From positions 1-64,000 of the IMG/VR virus record IMGVR_UViG_2706795947_000001: 64,000 bases of DNA. One strand, written 5' to 3'. Origin of the DNA: a virus. Taxonomy: Duplodnaviria > Caudoviricetes. Position numbers and translations under genes: made by a program. Position 1 is the stretch's first letter. Every line of letters begins with the position of its first letter. Under the pieces are notes generated by a model. That model had not been told where the DNA came from, made no database searches, and worked only from the letters and a program-made list of their open reading frames with translations. Positions 1 through 64,000 of this stretch are shown here, in pieces.

Positions 1-338
1 GTGCATCTTTATTCAGACCACGCCCGTGTTCAGTTGAGAATTGCAACGACTTTTGTTGCGCGTTGCATCTGATAACGTTGCAAGTCGCAACTAAATCGAC
101 GCCGACCAGAGCAAGGGAAGGCTAACCTAACTTTGCCAGCGTGAATGTGGGATGCAACTTTGGAAAGGGTGTGTGCTAGCGTGAAGCTCTCTGCTCCGTT
201 TTGCGCCGATAGCAAAATTAAACTTTACTAGGTAGTACCACCATCGAAGATTTAATTCCCAGTGAATGCACCAAGAACGTGTATGTTCCGGCCATTACAT
301 TGCCAGCCAGGAAAACAATAAGATGATAATACATAAGA

Positions 339-352
339 CGAACATATGTTCG
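339..352. promoter_or_regulatory. LexA (SOS) box
   Basis: Perfect palindrome CGAAC-ATAT-GTTCG. With flanks it reads aCGAACATATGTTCGA, matching the actinobacterial consensus TCGAAC-N4-GTTCGA at all but the first position. Confidence 0.75.
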
Positions 353-365
353 ATCAAGGAAAGTA

Positions 366-651
366 AGGAATGTATTAGGAATGTTTTTATAGTGTTTGAC
401 CTGCGGTTTTACCAATACATTCATACTATCCAAACATTCCTGCGATATTTTCCCGGCATCTGTCTTACGTGTAAGGCAGTTCACCCGCTTCCTTGCTAGT
501 ACCACCGGGGCACCCCCGCGTCTGATGATCGTTCAGATACGTTCGGGTGAAAAACGCTAGGAATGTTTGGAAGGTTTTCAAAAACACGTCCTGACCTGCG
601 GTTTAAACATTCCCAAAACGTTCCTGGGGCTAGGAATGTTTAGGAATGTTT
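366..651. repeat. Direct and inverted AGGAATGTTT-type 10-mer repeats (iteron-like)
   Basis: Forward copies at 366, 377, 559, 632 and 642. Reverse copies at about 414, 432, 605 and 616. Confidence 0.8.
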
Positions 652-788
652 TCGGCGTTTCCGCAGGTCGCGGTGTCTGACCACCTCCTCCTGGCCGGCG
701 CTCCTGGTACCACCGGGGGGTCGGGCCAGGCGTAACCAGAAAACTGTAACCACCGATTTATGGTTTATGGTTTTACGAGTTGTGCACA

Positions 789-834
789 AAGCAAACCACC
801 CGCGCCGGATAGTACCGACGCGGGTGGTTTGCTT
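789..834 (-). terminator. Stem-loop terminator ending the leftward replication operon
   Basis: 16-bp inverted repeat AAGCAAACCACCCGCG / CGCGGGTGGTTTGCTT just after the stop of 841..1293. Confidence 0.75.
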
Positions 835-840
835 GAGGGG

Positions 841-1293
841 CTAGTGCTTGGGTATGAACAGCTTGCTGCCGCCTCGTTTCAGGGCCGCGGGGTAGCTCAA
901 ACCCTCGCCAGTGAAGATCTGCTCGAGGGACGCGGGCTGGCCGGCCTCATCTGACATGACATGCTCGACCACCCAGCTCAACGCCTTGGCTGCACCGGCG
1001 GTCTCGCTAACCCCGACCGCGATCTGCGATTGCTTCGTCGGGTCGGTCTCGAGCTGGAGCTTGACCGTGAGCTGCTGGTAGATGTGATGGAAGTACTCGC
1101 TGCCGTTGACGATCAGCTTGACGAGCTGCTGGATCGACTCGAGCATCTCCTCCTGGGCTGGCGTGTTGATCTCGGCGCTGATCAGCGCGACCGCGCCTTC
1201 GATCTCCTTGTAGTGCCAGTCGTCGGTTGCGCCGTTCTCGGCAAGTTGAATCAGGCGGTCCAGCGCTTCGCCTGCGGTTGCGAACTCGCTCAC
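841..1293 (-). CDS. Hypothetical protein
   Basis: 150-aa ORF with an AAGGAG RBS and GTGA overlap with the upstream gene. Confidence 0.75.
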   Translation of the reverse strand: MSEFATAGEALDRLIQLAENGATDDWHYKEIEGAVALISAEINTPAQEEMLESIQQLVKLIVNGSEYFHHIYQQLTVKLQLETDPTKQSQIAVGVSETAGAAKALSWVVEHVMSDEAGQPASLEQIFTGEGLSYPAALKRGGSKLFIPKH

Positions 1294-1553
1294 GGTCGGA
1301 GCTCCTTTACCTTGTTGTCGAGCTCCTCGTAGAGGTCTCGGAGTAGCTTGCGGCCGTTGTCGAGGTGTGCGTAGGCTGCGCCTGCGGTGATCCGCAGCCA
1401 GTCGTTGTCGTTGATCTCGGGATACACTCGCAACCGCTCGCTTGCGTCCCGGAGGTCAATGACCTTGGAGTACAGCTTGCGCACTTCGGTCGCCGCGGTG
1501 CGCAGTCGGGCTAACTCCTGGTATATCTCTTCTTGTGTGGTCTGTTCGCTCAC
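1290..1553 (-). CDS. Hypothetical protein
   Basis: Likely start is GTG 1553 (VSEQTTQEE), overlapping the stop of 1550..1822. Confidence 0.7.
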   Translation of the reverse strand: MSEQTTQEEIYQELARLRTAATEVRKLYSKVIDLRDASERLRVYPEINDNDWLRITAGAAYAHLDNGRKLLRDLYEELDNKVKELRP

Positions 1554-1822
1554 GCTACCTCTGTTCCCTTCTTGAGTGACTCTTGGTATTCGGCCAACCT
1601 CTGCTCGAGGTATGCGTCGCGGATCGGGTTCGAGGCCTTCATGTTCTTGTTCTGGCTTCTGATTCGATCCCGGTGCTGCTTGAGGCATAGTGGCCCCTTG
1701 CACCCGTCCGCGTACCCGATTGGTCGGCCATGCTTGTGTGCAGCGATATTCGGGCTGGCGAGCTCGGCATCCACCTGAGCCTTCAGCTTCGCGATGTACT
1801 CTTCGATGGTGTCGCCGCTCAT
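1550..1822 (-). CDS. Hypothetical protein with HG-x-Y-x-GC-x-C putative metal-binding motif
   Basis: 90 aa containing HGRPIGYADGCKGPLC; ATGA-coupled to the helicase gene. Confidence 0.7.
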   Translation of the reverse strand: MSGDTIEEYIAKLKAQVDAELASPNIAAHKHGRPIGYADGCKGPLCLKQHRDRIRSQNKNMKASNPIRDAYLEQRLAEYQESLKKGTEVA

Positions 1823-4086
1823 TTTGCCTGATCCTTCTTGTTCTTGGTGATCCCTGTGACTGTTGCGACCCCTTGCTTGAGCTGCCGCATCGCAGCCACC
1901 TCGGGATCAAAGTAACGTGGTTTCTTGGGTCCTCTCGTGTTGGCCCCCATTGCCGACTGAACTTCGCCCCTCTCGATAAGAGACTCTAGGCGCCGACCAA
2001 TCTCGACACTGTCCCACCCCCTGGTTTTGAGTTTGTCCTGAATTGTGCCGAAGGTAACGTAGCCCTTGCTCTCGGTAAAGGTCTTGATGACCTTCTTGAG
2101 TGCCTCGTCGATCTCGTTACCCAGTGTGAGTATCGTTTTCTCTCCGGTCACCGTGGTGGCCCGGTTGAGATACTCCATTACCCACATGGCAGAGGTAATG
2201 TCCTCTGACATGACCTTGTCCGCTCGACGGTTGACCGCGAACAGGGTAGACAATTTATAAAGCTTCAGGTCAAACCGGGACTTGAGATCGTCGCCGATCT
2301 TCCAGGTCTCGACTACCTGATAGCATTGGCGCATCAAGTCCCGAGCCGAGTGGTCCACATCAAGGAAAACCAGCTTGCGAACAGACTTGCCTTGCGGGTC
2401 CACTTTGCCCATGTAGTACGCAGCAACGTCAGTGTAGAGCTCCTGACAGTGCGACGTGTTCTTCATCTTGTCATCGAAGGGGTCGCCGACCGGGGGCTTG
2501 TTTCCGGTGACTACTTCGAATCGAGCGAGCAGACCATTACCGATATTGCCTCGGCCAATCAGCTGCGGAAGCGCCTTGGGCTGCACGCCAGCACTGAAGA
2601 CCATGTTCGGATTGATCGCGATAGTTACACCGCCAGACCTCGAGCCAGCCTGGATAGCTCCGTCAAGTGCTGAGTTGTTGTCCATCTCCTGAAAGATTCC
2701 GACCAGGGAGCTTCCTGTGACTGCGCCCTTGCCCATGAACCTGGACAACTCGTCAACCTCAAGGTCAGCCATGACGTCCATGACCTTGTACTTAACCCCG
2801 GCCTCGATCTCTTCGCTCAAGCTCTCAAGCAAGAACTCGCCGGACCCAGGCTCGATCAAGCGCTTGACTCCGGTGTGAGTCCCGTACGGGCGCCCGCTGG
2901 GCGGAACAGGCTTCCACTCGTAAACGATGTGGTCAAGTATCTCATCCATCGGCCTGCGTGACTGTGACTTGCCAGCACCGGTGGCACCGACAAACAGTAC
3001 TGATAGTGTGGTCTTGAATGGGCGACCAACCCTTCCCCGGAGATAGGGGCCTGCCGACAGGGAGAGCAACTGCAGGCCCCGGAAGAGGCTATACTCTTTT
3101 GGTACGCTCATGTCCTCGACCACCTTCATGTACTCGTACAGGGGTGTACCCTCGGGTATGTTGTCAAAGATGTTCTCAATCTCGGGTAGCTTATCTCCCG
3201 TATCTGTCGGTACCTCGATGGAAGTTACGAGTGCGGACGGTTCGTCGACCTCTTTGTCGCTGGCCGGCGATACCCCTAGACTGGCCGGACGGGTGTCGGT
3301 GGATGCAGGTGGCTCATCTTTAACGGAGTCGGCTCCAAACTCCTTACGGCTAAAAGATGTCGGGCCCATCTGTGGCAGGTCGTCATCCAATGCCGCGAGG
3401 CTGAAGCCTAGCTGATCTGCAACCTCCTGTGCCGAGACGGGCTTTGAGGTGATCTCCTCGACCGCCTGCTCGACCTGACTGACGTAAGACTCGCCATACT
3501 CTTCAAGCTCCCGCTGCTGGGTCTCGGGAGACTTGCCGATGTACACCTTGCCCTGGCGAACGAACTGCCAGCCGCACATCTCCTCGAGGGTGATCTGCTT
3601 GGCCTTGGCGAACTCTTTGCCCTTCGCTGCCTGACCATAGGGCAGTCCGTGTGCAGCTGCCACCATGTCGATGATCCCGCCGCCGTTGTCGCACTGGCCA
3701 TAGCAGACCCATGTGTTCTTGACGGTGTTGATGCAGGCGGCCTCGGTGTTCGAGTTGTCATGATCCGCCGAAGGGCAGAACACGAGTATCTCATTCTTGC
3801 CGCCCGAGCGCTTGGTGTCGACCTTGCGGCCGGTCAGGCGTTCGTAGACATCGCGAACTTTGAGGCGCTTGAGTGCTTCGTCCTCTTCGTTCTGACGCTC
3901 GGCCTTCTCCTTGCGCCAGTCGTGCTCGTCGTCCCAGACTTCAGGAGCGGCCTCGGCGAACTCGGATGGAACCTCGGCGTCAGACTCGACAGTCTCCAGC
4001 TGTGACTTGGCTGCCGCCTCGGCTTCTTCCCTTGCCACCTTCTCCTTGAGCATCTCAAGGATCGGGTTTGGCTTCTTGTCACTCAT
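1819..4086 (-). CDS. Primase-associated helicase: N-terminal CHC2-like Zn finger plus DUF3987-like P-loop ATPase
   Basis: CPSADH...WVCYGQC..GGGIID Zn-finger motif, Walker A GATGAGKS, Walker B VDELS, GLLARF arginine-finger-like motif. Confidence 0.75.
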   Translation of the reverse strand: MSDKKPNPILEMLKEKVAREEAEAAAKSQLETVESDAEVPSEFAEAAPEVWDDEHDWRKEKAERQNEEDEALKRLKVRDVYERLTGRKVDTKRSGGKNEILVFCPSADHDNSNTEAACINTVKNTWVCYGQCDNGGGIIDMVAAAHGLPYGQAAKGKEFAKAKQITLEEMCGWQFVRQGKVYIGKSPETQQRELEEYGESYVSQVEQAVEEITSKPVSAQEVADQLGFSLAALDDDLPQMGPTSFSRKEFGADSVKDEPPASTDTRPASLGVSPASDKEVDEPSALVTSIEVPTDTGDKLPEIENIFDNIPEGTPLYEYMKVVEDMSVPKEYSLFRGLQLLSLSAGPYLRGRVGRPFKTTLSVLFVGATGAGKSQSRRPMDEILDHIVYEWKPVPPSGRPYGTHTGVKRLIEPGSGEFLLESLSEEIEAGVKYKVMDVMADLEVDELSRFMGKGAVTGSSLVGIFQEMDNNSALDGAIQAGSRSGGVTIAINPNMVFSAGVQPKALPQLIGRGNIGNGLLARFEVVTGNKPPVGDPFDDKMKNTSHCQELYTDVAAYYMGKVDPQGKSVRKLVFLDVDHSARDLMRQCYQVVETWKIGDDLKSRFDLKLYKLSTLFAVNRRADKVMSEDITSAMWVMEYLNRATTVTGEKTILTLGNEIDEALKKVIKTFTESKGYVTFGTIQDKLKTRGWDSVEIGRRLESLIERGEVQSAMGANTRGPKKPRYFDPEVAAMRQLKQGVATVTGITKNKKDQAK

Positions 4087-4343
4087 GCGTACTCCAGTCG
4101 GCTGATCTTGATGCGACCTTCTGGTACGCCGAGCGCCAACGAGGCGGCCCGCGTTGCGGTCATGGTGACATTGCTCTTGTGGTAGCAGCCGGTCGCGACC
4201 AGCATTCCACGATTGTCGTAGCAGTGTATGACGAAGCCATCGAGATCGCGCTGAGCTCTGACGCGAATCTCGATACGGTTGCCTCGGAACTTATCCCTGC
4301 GATTCGGCAATTGCCTCGGCCTCCTCTCGGGTCCGAACGACAC
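4083..4343 (-). CDS. Hypothetical protein
   Basis: Its stop overlaps the helicase ATG (ATGA); the start is uncertain. Confidence 0.5.
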   Translation of the reverse strand: MSFGPERRPRQLPNRRDKFRGNRIEIRVRAQRDLDGFVIHCYDNRGMLVATGCYHKSNVTMTATRAASLALGVPEGRIKISRLEYA

Positions 4344-4539
4344 CCAGCTCTCGCCGATAGGCGAGGACCCGCTCCTTGGTCGGAATGACCTCGTCGGCTG
4401 GAGTCACGGTGACTTCGTCTTCAGGATTCGACATGTCCACACTTTCTGCAGGGGCTGGGATTTCTGTCGGGAAAGAGTACGATGGAAGCGTAACCATCCA
4501 GTGAGAGACTCTGCGCAAATGCGTTGAGTCGTGCGCCAA
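4291..4539 (-). CDS. Hypothetical protein (start uncertain, probably internal)
   Basis: Fills the gap in the leftward operon but overlaps its neighbours. Confidence 0.4.
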   Translation of the reverse strand: MAHDSTHLRRVSHWMVTLPSYSFPTEIPAPAESVDMSNPEDEVTVTPADEVIPTKERVLAYRRELGVVRTREEAEAIAESQG

Positions 4540-4615
4540 CCTCGGTAACCTTCTCGAGGTCAGGGCTTGCGTACAGCAGGATCACCGCAGGGTCACGCTC
4601 TTCACTCGATGCCAT
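4421..4615 (-). CDS. Hypothetical protein with C-terminal CxxC
   Basis: MASSEERD...PCRKCGH; ATG 4615 overlaps the end of the primase gene. Confidence 0.5.
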   Translation of the reverse strand: MASSEERDPAVILLYASPDLEKVTEVGARLNAFAQSLSLDGYASIVLFPDRNPSPCRKCGHVES

Positions 4616-5540
4616 AAGGGTCCTCACTCGGGTCAACGAAGGGGTTACCGGTCTCGAGTAGTACGACCGGCGAAGGATGCGGCTTGAGCTCTCGGGTAGC
4701 CAGCCGTTGGTCGATGAAGAACGTGGGGTCTTTCTTGTGCTTGAGATTGACACCCAGGGGTAGACGGCAAAGGTTGCCGAGGTCCTTGTCCTTCATGGAA
4801 GCCTGCTTGGGGAATATCTCCACGGTCAGGTTCTGGTAGTTGTAGTACGGATCGGTCTCCGCGTGCTTGAAGAAGTTATCGCCGTGCACGGCTTCGAAGC
4901 CTGCGTTCTGCGATATGAGCTTGCCAGCAAACTCGAGTGTCATGAGCGCGGCGGCGCGGGCCACCTTTGCGTCGATGGGTTCCGGGAAGAACGCGTAGAC
5001 GTGGCAGCCCTTGTTGCCAGAGTAGGCAGCAGCCGACTCCAGCTGAAGATGATTCTGGATCGCCGACGTGAGGAAGTCGCACATCGAGCGCATCTGGTAC
5101 TTGAGCCAGGGGCGCGCAGGACTGCGTCGGTCTTGCCATGCGGACCTGGGATGAAGCGGATGTACACGTTCCGCTACGACTTTGTCGAAGTCGGCATCGG
5201 TGGTCTGCGCGAGAACCTCGTCGGGTAGGTCAACCCAGGTTCCGTGCCCGCGTTCACAGCAGGGCGGCAGGGGCTGATCTTTCTTGCGCTTGTTGCAGTA
5301 GCCGGTGTCGAGGTCAATGTCGAACACGATCAGCTTGGTGAGTCCATCCGCGTCGCAGGTGTAGTGGCCGAAGGTCTGCTCCCCGGTGACATGTGACACG
5401 AGGTCGCCCATCTTCCAGGGCTCGCGCACCGGACGGTATCCACCGTCGGCAACCTGTACGGCCTTGACGTCCTTGCGTTGGATGAATCTCTTGGCGAGTA
5501 GTTTGGCGAGCGTGGCATCTCTTGCATCTACCTCGGGCAA
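4602..5540 (-). CDS. Archaeo-eukaryotic primase (AEP, TOTE-primase-like) / primase-polymerase
   Basis: Motifs IVFDID, YSGNKGCHVY, EIFPKQ and GNLCRLPLG. Start is TTG 5540 after a GAAAGGAG RBS. Confidence 0.8.
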   Translation of the reverse strand: MPEVDARDATLAKLLAKRFIQRKDVKAVQVADGGYRPVREPWKMGDLVSHVTGEQTFGHYTCDADGLTKLIVFDIDLDTGYCNKRKKDQPLPPCCERGHGTWVDLPDEVLAQTTDADFDKVVAERVHPLHPRSAWQDRRSPARPWLKYQMRSMCDFLTSAIQNHLQLESAAAYSGNKGCHVYAFFPEPIDAKVARAAALMTLEFAGKLISQNAGFEAVHGDNFFKHAETDPYYNYQNLTVEIFPKQASMKDKDLGNLCRLPLGVNLKHKKDPTFFIDQRLATRELKPHPSPVVLLETGNPFVDPSEDPYGIE

Positions 5541-5590
5541 GGTATCACTCCTTTCCACAGGTGTCCCGGTGTGTCCGGGGCACGGTGTGC

Positions 5591-5620
5591 ACCGTATCAC
5601 ATCATGCTAACAATTGTCAA
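5591..5620 (-). promoter_or_regulatory. SigA-type promoter for the replication operon
   Basis: TTGACA-N18-TACGGT on the minus strand. Confidence 0.6.
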
Positions 5621-5673
5621 ACACACGCCTGAGCTGCGCGTTTGCCCGGTATGCGGGCGCGCGCAGGTCTAGA

Positions 5674-5682
5674 TGGTACTAT
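5674..5682 (+). promoter_or_regulatory. Extended -10 promoter, probably giving a leaderless mRNA
   Basis: TGG-TACTAT ends 6 nt before ATG 5689; no SD sequence. Confidence 0.55.
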
Positions 5683-5688
5683 CGGTCC

Positions 5689-7092
5689 ATGCCGAAACTG
5701 CACCAGGGGAGACGCTACGATCTGTGGTGGCAGAACCCATTCAAGTATTACGAACACTTGAAAGACTCTGGAGAGTCGCAGGTTCTCTTCGATCACTCCC
5801 TGCTTCACAAGTACAAGGTCAACCCCCGCGAGTTCATGCTCCAACACTTTCGTGGAATGTCGTGGCGGTGCTACATTGTCAACGAAGACTGCGCTACATT
5901 GATTGACAGTACATGCGGACCCGAACAGACCCTCGGCTCCTGGGCGGTGTGGGATGCACAGAAGCACGACCTCGGAGAACTCAAGGAGCTCATGGAGGTT
6001 CCGTGGAAAGATCGTCCGATCTCTGAGCACGCGGACTGGTACGAGATTCCCCACCCCGCACAGCAGCACAGGGTGTTCATCAAGAACATGATCTCGGGCA
6101 AACAGGATGAGCTCTGGAAGAAGCGTCGCCAGCGTTTGACGAAGATTCAGCGACTCTACCCCGAGTGCGAGATGTTCATTAAGCCCAAGCACTTTGGTAT
6201 GGGCCTCGCATTCGGAGCTGGGTTCAGTGCGTCGTGCCTCGACCCGTATCAGTTCAGGTGGATCGAGCGCGGCAAGATCGTTCTGCCTAACGGTCGCAAC
6301 GTACACCTTGAGAGGGTAGACGAGTTCGCTCGAGAGATAGAACACCTCGGCTTTGATCCGTACGAGGTGCGTTACGATCAGGATGTCGGATTGCTTTACT
6401 GCATCGCGGCGATCCGCTACGCTGCGCATCATTGGGACGACCCGACCGGACCTTTCTACAGGAAGAACAATTACCTTGACGGTCCGGACTTCAAGAACCC
6501 TGACATGTATGCGCAGATGCCATCGTACGACAGGGTGGTTCGACCGCTCGACAAGATCAAACCAACCGACCAGATTCTATGCGACTCGTGTTCGCTGTGG
6601 CGTCTGTGTCCAGCCTACCGCGCCGAGGAGGTGTGTGGATTGCCTAGCTCAGAAACTAGCCGACTCGCCAAGCTGGCATTGTCTCGTAACGCTGACGACG
6701 TTGTCGAGATGCTTGCATCTGTTCTCAGTAAGCAGGCCGAGCGTGCCGAGAACGCTATCGACGAGGAAGAGGCGACCGGCAAGGCCAACCCGCAGGTTGA
6801 CAAGATGCTCAACAACGTGTTCAAGAACGGCACAACACTCGCCAAGCTCCGCAACCCCGCGCTTGGTCGGCCAGCGGTGCAGGTCAACATCGGCGCGGCT
6901 GCACAGCAGGCGCAGGCTGTCGAGGCGGCTGATCCCCGCGCACTCGCAATGACGGTCATCACAGACCTCGAACAGCGAGGCGTGCCGCGCGAGGAGATCA
7001 CCCAGGAGATGATCGAGGCCCACATGCAGGAGCACTACGCGCCGAAGCAAATCGAGTCCAGCGTGGTTGACGCGGAGGTATCGGATGACTGA
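5689..7092 (+). CDS. Large protein in the terminase small subunit position; function unknown
   Basis: 467 aa from ATG 5689, overlapping the terminase large subunit start. It has a Cys cluster CDSC-x5-C-x8-C and a helical C-terminus. Confidence 0.7.
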   Translation: MPKLHQGRRYDLWWQNPFKYYEHLKDSGESQVLFDHSLLHKYKVNPREFMLQHFRGMSWRCYIVNEDCATLIDSTCGPEQTLGSWAVWDAQKHDLGELKELMEVPWKDRPISEHADWYEIPHPAQQHRVFIKNMISGKQDELWKKRRQRLTKIQRLYPECEMFIKPKHFGMGLAFGAGFSASCLDPYQFRWIERGKIVLPNGRNVHLERVDEFAREIEHLGFDPYEVRYDQDVGLLYCIAAIRYAAHHWDDPTGPFYRKNNYLDGPDFKNPDMYAQMPSYDRVVRPLDKIKPTDQILCDSCSLWRLCPAYRAEEVCGLPSSETSRLAKLALSRNADDVVEMLASVLSKQAERAENAIDEEEATGKANPQVDKMLNNVFKNGTTLAKLRNPALGRPAVQVNIGAAAQQAQAVEAADPRALAMTVITDLEQRGVPREEITQEMIEAHMQEHYAPKQIESSVVDAEVSDD

Positions 7093-9058
7093 TCCTGTCT
7101 TCGAAGAGATCATGTGGCTGAAGGACAATCCAGAGTTTCGCCTTCGGCCAGCGAATATCCGTGAGTTCTGTGGACCCGGATACCTCAAGGAGCGTAACGT
7201 GCGCCCCGGCATCATGGAAGCTTTGCTTGAGACATTCGGAGAGGAGGTGAACTCTTATGCGATTAGCAATAAGCGCCGGGCTCTGCTTACTGGCGCTATT
7301 GGTATTGGCAAGTCTACTTATGCTGCCATTGCCCTGAGCTACATGGTGCACTGGATCAAGTGCCTGAACAATCCGAAAGAGTTCTACAACCTCTCGGACG
7401 ATTCGGTGATTGGCTTCATGATGATGAGCACCACCGAGAAGCTCGCACAGGAAGTCATCTTCCAGAAGGTTAAGAAGCGAATCCAGAACTCCGCGTGGTT
7501 CGATCGGTACGCACCACTGGCCGAGGAGAATAAGCGTCTGCAGAAGCAGATGCGATTCGAGGGCGACATCTGGATCGTGCCTGGTTCGTCACTTGAGACC
7601 GCGTTCGAGGGCTACGACATTCTCGGCGGGATCGTGGACGAGGGTGACTCGCACAACGTCACCGATCAGAAGGACTACGCCGAGGCTGGCTACAACACGA
7701 TCGAGTCTCGTATCGAATCTCGATTCACTGACTTCAAGACTGGACAGCATCGTGGCCTGATGATCTGTATTGGCCAGGCCAAGCGTAAGGGCGGGTTCAT
7801 GCTCCGCCACTACGACGAGTTCTCGAAGGACCCCGACTCGGTCGCCGTGCGTATGACCATCTGGGAATCATTCGGTTGGCACAACTACACCAAAGACAAG
7901 AACGACATCGAACTGGGGAAGGAGACGGCCGAGCGCGATAGCTTCTACTACGACATCCAGAAGCGTGAGATGTACTCGAAGGAAGCTGCGCAGCTCATCA
8001 TGAACAAGAACCTCATTGAGGTTCCGGTCCAGTACAGAAAGAGCTTTGAACGTGATCCGGTTAAAGCGCTCCGAGACCTTGCGGGAATACCTCCAGAGGT
8101 CGACGACCCATTCATCTCCCGCCCCGACTTCATTCTCGAGAACCAGAATCTCTGGCACGAGCGCTACCCGGACTACACTACGCCTGTGGGTACCGAATCT
8201 CGACTCGATCGCATCGTTCTGCCTGATTGGTTTCTGCCTGATAATCTGGGCGGGCCTTACCGTCGGGTCATTCATATTGACACGGCTTACTCTCCAGACG
8301 GTGATGCTCTCGGGTTCGCGATGGCTCACGTCCCGGAGAAGGTCGACCAGTACGGAGAAGAACGACCCGTCATAGTTTTCGACCTGCTGCTGCGGATCAA
8401 GGCTACGCCAGCCGTGGAGATTAACTTCGGAGAGATTCGCAAGTTCATCTACATGCTACGCGATGACTATGGGTTCGAGATCGACATGGTCACCATCGAC
8501 GGCTTCAACTCGTTCGACTTCATTCAGCAGTTGCGGAAGAACAAGATCAAGGCTGACTACCTGTCGGTGGACAAGGGCAAGGCGCCGTACGAAGATGTTC
8601 GCGAGGTCATCAACGACAAGCGCTGCGAGATGCCGATGTACATGGTGCACTACAAGCTCGGTGACACTGAGGTCGTGAACATCGCGTACAAGGAGCTGTC
8701 TGAGGTTCAGGACACAGGCAAGAAGATCGACCACCCGAAGGACGGAAGCAAGGACATCGCTGACGCAATCACCGGGTGCGTGCACAACCTCGTGTCAAAC
8801 ACGAAGTACATTCGCGAGGCGCGCACGGTCGAGCGAAAGGGCGCGGCTGCTGCGAAGCAGAACATCGTCACCAGCGGTGAGGACTTCTTCGGCAGCGCGC
8901 CCGGCACCGACCCGATGAAGCAGTCCATCGAGGCGAACTCTCCTATATCATTCGAGGAGTTCACCAAGGCGCAGAACGGACTGGTCGGAGGTACGCTGAA
9001 CCTCGACATACTCATGAATGGCAACGGCCCGCCTGGGTTTGAAGATCGCATGTGGTGA
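7085..9058 (+). CDS. Terminase large subunit
   Basis: Walker A GAIGIGKS, Walker B IVDEGD, nuclease motifs HIDTA and KDIADA; lies before the portal. Confidence 0.9.
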   Translation: MTDPVFEEIMWLKDNPEFRLRPANIREFCGPGYLKERNVRPGIMEALLETFGEEVNSYAISNKRRALLTGAIGIGKSTYAAIALSYMVHWIKCLNNPKEFYNLSDDSVIGFMMMSTTEKLAQEVIFQKVKKRIQNSAWFDRYAPLAEENKRLQKQMRFEGDIWIVPGSSLETAFEGYDILGGIVDEGDSHNVTDQKDYAEAGYNTIESRIESRFTDFKTGQHRGLMICIGQAKRKGGFMLRHYDEFSKDPDSVAVRMTIWESFGWHNYTKDKNDIELGKETAERDSFYYDIQKREMYSKEAAQLIMNKNLIEVPVQYRKSFERDPVKALRDLAGIPPEVDDPFISRPDFILENQNLWHERYPDYTTPVGTESRLDRIVLPDWFLPDNLGGPYRRVIHIDTAYSPDGDALGFAMAHVPEKVDQYGEERPVIVFDLLLRIKATPAVEINFGEIRKFIYMLRDDYGFEIDMVTIDGFNSFDFIQQLRKNKIKADYLSVDKGKAPYEDVREVINDKRCEMPMYMVHYKLGDTEVVNIAYKELSEVQDTGKKIDHPKDGSKDIADAITGCVHNLVSNTKYIREARTVERKGAAAAKQNIVTSGEDFFGSAPGTDPMKQSIEANSPISFEEFTKAQNGLVGGTLNLDILMNGNGPPGFEDRMW

Positions 9059-9061
9059 CGA

Positions 9062-9098
9062 CGACCCCGCGTCTAGCGTAATGCTGGACACGGGGTCG
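9062..9098 (+). terminator. Stem-loop after terminase, overlapping a candidate TGGACA-N18-TAGTGT promoter (9085-9114)
   Basis: Imperfect inverted repeat CGACCCCGCGTCTAGC...GCTGGACACGGGGTCG. Confidence 0.5.
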
Positions 9099-9175
9099 CT
9101 TCGTACTGTAGTGTCCCCGGCTAACTTCAATGCAGCGCTTCGCATCAGTGCGATCCCCTGCCGACAGGAGACGAG

Positions 9176-10903
9176 ATGAGTTCAGGACTGCTTGGCCCCA
9201 ATGGCCAGCCAATCGACAAGTATGTCGAGTTCGCGGGGAGGCCGAAGAATCCCAAGCCGGTTGTTGGTGACGCTTACTCCGACTGGGGTGGGTTGAGCAA
9301 GGACTTCATGCATCTCCCTGGCGGCGGTGTGATCGGCTTCGATACGTCCAAGCTCGGCATCCGAGACTTCCGGCGTATGCGTGAGCACTACCAGATCGGT
9401 TCGAGTCTTCACGTTCTGACATTCATGCTTCACCAGCTGGACTGGCGTGTCGAGTGTGACGATCCCAAGGTTGCCGAATGGTGCACCGTCAATCTCGAGA
9501 TGATCTGGACTCGTCTCATACGAGCCATGTCCACTGCGTTCGCATTCGGATTCAGTGCGAACGCAGTAGAGTGGGAGAACGACACGAACGAGGGCAAGCT
9601 TCGGCTTAACAAGATCAAGGACCTCGTTCCCGAAGAGTGTGAGGTTGCCTGGAAGTATGTTGACTCCGCGCTCAAGCCCGAGGGTCATGTCGCTGCTCCG
9701 AAGGTTCCGATCTTTGACGGCATCTCCAAGCGAGGCACGTCGTACAAGATCGAGGTCACAAACAGTCTGTGGTATCCGCTGCTCATGGAGAACGGAAACT
9801 ACAAGGGACGCCAGCTACTTCGGACTGCGTTTCAGCCGTGGTTCTTCAGCACTCTCATTCACCTGTACCAGAACAAGTACTTCGAACGGTTCGGCGAGCC
9901 GGTTCCCATTGGACGCGCGCCTTACAATGACAAGGTCACCAAGGATGGAAAGACCATCTATGGATACGACCTGATGGCAAGCATCCTCGGCAACATCCGT
10001 TCCCGCAGCGCGGTAGTCCTTCCCAACAGCCGCAGCAAAGAGGGAATGAACGACCAGCCCGAGTACGACTACCAGGTCGAATACCTCGAGTCGCAGATGC
10101 GTGGTGCAGACTTCGAGCGCTACCTCACCCGCCTCGACGAGGAGATGTCCCTTGCACTCTTTACTCCCCTTCTGCTGCTGCGGACTGCAGATGCAGGTGG
10201 ATTCAACCAGGGGATTGCTCATACTCAAATGTACCTGTGGATGCTCAACGCAGTGGCGGGCGACATGGCAGAGTATATCGACAAGTACGTTCTGCGGTAC
10301 ATGGCAATATACAACTTCGGACCGAAGGCCAAACTCCCACGAATCCGCTTTCGGAAGCTAGGCACCGCTCAGCAGGAGACCCTGCGCGCGATCGTGCAGG
10401 CGCTGATTCAGAAGGGGACAGTCAAGCCCGACGTGACGGAGCTGGGGCAGCACATCGGCCTCACCCTCGAGGAAATTGAAGAGGTTACCGAGCCGGTCGA
10501 GGACCCGGACTTCCCGCCGAACGATCCCGACGACGACGATGAGAACGGCAATAAGGATGGTCGAGTCGGCCGACCTGAGCGGCTGAAGGATCAGGACGGA
10601 ATCAAGCCGGGGTCCACTACCAAGCAGATTAGCTCTCGTATCGCGGATCAGATCAGGCGTGCATACAAGAAAAATGATTTGCTCGAATGGCAACCGGCCC
10701 CTGGGTTCCGGCGCCAATTGACCGGGGAACTACAAGCAATGGGCCATATGGACGCCCGGCGCGCGGCGTCCGTGTTCAACGATGCGTTGATCGGTACGCT
10801 CACCGAAACAGCAAAGCTCGACTGGGATTCCGCTGATGATTTCATAGCTTACGCAGAAGGAATCATCAAAGCTGAAGGAGAGAAACTCTATGCCTCTGCC
10901 TGA
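9176..10903 (+). CDS. Portal protein (DUF935/Mu gp29-like)
   Basis: 575 aa following terminase, with FERFGEPVPIG, AFGFSANAVEW and NFG..PRIRF motifs. Confidence 0.85.
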   Translation: MSSGLLGPNGQPIDKYVEFAGRPKNPKPVVGDAYSDWGGLSKDFMHLPGGGVIGFDTSKLGIRDFRRMREHYQIGSSLHVLTFMLHQLDWRVECDDPKVAEWCTVNLEMIWTRLIRAMSTAFAFGFSANAVEWENDTNEGKLRLNKIKDLVPEECEVAWKYVDSALKPEGHVAAPKVPIFDGISKRGTSYKIEVTNSLWYPLLMENGNYKGRQLLRTAFQPWFFSTLIHLYQNKYFERFGEPVPIGRAPYNDKVTKDGKTIYGYDLMASILGNIRSRSAVVLPNSRSKEGMNDQPEYDYQVEYLESQMRGADFERYLTRLDEEMSLALFTPLLLLRTADAGGFNQGIAHTQMYLWMLNAVAGDMAEYIDKYVLRYMAIYNFGPKAKLPRIRFRKLGTAQQETLRAIVQALIQKGTVKPDVTELGQHIGLTLEEIEEVTEPVEDPDFPPNDPDDDDENGNKDGRVGRPERLKDQDGIKPGSTTKQISSRIADQIRRAYKKNDLLEWQPAPGFRRQLTGELQAMGHMDARRAASVFNDALIGTLTETAKLDWDSADDFIAYAEGIIKAEGEKLYASA

Positions 10904-13280
10904 CATCACCGTTGACCCAACCGAGTACGGTCGGGTTACCTTCACTGGACTCATCTCCATTCTCGACTCCATTTCCGATCCAGACGACGTGCCAGACAAG
11001 GCTGCCGTAACTGGTGCGATCATCTTCAAGCCCAGTGCTGGTGCACTGAAGTTTCTTGGCGCAAGCCCGGTGTTTACCCTGTTCCTATCGAATCGCGAGG
11101 TTCAGCTCGTTGATGCCAAGGTTGACGAGCAGGGCAGGAAGTACGTCAAGCTGGAATCCAACTCGGCTGCGGCCGTCCCCGAACAGTTCACCTGGACGGC
11201 GGTGTTCAGTCTTTCGTACAACGGGGTAATGTTGAATATCCCGCCATGTACGTTTGCACTGATGCCAGGCCAGGAGCTCGATCTGTCCACCGTGCTCAAT
11301 TCGAGCGAGGTGACATACTACACTCCAATTCAGGTCTCGGCTGCTGTTGCGGCACGCGAGGGTGCCGAGGTTGCTCGCGACGAAACGGTCACCATCAAGG
11401 AAGAAGTCACCGAGGTAGCCGAAACTGTTGACGCAAAGATCGGCGCCATTCCGATCACTGCGCTACCGGAGGCAGAGTCGGATGCCCGATATTCCCCGCG
11501 CATTCCGACATACCAAGCTCAGCTTCTCGGTAAGGCTATGAAGAAGTTGCGTCTCGGTCAGCCCGTCAAGATTGTGTGTCGTGGCGACTCGACCACCTAT
11601 GGTCACGACACGGTCTCTTCTGATAGGGTTCCCGCACCTGACGTGACGCTTCCCGATGGAACGAAGCCGACATTCACCCGGTCGCCAGTTCCATTCCCGC
11701 AGGCGATGCAGAACTTCTTGAACCAGACATACGGGGAGATTGTCACCGTAGAGAACCAGGGACACTCGGGGGACTGGGTTCAGCGAGGTATGACGCGGTG
11801 GCTCAACAACGTGAATGCCGACATCACAGTTATCAGCTACGGAATCAATGACGCTCTCGCCACCGGCGTGCCGGTCGAGATTCGAGGAAACATCTCGTCG
11901 TACATCGAGGCGACAGAGAAGATGATTCTTCGAGACCTGGAATGGGGGTCGGCCGTTGTACTCATGGCACCCATTCGCCAGCGTGGTCCACTCGGAAGCC
12001 CTGATGTTGACGCGTACCGGAACGCGCTGCGAGGACTCGCAGACTCCTACGGCCTTCCGCTTGTGGATACAGAAGAGTTCCTGATCACCGCGCCCTGGGA
12101 CTGCTGGTCTGATGGCAACCACTTGAATACCAAGGGCAACGGAATCATGGGCGCACGACTTGCCGCTCTGTTTGTTGGCGAGGGTCCGCTCAAGAAAAAT
12201 GTGCTGGAGCCGGGCAGTAAGTTGCTCGGACGTCCGACCCTGGACAATGTCGTTCTGAGGGGTGCGGTACAGACAAACTCGTCAGGCTTCGGAACACCTC
12301 GCGACGAAGCCGCGATGGCTGCTGGCACGGCAGTGGGGTTCCAGGGCGGCGGCACCGCAGCCCTGGATGGAGTGGCGACCTGGTCTTTCTACACAGAGTC
12401 TCCAGATGTGGTAATCATTCCGTGGTCTTACATCAACGCTGGCGCTGGAGAGGCAGGCGCTCAGATTTCTTACGAGCTTGACTTTGCTGTCGAGCAAGGT
12501 CAGAACTACCACGTTGATGTGGCTACTCCCGGCGAATCTGGAAATGGCTCTCTGGCTCCAAGTTACAAGTTCCATGGCCCAGTTGCCGCAGGTCAAGCTG
12601 CAACATTTATCAACGATCCGGCAACCAGCCCGCTGGCAATTCGAGTGGCGACCCCAGGTTGGCATACGATCCGAGCTATATACCACCGCTCGGTAACAGC
12701 TTCTGTCGCTGTGACTCACATGATTGAAGCCTTTGCCTGGCGCACCTATCAGCAGATGCGCAAGCCGATTGACTTCACTCCGGTGATTGCAGCGCTAGAG
12801 CCAGTGAACATTCGGGTGATGCCTAACCTGGACGAGTCTGCTGATATTCTCTCGACCAAGGTTCACTGGCCCACATTGGTTCAGGCATTGCATGTGAAGA
12901 ACTGGGCCAACCAGTACTACGGTGCCCCGATCATCAAGCTCACACTCAGGACATACGGGGTGGGTGTTGTCCAGTACGCATTCTTGTGTACACTGCGCAC
13001 CGACCTTCCCGGCGCGGACGTGGCGCAGAGAGCTGTTGAAGGATACGGTGCAACCGAACCCTCGCAGGGCATTGCGTTTGTCCGAAAGCTTGGAGCTGGG
13101 TTTGCAACAGTCTCCGCGGGGGCGCCACCCGAGACCGCAATAAGCGGTCGCGAGCTTGCGTACATCTCGTACGAGGCCGCTACCCAGTCGCTTGTGTTCA
13201 CCTGGCGTACCGTTAACTCGGGAGACTCGACAGCAAAGAACATGAAGAAGAACTTCCTCATGACGTTCTCGCTGTTCTGA
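10890..13280 (+). CDS. Putative virion protein with SGNH/GDSL hydrolase domain
   Basis: Intact SGNH blocks: VCRGDSTTYG, NQGHSG, SYGINDA and DGNHLN. Confidence 0.8.
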   Translation: MPLPDITVDPTEYGRVTFTGLISILDSISDPDDVPDKAAVTGAIIFKPSAGALKFLGASPVFTLFLSNREVQLVDAKVDEQGRKYVKLESNSAAAVPEQFTWTAVFSLSYNGVMLNIPPCTFALMPGQELDLSTVLNSSEVTYYTPIQVSAAVAAREGAEVARDETVTIKEEVTEVAETVDAKIGAIPITALPEAESDARYSPRIPTYQAQLLGKAMKKLRLGQPVKIVCRGDSTTYGHDTVSSDRVPAPDVTLPDGTKPTFTRSPVPFPQAMQNFLNQTYGEIVTVENQGHSGDWVQRGMTRWLNNVNADITVISYGINDALATGVPVEIRGNISSYIEATEKMILRDLEWGSAVVLMAPIRQRGPLGSPDVDAYRNALRGLADSYGLPLVDTEEFLITAPWDCWSDGNHLNTKGNGIMGARLAALFVGEGPLKKNVLEPGSKLLGRPTLDNVVLRGAVQTNSSGFGTPRDEAAMAAGTAVGFQGGGTAALDGVATWSFYTESPDVVIIPWSYINAGAGEAGAQISYELDFAVEQGQNYHVDVATPGESGNGSLAPSYKFHGPVAAGQAATFINDPATSPLAIRVATPGWHTIRAIYHRSVTASVAVTHMIEAFAWRTYQQMRKPIDFTPVIAALEPVNIRVMPNLDESADILSTKVHWPTLVQALHVKNWANQYYGAPIIKLTLRTYGVGVVQYAFLCTLRTDLPGADVAQRAVEGYGATEPSQGIAFVRKLGAGFATVSAGAPPETAISGRELAYISYEAATQSLVFTWRTVNSGDSTAKNMKKNFLMTFSLF

Positions 13281-13308
13281 TCTACAACCACAAACAGAAA
13301 TTGGTGCC

Positions 13309-13614
13309 ATGAAACCAGAGTCGAGACACCCACTGAGGTGTACGTGCAGGACACAGCCGCTGTTGGCTTACTACGGCAGGAACAACCGGGGCCGAGCGTT
13401 CGTTCATGTAGCTTCATTCAAGAACAAGCGGCCGATCTCGCAGGTGTACACGACTGCGCCTATATCAATCTGGTGCCCGTCGTGCGGGAAATGGTGGAAC
13501 ATCTTCGTGAAGAACGAGAAGCTCACCGCGGAAGAACGGCAGAGTGCTCCCCCGGTTCCCGAGCAAAAATCCAAATCGCGGGTATTGCTGGACAACCCGC
13601 CGGATGACCAGTAA
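13309..13614 (+). CDS. Small Zn-ribbon protein
   Basis: LRCTC...CPSC cysteine pairs. Confidence 0.65.
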   Translation: MKPESRHPLRCTCRTQPLLAYYGRNNRGRAFVHVASFKNKRPISQVYTTAPISIWCPSCGKWWNIFVKNEKLTAEERQSAPPVPEQKSKSRVLLDNPPDDQ

Positions 13615-13617
13615 GGT
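13589..13617 (+). promoter_or_regulatory. Candidate promoter for capsid genes
   Basis: TGGACA-N17-TAAGGT, ending 11 nt before ATG 13629. Confidence 0.4.
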
Positions 13618-13628
13618 TTGGTGACATT

Positions 13629-14864
13629 ATGACAACGGCCACGCTATCGCCCGCGCAGAGGCGGAACTGCGTCTTTGTCCGCAACCTCGGAGCGCCGACG
13701 AAGTCCTACACCAAGCAGGTGGACGACAAGTCGGGCAACGGCGGAACGGTCGAGGCGCTCATTGTCGAAGGCAAGCCGATCTTCCGGAGCGGTACCTTCT
13801 CCGACAGCATGGGCATTGAGCACACGTGGGAAACGCTGCACATGAATCAGATGGTGGATCATGCGTCGCTGCTTTCCAGTCGTGGCATCTTCGAAGACGT
13901 TCCGGTTCGCAAGGGCCATCCCGACTGGGGTGGCCTGTTCAGTGATCCGGTTCGGAACGCGATGGACGAGCTCATCGGATACATGGGCAACTTCCGTACC
14001 GAGGAGCGGGTCAATCCGGCAGACGGACAGACCTACACATACTTGCTCGCAGACCTCGAGATTCTCCAAGAGGACGCGATCAAGAACATCAAGTCCGGTC
14101 TCTGGCGGAATGTGTCCGCCGAGATCAGCACATACGTCACCAACGGTAATGCCGAGTACTGGCCTGTCATGTATGGGGTGGCCTACGTAGACATCCCAGC
14201 TGTTGAGGGCCTCAAGGCTCAGCACTCCAAGGCGGCGAATCAATTCAGCATCATTCTGGAGGAAGACATGGGACCGACGCCCAACAACCCCAACCCGCCT
14301 GTTCCCAACGAACAGGGCGGCAGCGGGGATCAGAACAACAACGGTGGTGCGAGCAACCACAGCGCACCGACCCCCACTCCGGCCCCGGCTGCTCCGGCAT
14401 TCTCGTTCAGCATCGGCGGCCAGCAGACCACCGACTTCTCCGCCGTGCAGGCTCACATCACCAACATCGAGACCGAGAACACTTCGCTGAAGCAGTTCAA
14501 GCGGGAGTCGGTCGAGGCCGGCCGAGTCGCGTTCGTCAACGGTCTCGTCAAGGCGAACAAGATCTCCGCCGCCGACGAGGACAAGTGGGTCGAGTACGCG
14601 AAGAAGCAGGACGACGCGGGCTTCGCGCAGTGGAAGGAGCTCATGGAGGGTGTGCCCGCAATGCCGGTCACCAACCCCCAGGGTGCCGGGTTCTCGCAGA
14701 GCCACGACCAGACCCAGCAGACCGACGCCAAGACCGAGCGCATCGACGTGCTCAAGTCCATCGTGTCGGCACACAAGCTGGGCAACCGCATGACGACCGC
14801 CCAGATCATGGAGCAGCCCTCGTACAAGGAGCTGCTGCAGCTCGAGCCGTCCTTCACCCTCTAG
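13629..14864 (+). CDS. Capsid maturation protease / scaffold (Mu gpI-like)
   Basis: WRNVSAEI and VAYVDIPAVEGL motifs, a low-complexity linker and a helical scaffold-like C-terminus. Confidence 0.8.
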   Translation: MTTATLSPAQRRNCVFVRNLGAPTKSYTKQVDDKSGNGGTVEALIVEGKPIFRSGTFSDSMGIEHTWETLHMNQMVDHASLLSSRGIFEDVPVRKGHPDWGGLFSDPVRNAMDELIGYMGNFRTEERVNPADGQTYTYLLADLEILQEDAIKNIKSGLWRNVSAEISTYVTNGNAEYWPVMYGVAYVDIPAVEGLKAQHSKAANQFSIILEEDMGPTPNNPNPPVPNEQGGSGDQNNNGGASNHSAPTPTPAPAAPAFSFSIGGQQTTDFSAVQAHITNIETENTSLKQFKRESVEAGRVAFVNGLVKANKISAADEDKWVEYAKKQDDAGFAQWKELMEGVPAMPVTNPQGAGFSQSHDQTQQTDAKTERIDVLKSIVSAHKLGNRMTTAQIMEQPSYKELLQLEPSFTL

Positions 14865-14900
14865 GTTCGCGGCCACCCTCAACAAGAAGGAAGAAACACA

Positions 14901-15371
14901 ATGGCTGATTTCGTCAAGGGTCGCGAAGAGTACGCGGTCCACGGCAAGCGCCAGATCCTCCGGCACGCTCACCCCGGCTCGTTCACGGTGGTCTCCAAGA
15001 CCATCTCGCACGAGGCTTTCCCGGTGGCCGAGGACGCGGACGGCAACCCCGACTACGTGCTGCAGGAGGGCGAGGTCCTCGTCAACCTGACCTCCGGCCC
15101 GCACGCGGGCAAGTGCGTTCCGTTCCAGCTGGACCCGACGACGCCCTTCACCGACGGACGCTCGACCACCGCCAACCTGGTCGGCGTCTGCAAGGACTAC
15201 TTCGGCTGGGAGCTCTCCGAGCGCGATGTCGAGGCGGGCGTTCTGGATCGGGGTCACCTGGTGCAGAACTGGTGCACCATCCGCGATGCAGATGGGAACC
15301 GGGTCACCCTGACCAACACGGTAGCCGACGCGCTCCGTAGCAAGAAGAACCTCGACATCCTCTTCTCGTAA
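14901..15371 (+). CDS. Head decoration protein
   Basis: 156 aa between protease and capsid with strong codon bias. Confidence 0.7.
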   Translation: MADFVKGREEYAVHGKRQILRHAHPGSFTVVSKTISHEAFPVAEDADGNPDYVLQEGEVLVNLTSGPHAGKCVPFQLDPTTPFTDGRSTTANLVGVCKDYFGWELSERDVEAGVLDRGHLVQNWCTIRDADGNRVTLTNTVADALRSKKNLDILFS

Positions 15372-15383
15372 GGAGACGAACAA

Positions 15384-16583
15384 GTGACCGCATCACTGGG
15401 CATGTTCAACAAGCCCCAGCCCAACGCCTACGGCGCGCAGCCGCTGGACAAGCTCATCCGCAAGGAGGTGGCGCTCGGCGTCATCAAGGAGATCGTCAAG
15501 CCTGAGGATCACCTCGGCCTGACCCTCTTCCCCTTCAAGGACGTGCCGACCGACGACTACATCTTTTCGTATGTCAAGGGTCTGACCACCGGCCTGGCAC
15601 CCGCCATCGCCGAGTCGGCCGAATCGGAACTGGCCCAGAAGGACAGCGGCCTGGCCAACCAGGGCCGTGCGTCGATCATCGACTGGCGCCTCAAGGACCA
15701 CTACGACGCCGCCGACGTGCAGCGTTTCCTGGACCTACAGCTCCTGGCCGAGGCCAACCAGTTCGGGCCGTACGGCCTGCCGAACACCCTGCTGGGTGAC
15801 ATCAACCAGCTGCCGCAGCGGATGCAGCGCGACACCGAAGAGCGTCGTCGTCGCCTCGACAACCGAGCCGAGTGGCTCATCATGCAGTCGCTGTCCAACG
15901 GCGGCATCGCTTACAACGACGGGAACATCAAGTTCTCCGTCGACTGGAAGCGTCCGGTTGACCAGCAGGCGCAGGCCCCGTCCTCGGGCACCTACGCCTC
16001 GACCACCCACGATCCCATCGGGGACATCAACAAGATCAAGCGACTGATCTACAACCGCTACGGCGTCCTGATCACTCGCGCGATCTGCTCGAACAAGTTC
16101 CTGTTGAGCCTCATCAACTCGGACAAGTTCATCCTCCGTGCAGGACTGGGAACCGCAGCGAACTCGGGCATCGGTCAATCGGACATCCCCTACCTGATCA
16201 ACGGCTGGGGTCCGCAGGTTGCCATCGACATCGTCGAGCAGCAGACCGGCATCAAGTTCATCGAGTACGATTCGGGCTACCGCAGCAAGCCAGACTTCGC
16301 TCAGGGGCCGGTGACCTTCAACCGGTACCTGCCCGAGACGCGCGTCATCTTCATGCCGGACGACAACGCGATGGCCGAGTACGACTCCTCGGACATCGGC
16401 CTCGGCAAGATGCTGACCAGCCCGCACAGCATGGGCAACGGGTCCGCAGGGTTCTACATGTGGGAGCAGGACACCACGGACCCCTGGGGCAAGAACGTCG
16501 GCACCGGGATCAAGATGTTCCCGCTGTTCCCGCACATGGAGCTCACGTACACAATGGACGTGACCCTCCCCGCCGATCTCTGA
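15384..16583 (+). CDS. Major capsid protein (lambda gpE-like)
   Basis: 399 aa, very high GC3, RLDNRAEWLIMQSL and DPIGDI motifs, expected position. Confidence 0.85.
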   Translation: MTASLGMFNKPQPNAYGAQPLDKLIRKEVALGVIKEIVKPEDHLGLTLFPFKDVPTDDYIFSYVKGLTTGLAPAIAESAESELAQKDSGLANQGRASIIDWRLKDHYDAADVQRFLDLQLLAEANQFGPYGLPNTLLGDINQLPQRMQRDTEERRRRLDNRAEWLIMQSLSNGGIAYNDGNIKFSVDWKRPVDQQAQAPSSGTYASTTHDPIGDINKIKRLIYNRYGVLITRAICSNKFLLSLINSDKFILRAGLGTAANSGIGQSDIPYLINGWGPQVAIDIVEQQTGIKFIEYDSGYRSKPDFAQGPVTFNRYLPETRVIFMPDDNAMAEYDSSDIGLGKMLTSPHSMGNGSAGFYMWEQDTTDPWGKNVGTGIKMFPLFPHMELTYTMDVTLPADL

Positions 16584-16601
16584 TCGAAAGGAGTTAGCGA
16601 C

Positions 16602-16796
16602 ATGGCCTCGAAGAGCACCGTCGTCGTGAAGAAGAAGGGCGCCCGAGGTGGCGTCAACCCCGGCACTGCGGGCACCGGGGCAGGCCTCCTGCCCTACGGC
16701 GCGCAGACCGGTGGACAGTCCAGCGCCGATCCGGTCAAGTCGGTGAAGGCAACGCAGGACAAGAACCGCCGGGCCATCGGGTACGGCGAGCGCTGA
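16602..16796 (+). CDS. Small basic Gly/Lys-rich protein
   Basis: GAAAGGAG RBS and strong codon bias. Confidence 0.7.
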   Translation: MASKSTVVVKKKGARGGVNPGTAGTGAGLLPYGAQTGGQSSADPVKSVKATQDKNRRAIGYGER

Positions 16797-16802
16797 CAGA
16801 CT

Positions 16803-16845
16803 CTACGCCGACCGAGTGGCCTTCCCTAGCACTCGGTCGGCGTAG
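16803..16845 (+). terminator. 16-bp stem-loop after the capsid block
   Basis: CTACGCCGACCGAGTG / CACTCGGTCGGCGTAG. Confidence 0.65.
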
Positions 16846-16868
16846 TCTCGCATCCGCAAAGGAGAATC

Positions 16869-17186
16869 ATGGCAGAGAACACCGAGGCTTCGGTCAAGGC
16901 CGAAGCCGACGACAACAAGCCGATCGGCCGTCCCGACTCGCCGAACGCCGAAGAGCCCGCCAACGAGGTAGACGCCATCGTCTACTCGGACGAGGAGCGC
17001 GAGGACTACGAGCGCTTCGGGGCAACCCCGCCGCCCGAGCATCCGAACTTCGGAGCTACGTACTTCGACAGCAAGTCGGAGGACGAGGACTCGGACGAGG
17101 GAAAGAAGAAGGAAGAGCCGAAGCAGTCCACGCCGTCGAGCCCGACTGCGCCGCCTGCTCCGCCCGCTCCGAGCGCAAAGGCCTGA
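16869..17186 (+). CDS. Acidic/Pro-rich hypothetical protein
   Basis: AAAGGAG RBS; 105 aa. Confidence 0.7.
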   Translation: MAENTEASVKAEADDNKPIGRPDSPNAEEPANEVDAIVYSDEEREDYERFGATPPPEHPNFGATYFDSKSEDEDSDEGKKKEEPKQSTPSSPTAPPAPPAPSAKA

Positions 17187-17193
17187 TACAGAA

Positions 17194-17712
17194 ATGCCGG
17201 CAAACCGCCCCGTGTACTGCACGACAGCGTCTATCCAGACTCACGTGCAGAATATCAAGCTGCCTCAGGGTGCTACCTGGGACAGCTTGGCCGAGACCGC
17301 TTCCAACGAGGTGGACTCGAATCTCGGTGTGCGGTACGTCACTCCATTTCAGGTCTCGCCCAGTGATCCAGCTCAGCGCGCCGCCGCCTTCTGGTTGCAG
17401 AACGTAACCAGTATGATTGCGGCGGCGCGCCTGATGCTGTCGATCTCGGCGCCCGGTTCGCAAGACAACGCAAACAGCTACGGTCAGTACTTGCTGCAGA
17501 ATGCAACGCGACTGATGAACGATGTCATCAGCGGCAAGGTTGATCTCGCAGGAGTAGAAGAGATCGGAGCGAATGACTCCGTCATTCAGGGTCCGACGAT
17601 TCTAAATGAAGACGCATTCTCTCAGGTCGATGTCTTCTATGACAACTTCGCACCAGAGGGAATCATGCCCGGCCTTCGGCCCCGCGAGAAGGGTACGCCG
17701 TGGCCGAGATAG
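17194..17712 (+). CDS. Head-to-tail adaptor (Mu gp36/DUF1320-like)
   Basis: YCT..., ASNEVDSNLGVRYVTP and ISGKVDL motifs; expected position. Confidence 0.7.
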   Translation: MPANRPVYCTTASIQTHVQNIKLPQGATWDSLAETASNEVDSNLGVRYVTPFQVSPSDPAQRAAAFWLQNVTSMIAAARLMLSISAPGSQDNANSYGQYLLQNATRLMNDVISGKVDLAGVEEIGANDSVIQGPTILNEDAFSQVDVFYDNFAPEGIMPGLRPREKGTPWPR

Positions 17713-18197
17713 TTCTCGAGACGATCGTTGACGTAAGCCGTCCGACTCTCAGAATCAAAGCTTACCAGGACAGAGTAGAGGGCGCATCCCTTGCTGCATT
17801 CATGCAGGGATTCGCAGCCCCACTCCTCCAGGACCGTGCACACGACCGCTTCGAGGGTGAAGGCGATTCGGCTTCGGGCAAGTGGAAACCACTGCAGCCC
17901 TCGACCATCGCCCGCCGCGAGAAGGCCGGGCAGGTGCCCATCAAGATCAACGACAGGACCGGCACCATGCGGGCCTGGGTGGAGAACGCGCAGGGCAGGA
18001 TCACCGCCGTGAAGTATGCGGCAGTGCTTGAGTGGCCAGGCACTCCGTCCAACAGGACGGTCGGCAAGAAGCTCAAGGTTGCGCAGATGGGCTTGCCCAC
18101 TCCGTACACTCCACCTCGTCCTGTTGTGGCAATTGAGGGCGAGGACTTGTTGACCATCCTTGTCGCAATGGAGAACTGGATTGGAGCGGTGCCGTGA
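17700..18197 (+). CDS. Virion morphogenesis protein (Mu gpG-like)
   Basis: RFEGEG...GKWKPLQPSTIARR...RTGTMR and PPRP motifs. Confidence 0.7.
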   Translation: MAEIVLETIVDVSRPTLRIKAYQDRVEGASLAAFMQGFAAPLLQDRAHDRFEGEGDSASGKWKPLQPSTIARREKAGQVPIKINDRTGTMRAWVENAQGRITAVKYAAVLEWPGTPSNRTVGKKLKVAQMGLPTPYTPPRPVVAIEGEDLLTILVAMENWIGAVP

Positions 18198-18679
18198 TTG
18201 AGAGTCCTGGCGATACCTTCTTTCCGTACAATGCGATCGAGGCTCTCGAGAATGGAACTCGAGCCTACATCGACCCGACGCTGACATTCGAGCGTCGCAG
18301 ACTTCTGGTGACGGACCCCAATGACACTGTTGGCATTGTTCCAATCAGTTGGAATCCGGCAGCAGGAGAGATCGGAAGGGTTGAATCTTCGATCCAGCTT
18401 TACACGATCTACATTCAGACGTTGATCGTTGATCCTGACGAGGCGCGAGGACTGCAGACGCATTCCTACTTCGCTAAGCGCATGAGGGAAATGCTTGTGC
18501 GCAACCCGGTCCTTCGTGTAGCGTTGGGGAAACTCGAGACGGTTGACCCGGCGGGCGTGAAAGAAAAGACTTCAAACGTCACTGTTGGCGAGCAAGTCTT
18601 CCACAATCAGGAGACCGACGGTAACTGGCGGTACCTGAGTACGCTTGAGCTTCGGCTCGAAACCCAGATCAGTAACTAG
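18194..18679 (+). CDS. Tail terminator
   Basis: 161 aa, located before the major tail gene. Confidence 0.55.
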   Translation: MIESPGDTFFPYNAIEALENGTRAYIDPTLTFERRRLLVTDPNDTVGIVPISWNPAAGEIGRVESSIQLYTIYIQTLIVDPDEARGLQTHSYFAKRMREMLVRNPVLRVALGKLETVDPAGVKEKTSNVTVGEQVFHNQETDGNWRYLSTLELRLETQISN

Positions 18680-18692
18680 TAAGGGAGTTGTA

Positions 18693-19034
18693 ATGGCTGA
18701 AGCGCCAACCCCCGAAGAGCTCGCAGCCAAGCGCCGCGAGCTTCAGGAGCTGCGTCAGCAGAACGCTGACACGCAGTCCGGTCGGGACCAGCAGGCTGCC
18801 GAGGAGCGCCGTCGTCGCGAGTACGAGGCGATCCAGGCAGACATCAACTACGAGCTCCAGGCCCAGGCGATCCTCGAAGGCAAGCCGCTGCCGGACTTCA
18901 ACGAGCCGCCCGCCAACGAGCCGCCGGACACTGCGAGCGTCCCGGCCAACACCGAGCAGACCCGCACGCAGACGTCCTCGCCGACGCCGCCGCAGGTCAA
19001 CCTCGGTGACGACGACAACAAGGAAGGGGCGTAA
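18693..19034 (+). CDS. Hypothetical coiled-coil/Pro-rich protein
   Basis: ATG 18693 with an AAGGGAG RBS. Confidence 0.65.
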   Translation: MAEAPTPEELAAKRRELQELRQQNADTQSGRDQQAAEERRRREYEAIQADINYELQAQAILEGKPLPDFNEPPANEPPDTASVPANTEQTRTQTSSPTPPQVNLGDDDNKEGA

Positions 19035-19037
19035 GTC

Positions 19038-20057
19038 ATGGGCGTCAGTTCACAGCAGGGCGTCTTCGGGCTGAAGACCCAGACCGCCCGAGGTGTCGCT
19101 GCCACCAACATCGGGACCACCGGCGTCGCGATGTATCGCACAGGCGGCTCGATGACTCCGAACCGGGAACTCATGATTCCGGACGCCGAGATCGGCGGCG
19201 GTCGCGACGTGCCCGACGCGCTGCTCGGACCCATCTCGTTCGGCGGCGACATCGAGTACTACACCCGATTCAACTCCATCGGCATCCTGTTGAAGGCCGC
19301 CCTCGGTGCCCCGGTCAGCGCAGCGGGCACTGCCACCGGCACCAACGTGCACACCTTCACTCCGACGGATGCAACCACGCTTCCGTTCCTGACGGTGTAC
19401 GAGCGCATCGGTGCAGACCTCGAGCGTATCCTGTACACCGATGTCGTGGTGAACACCCTGCACCTCGAGTCGGACGCCGACGGCTACCTCACCGGCACCG
19501 CAGGTCTCATCGCCTGCCGTGGCCTGTTCGGCACCCCGGACGTGGACGTCTCGGACGTGCTCGACGAGACCACGATCACGGTCGGCACGAACATCCAGGT
19601 GCTCTACGACGGCGCGAACATCAAGCCGAAGTCGTTCAGCATCGACATCAACAACAACTTCGAGGACGACGACTTCCGTCTCGGCTCCTTCTACCTGGAG
19701 GACCTCACCCCGAAGCGCCGCGAGGTCAACGGTTCGCTCACGCTGCGGCACGAGACCAAGGACCTCATGCGGCAGGCCCTGCTCGGCTCGTCCTCGGCCA
19801 CCCTGGCTGGCGGTCTCACCACCAAGAAGCCGATCGAGATTCAGATCGACACCTACGGTGAGATCGAGGGATCGGCTCCGGCCACCCCGTACTCGCTGAA
19901 CCTGGAGTTCGGCAAGACGGTGTTCGAGCCCTTCGGCTTCGAGCCCTCGGGCGATGACATCCTCGAGTCGGATGTCACCTTCCAGGCGCTGCGCCCGGTC
20001 GCCACCGATCCGGTGATGACCGCGACCCTGACCAACGGTCTCGCAGCCATCCCGTAA
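19038..20057 (+). CDS. Major tail (tube) protein
   Basis: 339 aa, Thr/Gly-rich, HTFTP motif, high codon bias; precedes the chaperone and tape measure genes. Confidence 0.85.
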   Translation: MGVSSQQGVFGLKTQTARGVAATNIGTTGVAMYRTGGSMTPNRELMIPDAEIGGGRDVPDALLGPISFGGDIEYYTRFNSIGILLKAALGAPVSAAGTATGTNVHTFTPTDATTLPFLTVYERIGADLERILYTDVVVNTLHLESDADGYLTGTAGLIACRGLFGTPDVDVSDVLDETTITVGTNIQVLYDGANIKPKSFSIDINNNFEDDDFRLGSFYLEDLTPKRREVNGSLTLRHETKDLMRQALLGSSSATLAGGLTTKKPIEIQIDTYGEIEGSAPATPYSLNLEFGKTVFEPFGFEPSGDDILESDVTFQALRPVATDPVMTATLTNGLAAIP

Positions 20058-20083
20058 GCACCCCGGTTACCTCCTGGGGAAAC

Positions 20084-20129
20084 CAGGCTCCCGCATCGAG
20101 ACCGGCGAACCTCTCGGTGCGGGAGCCTG
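20084..20129 (+). terminator. Stem-loop after the major tail gene
   Basis: CAGGCTCCCGCATCGAGA / TCTCGGTGCGGGAGCCTG. Confidence 0.6.
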
Positions 20130-20133
20130 TCCA

Positions 20134-20207
20134 TGATCCATAGCTCAATTCGGCAGAGCGCCCGACTGTTAATCGGGTGGTTGTAGGTTCAAGTCCTACT
20201 GGGTCAG
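20134..20207 (+). tRNA. tRNA-Asn (GTT), CCA not encoded
   Basis: Acceptor TGATCCA/TGGGTCA, D-arm GCTC/GAGC, anticodon arm CCCGA-CTGTTAA-TCGGG, T-arm GTAGG-TTCAAGT-CCTAC. Confidence 0.93.
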
Positions 20208-20217
20208 CGCAGTACAG

Positions 20218-20841
20218 ATGTCAACTAAGACCAGTGAAAGGGTCACCATGACACACGCAGGAATCCCGACCGCCACGCAGGACACCAGCGACTTCGACGG
20301 TCGCCCCGAGGTGGAGCGCGCCAATGCAGCAGCCGTCGCCGCCGGGGAGAAGATCGAGGAGAAGCAGTTCGTCGATTACTTCGCCGCGCCCCTTCCGCAG
20401 CGCTGGTACCTGCCCGATGGCGTCCAGTACTTCGAGTTCCAGGAACTCCGCGAGGGCGGCAAGTCGGCTTACGAGAAGCTGACCAACAAGGACATCCGCG
20501 TCCAGCGCTCCACCGGCGACGCGCGCCTGTCGGTCGATCCGGCGATCCAGCGCCAGTCGCTGATCCGCCTGTCGGTCACCGATGTGTACCTCCTGCAGAA
20601 GGACTCGGGCGGGCAGCCGCAGCCCATGCCCTTCAACAAGGAGCGACCCGGCAAGTTCTGGGAGAACCTGTTCACGTTCTTCCCCGCCGCCCTCATCGAC
20701 AAGCTCCACCGCGAGATCGTCGACATCAACGCCTGGCTCGCCGCCGACGACGATGTCGATGCACTCAAGGAGGAGCGCGAGCGTCTCGACGAGCGCATCG
20801 CCAAGGCCGAAGAGGAGCAGGCAAAAAAGCTCTCCTTGTAG
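20218..20841 (+). CDS. Tail assembly chaperone (G form)
   Basis: Lies between the major tail and tape measure genes and ends at slippery A AAA AAG. The start could instead be ATG 20248. Confidence 0.8.
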   Translation: MSTKTSERVTMTHAGIPTATQDTSDFDGRPEVERANAAAVAAGEKIEEKQFVDYFAAPLPQRWYLPDGVQYFEFQELREGGKSAYEKLTNKDIRVQRSTGDARLSVDPAIQRQSLIRLSVTDVYLLQKDSGGQPQPMPFNKERPGKFWENLFTFFPAALIDKLHREIVDINAWLAADDDVDALKEERERLDERIAKAEEEQAKKLSL

Positions 20842-21116
20842 AACAGGCCGCCGACTTCGTCAAGGGAAATCGGATAGCCAACCCTCATCCCGCCCTGCTC
20901 ATCTACGGCAGACTTGAGGCGATGAAGTGGTCGATCCCCTACACGCCAGGTGGGCTTGAGGATCAGAGCGTGATGCTGCTGAGATGCTTCGATGTCATTA
21001 ACCGCGTCAAGGCAGAGCACGAGCGACAAGAACAAAAGAAACGCGAACAGGAATCCAAGTCGAAACGACCCAACCCAAGGGGCGGGTCTCGACCAACGGG
21101 CCGTCGCAAGAAGTAA
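20823..21116 (+). CDS. Tail assembly chaperone -1 frameshift extension (GT form)
   Basis: A AAA AAG at 20823-20829; the -1 frame stays open through MKWSIPY... to the stop at 21116. Confidence 0.8.
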   Translation, partial: KKALLVEQAADFVKGNRIANPHPALLIYGRLEAMKWSIPYTPGGLEDQSVMLLRCFDVINRVKAEHERQEQKKREQESKSKRPNPRGGSRPTGRRKK

Positions 21117-21153
21117 CAACGAGGGCGGTGCTTGCGGGCACCGCCCTCGTTGT
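21116..21153 (+). terminator. 16-bp stem-loop before the tape measure gene
   Basis: ACAACGAGGGCGGTGC / GCACCGCCCTCGTTGT. Confidence 0.55.
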
Positions 21154-21221
21154 GTATTATGATCAGCACTCAACGGGCACACGAGGCCCATACTATTGGA
21201 CCTCGAAGTCTGGAGTAAGCG

Positions 21222-24200
21222 TTGAACACGACTGCGGCGAATATCCTCGTCACCGCACAGGCCCGCCAGGCTCAGGCAGTTCTGGCTCGCGCACAGGCTG
21301 CGCTTCGGGGTCTGCAGTCTACCGCGCAAGGTGCGAACGCTGCCCAGGCTACCGCCGCGAACGCTGCTGCAAAGCAGATCGACGCGGCTGAGGCACGCAA
21401 GGCTTCGGCGGCTGCCAAGGCATCTCTGGCAATTGAACAGGCGAATCTTCGCCAGATCAAATCTGAACAAGCGGCGTCTGTAGCCGCGGCCAGATCGGCA
21501 GCCGCCATATCTCTCTCTCAAACAAAGGCGGCCGGTGCCGCCGAAGCGTCAGCCGCCAAGCAGGCGGCAGCTGCAGCGAAGATGTCGGCGGCAATGGAGC
21601 TCTCCGCCATGAAGCAGCAGGCTGCTATGGCGCAGCTCACGCTGGTCCAAATGCGTCAGCTCGCGCAGATGGAAGCGGCCTCGGCTCGTCAGATCGCCGC
21701 CGACAACCGCGCCGCGATGTCCGCAGCCAAGTCCGCTGCGCAGCAGGCTGCCGCACGCGAGTCGCTCACCATCGCTACACTCCGTGCAGTCGCCCGCGAA
21801 GAGGCTGCATCGGCACGCAAGATCGCTGCCGATGCACGGGCTGCACTGCAGGCACAGGTGCTGGCGAATGCCGAGACCGGCAATCAGAATCGCGTAGTCA
21901 CCGCCCGCCTTCGCGCCGCAGCGCAGACCGCGTCTGCCAACGCAGCGAAGATCAACTCGGACAACGGCGCTGCCATCGCTGCCGAGGTTGCCGCCAACCG
22001 CGAGATGAGGGCAGCTCGCGAGGCTTCGCTCGCCGACATGGATCGCGCCATGAAGGCGCAGGCTGCGAACGCACGCAAGGCGGCATCGGACGCGCAGGCT
22101 GCAGTTAACGCGCAGGCAAACGCGATCAAGGAAGCTGCGGCAATGTCTGTCGCCGACACCGCGCGCATCAAGAGTGCCGCAGTAGCCGCAGCCGAGAACG
22201 CACGCAAGATTGCATCAGACGCCGCCGTGGCAAACACGGCGGCTATGACCGCTGGACGCGAGTCGGTTGCGAACGCGCAGGCCGCTGCATCCGCCCGCAT
22301 CGGCGCGCAGCAGAAGGTTGTCGCTGACGCACAGGCCAACGCCTCGCGAATGAATGCAGCAGCCGTTGCCGCCGCCGAGGCTTCGAAGATCGCTGCCGCC
22401 GAGGCGCGCGCCGCCGCCGCAGCCGAGAAGGCTGCTATCCAGATCACCGCCGCCAAGCAGCGCGAGATCGCAGCGAACTCCGCAGCCACCGCGTCCAACC
22501 GCTCCTGGTCGGCGAGCATGACGGCTTCTGGTTCTCGTATGCAGTGGATCGGTCGACAGCTGTCGCAGAACTTCACGGCACCGATGCTGCTCGCTACGGG
22601 CATTGGTGTCAAGTTCGGGCTGGACATGGAGAAGTCCATGACCCGGCTCGAGAAGGTGTACGCCGACCAGGCGCTCATCCGCGAGGCGGAAGCCAAGGGG
22701 ATCAACCTCGTCAAGAATGAGACCGAGGCTCTCGAGAAGGCGTTCATTGCACTCTCGAACAAGTACGGCGTACAGGCCGACGAGGTTGCGAACGTCGCTG
22801 CCGAGTGGGCTGCGGCTGGCGCATCGGGCAAGGCGCTGGCAACCCAGACTGACCTGACAATGAAGACGATGGTCCTTGGTGAGATGGATGCCGAGGAAGC
22901 CACCAAGGCTCTCATTGCAATTCAGGCACAGTGGGGCGCTGTTACTGAGACCAACCTGGATCAGCAGAACAAACTCTCTCTCGGCACCTCTGGTCTAGCC
23001 AACGACCAGCTCAGCCTTACCTCGATTCTCCGACAGCTCAACGCAGTGGAGAACGAGACCGGCACCACGATGAACGACCTCGTCGTTGCGTTCTCTCGCG
23101 CATCGGGTGTCGCTCGAAGTGCCGGCCTTGATACGGCCCACCTTGCTGCCGCCGTTGCTGCACTCGTTCCCGCCGCAGGCAGTGCGGCCGAAGCCGGTAA
23201 CGCACTCAAGACAATCATCAGCCGTACTCTGACGCCTACTCGTGAGGCTTCTCAGATCATGGAGCTGATGCAGATACAGACCCAAAAGGCTGCATGGCAG
23301 AGCATGAATGCTGGCCAGCGCCTCGAGGAGCTGGCCAAGCGGTTCGGCACACTGACCGGAGCGCAGAAGGCGCAGGTTGCTGCATCTCTCGGTTCGCGCT
23401 ACCAGGTTAACAAGCTCGAGGTTCTGTTCTCCTCGATTGCAAACAAGGCCGGTTACTACCACAAGGCTTTGGAGAAGCTCGCCAACGAAGCCGACGTGGT
23501 GAAGATCGCTGAGGACGAGCTCAACACCGTCCTCGAGTCGCAGCCTCAGATGCTCAAGCAGGCTGGCGTCATCATTCAGAATAGTCTCATGAAGACTATG
23601 GTTCCGCTGATTCCGGTTGTCATTCAGCTAACCCAGTGGATCGGCAAGGCCTTTGATGCCTTCGCCAACCTGCCGACCGGCGTGCGAACCACCCTCATTG
23701 GACTTGGACTGTTCCTTGCGACGGTCGGTCCCATCATCATCTTCCTGGGAATCTTCAAGCTGGCACTCGGCCAGCTCACCCCAGTGTTCTTGATGCTCGC
23801 TCGGGCCCTGCTGTTCCCGGTCACAATCTTTGGCAAGTTCGGCGCATTGCTGCTGAAGCCGATCATGAGTCTCGCGAAGCTGCGCGGTGCACTTGTACTG
23901 ACTGCGCGCGCGTTTGCTCTGATCCCAGCTGCAGCCGTGCTCATGACGCGGATCGTTTCGTTCGCTCTCATGGGAATGCAGGCCACAGTCGTAGTCGGCA
24001 TGGCGGGCCTGCGTGCGTCCTGGACTGCGGCCTGGGTCGCAATGGTCGCCGTGCAGACTGTGTCTGGCGTTGCAATGACCACGACCCAGAAGGTCATGTT
24101 CATGGTGATGCTCACCGCACAGAAGGTGTGGGCTGGAGCGTCGCTACTTATTCAGCGCGCGTGGGCTACTGCCAGTGTTGCAGTACATGCAGCCTGGGGT

Positions 24201-27200
24201 GCGGCCGCAGCGATGGTCACTGCGGTCGGACAGGCTATCATGCTTGCCCGCCAGCGCGCCTGGGCGGCGGCATGGCTTGCGATAACTGTCGGGTGGGCCA
24301 CCGCTAGCCTCCTGCTTCAGAAGACCTGGGCCGCAGCTTCGATCCTGCTGTCCGGCGTTTACTGGAAGCGCATGTTCGCGATCTTCGCGGCGGGCAACAA
24401 GGGCCTGCTAGCGATCCTTGCAGCTGGCGGCAAGGCAATCGTCGCGCTATTCTCCTCGCCCTGGGCGATTGCTATTGCAATTGTCATCGGACTCATCGTC
24501 ATGTTCCGCGAGCAGATTGCTCAGGCGTGGAACAACGTCGTCAATTACTTCAGGAACATTCCGAAGGAAACTTCGGCAGCCCTGTCGCCGCTGACAAACA
24601 TCTTCGTTCGGGCGCGCAACGCTGTTGTTGGTGCGTTCAACTCCCTGCCCGAGGGTGTCAAGGGTGCGCTTCTCAAGGTGGTTGCGATCGTTCGCGCAGC
24701 CGCCATGAAGGTGTACGAACTCTTTAGCTACCTCAACCCGTTCGCACATCACTCGCCTTCGCTGGTGGAGAATGTCACGAACGGCATGGCTGTCGTCAAC
24801 GCCCAGTTCGCCAACGCCTCGCGCAACGCGCAGACCCACATCGGCAAGCTGCACAAGTCGATCAAGCAGCTGCAGGGCTTGTCTGCCCCGATGACTGCGC
24901 AGAACGACAAGGCGAAGGACGACGAGTTCCGTCAGACTGCAACCAAGGCTGGCGCAGCGGGATCGCTGCCTGCGTACGACGCGCTCAATGCTGATGTCAA
25001 GGCAGCGAAGAGCTACATGGATCAGCTCAACAAGTCCATGGAAGCTCATGAGGCGCAGCTGAAGAACATCAAGGCTGGCGTCGAGGCATACGACGCTGCT
25101 ATCGAGCAGATGAACTCCGCTCTCGAGGTCACCAAGGCTATCCAGTCGGACGTGAACCGCGCCCTGGATGGAGCCAAGGCTCGGTTCGACCGATACTCCA
25201 ACGCGCAGATCAAGGGTACGCGCGCCGCTGAAGATGCCATCTTCGATAACGAGATGGCACAGAAGCGGCTGCAGCTACAGATCGCGAAGATGGAAGAAGA
25301 GGCTGGCACTGTTGATAGTGTCACCGACTCGTACTCAAAGCTGCAGGGCGAGATCGAATCGCTGACTGCCAAGCAGACTGAACTTCGCAAGGCTGGCGCA
25401 GGGTCGGACGTACTCGGCACGTACGACAAGATGATTGCCGACCTGAAGAGTCAGCAGTCGGGACTGATGACCGGCGGTACCGACAGTCCAGCCGGTAAGA
25501 TAGCTGCACTCAACACATCGCTTCAGGCTCTGCAGAAGCAAGCGGACATCATGGACCTCGAGAAGTCCTTGAAGTTCGATTCACTCAATCGGAAGATTGA
25601 GCAGTTCAGCAGCAATGTTGAAGAGATGCCGTACGGTCAGATCATGTCCGGCATGGACTCTTCGCGCACCTCGATCAACGCATTGCAGTACTCGTACGAC
25701 CAGCTCGATATGGTCATGGCGGGGCAGCAGGCTCGCATCGACGCCACCCAGGCCCAGCGTGACGCACTGCAGCAGACCTACGACTCAGAGGCTAAGCGAC
25801 TCGAGACCGTTCGTGCTAAGTACGAAGAGGTAGAGCAGGCCGTTCGCAGCGGCGAGGAAGCTCTCGAATCATTCTCGTCGGCATCCGAAGAGGTTGTGCG
25901 ACGCCAGGAAGAAGCTGCCCGCGCCGCGGAAGAGGCAAGCAAGAAGCTCAAGAAGAAGAAGGGCGGCGGCGCTGGTAGCGGGGACGAGCTCGCCCCTGGC
26001 GCTCAGAACTTCATCGACGGCGCGGCGGGAGACTTTGAGACCTTCGGTGGCACTGACACGATCGGTCGCGAGGGTGCTGGCCTGGATCAGTCTTCACAGA
26101 TCGACGAGTTCACCAAGGGGTTGACCGACGACCTCGAGAAGCAGCTCGGTGGGCTCAACCCGTTCTCGGGACTGAAGAACGCTTGGAACCGAACCGTTGA
26201 CTGGTTCAAGGGCATGATGCCTGGGTTCGGCGACATCTTCAAGAACGTCGGCAATGGTATCGGTTCTGCATTCTCGTCCGACAAGAACGAGAACGTCAAG
26301 CGCTTCGGTGACGCTGTCTCTAACTCGGTCGAGTCACTGAAGAATGTGTGGGAGTGGATCAAGAAGGCTGGTTCCATAATTGGAAACCTCTTCGGTCCTG
26401 ACCTTCAGTCGACGCTTCAGGGGCTTGGTGACGGGTTCAAGACCGTCATGGACAAGGTCAGTGGCCCCCTGTCGGAACTCGGCAAGGTTGCCATTCCGTT
26501 CCTGACGACAGCATTCCAGCACCTGTCTCCAGTTATTGGCGTGTTCCTCGTCGCACTTGAAATGGTCTGGGAAGTCATCAACGGAGCGATCGGCCCAGTG
26601 TTCAGCTGGCTCGGTGACCTGATTGGCGCGATCATTCGCGTCATCACTGGCGTAGTCAAGATACTCATGGGCGCCATGAAGGTGATCCAGGGCGTCATCA
26701 TGGTGGTCATCGGTATCGTCAAGGGTGTCATCGGACTGTTGACCGGCCAGGGCTTGTCCGGGTTTGACATGTTCGGCGACGGTATCAAGAAGATCTTCGG
26801 TGGGTTCGGAGACATGCTCGGCGGTATCGTCGACATCGTCAAGGGCATCTTCATCGCGATCTGGAGTACAATCAAGAACGCTGTCAAGCTGATCTGGAAT
26901 GTAGTCTGGGGTCTCGTCAAGGGGATCATCGACTTCTTCACCACGCTCTGGGATGTCCTCGTCGGTCACTCGATCGTGCCAGATACTATCAACTCGATCA
27001 TTGACTGGTTCAAGGAACTGCCCGGCAAGCTGCCCGGCATGGTGTGGGGTCTCATCACCTCGCTCATCGGCTTCTTCCTGAAGCTGCCGATCATGATTGG
27101 CCAGGCGCTACTCAAGCTCGGCGGATTCCTGCTCGGAGCGTTCACGTCTGCAATGGCGTGGCTCCTGCCGAAGCTCCCAGGGTTCATCTGGAATATCGTC

Positions 27201-30200
27201 AAGTTCTTTGCGACCCTGCCGTTCAAGATCATCGGCGCACTCATCGGGTTCGGCGCGAAGCTTCTCGGCTGGCTCGGGCAGGCCATCGCCTGGCTGGTGC
27301 CCCAGCTCCCAGGCATAGTCTGGGACATCATCACCTTCTTCGCAACGCTCCCGTTCAAGATCATTGGAGCACTGCTCGGATTCGGTGCGAAGCTGTTCGA
27401 GTGGGCTAAGAACGCATTCATCTGGCTCGCACAGAACCTGCCTGGTGTGATCGGCAACGTAATCAGCTTCTTCGCTGGCCTGCCAGGGAAGCTGATCGGT
27501 GCACTTCTTGGACTCGGCGCGAAGCTGTTCGAGTGGGCGAAGAATGGGTTCATCTGGCTAGCCCAGAACCTGCCGAATGCCATCGGCGCCGTACTCGACT
27601 TCGCCAAGGAGTTCCCCGGTCGAGTCATCCGAGGGTTTGGCAAGTGGGGTTCCTTCATCTGGGAGTGGATGAAGAAGGGCTGGGACTTCCTGGTCAACGA
27701 GATGCCAGGTATTGTCGCTGGATTCCTGAAGTGGATCGGCGGCATTCCCGGAATGCTGCTCGGCAAGCTCGGTGATGGCGCCAAGGTGTTGTACGACTAC
27801 GGCAAGGACATGATCCAGGGCCTGATGAATGGCACCGCGGGTCTGCTCAAGAAGCTCGGCGACTGGTTCCTCGATAAGATTCCCGGCTGGATCAAGACGC
27901 CGTTCAAGAAGGCGCTCGGCATTGCGTCGCCGTCGAAGGTGTTCGCTGGCTACGGCGTGAATATCGGCGAAGGCCTCGTCAAGGGTATCGGCAGTATGCA
28001 GGGTCAGGTCGAGTCTGCCTCGGTTGCGATGGCTGCCGCTGCCGACAAGGGCGAAGTCGGAGGCATGGCTATCTCGGCCGTTGCTGACACTTCATCGGTG
28101 GGTGGCTCCGTGTCCGCACTAGGGGACGCCGTTGCAGCATCCGGCCCGGTGGCGGTCGATACGGCGGCATCCCCGGACGCCGACATCCAACCGATGCTCG
28201 ACGCAGCCGAAGCAGCGTTCGACGCTTTCGATGCATCCATGAAGACGAAGATGGCAGCCTTCACTGCTGCAGTGACAGTTATGTTTGCTGCAATGGCGAC
28301 GGGCGTGCTGTCGTCCCTCGATCAGGTAACCATCGGAAGCGGCACCTCGTTCGCGGCGATGCAGGCCACTGTGGTCGGCATTGTCACAGCGATGGTATCG
28401 GCAGTGCAGGCGCAGCTTGCGCTACTCATCTCGCAGGTCAACACCTTCGGACTAAACCTGACCGCGGCCTGGGCGGGCGCATGGAATGCATGGAAGAGCG
28501 AGACTACCACCGGAGTTGACCACACGCTGACCGAGTGGCAACGCATGGCTGACGGTATGCGTTCGGTTGTAGACAACTCGCTTACTCCGATGTTCGCTGA
28601 CATCGGAGAGATGCTAACTGCGTTCGAGGGTGCGACCGTAACCACAGTCACCAACGTCGGCACCACTTGGGATGGCATCAAGGAAAAGACTGCAGCGCCT
28701 GCGCGCTTCGTTATCAATGACGTTTATAACGAGGGTCTGCGCGGAGCGTGGAACAAGTTCAACGAGTTCCTCGGTATTGAAGCGCTACCCGAGTACACCG
28801 CTAAGTTCGCAGAGGGTGGTCCCGTCTGGGGTCCGGGTACTGGAACCTCGGATAGTGTCAATGCGAAGTTGTCGCGAGGCGAGCACGTCATCACCGCAAA
28901 GGAAGTCCAGAAGGCGGGCGGGCACAGAGCCGTCGAGGCTACCCGACGCTACTGGGCAAGTGGTGGACATAAGCGCACCGAGGCTGCGTTTGCTCAGGGC
29001 GGAGCTGTTGGCGAGAAGGTAGACTCGTACGCACAGGGAGGCGGAGTACGCGGCAAACTTCCGGTTACCGGACACGCTGGCGCACAGGCTATCACCACCC
29101 CCATCCAGAGGGCGATGTGGGATGCAGTCAAGACTGCGTTCCCCAACGTTGACCTGCTGTCGGGCACTCGCTACGCCGAGGTTGGTTCAGGGTTCGACTA
29201 CCACATGCAGGGGATGGCGCTCGACTTGAGTCCGATTCCTCAGGTGGCGCGTTGGATCTGGGAGATGAACAAGAAGAATCCGGTAACGGAGCTTATCTTC
29301 TGGCCTCTCGGTGGGCACCCGAACAACATCAACGACGGAGTCCCCTTCGACTACGGCGCTGGTACGAACTCTGAGCACATGGACCACGTCCACTGGGCCA
29401 TGCACCGCATGGTGGACAACGAGGGCAAGATCGTCTCTATGGCGGGCGCTAGTGGTGGACCTCGCCCGGTTGACTACGTCAAAATGATCCGCGAGGAGTT
29501 CGACTCCTTCAAGAAGACTTACACCGAGAAGGACCCCAAGTTCGCGGGCGGTATCGGCAAGTGGGTGCCCAAGTCTATCGACAAGGGCATGGAGGCATTC
29601 AAGTTCCTCGAGCCCAAGGCGGCTGCACTCAACTCGTCGTACAGCAGCGGCAGCCAGGGGAACATTCCTTACGACCTGAGTGCGGGCGTTGAGCAGTGGC
29701 GCAAGCTGGCCACCGAGATGCTCATCATGCAGGGCGAGTCGGTCACCTATGTTGACCGACTCCTCATGCAGATGCAGTCGGAGTCGAGCGGTAATCCGAA
29801 CGCGATCAACCTGGTTGACTCGAATGCAGCCAAGGGTACGCCGTCAAAGGGCCTCATGCAGGTCATTGACCCGACGTTCCAGACCTGGCGCGACCCGCGT
29901 CTGCCTAACAACATCTGGGATCCTGCTGCTAATATCGCCGCCTCGATCCGCTACACCAGAGGCGAGTACGGCACGCTGGGGGCCTGGCAGGGGGTCGGCT
30001 ATGACTCGGGCGGCATCCTGCCTCCGGGGTTCACGGTCGCCAATAACCAGACGGGTGGACCTGAGGCCATCCTCACGGCGGCACAATGGAGCGCTATGTT
30101 CGACATCGCTTCGAAGCCTCCGCTGGACGAGGATACAATTCAGGGTGCGGTCGAGGCTGCCAACATAGCGACGGGTAACACTGACGACGCGACCACTGCA

Positions 30201-31205
30201 GCAATTATCAAGGGTATGGATGTCTGGTCTGCAGCGTGGACCCCAGAGATGGTAGACTCCACCGACAAGGCTACCGAAGCCTCGGAGAAGGTCGCCGAGG
30301 CTGCAGACAAGCAGAGCTCCAGTACGGTGCTACTGAGCAAGAGCCTCGGCAAGTACGACGCTCAGATTGCATCGCTGTCCAAGGTGCTCACCGCGTTCTC
30401 GAACAGTGCGCAGCAGTCGGTGAAGGTCACGGTCAACGTCACCAACGGTACGGCGACCACTGGCAATACCTCGACTGTCGGCACCAACGAGAAGGGTGAG
30501 CAGACTATCACAGTTGAGCAGCCGACCTTCGAGCAGTGGGCGCCCACCCTGAACGCGCTGGCAGACTTCTTCGACACGCTGCCGTACGCGGAGCGGGACT
30601 GGCAGGCCGACAATCCGGTCGCTGGCGAGACGGAGCAGCAGCGCAAGATGCGTCTCGCACAGAACAACCTGACCAACTTTGCAAAGGGTGGGTACAATGT
30701 TCTGCGCGACATGGGTCCGGTGGTTATGCGCCACACTGCAATCATCGGCACCGCAGTCGAACGCCTGGTAAAGGAAGATGGACCGGCCTGGAGTGCGGCG
30801 CTGGCAGCTATCGCGTCGAACAACCCAGCGGGTTACGCTGTTGCCGTGATGCTAGTACTGAAGGAAGTGGCAACCTTGCTACCCTTGATCCTAGCTGCCA
30901 TCATGGACATTGTGCCCGCGTTGATCCGTGCTATCGTTAGGTTCCTCACCCAGTTCATGCCGGATTCAGTGTTCGCCTATGCGGACATGGCAGCTGCCGA
31001 AGCTGCAGTTACCGAGCAGCAGGCTGGTGGAGCGGTCGCGATGGGCCAGGGTCAGCGGTACCCGACTGATGCAATGTCAACTACGAGTGGCAACGAAAGT
31101 ATCACATTGAACATGTACGGAGACTTGGTCATGCCGAACGTCAGCGATGGCAGCGATGCAAACGACTTTGTCGAGCAGCTCAAGCTGTTGGCGGCGGGCT
31201 CATGA
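21222..31205 (+). CDS. Tape measure protein with C-terminal Zn-peptidase-like and lytic transglycosylase domains
   Basis: 3327 aa, Ala-rich coiled coils and a TP901-type core (AGNALKTIISR). Motifs HMQGMALD...HVH and QSESSGNPNAIN...GLMQVIDPTF. Confidence 0.92.
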   Translation: MNTTAANILVTAQARQAQAVLARAQAALRGLQSTAQGANAAQATAANAAAKQIDAAEARKASAAAKASLAIEQANLRQIKSEQAASVAAARSAAAISLSQTKAAGAAEASAAKQAAAAAKMSAAMELSAMKQQAAMAQLTLVQMRQLAQMEAASARQIAADNRAAMSAAKSAAQQAAARESLTIATLRAVAREEAASARKIAADARAALQAQVLANAETGNQNRVVTARLRAAAQTASANAAKINSDNGAAIAAEVAANREMRAAREASLADMDRAMKAQAANARKAASDAQAAVNAQANAIKEAAAMSVADTARIKSAAVAAAENARKIASDAAVANTAAMTAGRESVANAQAAASARIGAQQKVVADAQANASRMNAAAVAAAEASKIAAAEARAAAAAEKAAIQITAAKQREIAANSAATASNRSWSASMTASGSRMQWIGRQLSQNFTAPMLLATGIGVKFGLDMEKSMTRLEKVYADQALIREAEAKGINLVKNETEALEKAFIALSNKYGVQADEVANVAAEWAAAGASGKALATQTDLTMKTMVLGEMDAEEATKALIAIQAQWGAVTETNLDQQNKLSLGTSGLANDQLSLTSILRQLNAVENETGTTMNDLVVAFSRASGVARSAGLDTAHLAAAVAALVPAAGSAAEAGNALKTIISRTLTPTREASQIMELMQIQTQKAAWQSMNAGQRLEELAKRFGTLTGAQKAQVAASLGSRYQVNKLEVLFSSIANKAGYYHKALEKLANEADVVKIAEDELNTVLESQPQMLKQAGVIIQNSLMKTMVPLIPVVIQLTQWIGKAFDAFANLPTGVRTTLIGLGLFLATVGPIIIFLGIFKLALGQLTPVFLMLARALLFPVTIFGKFGALLLKPIMSLAKLRGALVLTARAFALIPAAAVLMTRIVSFALMGMQATVVVGMAGLRASWTAAWVAMVAVQTVSGVAMTTTQKVMFMVMLTAQKVWAGASLLIQRAWATASVAVHAAWGAAAAMVTAVGQAIMLARQRAWAAAWLAITVGWATASLLLQKTWAAASILLSGVYWKRMFAIFAAGNKGLLAILAAGGKAIVALFSSPWAIAIAIVIGLIVMFREQIAQAWNNVVNYFRNIPKETSAALSPLTNIFVRARNAVVGAFNSLPEGVKGALLKVVAIVRAAAMKVYELFSYLNPFAHHSPSLVENVTNGMAVVNAQFANASRNAQTHIGKLHKSIKQLQGLSAPMTAQNDKAKDDEFRQTATKAGAAGSLPAYDALNADVKAAKSYMDQLNKSMEAHEAQLKNIKAGVEAYDAAIEQMNSALEVTKAIQSDVNRALDGAKARFDRYSNAQIKGTRAAEDAIFDNEMAQKRLQLQIAKMEEEAGTVDSVTDSYSKLQGEIESLTAKQTELRKAGAGSDVLGTYDKMIADLKSQQSGLMTGGTDSPAGKIAALNTSLQALQKQADIMDLEKSLKFDSLNRKIEQFSSNVEEMPYGQIMSGMDSSRTSINALQYSYDQLDMVMAGQQARIDATQAQRDALQQTYDSEAKRLETVRAKYEEVEQAVRSGEEALESFSSASEEVVRRQEEAARAAEEASKKLKKKKGGGAGSGDELAPGAQNFIDGAAGDFETFGGTDTIGREGAGLDQSSQIDEFTKGLTDDLEKQLGGLNPFSGLKNAWNRTVDWFKGMMPGFGDIFKNVGNGIGSAFSSDKNENVKRFGDAVSNSVESLKNVWEWIKKAGSIIGNLFGPDLQSTLQGLGDGFKTVMDKVSGPLSELGKVAIPFLTTAFQHLSPVIGVFLVALEMVWEVINGAIGPVFSWLGDLIGAIIRVITGVVKILMGAMKVIQGVIMVVIGIVKGVIGLLTGQGLSGFDMFGDGIKKIFGGFGDMLGGIVDIVKGIFIAIWSTIKNAVKLIWNVVWGLVKGIIDFFTTLWDVLVGHSIVPDTINSIIDWFKELPGKLPGMVWGLITSLIGFFLKLPIMIGQALLKLGGFLLGAFTSAMAWLLPKLPGFIWNIVKFFATLPFKIIGALIGFGAKLLGWLGQAIAWLVPQLPGIVWDIITFFATLPFKIIGALLGFGAKLFEWAKNAFIWLAQNLPGVIGNVISFFAGLPGKLIGALLGLGAKLFEWAKNGFIWLAQNLPNAIGAVLDFAKEFPGRVIRGFGKWGSFIWEWMKKGWDFLVNEMPGIVAGFLKWIGGIPGMLLGKLGDGAKVLYDYGKDMIQGLMNGTAGLLKKLGDWFLDKIPGWIKTPFKKALGIASPSKVFAGYGVNIGEGLVKGIGSMQGQVESASVAMAAAADKGEVGGMAISAVADTSSVGGSVSALGDAVAASGPVAVDTAASPDADIQPMLDAAEAAFDAFDASMKTKMAAFTAAVTVMFAAMATGVLSSLDQVTIGSGTSFAAMQATVVGIVTAMVSAVQAQLALLISQVNTFGLNLTAAWAGAWNAWKSETTTGVDHTLTEWQRMADGMRSVVDNSLTPMFADIGEMLTAFEGATVTTVTNVGTTWDGIKEKTAAPARFVINDVYNEGLRGAWNKFNEFLGIEALPEYTAKFAEGGPVWGPGTGTSDSVNAKLSRGEHVITAKEVQKAGGHRAVEATRRYWASGGHKRTEAAFAQGGAVGEKVDSYAQGGGVRGKLPVTGHAGAQAITTPIQRAMWDAVKTAFPNVDLLSGTRYAEVGSGFDYHMQGMALDLSPIPQVARWIWEMNKKNPVTELIFWPLGGHPNNINDGVPFDYGAGTNSEHMDHVHWAMHRMVDNEGKIVSMAGASGGPRPVDYVKMIREEFDSFKKTYTEKDPKFAGGIGKWVPKSIDKGMEAFKFLEPKAAALNSSYSSGSQGNIPYDLSAGVEQWRKLATEMLIMQGESVTYVDRLLMQMQSESSGNPNAINLVDSNAAKGTPSKGLMQVIDPTFQTWRDPRLPNNIWDPAANIAASIRYTRGEYGTLGAWQGVGYDSGGILPPGFTVANNQTGGPEAILTAAQWSAMFDIASKPPLDEDTIQGAVEAANIATGNTDDATTAAIIKGMDVWSAAWTPEMVDSTDKATEASEKVAEAADKQSSSTVLLSKSLGKYDAQIASLSKVLTAFSNSAQQSVKVTVNVTNGTATTGNTSTVGTNEKGEQTITVEQPTFEQWAPTLNALADFFDTLPYAERDWQADNPVAGETEQQRKMRLAQNNLTNFAKGGYNVLRDMGPVVMRHTAIIGTAVERLVKEDGPAWSAALAAIASNNPAGYAVAVMLVLKEVATLLPLILAAIMDIVPALIRAIVRFLTQFMPDSVFAYADMAAAEAAVTEQQAGGAVAMGQGQRYPTDAMSTTSGNESITLNMYGDLVMPNVSDGSDANDFVEQLKLLAAGS

Positions 31206-33733
31206 GTCGCATCATCCATCGGCCGAACCAGGCCGTAGACTACGGCACGGTCGAGACGAACGGCTCTGGAAACGTACTCGGCGACAACAACAATAACACT
31301 CGGAAGCAGTATTACGAGGACTCGGGCAGTATCCTGCTGTACCCGACCTTCGATCCGACTGTCATCCCGCCGGGCCGGGAGATCATCGCAGTGCGCGAAG
31401 GTCACCGGCACGAGCAGGGTGGGTCGCTGATCGCACTGCACAACGGCTGGGTCATGGGGTTCCTGCGCATCTCCAACCAGCGGTTGGCTAACTCGCGAGG
31501 CTACAAGCAGGACGGGTACAGTACCACAGCTCGTGCCGTCGAAGGTCCGGCGATCTACAACTCGGCCTTCAAGCCCTGGGCGGCGTCCGACATCAACAAG
31601 ATGACCACCGATGTTGGCGCAGCCACTGGCGAGTTCGGGCCGAACAAGAAGAAGCTGTGGTGCATCGCCACCGAGGCGTATATCGTTCTCGTACTGAACG
31701 ATGATGTCGCAGTGCCGACGATCAACTACCCAGCGAACAACGCAACCATTGCCACCAGCTCGGTGGACTTCAAGGGCAACGTCACAGTCACTCAGGAAGA
31801 GCAGCCTGTTGCCTGCGTGTTCCAGGTCAGTCGGTCGTCGAGTTTCGATGACGACACCGTGGACACCTTCGTTGGTGGACTGGTGCAGACCGCAGGCCAG
31901 ACGAGCAACTACGACTCGATCGTAGGCAGGGACTCGTACACAAACCTCGGTCCCGGCAAGTGGTACATACGAGTCAAGGGCAAGGACTACCGTGGAGTAG
32001 AGTCGGCGTGGGGTGCAACGACTTCGTTCACCATCACTCACGCTGCGCTGCCTGCTCCACAGATGACCAACCCTGCTGACGACGCTGTTCGCAACACTCC
32101 GTACGGATACCGCGAGGCGAACATTCCGAGCACGCCGCCGGGTGAGCGCTACGTTGGCATCGAGTGGCAGTTCTGTCAGGCGTCCGACTTTACCGGCACG
32201 ATCGTGTCGTGGAAGAACAATAAGGTCGGACGCTACAACGCAGGCGTGATCGGATACTTCTCCGACCCTGATCCCGAGGTACAGCCGGGACAGAACGGTG
32301 ACAAGGTATCGACCGACGACCCGGATCAGTACCTGAAGCAGGGCACTTGGTACGCGCGTGCCAGGTGTGTTGACGTGTGGAACCAGGTCGGCGCCTGGTC
32401 TACGGTCATTGACTTCACTGTCTCGCATCCTCCGGTTGTGAACGAGCCCTGGCCCAGCGGTGGCGCAGGCTTCGATGATGACGCGTTCCCTGTGCGCTGG
32501 CAGTTCGGCGACGCATGGAAGGGTGATACTCAGAGCGCCTACCGCGTGATCGTTCGCGACCCCTCGAACACCACGGTCATTCACGACACCGGCAAGGTTG
32601 AAAGCCCCTTCAATAACGTGAAGGTGGTCATCCCCGACAACTGGAAAGAGCAGACGCTCAACCTGTCTATCCAGCTGTGGGATCGAGATGGCGTTGCCAG
32701 TCCTGTGTGGACCGGCACCTTCCGCCACTCGACCGCGCCCGTCATCACGCTGCCGTATCCAGCTCCCGACGAAGTCGTGATAACCGGCCAGCCGAACCTG
32801 ACCTGGTCGGCGGTCTACGCCCCCGGTCAGTCTCAGAAGTCTTACCACATCGCTTTCATCCGACGTGATACTGGAGTTGTCGAGTGGAAGACAACCACGC
32901 ATCAGCTGTCGACGAGCAACTTCTGGAACGCGCCTTCTGTTGTACTCAAGAATGTCTCGGCGTACCAGTTGGCGCTGACGATCACAGACACGCAGGACTT
33001 GTACACTACCCTGCTGCGGAACTTTAGCACGGACTATGTTCGGCCTCCGATGATCTACTGCTCGGCGTACATCAGCAACTACGAGGAGGATGGCTACGTT
33101 CAGATACTGTGGCCAGCTACCGAAGTTGCTCCGCAGTTCGTTGAGTTCCGTTTGTATCGGCGCAACGTAGACATCCCTGGTTCCGAGTGGGAGCAGATCG
33201 GCACGGTCACCGACCCCGAGGTGTGGGAGTTCCACGATTGGAGCAGCTCGGGCCACTACCGCTACCAGTACTCGATCACGCAGGTGGTCATGCTGTACGG
33301 CGCGCTCGTCGAATCTCTGCCGGATGAGTATGGCGAGATACTCCAGATTCAGTCGAGCCACTACTGGTTGATCGCTCCGGACAACGAATCGCTCAATACC
33401 AAGCTGTACCACATCACTGACGACAAGTACGTTCGTAAGATCGAGAAGAGTCGGCACACTATCATCGGTGGCGGCGAACGATTCAACTTCGGTAAGCCCA
33501 TCGGCATTGAGGGTACGCTGTCGGGTCAGATCAAGGGCGGCTCGCCGGTGACCGTGCGTCAGGCTCGCGAGCGAATCGAGCGTATGCAGCTGGAGATGAA
33601 GTACTGCTACCTCCGCGACCCCTTCGGTAACTTCACCAAGATTGTGATTGACGACGTATCGGTCGGTCGCATTGCAGGTGTTGGCACCTCTGAGTTCGTT
33701 GACATCGAGATTCCTTACATCGAGGTGAAGTGA
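31202..33733 (+). CDS. Minor tail protein (FN3/Ig-like repeats, distal tail-like)
   Basis: 843 aa after the tape measure gene, with WYIRVKG and WYARAR FN3-like strands. Confidence 0.75.
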   Translation: MSRIIHRPNQAVDYGTVETNGSGNVLGDNNNNTRKQYYEDSGSILLYPTFDPTVIPPGREIIAVREGHRHEQGGSLIALHNGWVMGFLRISNQRLANSRGYKQDGYSTTARAVEGPAIYNSAFKPWAASDINKMTTDVGAATGEFGPNKKKLWCIATEAYIVLVLNDDVAVPTINYPANNATIATSSVDFKGNVTVTQEEQPVACVFQVSRSSSFDDDTVDTFVGGLVQTAGQTSNYDSIVGRDSYTNLGPGKWYIRVKGKDYRGVESAWGATTSFTITHAALPAPQMTNPADDAVRNTPYGYREANIPSTPPGERYVGIEWQFCQASDFTGTIVSWKNNKVGRYNAGVIGYFSDPDPEVQPGQNGDKVSTDDPDQYLKQGTWYARARCVDVWNQVGAWSTVIDFTVSHPPVVNEPWPSGGAGFDDDAFPVRWQFGDAWKGDTQSAYRVIVRDPSNTTVIHDTGKVESPFNNVKVVIPDNWKEQTLNLSIQLWDRDGVASPVWTGTFRHSTAPVITLPYPAPDEVVITGQPNLTWSAVYAPGQSQKSYHIAFIRRDTGVVEWKTTTHQLSTSNFWNAPSVVLKNVSAYQLALTITDTQDLYTTLLRNFSTDYVRPPMIYCSAYISNYEEDGYVQILWPATEVAPQFVEFRLYRRNVDIPGSEWEQIGTVTDPEVWEFHDWSSSGHYRYQYSITQVVMLYGALVESLPDEYGEILQIQSSHYWLIAPDNESLNTKLYHITDDKYVRKIEKSRHTIIGGGERFNFGKPIGIEGTLSGQIKGGSPVTVRQARERIERMQLEMKYCYLRDPFGNFTKIVIDDVSVGRIAGVGTSEFVDIEIPYIEVK

Positions 33734-35961
33734 TGCCGCAGCCACCTCGGGAAGATATTCAGCGGGCATTTGTTGCGCCTACAGTTCAGGTCATTCGACG
33801 TATCGAGATCTATGAAGAGGATGGTACGACACCCTGGAAGCAGGAGCTCTGGGATGACATACTTATCAACGGTACAGTGAGTCTCGACTACAACCGTGAC
33901 GAGCGCCGCGCACTGGATTGTGAGCTCGACAACTCCTATGGCGACCTCGATCCGCAGCACGGTGGGCTGTGGTACGACAAGCGATTCAAGCTGTTCTACG
34001 GCATAGAGCTCGACCAGGATGACCGTGGGGTTCGGGCGGTGATTGTTGAGGAGTACCTCGCTCCCGGCCAGGCGGCGGCATTGAAGCAGCACCTGTCAGC
34101 GCATGGGATCAGCGAGGTTCACTTCCTGCCTTCGGCCACTGACTATGCGCACGTTCAAGATTACGACGTGATCGTCGCCATCTCTTCGACGAGCCTGCAG
34201 AAACTTTCCCTACTTAATCAGTGTTACAGCAAGGGTAAAGGAATTGTTACCTTTGCTAATGACCAGACATCCGCGTCGATGCCGTCTATGATAGGTAGTG
34301 CGGGCGCGGCAACGGTCCTCGCTGGCCAACAGCTTGCCTATGCTCCAATCAACGGGGCATCCGACCTATCCGTGGGGTGGGACGGTTGGAGTTCGAGTGA
34401 CGATTCAGAGAACCTGGTCACATGGGGTGGCAAGGGGTTCGAGGATTTCAACCTTGGATTCCCAGGGGCAGGCGGGGCTGGCGCAACTATTGTGCAGATT
34501 CCCGATGGCCCTTTCGGGAATACCACAAAGGTGTATAACACTCCCTCGGTGGGGGCTTACGTGTCGAGCCCGGCACTGTTCACCTACAACGGACTCTCGA
34601 GTGACACATTTTACTTTGAGGCGTGGGTAAGGAAGACGACACCTGGGGTCACCGGCGGCATTGCGCTTGTCCGCAGGACGACAGAGCCTGGCGGTGCGAA
34701 CCCGAACTACTCTGCTATCGGCATGAACCTGAGTGCTATGGTTCAGAATCAGTGGTACAAGTTGTCGGGTACTGTGTCGATGAGTGCAACACGCACAGTC
34801 CTGAACCCTTATGTTCAGGTGGGGAACAACGTTCCGGCGGGCGAGATCATTCAATGGGATGACGTTTTCGTGAAGAAGATTGATCCCGAGGATTCGTACC
34901 GTAAGATTCTGTCACCGGCCGCAGGGGCGCAGACCGTCGCAACACTGAGCGATAGCGTCAACGGAGACTCGGTGGGAGCTGTGTCAAGGGTTGGGTCGGT
35001 GGGCCAGCGCTGGGTCCACACTGTCGCGTCGGACTTCACGGCACCCACCCTGGCTGGAGACTACGAGAGCTTCGGTCGCTACGTTTCACGCATCGTGTCG
35101 TGGGCCTCATCGTATGAGGCGCTCGATTACTGGGAGATTCAGCTCGGCGAGTTCATGGCCGACTCTATCTCACTCGGAGGTTCCTATGCAACGGTCTCGA
35201 TCTCAGGGCGCGATCTCACTAAGCTGTGTCAGCAGTCGAAGTTTGTAGCCTCGACTACGTTCACCAAGAACACACCTATCGAGAGCGTCGTCAAGACCGT
35301 CGCAACGAACGCAGGGATTTCCAAGTTCAAACTGCCGATCACCGGCAAAGTCCTAGACAAGGATATGACTTGGGAGCGAGACACTGCTCGCTGGGATGTG
35401 ATTCGTGATGTATCAAACTCAAACAGCTACGAGGTCTTCTTCGATAATGAAGGCTATCTTGTTATGCGTGAGTTCCGTGATCCACTCACCACTCCGGCCA
35501 CTCTTGAGCTTAGCGTTGGCGTGGGAGGTAATCTCATATCTCGTGGCGGGAAGACCTCCGACGCAAATCTTTTCAATCACATTGTTGTTGTTGGCGAATC
35601 TTCTGATTCATCGACTCCACCTGTCTACGCAGAGGCAATTAATACTGCAGCGACTTCGCCAACCAGTGTGCAAGAGATTGGCGACCGGGTCTCCATAATC
35701 ACATCGAGCCTGGTTACCAGCATCGCGAAAGCCCAAGAGTACGCCAATGCACTCCTCGCCGTGTCGGCGCTGGAGGAGTTCGAGCTCTCCTTTGAGTCGA
35801 CCCTTCTTCCGTGGATTGAGGTCGGCGACATAGTCGAGATGAAAAATTCTGATGATCGTTACTGGGGACCAGACCGTTACTTGATGACAAGTCTGACGTT
35901 CCCGCTTGACCTGAATCCCATGTCAGGTGCAGGTAAGAGAACGGAAAAGGTGGAGGGGTAG
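33730..35961 (+). CDS. Minor tail (baseplate hub-like) protein with inserted carbohydrate-binding-like module
   Basis: 743 aa; internal ENLV...GFE, YFEAWVRK, NQWYKLSG and WDDVFV motifs resemble CBM4/9. Confidence 0.7.
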   Translation: MMPQPPREDIQRAFVAPTVQVIRRIEIYEEDGTTPWKQELWDDILINGTVSLDYNRDERRALDCELDNSYGDLDPQHGGLWYDKRFKLFYGIELDQDDRGVRAVIVEEYLAPGQAAALKQHLSAHGISEVHFLPSATDYAHVQDYDVIVAISSTSLQKLSLLNQCYSKGKGIVTFANDQTSASMPSMIGSAGAATVLAGQQLAYAPINGASDLSVGWDGWSSSDDSENLVTWGGKGFEDFNLGFPGAGGAGATIVQIPDGPFGNTTKVYNTPSVGAYVSSPALFTYNGLSSDTFYFEAWVRKTTPGVTGGIALVRRTTEPGGANPNYSAIGMNLSAMVQNQWYKLSGTVSMSATRTVLNPYVQVGNNVPAGEIIQWDDVFVKKIDPEDSYRKILSPAAGAQTVATLSDSVNGDSVGAVSRVGSVGQRWVHTVASDFTAPTLAGDYESFGRYVSRIVSWASSYEALDYWEIQLGEFMADSISLGGSYATVSISGRDLTKLCQQSKFVASTTFTKNTPIESVVKTVATNAGISKFKLPITGKVLDKDMTWERDTARWDVIRDVSNSNSYEVFFDNEGYLVMREFRDPLTTPATLELSVGVGGNLISRGGKTSDANLFNHIVVVGESSDSSTPPVYAEAINTAATSPTSVQEIGDRVSIITSSLVTSIAKAQEYANALLAVSALEEFELSFESTLLPWIEVGDIVEMKNSDDRYWGPDRYLMTSLTFPLDLNPMSGAGKRTEKVEG

Positions 35962-37958
35962 TGGCTACAGGATTTGGCGACTGGGGTAACAGCGTCAAGG
36001 TTCATAGTGTACTGCGTGAGATTGCCCGGAAGGAAGTGGAGCGACTCCGTCCTGCGCCACGCCTCGCTGAGGTTGTGAGCATTGACCATGATGAAAAGAA
36101 AGTCATGGTCAAGTTCATTGGCGAGACAAACGTGGTGCCTGTGCCTTACACTTCCACCGCACCTGCGAATGTGGGTCAGTGGGTTCGTATCGGTGGCACG
36201 ACTCACGATCGCTATGTCGAAGATGTCATCGGCACTACGCTCACCGAGGCTCGGCTGGAGACGGCGGAGAGTCGAATCGGCTCGCTCATGGAGAGCGTCG
36301 TAGGTGAGGGCTGGGAAGACGAGGACGACGGCGAGCCCGGTACGTTCACTGGGATCATCAGCCAGTACTTCGGCGGCATCGAGGAGAATGCAACCGAGGC
36401 CCTCGGACTGGCCGGCCAGGCGGACACCAAGGCTGGTCAGGCTCAGACGACAGCAGAGAACGCACAGACCACGGCGAGCAATGCGCAGACTACAGCTGAC
36501 AATGCGAACACTACCGCAGGCCAGGCGCAGCAGACTGCTAGTGATGCCAGTGCGGCTGTCGGTGGCGCAGTCACCGCAGCCGAGGACGCCGACGAGAAGG
36601 CAACCCTCGCGCAGCAGATAGCCCAGCACATCACCGACAATATCAATGCGCTCGGTGAAGGCGTTGCGGCTGGTACCGCAGGTGTTGCGAAGGTCTTCGA
36701 TACGATCGCTGGCATCTTCACGACAGCAAGCGAAGCGCAGCAGAAAGCGGTAGATGCACAGACCGCACTGCAAAACCTGATTAACCAGAACGAAGGCGCG
36801 GCGGCAGGCGGTAGGTCTGGGCAGGACAACTTCGACCGCCCGAACTCATCTACCCTTGGTTCAGGATGGGTTTCTACTGCATACGGAAACATCCGTGCAG
36901 GTATCGACGCGAACGGTCGAGTAAACTTTCCGTTCGCCACTAACCCCAGCGGTGATGTGGGTGGTCTCATCTACCACCAGTGGGCTGGGGAGACTTCGGT
37001 TGGCGACTACTTCCAGAGTACGATTGTTTTCGGAACTGCATTCAGTGGTAACGGCAGTCCGTTGGCGTATCTGTTCAATCGTTGGGACGGACTGTTCGGC
37101 ACAGACAACGGCGTCAACACCACTCCTCTGAACTGTTGGGCAGTGCGTATCACACGCACAGGTGGTCTCACGCTCTACCGAGTTGTCAATGGAGTGATGA
37201 CCTCGGTGGGTACAGGTGACGTAGCAAACATCAAATCAGGTGATGCCATCTCCCTCCGCTGCGGATCGCTCGCTGGCCCCGGCAACATCTCGGTCGTGGT
37301 CAACGGTCAGGTCGAGATAGCTTACCCAGACCCTGGCACAGGGATGATCGGTGCGAACTACCGCAAGCATGGGTTCTCGGGCTTCGCGGAGAACCAAGGC
37401 TTCCTCGGCTGGCAGCAGCCTGCGAGTGTCGCATCGTACAACTGGTCAGACATTCCCGGCGGAAACATCGTGCTCGGCAAGGGATTCCGCTTCGGTAGAA
37501 CTACGGTTGCCAACCTTACTCAGGTGGTAAACGCACAGGTGCCGACGACCACATTCCAGACTGCAGTTTACAGCGAGTCGTGCAAACCACTCGCCGGCTC
37601 TACGCTCAATGCTGCACGCGGCGAGTTCGCCATCCCCTACGAGGGGTGGTGGGACTTTGAGTTCGGTTTCTATGGCTACACAGTCAGCCTCTCGTCTGGT
37701 GCGTCTACAGTTCTGGAGCCGGTACTCTACAACGGGCAGGGCGCACTCTCGACAACCATCCCCATGCGCATGTCGAAGATTACCAACGGCGGCAGCACTG
37801 CAGCACGCACACAGATACAAGAGGTTGCCAAGTTCAGGAAGTACTGCCTTGTAGGCGAGCGTGTAGCTCCCGGCTGGGGTGCGACACGTCTCGACTACAT
37901 GACCGCAGATGCAGGTGGACACACCTGTTACTTCAATGGAGTTCTACTATCACCTTAG
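35961..37958 (+). CDS. Minor tail / tail fibre protein
   Basis: AQTTAxx heptad coiled coil followed by DNFDRPNS and a beta-rich domain. Confidence 0.7.
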   Translation: MATGFGDWGNSVKVHSVLREIARKEVERLRPAPRLAEVVSIDHDEKKVMVKFIGETNVVPVPYTSTAPANVGQWVRIGGTTHDRYVEDVIGTTLTEARLETAESRIGSLMESVVGEGWEDEDDGEPGTFTGIISQYFGGIEENATEALGLAGQADTKAGQAQTTAENAQTTASNAQTTADNANTTAGQAQQTASDASAAVGGAVTAAEDADEKATLAQQIAQHITDNINALGEGVAAGTAGVAKVFDTIAGIFTTASEAQQKAVDAQTALQNLINQNEGAAAGGRSGQDNFDRPNSSTLGSGWVSTAYGNIRAGIDANGRVNFPFATNPSGDVGGLIYHQWAGETSVGDYFQSTIVFGTAFSGNGSPLAYLFNRWDGLFGTDNGVNTTPLNCWAVRITRTGGLTLYRVVNGVMTSVGTGDVANIKSGDAISLRCGSLAGPGNISVVVNGQVEIAYPDPGTGMIGANYRKHGFSGFAENQGFLGWQQPASVASYNWSDIPGGNIVLGKGFRFGRTTVANLTQVVNAQVPTTTFQTAVYSESCKPLAGSTLNAARGEFAIPYEGWWDFEFGFYGYTVSLSSGASTVLEPVLYNGQGALSTTIPMRMSKITNGGSTAARTQIQEVAKFRKYCLVGERVAPGWGATRLDYMTADAGGHTCYFNGVLLSP

Positions 37959-37967
37959 GAGTGTGAA

Positions 37968-38228
37968 GTGATCGAACAGAAAATGGTTTACTTCGATAGC
38001 CTGCCGGGTGTGGCGATTCGCCTGACGCGTGGGCACGAAGAGTTCGGAGATGACTTCATCACCGCCGAAGCCTTCGACGAGAACATGAACCTCATCCCCG
38101 GAGGTGGTGGCGGATTCCGTGGACCTTCACCCCAGCCGCCGGTGATCGTGGAGCAGGAGCCAGAGCCCGAGTCCCCAGAGGTGGCACCCGAGGAGGTAAT
38201 GTACGCCAGCGAAGAGGGTAATGCTTGA
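37968..38228 (+). CDS. Hypothetical protein
   Basis: AGGAG RBS; 86 aa. Confidence 0.6.
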   Translation: MIEQKMVYFDSLPGVAIRLTRGHEEFGDDFITAEAFDENMNLIPGGGGGFRGPSPQPPVIVEQEPEPESPEVAPEEVMYASEEGNA

Positions 38229-38254
38229 CCTGTGGTACTAACGCCTGCTATCAT
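38225..38254 (+). promoter_or_regulatory. SigA-type promoter upstream of the lysis genes
   Basis: TTGACC-N18-TATCAT with a TG extension. Confidence 0.55.
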
Positions 38255-38278
38255 GAGCAGATCTTACCAGGAGGTAGT

Positions 38279-38746
38279 ATGACCAACAACTTGCCACAGG
38301 CTCCCGGTTCGGTGCCGGTTGCCCCGCCGAACATCTTCAACGCTCGCTCGAAGAACGACTTCATCGCGCTGCTGTACTACTTCATTCCGCTCACGATGGG
38401 CATTCTCGTTCTGTACGGAGCGCTCGACAACAACACCGCGCTCTTCTGGGGCGGTGCAGTAACCTCGCTGATCCAGCTGGTGTTCCAGTACACCCGCACC
38501 GAGGAGTTCGCAAGACGCGCGATCTACCTGGTGCTGAACCTCGTGAACGCCGGACTCCTGATCTACGTCGCGGGCTGGAGCCCGCAGCATCTCGAGAACC
38601 TGATGCCCCTGCTGTCCCTCATCCTGGGCGGCAGCGCCGCAGGTATCGCCAGCCAGAACGTGAACACCTCCGGTGACGGCACTGTCGTCCGCGTGGTCGA
38701 GGGTTCAGTGGTCGACGAGCCCCCGAACGCCTCCGGACTGTACTAG
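38279..38746 (+). CDS. Holin-like membrane protein (about 4 TM)
   Basis: Four hydrophobic segments, AGGAGG RBS before ATG 38279, upstream of the lysins. Confidence 0.65.
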   Translation: MTNNLPQAPGSVPVAPPNIFNARSKNDFIALLYYFIPLTMGILVLYGALDNNTALFWGGAVTSLIQLVFQYTRTEEFARRAIYLVLNLVNAGLLIYVAGWSPQHLENLMPLLSLILGGSAAGIASQNVNTSGDGTVVRVVEGSVVDEPPNASGLY

Positions 38747-38758
38747 TCAAGAGGTACC

Positions 38759-38801
38759 GAACAATCGCGGATCAGGTCCCCTCCCTGATCCGCGATTGTT
38801 C
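38759..38801 (+). terminator. 18-bp perfect stem-loop after the holin
   Basis: GAACAATCGCGGATCAGG / CCTGATCCGCGATTGTTC. Confidence 0.6.
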
Positions 38802-38823
38802 TATCAACAGCTAGGACAAAGAC

Positions 38824-39147
38824 ATGATCGTCTATCACAGAAACAACTACAAGCCGGACTCGTACCCCGAGACCGAGGATCACGTTCGCCAGCACATCTC
38901 GTCGGTAGCCAGCGAGACGGATGATCCGCGAGAGTTCTACGACGATGTCGAGATCGAGACCAGCGAGCTCGACGGCGGTGGCATACGTGTCTACGGACAG
39001 CTCGACCGCGATCCTGCCTGCGACTACAGCGTGCCGGATGACTTCGAGATGCCCGACGAGTCCCAATACCAACAGGGCTTCGGCGTTCGCGAGATGACTC
39101 CGGTCGAACTCGAACAGCACTTGATCGAGAAGGAGAACCGCAAGTGA
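38824..39147 (+). CDS. Acidic hypothetical protein coupled to the lysin
   Basis: 107 aa with GTGA overlap with the amidase gene. Confidence 0.65.
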   Translation: MIVYHRNNYKPDSYPETEDHVRQHISSVASETDDPREFYDDVEIETSELDGGGIRVYGQLDRDPACDYSVPDDFEMPDESQYQQGFGVREMTPVELEQHLIEKENRK

Positions 39148-39776
39148 ACGGAGTCGCAATCGTCGGCGCCATCGCGCGCAGGTTTGTCGAGCTTGGCGGC
39201 AAGTCCGTCTACACGCGGGGCTGGGAAGGTCGAGGTAACGGTCAGTCGCCCGCATACAAGGGCCTCGTTATTCACCACACTGCCGGAGGTCGCAATGTCA
39301 ACATCGACCAGATCCTCATCGACGGACGCTGGGACCTTCCCGGTCCGCTTTGCAACTTCTGCATCATGTATGACGGAGACCTTGGCGTCATCGCTGCGAA
39401 CCCTGCGAACCACGCTGGTGCGAGCGGCGGCTGGGATACTGCGCCGCTTCCGCGAACGGGGCTCTTCAATCGGGAAGTCCTGGGTTGCGAAGTTCAGTAC
39501 CCCGGCGTCGAGCCGATGGCCCAGGTTCAGTACGAGTCGGCCAAGCGCCTCTCCGTTGCAACGATGGAGGTGCTCGGTCGCCCCGGCCAGTTCGACCGGG
39601 TGAAGTTTCACCAGGGCACATCCATTGAAGGAAAGTGGGATCCTGGTTACGCAAACGGCAAGACCTACGGCATCACCCAGTTCCGCAATGATTGCCGAGG
39701 TATGCGTCAGGGCGAAGACGAGAACAGCGCAGACTGGCTTGACAACCAGCGTCAGCTGTTCGGGTACCCGCAATGA
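39144..39776 (+). CDS. Endolysin, N-acetylmuramoyl-L-alanine amidase
   Basis: VIHHTAG, PGPLCN, ANHAG, GCE and H...GKWDPG amidase_2 motifs. Confidence 0.85.
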   Translation: MNGVAIVGAIARRFVELGGKSVYTRGWEGRGNGQSPAYKGLVIHHTAGGRNVNIDQILIDGRWDLPGPLCNFCIMYDGDLGVIAANPANHAGASGGWDTAPLPRTGLFNREVLGCEVQYPGVEPMAQVQYESAKRLSVATMEVLGRPGQFDRVKFHQGTSIEGKWDPGYANGKTYGITQFRNDCRGMRQGEDENSADWLDNQRQLFGYPQ

Positions 39777-40609
39777 CCACGCGCTACCACCCCCTGAAGA
39801 AAGGGTACGTGGTAACCAGTCCGTTCGGTTGGCGCGCGTGGGACAACGCAGTGCATTACGGAATCGACTTCGGAGCCTCTAACGGTACCGCCGCCGGATG
39901 GGACGTGTATGCCATACAGGCTGGCACGGTGTTGCATTCGGGCGCAGCGATCGGCTACGGTGGCCCGGACCCGGCAGGCTGGATCGTGGTTGATTCGGAC
40001 AACTCGCAGGGCAGTGGCGTGTTCGAGTACGGCCACATTATTCGCGAGAGCTGGGTCAGGCCAGGAGCCAGGGTCTCTGCCGGACAGAAGATCGGTCGGG
40101 TCAACGGGTCGAAGCTGACCAACGGTAATGTTGACCCTCATCTCCATGTCTCGTACATGCCCTACGAGTACAACCCGAGCAAGAAGAAGGACTTCGCTCC
40201 GCTGCTGCGGGACGCGAGGTACGCGGGCACCGCGCCCGCTCCAGCGCCAGCTCCCAAGCCGGTGCCGAACGAAGGAGGAACCGTGAGTCATGCATCGGAT
40301 GTTCGCATCCAGCTCCGAGGACCAGGCGACAACGGGTGGACCGGCCTGGCTCCACAGCCCGACGAACAGGGCAACCGTTTCAGCATCTTCAAGGGCAAGA
40401 ACGTCACCGCCCAGACGGTGGTTGAGGGCCTCGCGACCGTGATCTTCGAGCTCACCTATCGACTGCCCAAGGCAGGCCGGGGCTTCGACGATTACAGCAA
40501 GCGCAAGGGCGACACCGTCCTCGGCCTGGCCGGAAATGCGGCTGCCATCGCCGCCGAGAACCAGGTGATCCTCAAAGACATCCAGCGCAAGCTCGACGCG
40601 CAGGGGTAG
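39773..40609 (+). CDS. Endolysin, M23 peptidase plus C-terminal domain
   Basis: VTSPFG, HYGIDFG, YGH and PHLH motifs followed by a PAPAPAP linker. Confidence 0.85.
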   Translation: MTTRYHPLKKGYVVTSPFGWRAWDNAVHYGIDFGASNGTAAGWDVYAIQAGTVLHSGAAIGYGGPDPAGWIVVDSDNSQGSGVFEYGHIIRESWVRPGARVSAGQKIGRVNGSKLTNGNVDPHLHVSYMPYEYNPSKKKDFAPLLRDARYAGTAPAPAPAPKPVPNEGGTVSHASDVRIQLRGPGDNGWTGLAPQPDEQGNRFSIFKGKNVTAQTVVEGLATVIFELTYRLPKAGRGFDDYSKRKGDTVLGLAGNAAAIAAENQVILKDIQRKLDAQG

Positions 40610-40612
40610 GGA

Positions 40613-41059
40613 ATGGCCAGGGGGGTTGGGCCATTCAAGAAAGTCCCGGAGGCCCGCGACAAGGTAGACGCCATGCGGGTCTTTCTCGTGATCGAGGCCT
40701 ACGCACTTTGCCTGTTCGCTACCTACTACGGTCTACTGACATTCTGGTTTAGCGATAGCCTGTGGCCTCCAGGCAGGAGTGCCTCGTCAGTGCCGGGAGC
40801 CCCAGAGTCCTGGGGAGTTGCGGTAATCATTATCGCTGTGCTTACCATGATCGCTTCTTCGCGGAGGTTGAGGTGGTCTAAGTACGTGTCATGGACAATG
40901 AGAACGATGTGTATGGTGTGGGGAACTTTCTCCATCACGTTCTTCATTGACATCATGAATGGAGCGCCACCAACAGCTTACCCGCCAATGGGATCGTACC
41001 TCCTCCTGGCAGTGGTGTGCGCTAACAGAGCAAGCCTGGAGGATCAATGGAGAGAATGA
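40613..41059 (+). CDS. Membrane protein (about 4 TM)
   Basis: Hydrophobic segments; lies in the lysis cassette. Confidence 0.7.
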   Translation: MARGVGPFKKVPEARDKVDAMRVFLVIEAYALCLFATYYGLLTFWFSDSLWPPGRSASSVPGAPESWGVAVIIIAVLTMIASSRRLRWSKYVSWTMRTMCMVWGTFSITFFIDIMNGAPPTAYPPMGSYLLLAVVCANRASLEDQWRE

Positions 41060-41598
41060 AGCGCGCCATACGTGCTGGCGCAGGTACATTTCGCAAGACA
41101 ATACGAGCTGTATTTGGTCACACGAGGATCGTTGCTTCAGGCTCATACCCGCTGTATAGACTCATCTGTATCGCGGGAGTCATATCCGCCATACTCACCT
41201 TCGCATACAGGACTTGGCCTGCGTCGTTCACAGAGACGACAGACGGCAACATGGTTGCCGGGATACTGTTCGCTTCGATGCAGCTGATCGGATGCTTGTC
41301 GGTACTCATCGGCATGTACTTCCATGCGGACACTGATCCGCTACCATCGAAGGTGCAGACGTCACTCGCGATCGAGCGATTCGGAACCTGGCTTCTGATT
41401 CCAGTGATCGCAGTGTACACATACGGGGTAATCAAGTCCAACGGTGGACCACCTACCACATGGGCAACGCTCGCCCTGTTTGCCTTCGGTGTATATCTAG
41501 TGCTCCGGTCCATCGAGATCAAGGGAGCGCTTGAGGAGGTGCAGCGTCCAATTGAACAGTGCAATGGACACGACTGCAAGGAGCTGAGGAGTGAATGA
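41047..41598 (+). CDS. Membrane protein (about 4 TM)
   Basis: Hydrophobic segments; lies in the lysis cassette. Confidence 0.7.
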   Translation: MERMKRAIRAGAGTFRKTIRAVFGHTRIVASGSYPLYRLICIAGVISAILTFAYRTWPASFTETTDGNMVAGILFASMQLIGCLSVLIGMYFHADTDPLPSKVQTSLAIERFGTWLLIPVIAVYTYGVIKSNGGPPTTWATLALFAFGVYLVLRSIEIKGALEEVQRPIEQCNGHDCKELRSE

Positions 41599-41923
41599 CA
41601 TCATCACTTTGCTGCTTGGCGGGGGGCTTGCCGCGAGTGTCATCGAAGCAATCAAGTTCGTTACAACACGCAGACAGGTAAAGCGCAAGGATGAGGCCGC
41701 ATCCCAGAACGAGGAGGCCTCAGCTCAGGCCACAATCGGTGGGGCGTGGAAAGATCTTTGGCAGACCAATGATCAGTGGAACCAGCAGCTGAACGGTTTG
41801 CTGCAGAAGGAAAGGGAGAAGGGCGAGCTGTACGTGGACATCATCCAGGCAGCAGCCGACCTTCTCCCTCCCGATAAAGCTGATCCGATACTCGATCGGA
41901 TGTACGCGGTGCGTCGGACCTAG
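41591..41923 (+). CDS. Single-TM coiled-coil membrane protein
   Basis: N-terminal IITLLLGGGLAASV followed by a coiled coil. Confidence 0.7.
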   Translation: MNDIITLLLGGGLAASVIEAIKFVTTRRQVKRKDEAASQNEEASAQATIGGAWKDLWQTNDQWNQQLNGLLQKEREKGELYVDIIQAAADLLPPDKADPILDRMYAVRRT

Positions 41924-42159
41924 TATTCAGAATCCAGTTGATGGCGAGGCCGGGGGGTATCGTCTCGAACGAGCGGGCCACGGCGGCTGAAGTCGTGGCC
42001 CGCTTCTTCTGTGCACGGCTTCTCGGTACCCTCGATTCGGCCACAGTGGCTGCAATACTTCTTCATAACTGTCACCCCCAATGCCCGGTTAAGGAACGTG
42101 CCAAGGACGAACATGCCTCCAATGATGCAGGCATAGAGTACGACGGTGTACCAGTTCAT
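41920..42159 (-). CDS. Small membrane protein with CxxC
   Basis: N-terminal TM segment and CSHC; follows the Cas4-like gene. Confidence 0.6.
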   Translation of the reverse strand: MNWYTVVLYACIIGGMFVLGTFLNRALGVTVMKKYCSHCGRIEGTEKPCTEEAGHDFSRRGPLVRDDTPRPRHQLDSEY

Positions 42160-42161
42160 TA

Positions 42162-43367
42162 CTACTCCTTGATGAGCCGTTGCACAATTTTTGGCTTGGG
42201 CTCGCCGATGCTCTCCTGGACGGACGATCGTAGCCTGGACTTCTGGGCTGCGTTCAGGGCGTTGCCATTCAAGAGCTTGTCGATTTCACTGTTGTTGATC
42301 TTACCGAGTGAAGCGAAGAGGTTATCCCCGATGATCTCTCGCACCGTCGCTGGATCGTAAGACTTCCGGCGAGACGACTTAAACACGACGTGGTAGTCAT
42401 CCGTATCGTATTCGATCTCGTCGTTCTCCATTGCATCTTCGAGCAGCTTTTCCATCACTTCTTCGATGGCATACTTGATGGCCTTCTGGGCTCCCTCAAG
42501 TTCCATGTACCGCTTCGCCATCTCGTTACGGTCGCCAGCCAGAGCCATGACCCCGCCCGCCTGTACGTTCTTTGTGAGAACGGGGCACGTAGCTTTCACT
42601 ACGCAGAACTGGCATTCCGAATTGAGCGTACGCTTGCCGGGGGCCGGCTCGGCAATGATACGCTCGGCCACCTTGCGAACATACTTCCAAGTGGCGACGT
42701 TGTCGTCGCGGGTGAACTTCACCTCGACGGGATCGTATCGGAGCTGATCGAAGCACACCCAGACCTCGTCTGGGTTGAGCTCGAACCCCAGCTCTTTCGC
42801 GATCTCAGCCTTGGCCAGCATGATGGCCAGCCCGTACAGTCGACCCTGCGCCTTCTGTCGCAGACCCTGTGGCGTGAGATGCTGACGCCAAGTCTTGTAG
42901 TCCACCACGCGGACGATGGTCTTACCGTTCTCTTCGAACATATCGAGGCGGTCGAAGATGAAGGTGTACGGTACCTCTCCGATGGAGGTCTTGATTGTGA
43001 CCCGAATCTTGCGCTCGACCATGAGCACCTGAACCTTGTCGAGGTCGGTGCGCCCGAACCAGCGTTCAAGCATCTCAATTCCGTCGTTGTACAGGTCATC
43101 CTTGGAATCCGGAATGCGCATGAACTGCTTCATGAACTCTTGCTTGAAGTAAGCAACGAGTACATTCCAGTCTAGTTCTTCGCGGGTCTTGCTGATGAAC
43201 ACCTCATCGACAATCCGCTCGAGTGAATCGTGCACGGCGGTGCCCAGCTTAGCTGGGTCCGAGCTACCCCCTGGGCTCGGCGTACGTTCAACCATCTCGG
43301 CGTGGTACCTGAAGGTGCAACCCTCGAACACCTGGATGGAGGATGCCGAGATAGTTCTGAGTTCCAC
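42162..43367 (-). CDS. Cas4/RecB-like PD-(D/E)xK exonuclease
   Basis: SASSIQVFEGC, FDRLD, VVDYKT, QGRLY and CQFCVVKATC motifs. Start GTG 43367 overlaps the WhiB stop (TAGTG). Confidence 0.85.
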   Translation of the reverse strand: MELRTISASSIQVFEGCTFRYHAEMVERTPSPGGSSDPAKLGTAVHDSLERIVDEVFISKTREELDWNVLVAYFKQEFMKQFMRIPDSKDDLYNDGIEMLERWFGRTDLDKVQVLMVERKIRVTIKTSIGEVPYTFIFDRLDMFEENGKTIVRVVDYKTWRQHLTPQGLRQKAQGRLYGLAIMLAKAEIAKELGFELNPDEVWVCFDQLRYDPVEVKFTRDDNVATWKYVRKVAERIIAEPAPGKRTLNSECQFCVVKATCPVLTKNVQAGGVMALAGDRNEMAKRYMELEGAQKAIKYAIEEVMEKLLEDAMENDEIEYDTDDYHVVFKSSRRKSYDPATVREIIGDNLFASLGKINNSEIDKLLNGNALNAAQKSRLRSSVQESIGEPKPKIVQRLIKE

Positions 43368-43711
43368 TACTTGCTTCCCCTCTTCGTGGTAATGCCGCCC
43401 CATATGCCATCGGTCGAACCAGTGCGCTCGCGATAGTCGAGGCACTCGAGCTTAACGGGGCAGCTCATGCAAATCTTCTTCGCGCGATTAGCGCGGGCCG
43501 CTTGTCCCCGGCCAGGGAAGAACGCGTCTGGGTCGTGATACCCTACACAGAGGGCGCGTCGGGTCCACTCTTCGGGGACGAGACTGAAGGAGGCTTCGGG
43601 GGCGTCGGCTGTTCCGGCGTCGAACTCTTCTCCTTCTCCACAGTCGCAGAGCTCTCCGGTTCTGTCGGGTCGAAGAGCGAGGGCTGCGCAGATGCCGTTG
43701 CACCTAAAGGG
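43367..43711 (-). CDS. whiB: WhiB-family transcription factor domain, with no in-frame start (probable -1 frameshift product)
   Basis: Manual translation gives ...EEWTRRALCVGYHDPDAFFPGRGQAARANRAKKICMSCPVKLECLDYRERTGSTDGIWGGITTKRGSK*, with four Cys and GIWGG. Absent from the ORF track. Confidence 0.85.
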   Translation of the reverse strand, partial: PFRCNGICAALALRPDRTGELCDCGEGEEFDAGTADAPEASFSLVPEEWTRRALCVGYHDPDAFFPGRGQAARANRAKKICMSCPVKLECLDYRERTGSTDGIWGGITTKRGSK

Positions 43712-43965
43712 CGGCGCCCCCCGGACATCTCCAGCTCGAATGCGGTCTTGGGTTCCTCGCCGTTGAGCAAGTCATCGGCGTCAGCTTGCGCATCGGCCTT
43801 CGCCTTCTGCTCCGACTGGAATGCCGTCTGCTGGAGGTGCTGCTCGAAGGCGGTCTGTGTCGGGGCCTTGGCTCGGAAGTCCTGGAATCCTTCCTGATCC
43901 ATGCCACCTCGTACCGGGTGCAACTCGTTGGGACCAGCGGGCATTTTGAACTGCGGTTCAGTCAC
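43543..43965 (-). CDS. Hypothetical protein (0-frame partner of WhiB)
   Basis: AAGGAG RBS before GTG 43965; contains C CCT TTA at 43711-43705. Confidence 0.7.
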   Translation of the reverse strand: MTEPQFKMPAGPNELHPVRGGMDQEGFQDFRAKAPTQTAFEQHLQQTAFQSEQKAKADAQADADDLLNGEEPKTAFELEMSGGRRPLGATASAQPSLFDPTEPESSATVEKEKSSTPEQPTPPKPPSVSSPKSGPDAPSV

Positions 43966-44416
43966 TGCGTTCTCCTTGTAGGTGGTGCTAGGCGTGTGCC
44001 GATACGTTAGCATACCGGCGCGGGATCAACCCACGAATGCGGCGCGGCGCTCCACGATGTCCCAGAAATACTCTTGCATGAGGGCGCCGAGCATTACTTG
44101 GGCTCGCTTCTCCGGTGAGGTCCACCAGTGCTTACGATGCTTGCTTCGCTTGAACATTACTTCACCTTTACTTCCAGGCGCTGACTGCTAGGCCGACACA
44201 GATCGCAGCGACCAGCATCAGCACACTCAGCTTGAGAACCACGCCCCACGTCAACCAGTCCATTACAGCCTCCCCATCTTTCTTAGTCGTTCGATCTCGA
44301 ACACGCCGAGCTGTTTCCAGCCCGACATGCGCTTCCAGTGCGAGCCGCAGACGGGGCACTGAACTACAGTACCCTCATTCTCGGTCTCGCGTGCCATGAC
44401 TACCTTGTCACAGCAC

Positions 44417-45139
44417 TCACGCAAAGTCGGCGAACATGTCATCGCCTTCTTCCTCCAGCTTCTTAGCGGACTCGAGGAAGTTGCGCTCGTCTAGCTCAAT
44501 CGCAACGGCATTGCGACCACAGTTGCGAGCGGCTCGCACGAGGCTTCCTGACCCACCGAAGGGGTCCACGAGGAACGCACCCTCCCGGGTGGAATGCTTG
44601 ATAAGAGTCTCCAGCAAAGCCGGTGGCTTCTCGTGCGGATGAATGAGCTCATTCGGCCGGAGCTGCGAGAAATGCAGTACACCGTTGCGCCGCTTGGCGT
44701 AGCGAGGCGCACGACCCTTCTTGAAGAAGATGATGAACTCATGACCCTGTCCCCATGATTCAAGATCGCCCATTCCAGGGCCATCCTTCTCCCATACCAG
44801 GACAGCCTTGCGAACAAAGCCGAACTGCGCACAGAACTCGTCGAGCATGACCAGCCAGTCCGAGAGGACCTGGTACGCAGTGAAGACGTAGAGGTCGCAG
44901 TCGGGCTTGGTCTTGGTGAGCAGGACCGACATGACCTCCTTGAACACCTTGATTGCGATCTCGGGGGACTCGTCATTGGCGATCTTGCGTGCATACTTCT
45001 TGCCGCCCTCCGTGACGGCCATGTTGGAGAGGTTGTCTACCCCAAAGGGTGGGTCAGTGATGATGCAATCCACCGACTCTTCCTTGAAGCGCTGGCACAT
45101 CTCGACGGAATCGCCGTGCCAGATCTGATGAATCTTCAT
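44417..45139 (-). CDS. DNA N6-adenine/N4-cytosine methyltransferase (beta class)
   Basis: ITDPPFG, HPHEKP and DPFGGSGS motifs. Confidence 0.9.
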   Translation of the reverse strand: MKIHQIWHGDSVEMCQRFKEESVDCIITDPPFGVDNLSNMAVTEGGKKYARKIANDESPEIAIKVFKEVMSVLLTKTKPDCDLYVFTAYQVLSDWLVMLDEFCAQFGFVRKAVLVWEKDGPGMGDLESWGQGHEFIIFFKKGRAPRYAKRRNGVLHFSQLRPNELIHPHEKPPALLETLIKHSTREGAFLVDPFGGSGSLVRAARNCGRNAVAIELDERNFLESAKKLEEEGDDMFADFA

Positions 45140-45231
45140 ATCACCTTCTCGTTATAAGTGGTATGTGCCGGCCTTGCCCCTACCGGATCGTGTGTACCCT
45201 CAACTTCCACTTTACACACCGCCCAGCGCGA

Positions 45232-45510
45232 TTAGTCGTCGATCTCGATCTCTTCGTCTTCTTCGATCTCGAGCTCGACGAGCTTGAACTCGGCGACCTG
45301 TCCACCGAGGTAGTCGGTGAGCGACTCGGTGATCTCCGGACCTTCGCTGTCGAGGAAGTCCTCGAGCGTAGCGGTCGCGACCTCCACCTTCTGGTCGGTG
45401 GTCAGCTCGTCGGTGTCCTCGATGTCGTTCTCGGCCATGAGGTCCTCGAGCAGGTCGTCATCGAGGGTGATGGCGCCTTCTTCGACCTTGATCTTCAGGG
45501 TGACAATCAT
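45232..45510 (-). CDS. Highly acidic small protein
   Basis: GGAGG RBS; very D/E-rich. Confidence 0.7.
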   Translation of the reverse strand: MIVTLKIKVEEGAITLDDDLLEDLMAENDIEDTDELTTDQKVEVATATLEDFLDSEGPEITESLTDYLGGQVAEFKLVELEIEEDEEIEIDD

Positions 45511-45511
45511 T

Positions 45512-45739
45512 TCAGTTACCTCCTGTGTTGGTTGCGATCTCGTCAACAGACAAGACCTTTACGGTGACATCGCCACCGAAGTTGTAGATGACATCTTCGA
45601 GCGCCACTTCGCCAGCCTCGAACATGTCGAGGTCGTACTTGACGGCCTCTTCCGGGGTTGTGATCGGAGTCTCCGAGCACTTGTAATGGTCGAGGTCGAT
45701 CTTCGGCTCGTCGATCTCGACAATCAGGTTGATCTTCAC
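45512..45739 (-). CDS. Acidic hypothetical protein
   Basis: GTG 45739 overlaps the lysin B stop; AAGGAG RBS. Confidence 0.6.
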   Translation of the reverse strand: MKINLIVEIDEPKIDLDHYKCSETPITTPEEAVKYDLDMFEAGEVALEDVIYNFGGDVTVKVLSVDEIATNTGGN

Positions 45740-46596
45740 TAGAGCTCCTTGGGTTCCATGTCTGCGAGCTTGCGTGCGATGTCGTTGGCGATCCACTCGG
45801 GGACCGTTACGCCGTCCACCTTGTACTTGCCGTACGAAGTGTGCACGTTGCTCGTTATGTACTTGATCCCCCGGTCAATAGTGCGCTTGAGCTTGGACCT
45901 GAATCGCAGGTAGCCGCCCAAGCCTTTGTATCCGTACTCGTCGCGAATCTTCTTCTGGAAGCTCGCACTGTTGAGAACGGACAGCGAGTACCCAACCCAG
46001 CCGAGCACGTCACCAACCCAGAACTTGTTGGTGAACACGCTGATCTCCTGGAACAGGTCCAGGCCTGGGTCCGAGCTGGCGATGATGTCGCCCGGTGCGC
46101 AGAACTGGAACACCCGCCCGCGTGCCCAGCGCCAGTCTCCGCGCTCCCCGGTGATACCCTGCCCGCCAGGGTCCGGGCCGACGACCTTGTCGTTGTGGTT
46201 GCGGCGCGGGTCCGAGATGCCGTAGTAGGCGACGAGGTTGTTGTCGAGCTCGGGGTCCGGGTGACTGTCCAGAACCCACTCCATGAACACGTCTCCGCCG
46301 ATTGTGGCACCTTGCGAGTATCCCACGATGAAGACTGGGACATTCGGCGGGATGGCCCTGAGCATCTTGCGCAGGTTTGTCACGCCCTTGTGAACCGAGC
46401 TCTCGTAGCTCGCCTTGTCGCCGTATCCCGAGGTGTACGGCACAGACCAGTGCGTGATTGCCCACTTGTGGTCCGTCTCCATGAGGCGACCGAGCGCGGA
46501 GCTGATCAGCTTGGTCATCCCGGTAGGCGGCAATGGGCTCGGAGCGTCATGCGTCTCTGAAGTGCCGGGCACCAGGATCAGATACGCCTCTCTCAT
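45739..46596 (-). CDS. Lysin B-like cutinase / serine esterase
   Basis: VPGTSE, YESSVHKG, VGYSQGA, ISDPRR, GQGITG, GDII and H..Y motifs. Confidence 0.8.
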   Translation of the reverse strand: MREAYLILVPGTSETHDAPSPLPPTGMTKLISSALGRLMETDHKWAITHWSVPYTSGYGDKASYESSVHKGVTNLRKMLRAIPPNVPVFIVGYSQGATIGGDVFMEWVLDSHPDPELDNNLVAYYGISDPRRNHNDKVVGPDPGGQGITGERGDWRWARGRVFQFCAPGDIIASSDPGLDLFQEISVFTNKFWVGDVLGWVGYSLSVLNSASFQKKIRDEYGYKGLGGYLRFRSKLKRTIDRGIKYITSNVHTSYGKYKVDGVTVPEWIANDIARKLADMEPKEL

Positions 46597-47114
46597 GCGA
46601 TCTTGCCGTGCTTGAAGGGGCGCGACTGGTTATAGCGGAGCTTGTAGATCACCGCTTCCGCCAGTGAGGCGTTGGCACCGGAGCGCTGGAGCTCCTCGGC
46701 CGAGTCTCCGAGGCGGATGATGATGTCTGCGAACTCGGAGAAGATGCCTTCGGCCTTGCGGATGGTGCCATCGGAGTTGTACGGGTCGGGATGACGAGCC
46801 TCATCCTTCTTGACGCCGACCTTCTTGTCATTGAACCAAAGCGGCGGCTCGTTCTCGCGCCATGATTCGAGGCCTTCGCTGACCTCGGAGTGGAGTAGTG
46901 CGGTGACCAGGCCGAAGTTGCGGGGCTCGCCGTTTTCCTCGTGGAAGCCGTGGGCATCGGTCGCTGTCCAGCAGCAGGCCTGAATCAGGTCCAGCGCTGT
47001 GGCGATCAGCGACTCGCCCTCGGTGGTCAGCTGCCCCGTCTGGTGGTTGTACAGATGGTCGACGGGCTGACCTGCCAAGAACGCCTCGGCCTGATCATGG
47101 GTGGGGTATGTCAT
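46593..47114 (-). CDS. MazG-like nucleotide pyrophosphohydrolase
   Basis: LHSEVSEGLE, EFADIIIR and KLRYNQSRPFKHGK motifs. Confidence 0.8.
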   Translation of the reverse strand: MTYPTHDQAEAFLAGQPVDHLYNHQTGQLTTEGESLIATALDLIQACCWTATDAHGFHEENGEPRNFGLVTALLHSEVSEGLESWRENEPPLWFNDKKVGVKKDEARHPDPYNSDGTIRKAEGIFSEFADIIIRLGDSAEELQRSGANASLAEAVIYKLRYNQSRPFKHGKIA

Positions 47115-47280
47115 TCTTACTTCTCCTTAATCACAACGTGTCCGTTGATCCTGTTGAGGTATCTCTTCTGCCCCTTGTAGATGCCGTGCATTACGTCACC
47201 CTCGGGAGCCAGTAGCCACCGATGCAGAAACTCGAAGCGTTGCAAGAACATTCCAAGTCGATCGCGCTTCGAGTACGGCA

Positions 47281-47844
47281 TCAGGGCTCCCACTCGTTGT
47301 TGGCGATTTCTCCACCGCCGAGCTCATTCTTCAGCATGGCTTCCCATGCCTCCTGTCCCTCCGGGGAGAACAGTTCTTCGATCGGACAGATCGCTGTTTC
47401 CTTCGGACGGAAGCCTTCGATGCTGTGGCGTATCTCAATCACCACATAGGGCCAAGTCGTAATCTCTTGCGACGACACCAGGCGCGACATGTTTTGGATG
47501 ACCGCGCGGTCGTTGGGCAGGAACACCCCCTGCAGGGCGTCCTCCGTTCCCTTTTGCATGTTGGTCACATCGGCCCAATTGCGGGTTACAGTTTTCGAGC
47601 GCGTCTCGTATTGAGTACGCTGTCGGCTAAACGAGTACCGAATTGAGTAGTACGGACCCGGCAGACTTTCCGCACCGCCCTCGAGTAGCTCCGCAACCAG
47701 CGCGTCCTGGTAGGACTTGAGGGTTTTGTTCGGTGTCACCTTAGGCCAGGGCTTGCGACCCTTGGTGATGACCTGAACATCTCCCATTGCCCACGGCTCA
47801 GGGTTGAGATTCAGTGCCGCTGCCACGATGTTCGGGTATCCCAC
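47281..47844 (-). CDS. RusA-like Holliday junction resolvase
   Basis: DVTNMQKGTEDALQG...NDRAV motif. Confidence 0.75.
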   Translation of the reverse strand: MGYPNIVAAALNLNPEPWAMGDVQVITKGRKPWPKVTPNKTLKSYQDALVAELLEGGAESLPGPYYSIRYSFSRQRTQYETRSKTVTRNWADVTNMQKGTEDALQGVFLPNDRAVIQNMSRLVSSQEITTWPYVVIEIRHSIEGFRPKETAICPIEELFSPEGQEAWEAMLKNELGGGEIANNEWEP

Positions 47845-47945
47845 TGTTCACCTCCTTCTCCGCAAGGAATCTTGCATATCCCTGCGGGTACTCGTCGGGC
47901 ATATTCAGGGCGATCTCTCGAACGCGTTGCTCAAACTCATCTTCA

Positions 47946-48308
47946 TTAGACACGAGTGTCTCCGTACTGTGTGCGCACGAGCTTAAAGGTCTCGTTGATC
48001 TTCCATACACGCATGTGCAGAAAGACTGCGATGTCGAGTTCCATCTTCGCCCCCCGCGAAGCACCCCAGCCAGGCATGAGGACGAGGTCGGTGCACTCCA
48101 GCATGGCCTTGAGATCGGCGCGAACGTAGTCCTGGTAGGGCAGATCGCCGGGTTCGCCGGGAAGTGTGCGCGCAACCTCTGCTGGGCTGACCACATCGTA
48201 GCCCTGATTGCGCAGTTCCTTGGCGAACAGGTCAAACTTGGCGAAGTTGTGCCCTTCAATGCCGGTCATCGGACCTGCGATGTAGAACTTCCGCAGCAAT
48301 TCAACCAT
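47946..48308 (-). CDS. DUF4406 / nucleoside 2-deoxyribosyltransferase-like protein
   Basis: YIAGPMTG..HNFAKF, SPA and GWGASRGAKME motifs. Confidence 0.8.
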   Translation of the reverse strand: MVELLRKFYIAGPMTGIEGHNFAKFDLFAKELRNQGYDVVSPAEVARTLPGEPGDLPYQDYVRADLKAMLECTDLVLMPGWGASRGAKMELDIAVFLHMRVWKINETFKLVRTQYGDTRV

Positions 48309-49441
48309 TACTTGTCGCCCCTGTCTTTCGGAATGTCAACGCGAGGCATAACGCACGCCTCGAACCCCTCTTCTGCCGTGAACTTGACCATCGACGTGGT
48401 CTTAGAGGGGTTGTAATGCAGTGTGATTGTCTTGCCTGGCGCCTTGGAGACGACATCGGTGAAGGTCTCGAGTGAGAACAGATACTTCACCGGATCATGA
48501 GTCGATTCAACCTCAAGCATCAGGGACTCTTCGATCTCCTCGGCAGAGTCGCGGTCCTTGATTGCGAGTGTCAGCATGTCTCCGGCGATCCACACGTCTA
48601 GTGCGATCTGCCGATCAGACGAGCCGATCTTCGACACCCTAGATAGTACACCGACGATAGTTTCTTTGTCAAACGAACACGAGTCCTCGTGCGGTTTGTC
48701 CATCATTCGACTGACCGGGTCGAACTTCTCCTCGAACAACGAGCACTTGATGTAGATGTCCTCAGTCGGAGCGATGACGAGGTTCGGACCGAGCACTCCG
48801 ACCTCGCACTCCTCGATAGAGCGCAGGATCGGGCCTATGAGGTGATAAGGAATCACTACATTGTTGCGTCCGTCTGCAAACTTGTAGTCGTTCGGCACCC
48901 GCATGGCGACCTTGCCGTTCGAGGAGCACAGGTACTCCTCGGCCATGTAGAGGCCGGCCCTGGGCGGAAGGCCGTCATTGTTCACTCCCCACCCGATCAG
49001 TTCCATTCGAGCCCCGAGACCCTTTGTTGGGTACATTCCGTCAGGATCGAACATGAACTCCTCGCGACTCGGGTAGTCGCCACCCCTGAGGAAGGGTGTG
49101 CTAGCCCTCATGCGTCCGCTTGTGATGCGGAGCTTGCCGCCCTCGTCAATGAACTTGGACTTGCCCGACAGCGGAAGTGCAGTCACGATGCCATGAGTCG
49201 AGATCGAGGACACCCGCCAGGTGACCGGGGCTTCGCACTCGATGGAGAGGGGGTAGAGGAACTCGGTGTAGTACAGCGAGCCGTTGGTTGTCCTCAGGGT
49301 TACGTACTCATCGACCGGATTGGCGTCGATAACGAACCCCTTGAACAGATCGAAGTCACGACCACGAGTCGGGGCCACGATATTCGCACGCTTGAAGGCA
49401 TCCGCAAGCGTTGCGTTGTTGAACTCGATTGTGGTTCCCAC
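48308..49441 (-). CDS. DNA polymerase III beta sliding clamp-like protein
   Basis: 377 aa with a three-domain-like pattern, DYP, SSNGK and C-terminal CVMPR motifs. Confidence 0.75.
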   Translation of the reverse strand: MGTTIEFNNATLADAFKRANIVAPTRGRDFDLFKGFVIDANPVDEYVTLRTTNGSLYYTEFLYPLSIECEAPVTWRVSSISTHGIVTALPLSGKSKFIDEGGKLRITSGRMRASTPFLRGGDYPSREEFMFDPDGMYPTKGLGARMELIGWGVNNDGLPPRAGLYMAEEYLCSSNGKVAMRVPNDYKFADGRNNVVIPYHLIGPILRSIEECEVGVLGPNLVIAPTEDIYIKCSLFEEKFDPVSRMMDKPHEDSCSFDKETIVGVLSRVSKIGSSDRQIALDVWIAGDMLTLAIKDRDSAEEIEESLMLEVESTHDPVKYLFSLETFTDVVSKAPGKTITLHYNPSKTTSMVKFTAEEGFEACVMPRVDIPKDRGDK

Positions 49442-50068
49442 TCAGGCTCCCGTCAGGTCAGCGCACGCAGCCGCTGGGCCGGTGATCCACTTCTCTATGC
49501 GGCGCTCCATGTCGATGGAGTGCATGAGATCCTCGAGCGCGCGGTGTGTTGCCTTGTCGGGCGGGCTGACGTACTTCGTAGGATCGGTGTCGATCTTCTT
49601 CCACAGCTCAGGACGCGTTGCCTTGAGTCGCTCCATGTCCGAGCTCGAGTCGACCACCCGGTAGTGGAAATACTCGTTGAGCTTGGGCATCTTCTGCTCG
49701 AGGAACTTGCGATCGAAGTGCACCGAGCTACCCCACACCGGCAGGCCCTTGATCTGGAACCCGCTGATAGCATCGAGGATGCGTGTCTCGATCTCCTCGT
49801 ACTCGCGGGTCGGGAGTTTGCGCTCCATGAACCCGCGCAGCTTGGGGAACAGTCCATTCTTGTTGTGCATCTCACGCACAGGCTTGACGAAGCTGTTGTC
49901 GGCTAGGCGCTGGACGACCTGCGGGGTATAGAGAATGCCCGACAGAGTCTTGCCTTCGACCGGCGTCCAGGTCGTTGTGTCCACCACCACGATGGCGAAC
50001 TCGATGATCTCCTCTGTGACCGGGTTCAGGCCGGTGGTCTCGAGGTCGATGAATACTGCATTACTCAT
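49442..50068 (-). CDS. orn: Oligoribonuclease (DEDDh exonuclease)
   Basis: FIDLETTGL, MHNKNGL, SVHFDRKFL, FHYRVVDSS and HRALEDL motifs. Confidence 0.85.
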   Translation of the reverse strand: MSNAVFIDLETTGLNPVTEEIIEFAIVVVDTTTWTPVEGKTLSGILYTPQVVQRLADNSFVKPVREMHNKNGLFPKLRGFMERKLPTREYEEIETRILDAISGFQIKGLPVWGSSVHFDRKFLEQKMPKLNEYFHYRVVDSSSDMERLKATRPELWKKIDTDPTKYVSPPDKATHRALEDLMHSIDMERRIEKWITGPAAACADLTGA

Positions 50069-50265
50069 TGGGTCTCCTTCTCTCGGCTGACGATGTAGTT
50101 GTGCACGTCCTGGCGTGGGATCAGGTACCCCTTGCCCGGACGGTGGGCGTTCGGGAACTTCCCCGCCTTCACCAACTCCCGAACGTGGTTGACTGTCACC
50201 AGCAGGATCGCCGCCACCTGGTCGGTCGTCAGGTTGTCGTTCTCTGGCGCGATGTTCACGGTCAC
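50065..50265 (-). CDS. Excisionase-like helix-turn-helix protein
   Basis: LTTDQVAAIL...VRELVKAGKFP...GKGYLIP pattern. Confidence 0.8.
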   Translation of the reverse strand: MTVNIAPENDNLTTDQVAAILLVTVNHVRELVKAGKFPNAHRPGKGYLIPRQDVHNYIVSREKETQ

Positions 50266-50523
50266 TTCTTTCGTAGTATCTGTCTATCAAGACAGATTCC
50301 TTGATGTCGCTCTCGGCAAGGACTTCTACTTGATCCACACAGTTCTCGCATATGGATCGAGTTCGTATCTGAGACGGCGCATTCCTGTAGTGCCTGTCAT
50401 ACTCGATCCAGTATGTGAACTGAAACACACCTGCATGATACTCGATACGAGCTGGGGTTATCTCCGCGTACCGATCACGCGGAAACTTGCAACCCCTGCG
50501 TTTCCACGCGCAGCCCGCAGCCC

Positions 50524-50808
50524 TCATGCCCCCGCATGAACTCGCTGCATGATGGCATTGAGGTCCTTCTGTAGCGAATCGACCACCCTGGCGGTGGCCT
50601 TGTGAACCTCGTAGGCCGATAGTGCCTCATCCAGCTTCACCTTCGATTTACTCTCCTTGGAGACCTTGGTGACATTGTCCTTGGAGGCCGCCATCTGCGC
50701 GCGGCTGTCTACAGCCAGGTCCATGAGGCGCTGCTCGAAGAGGTCGAGCACCCGCTTGTTGCGGTCCTCGAACAGCTTTCCTACATTGACCAGTACGGTA
50801 CGAATCAC
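50524..50808 (-). CDS. Hypothetical coiled-coil protein
   Basis: GTGA-coupled to the helicase stop. Confidence 0.65.
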   Translation of the reverse strand: MIRTVLVNVGKLFEDRNKRVLDLFEQRLMDLAVDSRAQMAASKDNVTKVSKESKSKVKLDEALSAYEVHKATARVVDSLQKDLNAIMQRVHAGA

Positions 50809-52373
50809 AGTGTGCCCTCCAATGCGTCGTTGAGCTTCTCCATGAAGCTCGCGTCCACGGAGCCCTTAGCTCCATTGCGGATGATGGTATCGAACGAGAA
50901 CTCTTTGTCTTTGATGATCTGTTCGACGCGGTACTCGGCGGAGTTCTTCACCATGTAGTCGAACACTTGAATCGAAGGATGATGCTCCGATCCAACCCTG
51001 CGCATACGACCGACACACTGGTCGTTCAGGCCGGGACTGAACTCCTTGCCGATGAACTGCCCGTGATTAGCAGCAGTCATATTCAAGCCCACACCCATAG
51101 CCTTGATGATCCCAATGATGACTCCCGGCTCCTTGTCCGCCGTCCAGTCCTTCACCACCTGCTGCCGCTTGTCCTTGTTTACCTTGCCGTGAATCTGGTA
51201 GACGGGCGTGCCGGGTCGAGCCTCTTCGAGACGCCGCATGTAAGCGGTGATGATCGGCATGAACTGGGTGAACACAATGAGCTTGTGTCCGTTGTCCAGT
51301 ATCTCGCACGCATCCTCGATGGCAAGGTCTAGCTTAGGTGACTCGTCCCAGTCAGGGAGCAGCGTGCATGTAGATGCACAGATCTGGCGCAGCCGCAGCT
51401 GTCTAACCATCGGCCACTCGAGCGCCTCATCCTGTTCGTCGGTGAACGAGGGCACGTACTTCTGTAGCTTGTGTTCAGTGGCCAGGTAGTTGTACATCTC
51501 ACGCGGCTTGTCTACCAGCGACACCATGCGCTTAATGATCTGTACCTCAGGCAGGTCGATAACGTTGTCGATCTCACGACGCAGCATGACCTGCGACAGA
51601 CGCGCTGCCAGCTGTCGTTCATTCTTGACTGCCGTCACCTGCTTGCCATTAAACCCACCGAGCACACAGTACTTCGCCTTGAAGCCTGCGAACGTGCCCC
51701 ATTGACCGGGGGTCACCCAGTCGAGTAGGGTCCACAGGTCGTCCACCTGGTTGGTCATCGGCGTCCCACTCATTGCGAGGCGACGACCGGAGGCCAGCTG
51801 GCTGATGTTCTTGTACGCGTTGGTCTCGCGGTTCTTGATGATGTGAGCTTCGTCGGCCACGAGGTAGTCGATGTTCAGCGAGTTGAGCTGCTGAATGTGA
51901 TCTTCGAGCGCCTCGTAATTGATGACCAGAATCTTGTGGTTGTCAATGCGCTTGAACTCCTCGATCTGCTTGAAGCGATCAATGAGTGTGCCGGTCGCCA
52001 CGCAGTAGTCGAGCTTAGTGAACTTCACGATCTCATCGGCCCAGTTCATACGCAAGGAAGCTGGCACGACAGCGATCATAACGCACCGCTTCTCGGGGTC
52101 TTTCTTTACCGACGACCAGATGTGCATTCCGAAGGTGAACAGCGCCTGGATTGTCTTGCCGAGACCCATCTCGTCGCCGAGGATCGCGCCCTTCTTGTTC
52201 TTCAGCCACCGGACGCCCTCCTCCTGGTAGGGCTTGAGTTCGATCTCGGGACGAATCCAGTAGTCAAGGGAGCCTCGGCTGCGTGGGCCAGTAACGCCGG
52301 CAATCTTATTCTGCTGCTCGGCTAAGCCCGCGCTCAAGGGTACTGACGAAGGGCGTTCGTTCACCGTTGTCAC
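50805..52373 (-). CDS. SNF2-family helicase
   Basis: LKPYQ, GDEMGLGKT, ADEAH, SGTP, GVGLN and Q..GR.RR.G motifs. Start probably GTG 52373. Confidence 0.9.
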   Translation of the reverse strand: MTTVNERPSSVPLSAGLAEQQNKIAGVTGPRSRGSLDYWIRPEIELKPYQEEGVRWLKNKKGAILGDEMGLGKTIQALFTFGMHIWSSVKKDPEKRCVMIAVVPASLRMNWADEIVKFTKLDYCVATGTLIDRFKQIEEFKRIDNHKILVINYEALEDHIQQLNSLNIDYLVADEAHIIKNRETNAYKNISQLASGRRLAMSGTPMTNQVDDLWTLLDWVTPGQWGTFAGFKAKYCVLGGFNGKQVTAVKNERQLAARLSQVMLRREIDNVIDLPEVQIIKRMVSLVDKPREMYNYLATEHKLQKYVPSFTDEQDEALEWPMVRQLRLRQICASTCTLLPDWDESPKLDLAIEDACEILDNGHKLIVFTQFMPIITAYMRRLEEARPGTPVYQIHGKVNKDKRQQVVKDWTADKEPGVIIGIIKAMGVGLNMTAANHGQFIGKEFSPGLNDQCVGRMRRVGSEHHPSIQVFDYMVKNSAEYRVEQIIKDKEFSFDTIIRNGAKGSVDASFMEKLNDALEGTL

Positions 52374-52605
52374 TGAGGATCTCCCACTTGATTGGAACTG
52401 ATTCACCGAGATCGTTGGTGCCTTCGATGAACTCAATGCGACAGTCAGGGAAGTGCCGCTCGACCCAGTCGATGTAGGCGATTGCTTCACTAACTGTTCG
52501 GGGGACAGAAGTGTTCCAGACTTCGGACAGACCTGCCTCACGATAGCGGTAGGCCTTGTAGGTACGGTGTACGTCCTCTTCTTTCGGAACAAACTTCACC
52601 CCCAT
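52306..52605 (-). CDS. Hypothetical protein
   Basis: MGVKFVPKEED...; protein-like, and explains the spurious N-terminal extension of the helicase ORF. Confidence 0.55.
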   Translation of the reverse strand: MGVKFVPKEEDVHRTYKAYRYREAGLSEVWNTSVPRTVSEAIAYIDWVERHFPDCRIEFIEGTNDLGESVPIKWEILSDNGERTPFVSTLERGLSRAAE

Positions 52606-53264
52606 TTCATCTTGTTCTGGCATCCCTTGCACCCCCCGTCGCGGTCGATGTGCTCTCGCATGTCCGCGATCGAGGCGTATGGCTTGCCGCATTTGCTGCA
52701 CATCAGCGGTTGCTTGCCGGTCTTTATCCCGACCACACCGTGATTGAAGTTGTAGGTCTGAGTCTCCTGCGCAGGCGGAACCGACTTCAGCTTCGGCTGC
52801 GGTTCGGGAAGATCGGCAATGTCGCTCTCGAAGAACTCTCCCTCGAGTGGACCAGCATACTCGATGTCCTCGGTCTCCAACTCCGGCTCGGCCTCGGGCA
52901 GCTCGTCGATCGCCTTGGTTATCTTGTCGAAGACGTGGTCGCCGGGCTTGTCGTCGTCTCCACCCAGGCCGAGGGCCGCCTCGTAAGTCTGCCCGTCCAC
53001 CATGCGGCCTCGCCGGTACACCCGCGCGCCGACGATGATGCCCTGAAGTTTGAAGGCGTACGCCATCTGCCCGAGCTCGCCGATCAGCTCGTGCAGGAAA
53101 TCCATCTGGTCATCGGTGAGCTCGTCGATGAACGACGTGAAGGCTGCGAGGTCAGCGTTGTGACTCTCTTCCTTCTTGCGCGCGTTCTCTTCGTACTGCT
53201 TCTGTTGGAACTTCTGGAATTGCAATGCTTGCCGGAACTCTTCGGGCAGGTCTTCGTCGGGCAT
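52596..53264 (-). CDS. Hypothetical protein with C-terminal Zn finger
   Basis: CSKC...H...CKGC motif; AGGAAGG RBS. Confidence 0.7.
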   Translation of the reverse strand: MPDEDLPEEFRQALQFQKFQQKQYEENARKKEESHNADLAAFTSFIDELTDDQMDFLHELIGELGQMAYAFKLQGIIVGARVYRRGRMVDGQTYEAALGLGGDDDKPGDHVFDKITKAIDELPEAEPELETEDIEYAGPLEGEFFESDIADLPEPQPKLKSVPPAQETQTYNFNHGVVGIKTGKQPLMCSKCGKPYASIADMREHIDRDGGCKGCQNKMKWG

Positions 53265-53288
53265 GTGTTGTTCCTTCCTGTAGGCACC

Positions 53289-53330
53289 ATAGTAAGGGGG
53301 CTGCAACCACAGTAGCAGCCCCCTTACTAT
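53289..53330 (-). terminator. 16-bp stem-loop after the SSB gene
   Basis: ATAGTAAGGGGGCTGC / GCAGCCCCCTTACTAT. Confidence 0.6.
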
Positions 53331-53381
53331 CCTGGCCCTTCTGATCGACGGGTGATTGGCACCCTAGCAGGGGAAGCTCGA

Positions 53382-54509
53382 TCAGAAGGGGGGTTCTTCG
53401 TCCTCGTCGATCTGCACAGTGCCTGCGGCAGGTGCGGTGTTCGACAGAGGCTTGACCTTGCCCTTGGTGGAGATGACCTGCTCCTCGGCAGGCGGTGAGG
53501 GCGGGGTCGGCTCGGGCGTCGGCTCCGGCTGGACCCGAGTCTGCGCTTGCGGCGGTGCCGGTTGCGCTGGCTGCGGGGTGGGAGTCGGTGTCGGTTCCGG
53601 CTGCGGAGTCGGCGTCGGCTCCTCCGGCACCACGTCAGCGTCGATGACGTTGCCCTCGATGTCGCCGTCCGGGACGGTGGCAGCAGCCTTCGCGGCAGCT
53701 GCTTCCTTGTCCTCGTCATCCCTCGGCATCGGGTACTGCAGCAGGAATCCCTGCGCCGACTTGAAGGAATCGAAGTAGTCCTGGTAGGACTCGGGGTTGG
53801 TCTTGGCGACCTTGGTGAAGATCGGCGTGCAGAACTTCACCATGCCACGCTTGTTCACGTCGAGCGTGAGCTTGGTTGCGACCGTGAAGATCGGAGTCTT
53901 CTTGGAGGCGAACGGCGTGACGTACTGACGAGCCGGCTTGATACCCGACCGGCGGATGGTGAACAGGGCGGGCACCCAGACCTCGGGGTCCTCCGGGTCC
54001 TGGTACAGGAGGGGGAAGGTCCACTCCTCGGAGCACCAGGGCTTCTTGCCCGACGGGTCGGTGTTCCACTCCTTGAAGTGGCAGTCCTTGCACCCGATGC
54101 TGGGCATCGTGAGCAGGTTCTGTTCCGGCCCGACGAACAGAGGCGATGCATCGTCCGGCCCGTAGACGTCCTGAGCTTCCCAGGGGAACTGCTTGCTCGT
54201 GGGCAGCTCGGTATCCATGTTCGGAAAGCCGTTGCGCATGTCGGGCGACTTGCAAAGCGGCGGGTCTTGGTCATCGCCGTCGCTCATCTCGCCCCACATG
54301 ATGCGAGACTTGTGCAGGCCGAGGAGGATCACGGTGAGCTCGTTGAAGAGCTCGTCGGTCTGACTGTTCTTGAATGCCGCCTCGGGATGGTCGATCGAGA
54401 GGCGGGGCATCGTCAGGTCGTTGGTATCGAAGTCCTCGAGGCCGGTCTCCATACCGTCCCAAGACACGACATCGGTACCAGTCGTCTGACTGGGCTGCAA
54501 AGAAGTCAT
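53382..54509 (-). CDS. Single-stranded DNA-binding protein (phage type)
   Basis: GLEDFD..DL.MPRL N-terminus, CKDC...C motif, Pro-rich linker and acidic DEDEEPPF tail. Confidence 0.65.
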   Translation of the reverse strand: MTSLQPSQTTGTDVVSWDGMETGLEDFDTNDLTMPRLSIDHPEAAFKNSQTDELFNELTVILLGLHKSRIMWGEMSDGDDQDPPLCKSPDMRNGFPNMDTELPTSKQFPWEAQDVYGPDDASPLFVGPEQNLLTMPSIGCKDCHFKEWNTDPSGKKPWCSEEWTFPLLYQDPEDPEVWVPALFTIRRSGIKPARQYVTPFASKKTPIFTVATKLTLDVNKRGMVKFCTPIFTKVAKTNPESYQDYFDSFKSAQGFLLQYPMPRDDEDKEAAAAKAAATVPDGDIEGNVIDADVVPEEPTPTPQPEPTPTPTPQPAQPAPPQAQTRVQPEPTPEPTPPSPPAEEQVISTKGKVKPLSNTAPAAGTVQIDEDEEPPF

Positions 54510-54588
54510 GTAGGTAGACTCATTTCTTTGTTGTCTTGCAGGTTCATCGGTTCGCTGTTTTACTATCGGTATTCCTACCGATCTCTAC

Positions 54589-54617
54589 ACATTACTACAT
54601 ATGCGGATCGTTGTCAA
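54589..54617 (-). promoter_or_regulatory. SigA-type promoter upstream of the SSB gene
   Basis: TTGACA-N17-TAATGT. Confidence 0.6.
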
Positions 54618-54937
54618 CCGAATCTTTGCGGACGTTTCTTTGCCATCAATCGCGCGTTGCGCTGCTCGCTAAACCTGATCCCCTTCGTCTTGAGCCAGAG
54701 CTTGAAGTCCGTTTCCGACACGCGCCAGATAGGCTTCTCGTCCGGGGCTGATATGTTGACGACCCTGATCCTGCCCTTCATCGAGCCGGTCGATCGGCCG
54801 GCGAAGTACAGGACACGTTCCTCGAGGTACGACCGAGAACAGTCCAGCATCAGGGCCACCTGCTGCACCGTGTAGAAGAACTCCCGAGCCGGGAAGTGCA
54901 CCTCGGAGGTCATGATGTCCTCTTGGAACGAGCTCAT
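54614..54937 (-). CDS. Helix-turn-helix DNA-binding protein
   Basis: YTVQQVALMLDCS...WRVSETDFKLWL pattern. Confidence 0.7.
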   Translation of the reverse strand: MSSFQEDIMTSEVHFPAREFFYTVQQVALMLDCSRSYLEERVLYFAGRSTGSMKGRIRVVNISAPDEKPIWRVSETDFKLWLKTKGIRFSEQRNARLMAKKRPQRFG

Positions 54938-55287
54938 CGGATTATCGCGGACTGGTCGGCGGTACGAATCGGAGTCCAGTTCCGCGAGCGCACCTCGTCC
55001 ATGATTCCACCGCTGCGCGTGACACCGAACATGAGCGCATTGCAGTACGACTTGATCTGTTCCGCCACCCAGGGGTTGACGAGTATGGCGTAGGCACCGT
55101 GCCCGGTCTCGCGGAGCCCCTTGTTGTGAATGGCGTTCAGCTCGACCATCATGTCGATGATCTCCTGCGGCGCACCGTGTGCAACCGAGTGCGACTCGAA
55201 GCGGACGTACACGTACTTGCAGTCACCGAAGGTCTCGGTGCCGGACCAGACCACATTGTCAGGCGGCTGGGGAATGGTGAGTGTCAT
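54934..55287 (-). CDS. Hypothetical protein
   Basis: GGAGG RBS and coupled overlaps. Confidence 0.65.
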   Translation of the reverse strand: MTLTIPQPPDNVVWSGTETFGDCKYVYVRFESHSVAHGAPQEIIDMMVELNAIHNKGLRETGHGAYAILVNPWVAEQIKSYCNALMFGVTRSGGIMDEVRSRNWTPIRTADQSAIIR

Positions 55288-55562
55288 TTCTTGGTTACCT
55301 CCTCGTAGGTATTGCGAGCCTTGTTCACAGATGAGGTGAACGCGTACGAAGGATCACGCGGAGTCTTTCCGATCAGCCACTGAAACGGCTCGATTGAGCC
55401 TACGAACAGAACCTTCAGTGATTCGATCGCCTGCTCTGGTGTATCAAACGAGCCTGGTGATTCGGCCTGTCCGTTTCCTCTGGCGTCGTTGACCCTCCAG
55501 TACCAGCGGTGTGCCGCAGGACGGCTATGAGTACCGCCTCGCTCAATCCGTATCTGCCTCAT
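55284..55562 (-). CDS. Hypothetical protein (DUF1508-like WYWR..NGQ...S motif)
   Basis: RWYWRVNDARGNGQAESPGSF. Confidence 0.55.
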   Translation of the reverse strand: MRQIRIERGGTHSRPAAHRWYWRVNDARGNGQAESPGSFDTPEQAIESLKVLFVGSIEPFQWLIGKTPRDPSYAFTSSVNKARNTYEEVTKK

Positions 55563-55746
55563 GTCGAATCACCTCCCCCTCTCCATCGTCGTTCCACTCA
55601 ATCTCGAGGACCGAGCCATCATCGAGTGTTGTCTTGCCATCGACGAGCAGGTCGAGCTCGTGACCGAAGACCTTCTCCTGGAAGGCCGGGTCCTTGACAG
55701 TCTCGGCCATCGCCTCGAACATGCCAGCCATATCCATGCCATCCAT
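55543..55746 (-). CDS. Acidic hypothetical protein
   Basis: ATG 55746 overlaps the upstream stop (TGATG). Confidence 0.55.
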   Translation of the reverse strand: MDGMDMAGMFEAMAETVKDPAFQEKVFGHELDLLVDGKTTLDDGSVLEIEWNDDGEGEVIRHEADTD

Positions 55747-55880
55747 CAGCGCCCAGTCCTCTTCCGCTTGGCTCGAGCCTTGCGCTTCTTCTTGAAGAAC
55801 CGTTCGGCCCGCTGCTCGGTCTTGCGGTCCTCCTTCTCGATCTTCTTGATGTACTCGTCGTAGTCGCCATCGAAGCTCAT
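55746..55880 (-). CDS. Small basic protein (44 aa)
   Basis: MSFDGDYDEYIKK...KKKRKARAKRKRTGR. Confidence 0.5.
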   Translation of the reverse strand: MSFDGDYDEYIKKIEKEDRKTEQRAERFFKKKRKARAKRKRTGR

Positions 55881-56503
55881 CGTGACTTCGCCTTTCGTCG
55901 GAGGGCTTCGAGACCATCGCGCATACCCTCGACGGTGTAGTGCTGGAAGTACAAGGGCTTGCGGTGAATCTTGGCGTAGCCGATGGTCTCCCAGCGATTG
56001 AACACTGCGCCGATAGCTCCGGTGCTCGGTGGGTTGTCCGGGTTGATCAGCAGTGCGATCGCTTGCGGCGTCATGAGCTCGTCGAACTCGCCCATCATGG
56101 CTCGATGACACACGGCCTGCACTTCGGATTCCAGCTGTCCACGTTGGCGCTGCCCGGTCGGCGTACCGGTGTAGACGGGTGCCAATTCCAATAGGCCAGG
56201 AGCCGATTCGCTCGGACGTTCGCGGGGCACGCGTGTCGGTGCACCCCCCGCCAATGAAGCACCCTCGAGTTCGACTGTGGGCGTCAGATACTCGGACATG
56301 TCCGGGTACTGATACGGCACGTAGTTGGGGTTCTCGTGGAGCCTTCGCTCCGTGTTTGCCATCTTGTACATGCGATCGAACTTGGCATGACACTCACACT
56401 TGCACAGCTCGTGCGCGGTGCACACCTTCATCGGCTTGCCGGACGGACTGACCGGCGCAGTGCCTTCGCAGTGGCCGATGCCACAGAAGCCTGTCTTGTA
56501 CAT
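55877..56503 (-). CDS. Hypothetical protein with N-terminal Cys/His cluster
   Basis: FCGIGHCEG...C...CKCECH; AAAGGAGG RBS. Confidence 0.7.
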   Translation of the reverse strand: MYKTGFCGIGHCEGTAPVSPSGKPMKVCTAHELCKCECHAKFDRMYKMANTERRLHENPNYVPYQYPDMSEYLTPTVELEGASLAGGAPTRVPRERPSESAPGLLELAPVYTGTPTGQRQRGQLESEVQAVCHRAMMGEFDELMTPQAIALLINPDNPPSTGAIGAVFNRWETIGYAKIHRKPLYFQHYTVEGMRDGLEALRRKAKSR

Positions 56504-56515
56504 CAAGCCTCCTTT

Positions 56516-57073
56516 CTAATCGTCATCCTCTGGAGAGTCGGCGAACCCGGTGTCTTCGTCCAGGTCTTGGCTAACGGTGGTCTGGTACACGACAGGTGCG
56601 TGTGACTTGGATACTACCTCGGGGTGCGGACCCTCCCATCGCTCGTCAAGGTAAGCGTACTCGGCAGACCATCGCTCACCTTCCCGCTTCCACAGCACAG
56701 CCGGGTCACGGAAGGATCGCGAGTAGTCAGCTTCACCACTCTCGAGCGCCCGCATTGCGTGCTCATCTCTGATTGCGCAGGTGCGATACGCGTGTGCGAA
56801 GGCAAGATCGAACACACCCTTCAGTGCGGTGAGCTCATCGACACGTAGCCCGGTCAGCTCCAGTGTTGTCTTGCCGAACTGATTGCCAACCTCGATCTTC
56901 ACATCGGGTCCGGGCTCCACTCCGCCAGGCTCGGGGAAGAGCTTCATCACCGCCTGGGTGGTGAAGACCTTCGTCCAAGCCCGCCGAGTCTGGCCGAACA
57001 CGCCAGGCGCGTGACCCTTACGCTTGATCAAGTCGCTCTTCTTTTTCCCTGGCCCTCGCTGCAGCGGCGGCAT
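56516..57073 (-). CDS. Hypothetical protein
   Basis: ATG 57073 after GAAAGGA. Confidence 0.6.
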   Translation of the reverse strand: MPPLQRGPGKKKSDLIKRKGHAPGVFGQTRRAWTKVFTTQAVMKLFPEPGGVEPGPDVKIEVGNQFGKTTLELTGLRVDELTALKGVFDLAFAHAYRTCAIRDEHAMRALESGEADYSRSFRDPAVLWKREGERWSAEYAYLDERWEGPHPEVVSKSHAPVVYQTTVSQDLDEDTGFADSPEDDD

Positions 57074-57281
57074 TGCGCATCCTTTCTGCGCGTGAGACAT
57101 CGCGCGGGTAGTTGTAGTCAGGGTCTTTGCCGAGGCAGGAATCGCACAGCCAGTCGACCACCCTCGACCTGAACACGGTCGTGGCATTGCCGATGCCTGC
57201 GAACAGAACCTTCTTACTCGAGAGCTGATCTCTCGGAAGGTCTTTGCCGCAGCGGGTGCAGGCGTAAATCGGTTCGGGCAT
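57018..57281 (-). CDS. Small Zn-finger protein
   Basis: CTRC...CDSC. Confidence 0.6.
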   Translation of the reverse strand: MPEPIYACTRCGKDLPRDQLSSKKVLFAGIGNATTVFRSRVVDWLCDSCLGKDPDYNYPRDVSRAERMRNAAAAARAREKEERLDQA

Positions 57282-57292
57282 GATCTCTCTTT

Positions 57293-58165
57293 CTACCAGG
57301 GTTGAGGTACTGAACCAGGGAAGTTCGGGGGCTCCATTTCCAGGCACACCCGACAGACTCCCATCGTGGACAGCAGGGCACGGTCGCTACTGGCTGTGTC
57401 GAGTGCGGAGTAGCTGACGTTACACTTGCTGCAATCGTACTCGAAGCCAATGCCCAGGTCGATCACTCCGTCCAGGGCGGCGAGGTAGCCCCTGACCAGG
57501 AGGTCGGAGGTTACCCAGAAGTCCAGGGGGAACTCCCCGATGTTGAGCGTGATCGTATCAACAACCCGGATGGGAGCGGATGGAGGCTTGGGATCTTCGA
57601 ACGTAGGGCGACACAGTGCAATGATCTTGCACCTCTTGTTGTCCCAGTTGATCTTGGCACGGAAGCGCGCATACCCTGTTGCGGTGTTGCCGTAGATGTC
57701 TCGGCCGGAAGTCACGGGCCAATCGAAGAAGCACTCGCTGGCAATCATCCCCTTGATTGCCAGGTTGGACATCGGCACCCACTCGACTCCATTCTGAAGA
57801 AGATCACAGGAGAATACGGGCACACTCGCTGCGTGCCCGAACGCGCGAGGGTACATATCTGCGATGAACTTCTTGTTGATCCCAGTATGCATCACCCTAC
57901 TCAGACCCATGATGCACTGGGGCCTGCCGTTGGTGGTGGTTAGTGTTATGCCACCAGAATAGACAGAAGTTTCTTGACGATGACGCTCGACGGGTCCGCT
58001 GCCCAGCTCTTCCCTCACCGCAATCGTGGTGCCGGTGTCAGGTGCATGATTCTTCATGAAGTCCACGAGCATGGGGATAGCTCCAGACGCTTCGTGGTGC
58101 TCGCGCACGTCGTAGAGTGGCTCCTCAAGACGGGCTATCGCTTTCTTCAGTCCATCTATCGACAT
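57293..58165 (-). CDS. Hypothetical protein with C-terminal CxxC..CxxC
   Basis: GGAGGTG RBS before ATG 58165. Confidence 0.7.
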   Translation of the reverse strand: MSIDGLKKAIARLEEPLYDVREHHEASGAIPMLVDFMKNHAPDTGTTIAVREELGSGPVERHRQETSVYSGGITLTTTNGRPQCIMGLSRVMHTGINKKFIADMYPRAFGHAASVPVFSCDLLQNGVEWVPMSNLAIKGMIASECFFDWPVTSGRDIYGNTATGYARFRAKINWDNKRCKIIALCRPTFEDPKPPSAPIRVVDTITLNIGEFPLDFWVTSDLLVRGYLAALDGVIDLGIGFEYDCSKCNVSYSALDTASSDRALLSTMGVCRVCLEMEPPNFPGSVPQPW

Positions 58166-58583
58166 GTTCGTCACCTCCTTCGATGTGTGCTGCGACCAGT
58201 CCTCCTGATAGGGGAGGGGAGAGACAGTCACTGAACCGTCTCTGCTCACCGCTGTCGAGTAGCCCTGCCATGTTGAGATTTTGTATTGCTCGTAGCTCCG
58301 CAATGGGTCGACCCCCGCGACGACGGGAGCGCCTTGAGGCGGGCCTGCTATTAGCGGACCAGAGGTCGGACCCCATCTCCTCGGCTGCTGGTTCCGGTTG
58401 TCCGCCTTCTTCTTGCGGGACTTCTTCTTTTGTTTCTCCCCCTCTAGCAGGCGCTCCCTTTCCTGCTGCCTTTGTTGCGCGCTTTCTTGGAGCTGCTTTC
58501 TTCGCCTTCGGCTTGGCGACCCCATCGCATTCACAGGGTGCCGCCTCGCAGAACATGCATAGCTCCGGGCCTTTCTTTGCCAT
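58125..58583 (-). CDS. Hypothetical protein with Cys cluster and histone-like KAKKAAP segment
   Basis: CMFCEAAPCEC followed by a Lys/Ala-rich stretch. Confidence 0.55.
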   Translation of the reverse strand: MAKKGPELCMFCEAAPCECDGVAKPKAKKAAPRKRATKAAGKGAPARGGETKEEVPQEEGGQPEPAAEEMGSDLWSANSRPASRRSRRRGGRPIAELRAIQNLNMAGLLDSGEQRRFSDCLSPPLSGGLVAAHIEGGDEHVDRWTEESDSPS

Positions 58584-58753
58584 CACTCAACCGGCTTGAT
58601 GAGTGCTACGTTCTTCCCGTCGATTCGCTTGAAGTCTCCGGTGGGCTCGAATACCTCGTTGTTCTCTGCGTCCACCAGATACACCGGCTCGGTTCCCGAG
58701 CGATGCTTGCAGGCGAGCTTGACCAGCTCCTCCTTGAAGTCGAACAGTCTCAT
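58583..58753 (-). CDS. Hypothetical protein
   Basis: MRLFDFKEE...; ATGA overlap. Confidence 0.55.
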   Translation of the reverse strand: MRLFDFKEELVKLACKHRSGTEPVYLVDAENNEVFEPTGDFKRIDGKNVALIKPVE

Positions 58754-59013
58754 GCTGGCCCTCCCATCTGCATAGTGTGGTACCCAGCGGCGTACCCAGC
58801 CAGGCCGACGGCCTCGGCGTGAGTGCCGCCGATCAGTGTCGATCGGTACTGCTCTGAGCTCTCGAACGGAGACGACAGTCGCAGCGAGATCATCATGCAA
58901 GCGATCACCTGCGACTCATCGCCAGCCCCGGCTGCCACGAGGTATTCGTGCACCGCTTCTTGCACCTTGTGTTCGTACTCTTCCAGGTTACTCAAGTGTA
59001 TGACCTCCTTCAA
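58750..59013 (-). CDS. Hypothetical protein
   Basis: First gene after the promoter at 59026-59055; start uncertain. Confidence 0.6.
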   Translation of the reverse strand: MKEVIHLSNLEEYEHKVQEAVHEYLVAAGAGDESQVIACMMISLRLSSPFESSEQYRSTLIGGTHAEAVGLAGYAAGYHTMQMGGPA

Positions 59014-59025
59014 GTTGATAAGCGA

Positions 59026-59055
59026 ATGGTACCATACGCGGTACTAGTTTGTCAA
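59026..59055 (-). promoter_or_regulatory. Strong SigA-type promoter
   Basis: TTGACA-N18-TACCAT with a TGG extension. Confidence 0.65.
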
Positions 59056-59059
59056 ATCG

Positions 59060-59788
59060 TCAGAGCTTGCTGATCTCGTGGTCGTACTGCTCCTGCGAGA
59101 TCTTCAGCATACCCATGATCGGGCCGGCTGGAATGCCCTTGCCGTGCATGTTGATCAGGTGCTGGCGCTCGTCATCGTTGAGCGCCTTGAACTTGCCGGT
59201 CTTGGGGTCCGACGCAGGTGAGCTGGCCTTGGGCTGCGGTCGCGCCGACTTGATCTCCCTGGACGGAGGAGGCATCGGGTTGTACCCCTGACACCCTGGC
59301 GTATCCATGAAGTCAATCTCGCCGGTGTTCATGCGGTATCGCTTGAGGGACCACTTGCTCACCTCGCCGACGTTCGCGAAATGCGGGACGCTCGTCATCT
59401 GAATTGCGATGGCAAGCCCCATTGCCTGACCTTGGAGTTTGAAGTAACCCTCGAGTTCCTCGGCGGTCATCTCGTCGTTCTTGAACCGGGGTCGCTGCTC
59501 CATGATACCCTTGGTCACACGGTCCAGCTCGTCCCACATCTTCTCCAAGATGCTCGGTCCTCTTGCCACTAGCCTGCCCTCCTCGCCTATTGTGTACACC
59601 GGACCGAGGTACGGGCACTGATCGTTGTCGTGATGACGCTTCTTCTCTGTGCGAGCGCCTTCCTTGCTGCGGTGGTAGGTCATCCACCGACAACCAGGAG
59701 CACCACACTCGAACGTCCAGTCGAGGTGGTGCTCATGGTCTGGCTGGTTCAGTGTCGGATATACCTCCGGCCAGGTGGGGTACGTCAC
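59060..59788 (-). CDS. Hypothetical protein with N-terminal Zn-finger-like and C-terminal HTH-like segments
   Basis: CGAPGC...HH..C motif; AAAGGAGG RBS. Confidence 0.65.
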   Translation of the reverse strand: MTYPTWPEVYPTLNQPDHEHHLDWTFECGAPGCRWMTYHRSKEGARTEKKRHHDNDQCPYLGPVYTIGEEGRLVARGPSILEKMWDELDRVTKGIMEQRPRFKNDEMTAEELEGYFKLQGQAMGLAIAIQMTSVPHFANVGEVSKWSLKRYRMNTGEIDFMDTPGCQGYNPMPPPSREIKSARPQPKASSPASDPKTGKFKALNDDERQHLINMHGKGIPAGPIMGMLKISQEQYDHEISKL

Positions 59789-59797
59789 TGTCCTCCT

Positions 59798-59941
59798 TTA
59801 CCAGATCTCGTCGATGATCTCTTCCTCATCCGGCGTGAGCGGGACGCTCAGGTCACCCCAGTACTCGGAGTGCCTGAGCATCTCGCACTCGAACTCCCAC
59901 TCCTCTTCGGTAAGAGGGTAGTAGTAGTCAGGCCCCAGCAT
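59798..59941 (-). CDS. Small acidic protein (47 aa, not in ORF track)
   Basis: MLGPDYYYPLTEEEWEFECEM...; TGATG coupling. Confidence 0.5.
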   Translation of the reverse strand: MLGPDYYYPLTEEEWEFECEMLRHSEYWGDLSVPLTPDEEEIIDEIW

Positions 59942-60363
59942 CAGATGCAGTAGGTGAACTCGCCGCCACTGCCGCCGATGTCGCTGGACTCGCTGACCAT
60001 CCGCCCGTTCTGGTAGATCGCGCAGTAGATCTTACCCGGCTTGAATGACTCGATGCTCGCCGAGAGCCCACCGAACCCGCCGTCAGCGGCGACGGTGTAG
60101 TCCCAGGTCGCGCACTTCCAGCCGGGGATCGAGGTGCTGCCGATGATGTCGACGTGATCGGTCTCGTCGTTGCCGTACTGGTTCGTGCGCTCGAGGACCA
60201 CCGGGTTGGTGCGTGCCTCGGTGCAGGTGACGATGCGGATGCTGTCCCACTCGTCGACGATGACTGCCTCGGCGGGCGCGCCGACGAGGGATGCTCCGGC
60301 CAGGGCGCCCACGAGGGCACCGGCGGTTACGAGATGTGTCTTCATGTTCTTCAGGATGCTCAT
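59941..60363 (-). CDS. Secreted protein with MmpS-like beta domain
   Basis: Signal peptide ending in AEA; IYCAIYQNGRMVSE resembles the MmpS C-x-I-x-x-D/N-G motif. Confidence 0.6.
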   Translation of the reverse strand: MSILKNMKTHLVTAGALVGALAGASLVGAPAEAVIVDEWDSIRIVTCTEARTNPVVLERTNQYGNDETDHVDIIGSTSIPGWKCATWDYTVAADGGFGGLSASIESFKPGKIYCAIYQNGRMVSESSDIGGSGGEFTYCI

Positions 60364-60409
60364 TGTGTACCTTCTTTCAGTTGGTGTGGATCAGTACCGG
60401 GGTGAGGTG

Positions 60410-60751
60410 TCAGTCTTCGGCCGGCTCTTCGGCCGGCTCTTCGGCCGGCTCTTCGGCCGGCTCTTCGGCCTCGGGCTCGTCGAAGTAGGTCGGTGCTTCG
60501 TAGGTGTACTCGGGTCCGTCGAAGGGCAAGTCACCCATGTTGATCGGCTCGCTGTTCGCGCCGCCTCCGATCTGATCGCCGTTGGTCGAGACGATCGGCG
60601 GCGGGCAGGGTGCGTTGCCGGTGGGAGTGACGATGGTGCAGCCGACGGTGACCTGTGCGGGAGCGGGGTGCGGGCTGGCGACGGCTGCTGCGGGTGCGCC
60701 GAGTGCGAGAGCGAATGCCGACGCGAGTGCTGCCTTCTGGAAGATGTTCAT
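60410..60751 (-). CDS. Secreted protein with C-terminal EEPA repeats
   Basis: Signal peptide and AAAGGAG RBS. Confidence 0.7.
   Translation of the reverse strand: MNIFQKAALASAFALALGAPAAAVASPHPAPAQVTVGCTIVTPTGNAPCPPPIVSTNGDQIGGGANSEPINMGDLPFDGPEYTYEAPTYFDEPEAEEPAEEPAEEPAEEPAED
60414..60470. repeat. 12-bp tandem repeat (CTCTTCGGCCGG) x about 4.7
   Basis: Seen directly; encodes EEPA repeats. Confidence 0.9.
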
Positions 60752-60809
60752 GTGGTACTCCTTTGTTCGGTGGATGAGATAGAACTGGTACTACTAGGTG
60801 GCGAAACTA

Positions 60810-60841
60810 AGCCCGAGCCGTGATCCATACGGCTCGGGCTT
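60810..60841. terminator. Stem-loop
   Basis: AGCCCGAGCCGT / ACGGCTCGGGCT. Confidence 0.6.
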
Positions 60842-60900
60842 GGTTGCCCTGACACTGACTCACGAGTTTACCAATTGGGAGTGACTCGCAAGTACTGTGG

Positions 60901-61329
60901 TCAGCCTTGGGCTGACTCTTCCTTGGCCTTGGCCTCGTCCTTGTTGGCGGGCGGGTCCGCATGGAAGTGAGACAGCGGAGTGTGGTCGATGCTGTCGTGG
61001 AAGCCGAGTGCCTCTTCCGGAGCCATCGCGTTGATGTCTGCGAGAGCGTAGCCGTGGCGGTCCACGAGGTGACGCTTGACCGAGTCGAGGTTGACGAGGT
61101 TGAGGCGGCGCGCCTTCATGTCCACCTCCGCCTCGGGTGCGATGCGGATGTCTGCGATCTGCTCGGCAGGCACGAGGGTCAGGGACGAGCGTCCCTTCTC
61201 CTTGAAGGCGATCGCCTGCGGCGAGGCCGAGGCGACGGTGCCGATGACCGCTTCCTCTGCGCCGACGGTGAGAAGTTCGACACGCTTGTCTGCGTAGTCG
61301 GCGAGCGCGAGCTCGGTTGCTGCGGTCAT
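60901..61329 (-). CDS. Hypothetical protein
   Basis: AGGAGG RBS, strong codon bias, downstream of the promoter at 61387-61416. Confidence 0.75.
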   Translation of the reverse strand: MTAATELALADYADKRVELLTVGAEEAVIGTVASASPQAIAFKEKGRSSLTLVPAEQIADIRIAPEAEVDMKARRLNLVNLDSVKRHLVDRHGYALADINAMAPEEALGFHDSIDHTPLSHFHADPPANKDEAKAKEESAQG

Positions 61330-61386
61330 TGTGTCCTCCTATGTAGCGTTTCCGGTGGTCAGGGCGGTGGTCCGCCGTACCCGTTC

Positions 61387-61416
61387 ATAGTACCACGGGC
61401 ACGGCGGCACCCGCAA
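61387..61416 (-). promoter_or_regulatory. SigA-type promoter
   Basis: TTGCGG-N18-TACTAT with a TGG extension. Confidence 0.55.
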
Positions 61417-61451
61417 CCCCGAAAACCCCACATCTTTCGGGGGCGCGTTCT

Positions 61452-62015
61452 CTAGACGCCGCGCAGGACCTCGAGAGTCTTGAGGCCTTCGAGCCCCATG
61501 AACTTCACGAGCTCAGCCCACGGCATGGGCGCGATCGTACGCCTGCCCGCAGAGACGTACCACATCTGCCGGAACTGGTAGATGTTCAGGTACGGACTGT
61601 CCGGGTTCTGGGTCACGTACTCCTCGGCGATACCGACGGCGACGAAGTCGTAGAGCTTCCCGGACTTGTCCTTGGAGTAGCGCTTGCTGAAGGCGACGAC
61701 CGGGGTCTGGCCGGCTGTGTTGGGCTTCGGCTCGCGGGAGAGCATCTCTCGAGTCAGCGCTTCCTGTGCCATCTCGGCATTGCGCTGGTGCTCCTCGACC
61801 CGAGCCTCGGCGTAGCGGAGGGAGTCGAGTGACGAAGCCAGCAGGTTGGCGAGCTGTCCGATGCTCATACCGTCGCCGGTGGTGTTCATGCCCACCTCGG
61901 CGGCAGCCATCTGCGCCTTCTCCTCCTGGGCGGTACGCTTCGCCTTGCACTTGGCACGCTCGTGCGAGGTTGCGGGGTGCTTGCAGTCCTTGTGACTCAT
62001 TCGTTTGGTTGCCAT
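61452..62015 (-). CDS. Hypothetical protein
   Basis: AAGGAGG RBS; SHKDCKHPAT..RAKC N-terminal motif. Confidence 0.7.
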   Translation of the reverse strand: MATKRMSHKDCKHPATSHERAKCKAKRTAQEEKAQMAAAEVGMNTTGDGMSIGQLANLLASSLDSLRYAEARVEEHQRNAEMAQEALTREMLSREPKPNTAGQTPVVAFSKRYSKDKSGKLYDFVAVGIAEEYVTQNPDSPYLNIYQFRQMWYVSAGRRTIAPMPWAELVKFMGLEGLKTLEVLRGV

Positions 62016-62021
62016 GTGTGG

Positions 62022-62243
62022 TTACCTCCTTGGTCGTTCGGCCTGGAGTCTGATCTTCAAACCCAGGTATTCACTCGACGGGAGCTCCTCATACTTGCCC
62101 GTCTCGTCGTTCTTCTTCTCGATGATCGTGAAGATGTAGCGGTCATCTATCTCAATCATCGCACGCACAGCATCTTCAAGCTCCGGCCAGGTGTTCGGGG
62201 TCACGAGCTTGTAGGGAGTGTGCGTGATAGCGCAGCGGTACAT
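62022..62243 (-). CDS. Hypothetical protein
   Basis: Fills the gap in the leftward gene array. Confidence 0.55.
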   Translation of the reverse strand: MYRCAITHTPYKLVTPNTWPELEDAVRAMIEIDDRYIFTIIEKKNDETGKYEELPSSEYLGLKIRLQAERPRR

Positions 62244-62495
62244 CTAGAGCTCCTCCTGCTCAAGGAACTCACGACAGTTGCAGAAGTACTGTGAACAGTA
62301 GTGGTCGACGCCTTCGTCTTCACTGTGATCCTGCTTGAGGTGACCACAGATACAGATCTTCGCTCCATTGGCGACGACCCTGTCGAAGATCTCACGAAGC
62401 TCTGGAGGAAATCTTGTACCGAGTGGGTGATCGACGAGCTTCTGGTATTCCTCCTTCGTAACCCCACGGTACTCGGCATCCCAGTCCTCGGCCAT
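62244..62495 (-). CDS. Small Cys/His-rich protein
   Basis: CICGH...H...C...C.C..F pattern. Confidence 0.6.
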   Translation of the reverse strand: MAEDWDAEYRGVTKEEYQKLVDHPLGTRFPPELREIFDRVVANGAKICICGHLKQDHSEDEGVDHYCSQYFCNCREFLEQEEL

Positions 62496-62782
62496 TAGAA
62501 GTTCCGATCCAGCGAGTCGATGTACTCCTGCGCGTCCATCTCGCCAGGATCAATGCGACGAGCGGCTTGCAGAAGCGCTGTCACCACGTTGTCGAGATCC
62601 ATGTCCACTCGGTGAGCCTCGCCATCGAGAGTGTTAATCATCGAGCCGGCGAAGTCGTTGGACCACTCGATCGACACGATTCTGTCGAGTGCTATGACCA
62701 CGACAGCCTTGCGGTGGCGTGCCGTTGCCTGCGCCACTCGGTTCGGCCGGTACTCGGGGAACCTGATGAACTGCATGGTCAC
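62495..62782 (-). CDS. Hypothetical protein
   Basis: Coupled overlaps with neighbours. Confidence 0.6.
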   Translation of the reverse strand: MTMQFIRFPEYRPNRVAQATARHRKAVVVIALDRIVSIEWSNDFAGSMINTLDGEAHRVDMDLDNVVTALLQAARRIDPGEMDAQEYIDSLDRNF

Positions 62783-63066
62783 TCCTTCTTCTCGTCCTCG
62801 TCGAGGGTCATGGTATACCTCGGCTCCTCCGAGGGAGGATCGGGGATGACGGTCTCGCCCCTGTTGTGGCCCTCGGGGCGCAGGGCGTCCACCATCTCCT
62901 GCATTCGCTTACTCCTGGTCTCGGCGTCCTCGAGTGCGCGAACGCTGGCGAGTGCGCTGGCGCCGAGTGAGATGAACTCGTCGGGCTGGATGTCCTTCTT
63001 GCTGGTGAACAGCTCGACCCGGAACTCGTCGTCGTTGTCGTCTTCTATCTCGAACGTAATGCGCAT
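62779..63066 (-). CDS. Hypothetical protein
   Basis: GAGGG RBS; coupled. Confidence 0.6.
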   Translation of the reverse strand: MRITFEIEDDNDDEFRVELFTSKKDIQPDEFISLGASALASVRALEDAETRSKRMQEMVDALRPEGHNRGETVIPDPPSEEPRYTMTLDEDEKKE

Positions 63067-63573
63067 TCAGGTGCCCTCGATTCGTCTTGTCTGGTTGCGG
63101 TACTCGGGTGGTGGCAGCACTCTGTGTGCTATGTCCTCGTTACGTGGTGGCCAGGGCTTTATGCCTGGCCCAGTGATCGGCCCGTTGATCGGATAGCTTC
63201 CGACTAATACTGCTTTCTTTCTCTGCTTGGCGAGTATCCTCCTGCCCCGCTTGTTCCTGCCTTGCTCTGTGTTCACCCGCCTGAGCCATTGCCCCTCGGA
63301 CTCGTCGTACCATCGACCGATCTCCTTTGGCCCCACCCAGATGGTGTGCTCTGGGAGGCGATGGCCTCGCCTTCTGTTGCACAGCATGTGGGTTGGCCTT
63401 AGGTTTGCCTTGGAGTCTGTGCCGCCGAGAAACTTTGGAATGTAATGGTCCGCATTGAAGTACCAGTACCCCTTGGTAAGCGTGTAGTCGATTTCTTCAC
63501 CGCATATCCAGCACGGTGGCTGAAGGATACGACACTCTCGCTTGAAGCTCCTGATGGGCCGGGGATCGGTCAC
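63067..63573 (-). CDS. HNH endonuclease
   Basis: CWICG...ADHYIP..GG....NLRPTHMLCN motif; start GTG 63573. Confidence 0.85.
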   Translation of the reverse strand: MTDPRPIRSFKRECRILQPPCWICGEEIDYTLTKGYWYFNADHYIPKFLGGTDSKANLRPTHMLCNRRRGHRLPEHTIWVGPKEIGRWYDESEGQWLRRVNTEQGRNKRGRRILAKQRKKAVLVGSYPINGPITGPGIKPWPPRNEDIAHRVLPPPEYRNQTRRIEGT

Positions 63574-63857
63574 CCGAACCCGCCAGACTCCATCACCTTC
63601 AGTCGAACCTTGCCACGCTGTGCGCGGTCGAGTCCGCCCTTGATGTGGTACCCCTTGGGATAGGTGTAGGTGCGGTTCTTGATGTAACCAGTGCGGCGCT
63701 CGACCAGCGCCCGGCGACGCAGCCCACACCGCAGGCATCCGAGTGTTTCCCAGTACCCCTCGGCATTGAAGATGATGTCGCCAACTGCGTCCCAGGCGTG
63801 GCCGTAGATGCGGCAGCGTGCGTGGTCATCGTCGAGGTTGACCTTACCTATCTTCAT
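63570..63857 (-). CDS. Hypothetical protein (CRxxGHxW...CxRC motif)
   Basis: GGAGGTG RBS. Confidence 0.7.
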   Translation of the reverse strand: MKIGKVNLDDDHARCRIYGHAWDAVGDIIFNAEGYWETLGCLRCGLRRRALVERRTGYIKNRTYTYPKGYHIKGGLDRAQRGKVRLKVMESGGFG

Positions 63858-64000
63858 GCATCACCTCCATTTCTTTTCGGGCTCGTCCCACACCTTGACA
63901 CCCGAGTCAGGGTGATCGAGGTATGTATCGAGTCGTTCGTGGTAGTCGTACTCGGCGGTGACCACCTGCCCCTGGTTGAGTACTACCAGTCCGGCGTTGC

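Follow-up and report, generated by a model that had tools for sequence, protein, structure and literature searches.

Most known cases of programmed -1 frameshifting in tailed phages concern tail chaperones, along with some capsid genes. In lambda G/GT, as in OrfA/OrfAB of the IS3-family element IS911, the N-terminal part is common to both products and the efficiency of the shift fixes their ratio. In bacterial dnaX, the source of tau and gamma, the -1 shift takes place at A AAA AAG, which is flanked by a Shine-Dalgarno-like element on its 5' side and a hairpin on its 3' side. For the HIV-1 gag-pol site U UUU UUA, one study describes how the route taken in -1 frameshifting is influenced by tRNA-Leu(UAA), which is rare (PMC6547452).

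The locus described here belongs to a Gordonia phage of the genus Montyvirus and was analyzed within a stretch of 64,000 nucleotides, called the window. Judged from sequence comparison, a programmed -1 ribosomal frameshift at CCCTTTA very probably joins an upstream gene to a Cys-rich module and a WhiB domain. The upstream gene, called the 0-frame gene, and its signals and neighbor are the following.

43971-43977, minus strand: AAGGAGA, 5 nt ahead of GTG 43965, read from the sequence as the Shine-Dalgarno motif of the 0-frame gene.
43543-43965, minus strand: 0-frame gene of 140 aa, from GTG 43965 to TAG 43545-43543.
42162-43367, minus strand: Cas4-family exonuclease gene with its GTG start at 43367-43365, as annotated in GenBank relatives.

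An in-frame ATG at 44013, upstream of GTG 43965, is also present in the 0 frame. The 140-aa protein has a conserved N-terminal part, in which a DFR motif and three TAF(Q/E) repeats occur, and its tail past the heptamer is rich in Pro, Ser, Thr and Glu. No Pfam family was found for this protein, even at E values up to 1, and a search of the ESM Atlas with its N-terminal 86 residues gave no usable match. Its match in PHROG is group 6890; the 'endonuclease' label of that group is treated as unsupported. The locus sits in the early region with a DNA methylase and the Cas4-family exonuclease as neighbors; these neighbors and the WhiB product rule out a tail assembly chaperone frameshift of the G/GT type. 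A promoter and terminator scan of 42000-46000 returned nothing exceeding the expectation from shuffled sequence.

The features of the second frame, which is -1 relative to the 0-frame gene, are as follows.

43705-43711, minus strand: C CCT TTA, the slippery heptamer at which the -1 shift is proposed to occur, read from the sequence and conserved.
43367-43711, minus strand: -1 reading from the heptamer, 114 codons, ending at TAG 43369-43367.
43631-43702, minus strand: Cys-rich module in the -1 frame, with CNGIC at 43702-43688 and CDCGEG at 43648-43631.
43382-43567, minus strand: WhiB domain with its four Cys and GIWGG turn, encoded in the -1 frame and matched by PF02467 of Pfam.
43367-43468, minus strand: ORF of 33 aa from ATG 43468, which includes the third and fourth WhiB Cys and lacks the first two.

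The initial annotation had reported a complete WhiB domain in a frame with no start codon ahead of it. Its sequence statements were rechecked on the minus strand and its coordinates are all correct. The WhiB frame is open from TGA 43774-43772 to TAG 43369-43367, and the first ATG, GTG or TTG is ATG 43468, inside the WhiB domain. The overlap it had seen between the WhiB stop and the Cas4-like start is also there, with one base common to TAG 43369-43367 and GTG 43367-43365. PF02467 covers residues 49-110 of the -1 reading with an E value of 2.4e-16 and 60.5 bits, where the Pfam cut-off is 23.6 bits, and the WhiB structure 8dy7_H in the PDB matches the same reading with an E value of 2e-13. Both the C-Xn-C-X2-C-X5-C pattern and the G-[VI]-W-G-G turn of WhiB proteins are present. 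Across 15 sequences C55, C81, C84, C90, G102, W104 and G106 are invariant, and I103 nearly so. GenBank relatives annotate the 33-aa ORF as 'WhiB family transcription factor' or 'hypothetical protein', or annotate nothing. A search for homologous proteins restricted to near lengths gave no match.

The additional Cys residues that had been pointed out ahead of the WhiB domain are indeed conserved across several phage genera. In the Cys module, C4, G6, C8, C22, C24, E26 and G27 are invariant in 14-15 sequences, and five further lineages, metagenomic or from isolates, have a looser form of the motif. The module belongs to no known family, and the ESM Atlas held no usable match for it. AlphaFold2 models of the 114-aa reading reached a pLDDT of 34.9 alone and 47.2 with a 14-row alignment; this low confidence makes them uninformative on the Cys module.

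C CCT TTA is in register, its first C being the third base of a 0-frame codon (phase 2), and a -1 slip on it leads into the WhiB frame and its 114-codon reading, just as had been proposed. The two products are the 140-aa protein and a predicted fusion of 199 aa, made of 87 residues from the 0 frame and 112 from the -1 frame. CCCTTTA occurs once on both strands of the 64-kb window, against about 1.9 occurrences expected by chance, so the motif alone is unremarkable; its significance comes from its conservation in relatives. TTA is the rarest sense codon of this phage, with 8 of 14544 codons in 38 large ORFs.

An indel that hides a single ORF was the first concern of the initial annotation. Over 43540-43800, the contigs of four runs (368-738x) have neither insertions nor deletions. 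At least 80% of the 751-bp query is covered in 67 of 86 matching phage records, and at least 80% of the 114-aa -1 reading in 95 of 106 records. Sequencing error is excluded; neither the four deep assemblies nor more than 100 records have an indel. In a search of 1.84 billion protein representatives, neither a single-ORF form nor the Cys module was present among the top matches, and none of the six top HMMER matches extending upstream of the WhiB domain carries the Cys module.

Homologous loci keep an in-register X XXY YYZ heptamer in 19 of 19 GenBank loci, picked to span identity bands, and in 13 of 13 IMG/VR loci, namely those whose match begins at query residue 22 or before and thus reaches the Cys module. 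Nine IMG/VR loci (L033, L043, L044, L051, L053, L071, L072, L074 and L094), all ordinary WhiB genes that have a start of their own and lack the Cys module, do not enter these counts. In the GenBank loci, the heptamer lies directly ahead of the -1-frame motif R-(L-V/I)-C-x-G-x-C. The heptamer reads CCCTTTA in five genera (Montyvirus, Woesvirus, Tinduovirus, Getseptimavirus and Demosthenesvirus) and CCCAAAA, at the same place, in GMA3, Gmala1, ReqiDocB7, Perlina and Mbo2. The arrangement is common to phages of Gordonia, Tsukamurella and Rhodococcus, in several genera. A pattern scan added five further lineages with a heptamer, a WhiB domain in the -1 frame and an upstream 0-frame ORF; they are no test of heptamer presence, because the search pattern contained the heptamer.

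The initial annotation had named homologues with their own start codon as evidence against a frameshift. No conserved alternative start was found, and the slippery site is kept. From the opening stop to the second Cys motif, the -1 frame holds no ATG, GTG or TTG in any of the 19 GenBank loci. Ahead of the first WhiB Cys, the 14 CCCTTTA loci have no start, with the exception of Katyusha and Niagara, where a GTG lies a short distance upstream of this Cys. A stand-alone WhiB could also arise from an internal ATG in the GMA3-type and Rhodococcus phages. The slip is, in all likelihood, the only route to the full WhiB domain in the window phage, and to the Cys module in all relatives.

The lack of a standard start also means that any reading without recoding needs a non-standard one. 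If ribosomes did initiate at such a codon in the -1 frame, the G-rich, Shine-Dalgarno-like tract 5 nt ahead of the heptamer would be its ribosome-binding site. The position of the -1-frame stops bears on this directly. The -1 frame opens one codon before the heptamer in GMA3 and L032, and in Gmala1 and L116 the stop directly abuts it (0 codons before), which pins the shift site. In the latter two, the stop precedes CCC AAA, the only candidate starts are CCC, AAA and AGA, and the conserved residues begin two codons further on. No near-cognate codon is conserved, AGG being found in some phages and AGA in Woes, Berries and Katyusha. Non-canonical initiation would also leave two canonical in-register X XXY YYZ heptamers unexplained, and it is considered highly improbable.

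The frameshift reading is in line with the distribution of stops. Upstream of the heptamer, 24 sequences contain 83 -1-frame stops in 1932 codons; from the heptamer to the first WhiB Cys, the same 24 sequences contain 0 in 1675 codons. The linker varies from 13 to 50 residues in these sequences and is in frame every time. The genera that keep the -1 frame open with its invariant residues share only 40-65% identity.

Variable sites were assigned to codon positions in nine Monty/Woes sequences. Upstream, 60 of 95 variable sites fall at 0-frame third positions, and in the WhiB part 27 of 40 fall at -1-frame third positions. Inside the overlap, the frame-specific signal among close relatives is weak: their variable sites are spread 15/12/21 over the three -1-frame codon positions, and the ratio of synonymous to non-synonymous columns is 12/36 for the -1 frame, as against 6/42 for the 0 frame. 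Nor are the frames separated by pairwise identity across the overlap, TIN3 for example having 33/53 in the 0 frame and 30/53 in the -1 frame. Over the ten codons from the heptamer, there are fewer distinct residues per column in the -1 frame than in the 0 frame. Codons of the Cys/Gly motifs (CxGxC and the CGEG core) vary synonymously, as TGC/TGT and GGA/GGC/GGT, and the same changes alter the overlapping 0-frame residue (A/V, E/A/V).

The weak constraint on the overlap among close relatives is what would be expected if the WhiB frame were a decaying remnant, with only the 140-aa protein made and perhaps the 33-aa stub from ATG 43468; GenBank annotators, for their part, call the stub only, or nothing. 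This explanation is considered highly improbable. Against it, the -1 frame is open across genera, with invariant Cys, Gly and Glu and invariant WhiB residues, and the 33-aa stub is without two of the four cluster-binding Cys.

Two elements near the heptamer were considered as stimulators of a -1 frameshift.

43717-43722, minus strand: G6 run (Gly-Gly codons), a Shine-Dalgarno-like tract and candidate stimulator or pause site, 5 nt upstream of the heptamer.
43678-43671 / 43658-43651, minus strand: stem GCTCTTCG / CGGAGAGC with a 12-nt loop, from the predicted fold.

The stem had been put forward in the initial annotation as a possible 3' element. It does appear in the predicted fold, beginning 26 nt past the heptamer, and a role as stimulator found no support. 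In pseudoknot-free predictions, folding of the 75 nt that follow the heptamer does not exceed that of shuffled sequences (z +0.88, with 161 of 200 shuffles as good), and the same holds in 13 lineages, with z from -1.84 to +1.04. A hairpin in the Montyvirus consensus starts 12 nt downstream of the heptamer and shows weak covariation, with 2 covarying pairs of 35. On the 5' side, the G6 tract forms a predicted duplex of -9.1 kcal/mol with the anti-Shine-Dalgarno 8-mer, in the best 1% of nearby 9-mers. In 14 of 18 lineages, a Shine-Dalgarno-like tract 3-14 nt ahead of the heptamer ranks in the best 2% of local 9-mers, a post hoc count over related lineages. The tract also encodes a conserved Gly-Gly, and the G6 run itself is not conserved, being GGTGGC in TIN phages and GGAGGC in Katyusha.

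The same fusion would result if transcriptional slippage or RNA editing at C3T3 or C3A4 changed the frame, or if the ribosome made another move, such as +2 or a hop; the product being the same, comparative data cannot tell these routes apart. At known sites of transcriptional slippage, the A or T runs are longer. Here the G6 run varies among phages, and the conserved feature is the exact X XXY YYZ pattern, in a register fit for tRNA re-pairing. These routes are taken together as improbable.

In the proposed mechanism, ribosomes would initiate at GTG 43965 in the 0 frame, and most would be expected to finish the 140-aa protein at TAG 43543. Some would slip back one base on C CCU UUA (43711-43705) and go on in the -1 frame. 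The slip would be ribosomal, and the rare UUA codon and the upstream Shine-Dalgarno-like tract may promote pausing and slipping. The 199-aa fusion would carry the common N-terminal 87 residues, the Cys module (CxGxC ... CxCGEG) and the WhiB Fe-S domain. The efficiency of the slip would set the ratio of short to long product, and hence the dose of the WhiB regulator, and the fusion may act on host sigma-A RNA polymerase, like other WhiB proteins. A further, speculative and rather unlikely reading is that the locus is a regulatory sensor rather than a fixed-ratio device. Because the slip on CCCTTTA would depend on decoding the rarest codon, UUA, the supply of host tRNA-Leu(UAA) would set the amount of WhiB fusion, and the Cys module would be a second metal or Fe-S center. 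Such control would resemble the bldA-type control of development in Streptomyces. If true, this would define a new class of two-center WhiB regulators that exist as trans-frame proteins only.

A literature search on WhiB and phage frameshifting, including Gordonia, found no description of such a locus, which supplementary tables might list. In the text searched, a survey of phage WhiB genes does not use the word frameshift (PMC8612146), a 2016 recoding review does not mention WhiB (PMC5009743), and the paper on PRFect mentions neither WhiB nor Gordonia (PMC10885494). The frameshift appears to be the sole route to a transcription factor in phages of several genera. It brings to light a conserved Cys-rich module that is invisible to gene callers, and many GenBank records contain 33-aa entries, named 'WhiB family transcription factor', that are fragments. 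With a non-pathogenic host and simple phage genetics, the locus would be a tractable system for how recoding sets the dose of a regulator, and the natural swap of CCCTTTA and CCCAAAA at one site offers a ready-made comparative experiment.

Compared with stand-alone phage WhiB proteins, for example those of mycobacteriophages, and with cellular WhiB/WhiB1 (8dy7_H, 6ono_A), the fusion has the same Pfam domain, the four Cys and G-I-W-G-G; the stand-alone genes differ from the window locus in having their own start codons and no CxGxC...CxCGEG module. Like dnaX, the locus combines a proposed -1 slip on an in-register X XXY YYZ, a candidate upstream Shine-Dalgarno-like tract and products with a common N-terminus. 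In dnaX, however, translation in the shifted frame ends almost immediately and yields the shorter product, whereas the shift here would add 112 residues and two domains; nor is a downstream hairpin supported here, unlike in dnaX. HIV-1 gag-pol also has UUA, rare in its system, as the A-site codon, and in both cases two slip routes are conceivable, here with a junction residue of Leu if the slip follows Leu decoding and Phe if it occurs on an empty A site. The P-site codon is CCU rather than the UUU of HIV-1, and the present system is bacterial. As in IS911 OrfA/OrfAB, of the IS3 family, and lambda G/GT, a short 0-frame product would be accompanied by a longer trans-frame fusion, the downstream ORF is without its own start, and shift efficiency would fix the product ratio. 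Unlike in those systems, the product is neither a transposase nor a tail chaperone, and the part added by the shift would be a WhiB domain.

The locus was re-read on the minus strand, and all coordinates of the initial annotation, which had proposed a hidden WhiB regulator made by -1 ribosomal frameshifting, proved right, as did its length of 199 aa for the fusion product. The window is from a Gordonia phage (genus Montyvirus); a 751-bp query taken from it matches 86 phage records, with 99.6% identity to the phages Ekhein and GourdThymes. The elements of the locus are the following:

43965 to 43545-43543, minus strand: upstream gene (0 frame), GTG to TAG, 140 aa, with AAGGAGA five bases before the GTG
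43774-43772 to 43369-43367, minus strand: open stretch of the -1 frame, TGA to TAG, one base behind the 0 frame
43711-43705, minus strand: heptamer C CCT TTA, confirmed to be in register with the 0-frame gene
43468, minus strand: ATG, the first ATG, GTG or TTG of the -1 frame in an ORF scan

Both the WhiB frame lacking a start upstream of its domain and the slippery heptamer are real. Since the first start of the -1 frame is ATG 43468, a standard ORF scan reports only a 33-aa ORF. Read from the CCC at 43711, the -1 frame has 114 codons, of which residues 49-110 form the WhiB domain (Pfam PF02467, E 2.4e-16, 60.5 bits against a cut-off of 23.6); the nearest solved chains are WhiB 8dy7_H (E 2e-13) and WhiB1 6ono_A. 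The noted overlap with a Cas4-like start also holds, the WhiB-frame stop sharing one base with the GTG of the Cas4-family exonuclease as annotated in relatives. An in-frame ATG at 44013 (-), 48 nt upstream of GTG 43965, would yield 156 aa; the BirksAndSocks annotation begins at the equivalent ATG, and most relatives use the GTG after AAGGAGA. Further upstream, on the same strand, is a DNA methylase gene (44417-45139 (-)). The order methylase, small genes, frameshift gene and Cas4-family exonuclease is shared by phages from Montyvirus to Demosthenesvirus and by the Rhodococcus phages.

A sequencing error that splits a single ORF would give the same arrangement and is ruled out by two results. 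A tblastn search recovered the -1 reading from 106 phage records at E <= 1e-11, with at least 80% coverage in 95 of them, and over 43540-43800 the contigs of four runs (368-738x) differ by 3-4 substitutions apiece, with no indel.

To compare relatives, 19 GenBank/RefSeq loci were chosen to span the tblastn identity bands from 100% down to about 40%. All 19 have a WhiB domain in the -1 frame of the upstream gene, and all 19 have an in-register X XXY YYZ heptamer right before a -1-frame R-C-x-G-x-C or R-L-[VI]-C-x-G-x-C. CCCTTTA occurs in Montyvirus, Woesvirus, Tinduovirus (Tsukamurella phages), Getseptimavirus and Demosthenesvirus; in GMA3, Gmala1, ReqiDocB7, Perlina and Mbo2, CCCAAAA takes its place. 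The use of either of two canonical slippery heptamers at one site and in one register, within diverged DNA, is the signature that would be expected of a selected shift site. An IMG/VR profile scan, from which 80 loci were kept, gave the heptamer in 13/13 loci whose match starts no later than query residue 22 (L020-L032, several of them the same isolates); nine other inspected loci hold ordinary WhiB genes, which have a start codon of their own and lack the Cys module, the -1-frame CxGxC and CxCGEG motifs ahead of the domain. Pattern scans added five more lineages (L108, L113, L115, L116 and L117), each with an upstream 0-frame ORF and a -1-frame WhiB domain, which widen the family only and are no test of heptamer presence, as the scan pattern contains it. 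In these five the second motif is looser, with a CG[EQL]G core retained and the first Cys shifted. The conserved heptamer and -1 frame support the initial reading, and a WhiB fusion made by -1 ribosomal frameshifting is very probable.

The position of the shift can be mapped from the -1 frame, which opens 0 to 64 codons upstream of the heptamer depending on lineage. In GMA3 and L032 it opens one codon before the heptamer; in Gmala1 and L116 the distance is 0 codons, the stop codon abutting CCC directly. Because of this stop and a conserved Arg two codons after CCC, the frame change must fall on the heptamer. Between the opening stop and the second Cys motif, none of the 19 loci has an ATG, GTG or TTG in the -1 frame. 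An internal ATG or GTG just ahead of the first WhiB Cys occurs in GMA3 (L006), Gmala1 (L016), L014, L015, L017, L005 and L013; such genera could make a stand-alone WhiB besides the fusion, so these phages may make three products from the locus.

Constraint on the two frames was examined in 24 sequences. The -1 frame contains 83 stops among the 1932 codons upstream of the heptamer in which the 0 frame is open, and 0 among the 1675 codons that run from the heptamer to the first Cys of WhiB; these counts are not independent trials because the sequences are related. The contrast is clearest in low-G+C members, such as L116 (6 stops in 40 codons upstream versus 0 in 83 downstream). Between the two Cys motifs lies a linker of 13 to 50 residues that is in frame every time. 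Module positions C4, G6, C8, C22, C24, E26 and G27 are invariant in 14-15 aligned sequences; between sequences, codons of the Cys/Gly motifs are exchanged for synonyms (TGC/TGT, GGA/GGC/GGT), and the overlapping 0-frame residue changes with them. Among nine Monty/Woes sequences, 60/95 variable sites upstream of the heptamer fall at 0-frame third positions, and 27/40 in the WhiB part at -1-frame third positions. Over the overlap, close relatives give a weak signal, with 15/12/21 variable sites per -1-frame codon position and synonymous/non-synonymous columns of 12/36 in the -1 frame versus 6/42 in the 0 frame; the two frames are also not told apart by their pairwise identity across the overlap. 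In Montyvirus and Woesvirus, about 85 nt from the heptamer on (43600-43711 (-); alignment columns 30-115) are more conserved in nucleotide sequence than the flanks, as expected under two-frame or RNA-element constraint.

The proposed 3' stem did not hold up as a stimulator. It is present in the predicted fold but begins 26 nt after the heptamer, and the predicted fold of the 75-nt stretch behind the heptamer does not surpass that of shuffled sequences, either in the window (z +0.88) or in 12 other lineages (z -1.84 to +1.04); 2/35 pairs covary in the Montyvirus consensus fold. TTA is the rarest sense codon in the large ORFs of the phage (8/14544 codons), and the window has a single tRNA gene, tRNA-Asn (GTT) at 20134-20208 (+), and none for tRNA-Leu(UAA). 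With UUA decoded slowly in the A site, the P-site tRNA-Pro would slip more readily from CCU to CCC. On the U UUU UUA of HIV-1, supply of tRNA-Leu(UAA) is reported to alter the slipping route (PMC6547452). The heptamer is preceded, at a distance of 3-14 nt, by a G-rich tract with complementarity to the tail of 16S rRNA; in a post hoc test it was within the best 2% of nearby 9-mers in 14/18 lineages, and it also encodes a conserved Gly-Gly. The rare UUA and this tract are candidate stimulators, the latter recalling the upstream tract of dnaX.

Annotation of the locus is inconsistent across the cluster. Among the 19 loci, Ekhein, Diabla and Berries list the WhiB frame as a "WhiB family transcription factor" of 33 aa; Monty, Woes and BirksAndSocks list a hypothetical protein of that length; Katyusha, Niagara, ReqiDocB7, Perlina, GMA3, Gmala1 and Mbo2 list a WhiB of 64-72 aa that begins at an internal start; and TIN2, TIN3, Amore2, GTE7, PokyPuppy and Chelms leave the frame unannotated. 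No annotation row at the locus flags a joined CDS. The 33-aa entry (43367-43468 (-); relatives L001, L002 and L007) occurs in many deposited genomes and holds only two of the four cluster-binding Cys. In the Chelms RefSeq record the Cas4 gene is extended upstream into the WhiB frame.

Ribosomes that do not slip would make the 140-aa protein, and those that slip a 199-aa protein with the same N-terminus followed by the Cys module and WhiB. The shared N-terminal part matches no Pfam family; most lineages have in it a short conserved stretch centred on D-F-R. The "endonuclease" label of PHROG/RefSeq for the 0-frame protein is without Pfam support. In the window this part (43708-43965 (-)) carries three TAF(Q/E) repeats (TAFEQH, TAFQSE, TAFELE) and a conserved F-x-D-F-R motif; the segment with the repeats is missing from CCCAAAA-type phages, which retain a D-F-R-like motif. 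The 0-frame tail after the heptamer is rich in Pro/Ser/Thr/Glu, ends at different points relative to -1-frame features between genera, and looks unselected or overprinted. For the Cys module, searches returned no family and no usable look-alike. HMMER searching of 1.84 billion representatives gave 17708 WhiB matches, none at E <= 1e-30; the top matches among the best 150 cover the WhiB domain only, and six reaching further upstream lack the module, so no single-ORF version occurs among the matches listed. As a member of its family, the WhiB part probably binds an Fe-S cluster and the sigma-A of the host.

A search directed at main texts found no description of a frameshift-made phage WhiB. The locus is a variation on the known -1 frameshift mechanism, undescribed as far as the literature searched shows. 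In lambda G/GT and IS3 OrfA/OrfAB, slip frequency sets the ratio of two products; by analogy, slip frequency at the heptamer most likely fixes the ratio of the 140-aa to the 199-aa protein.
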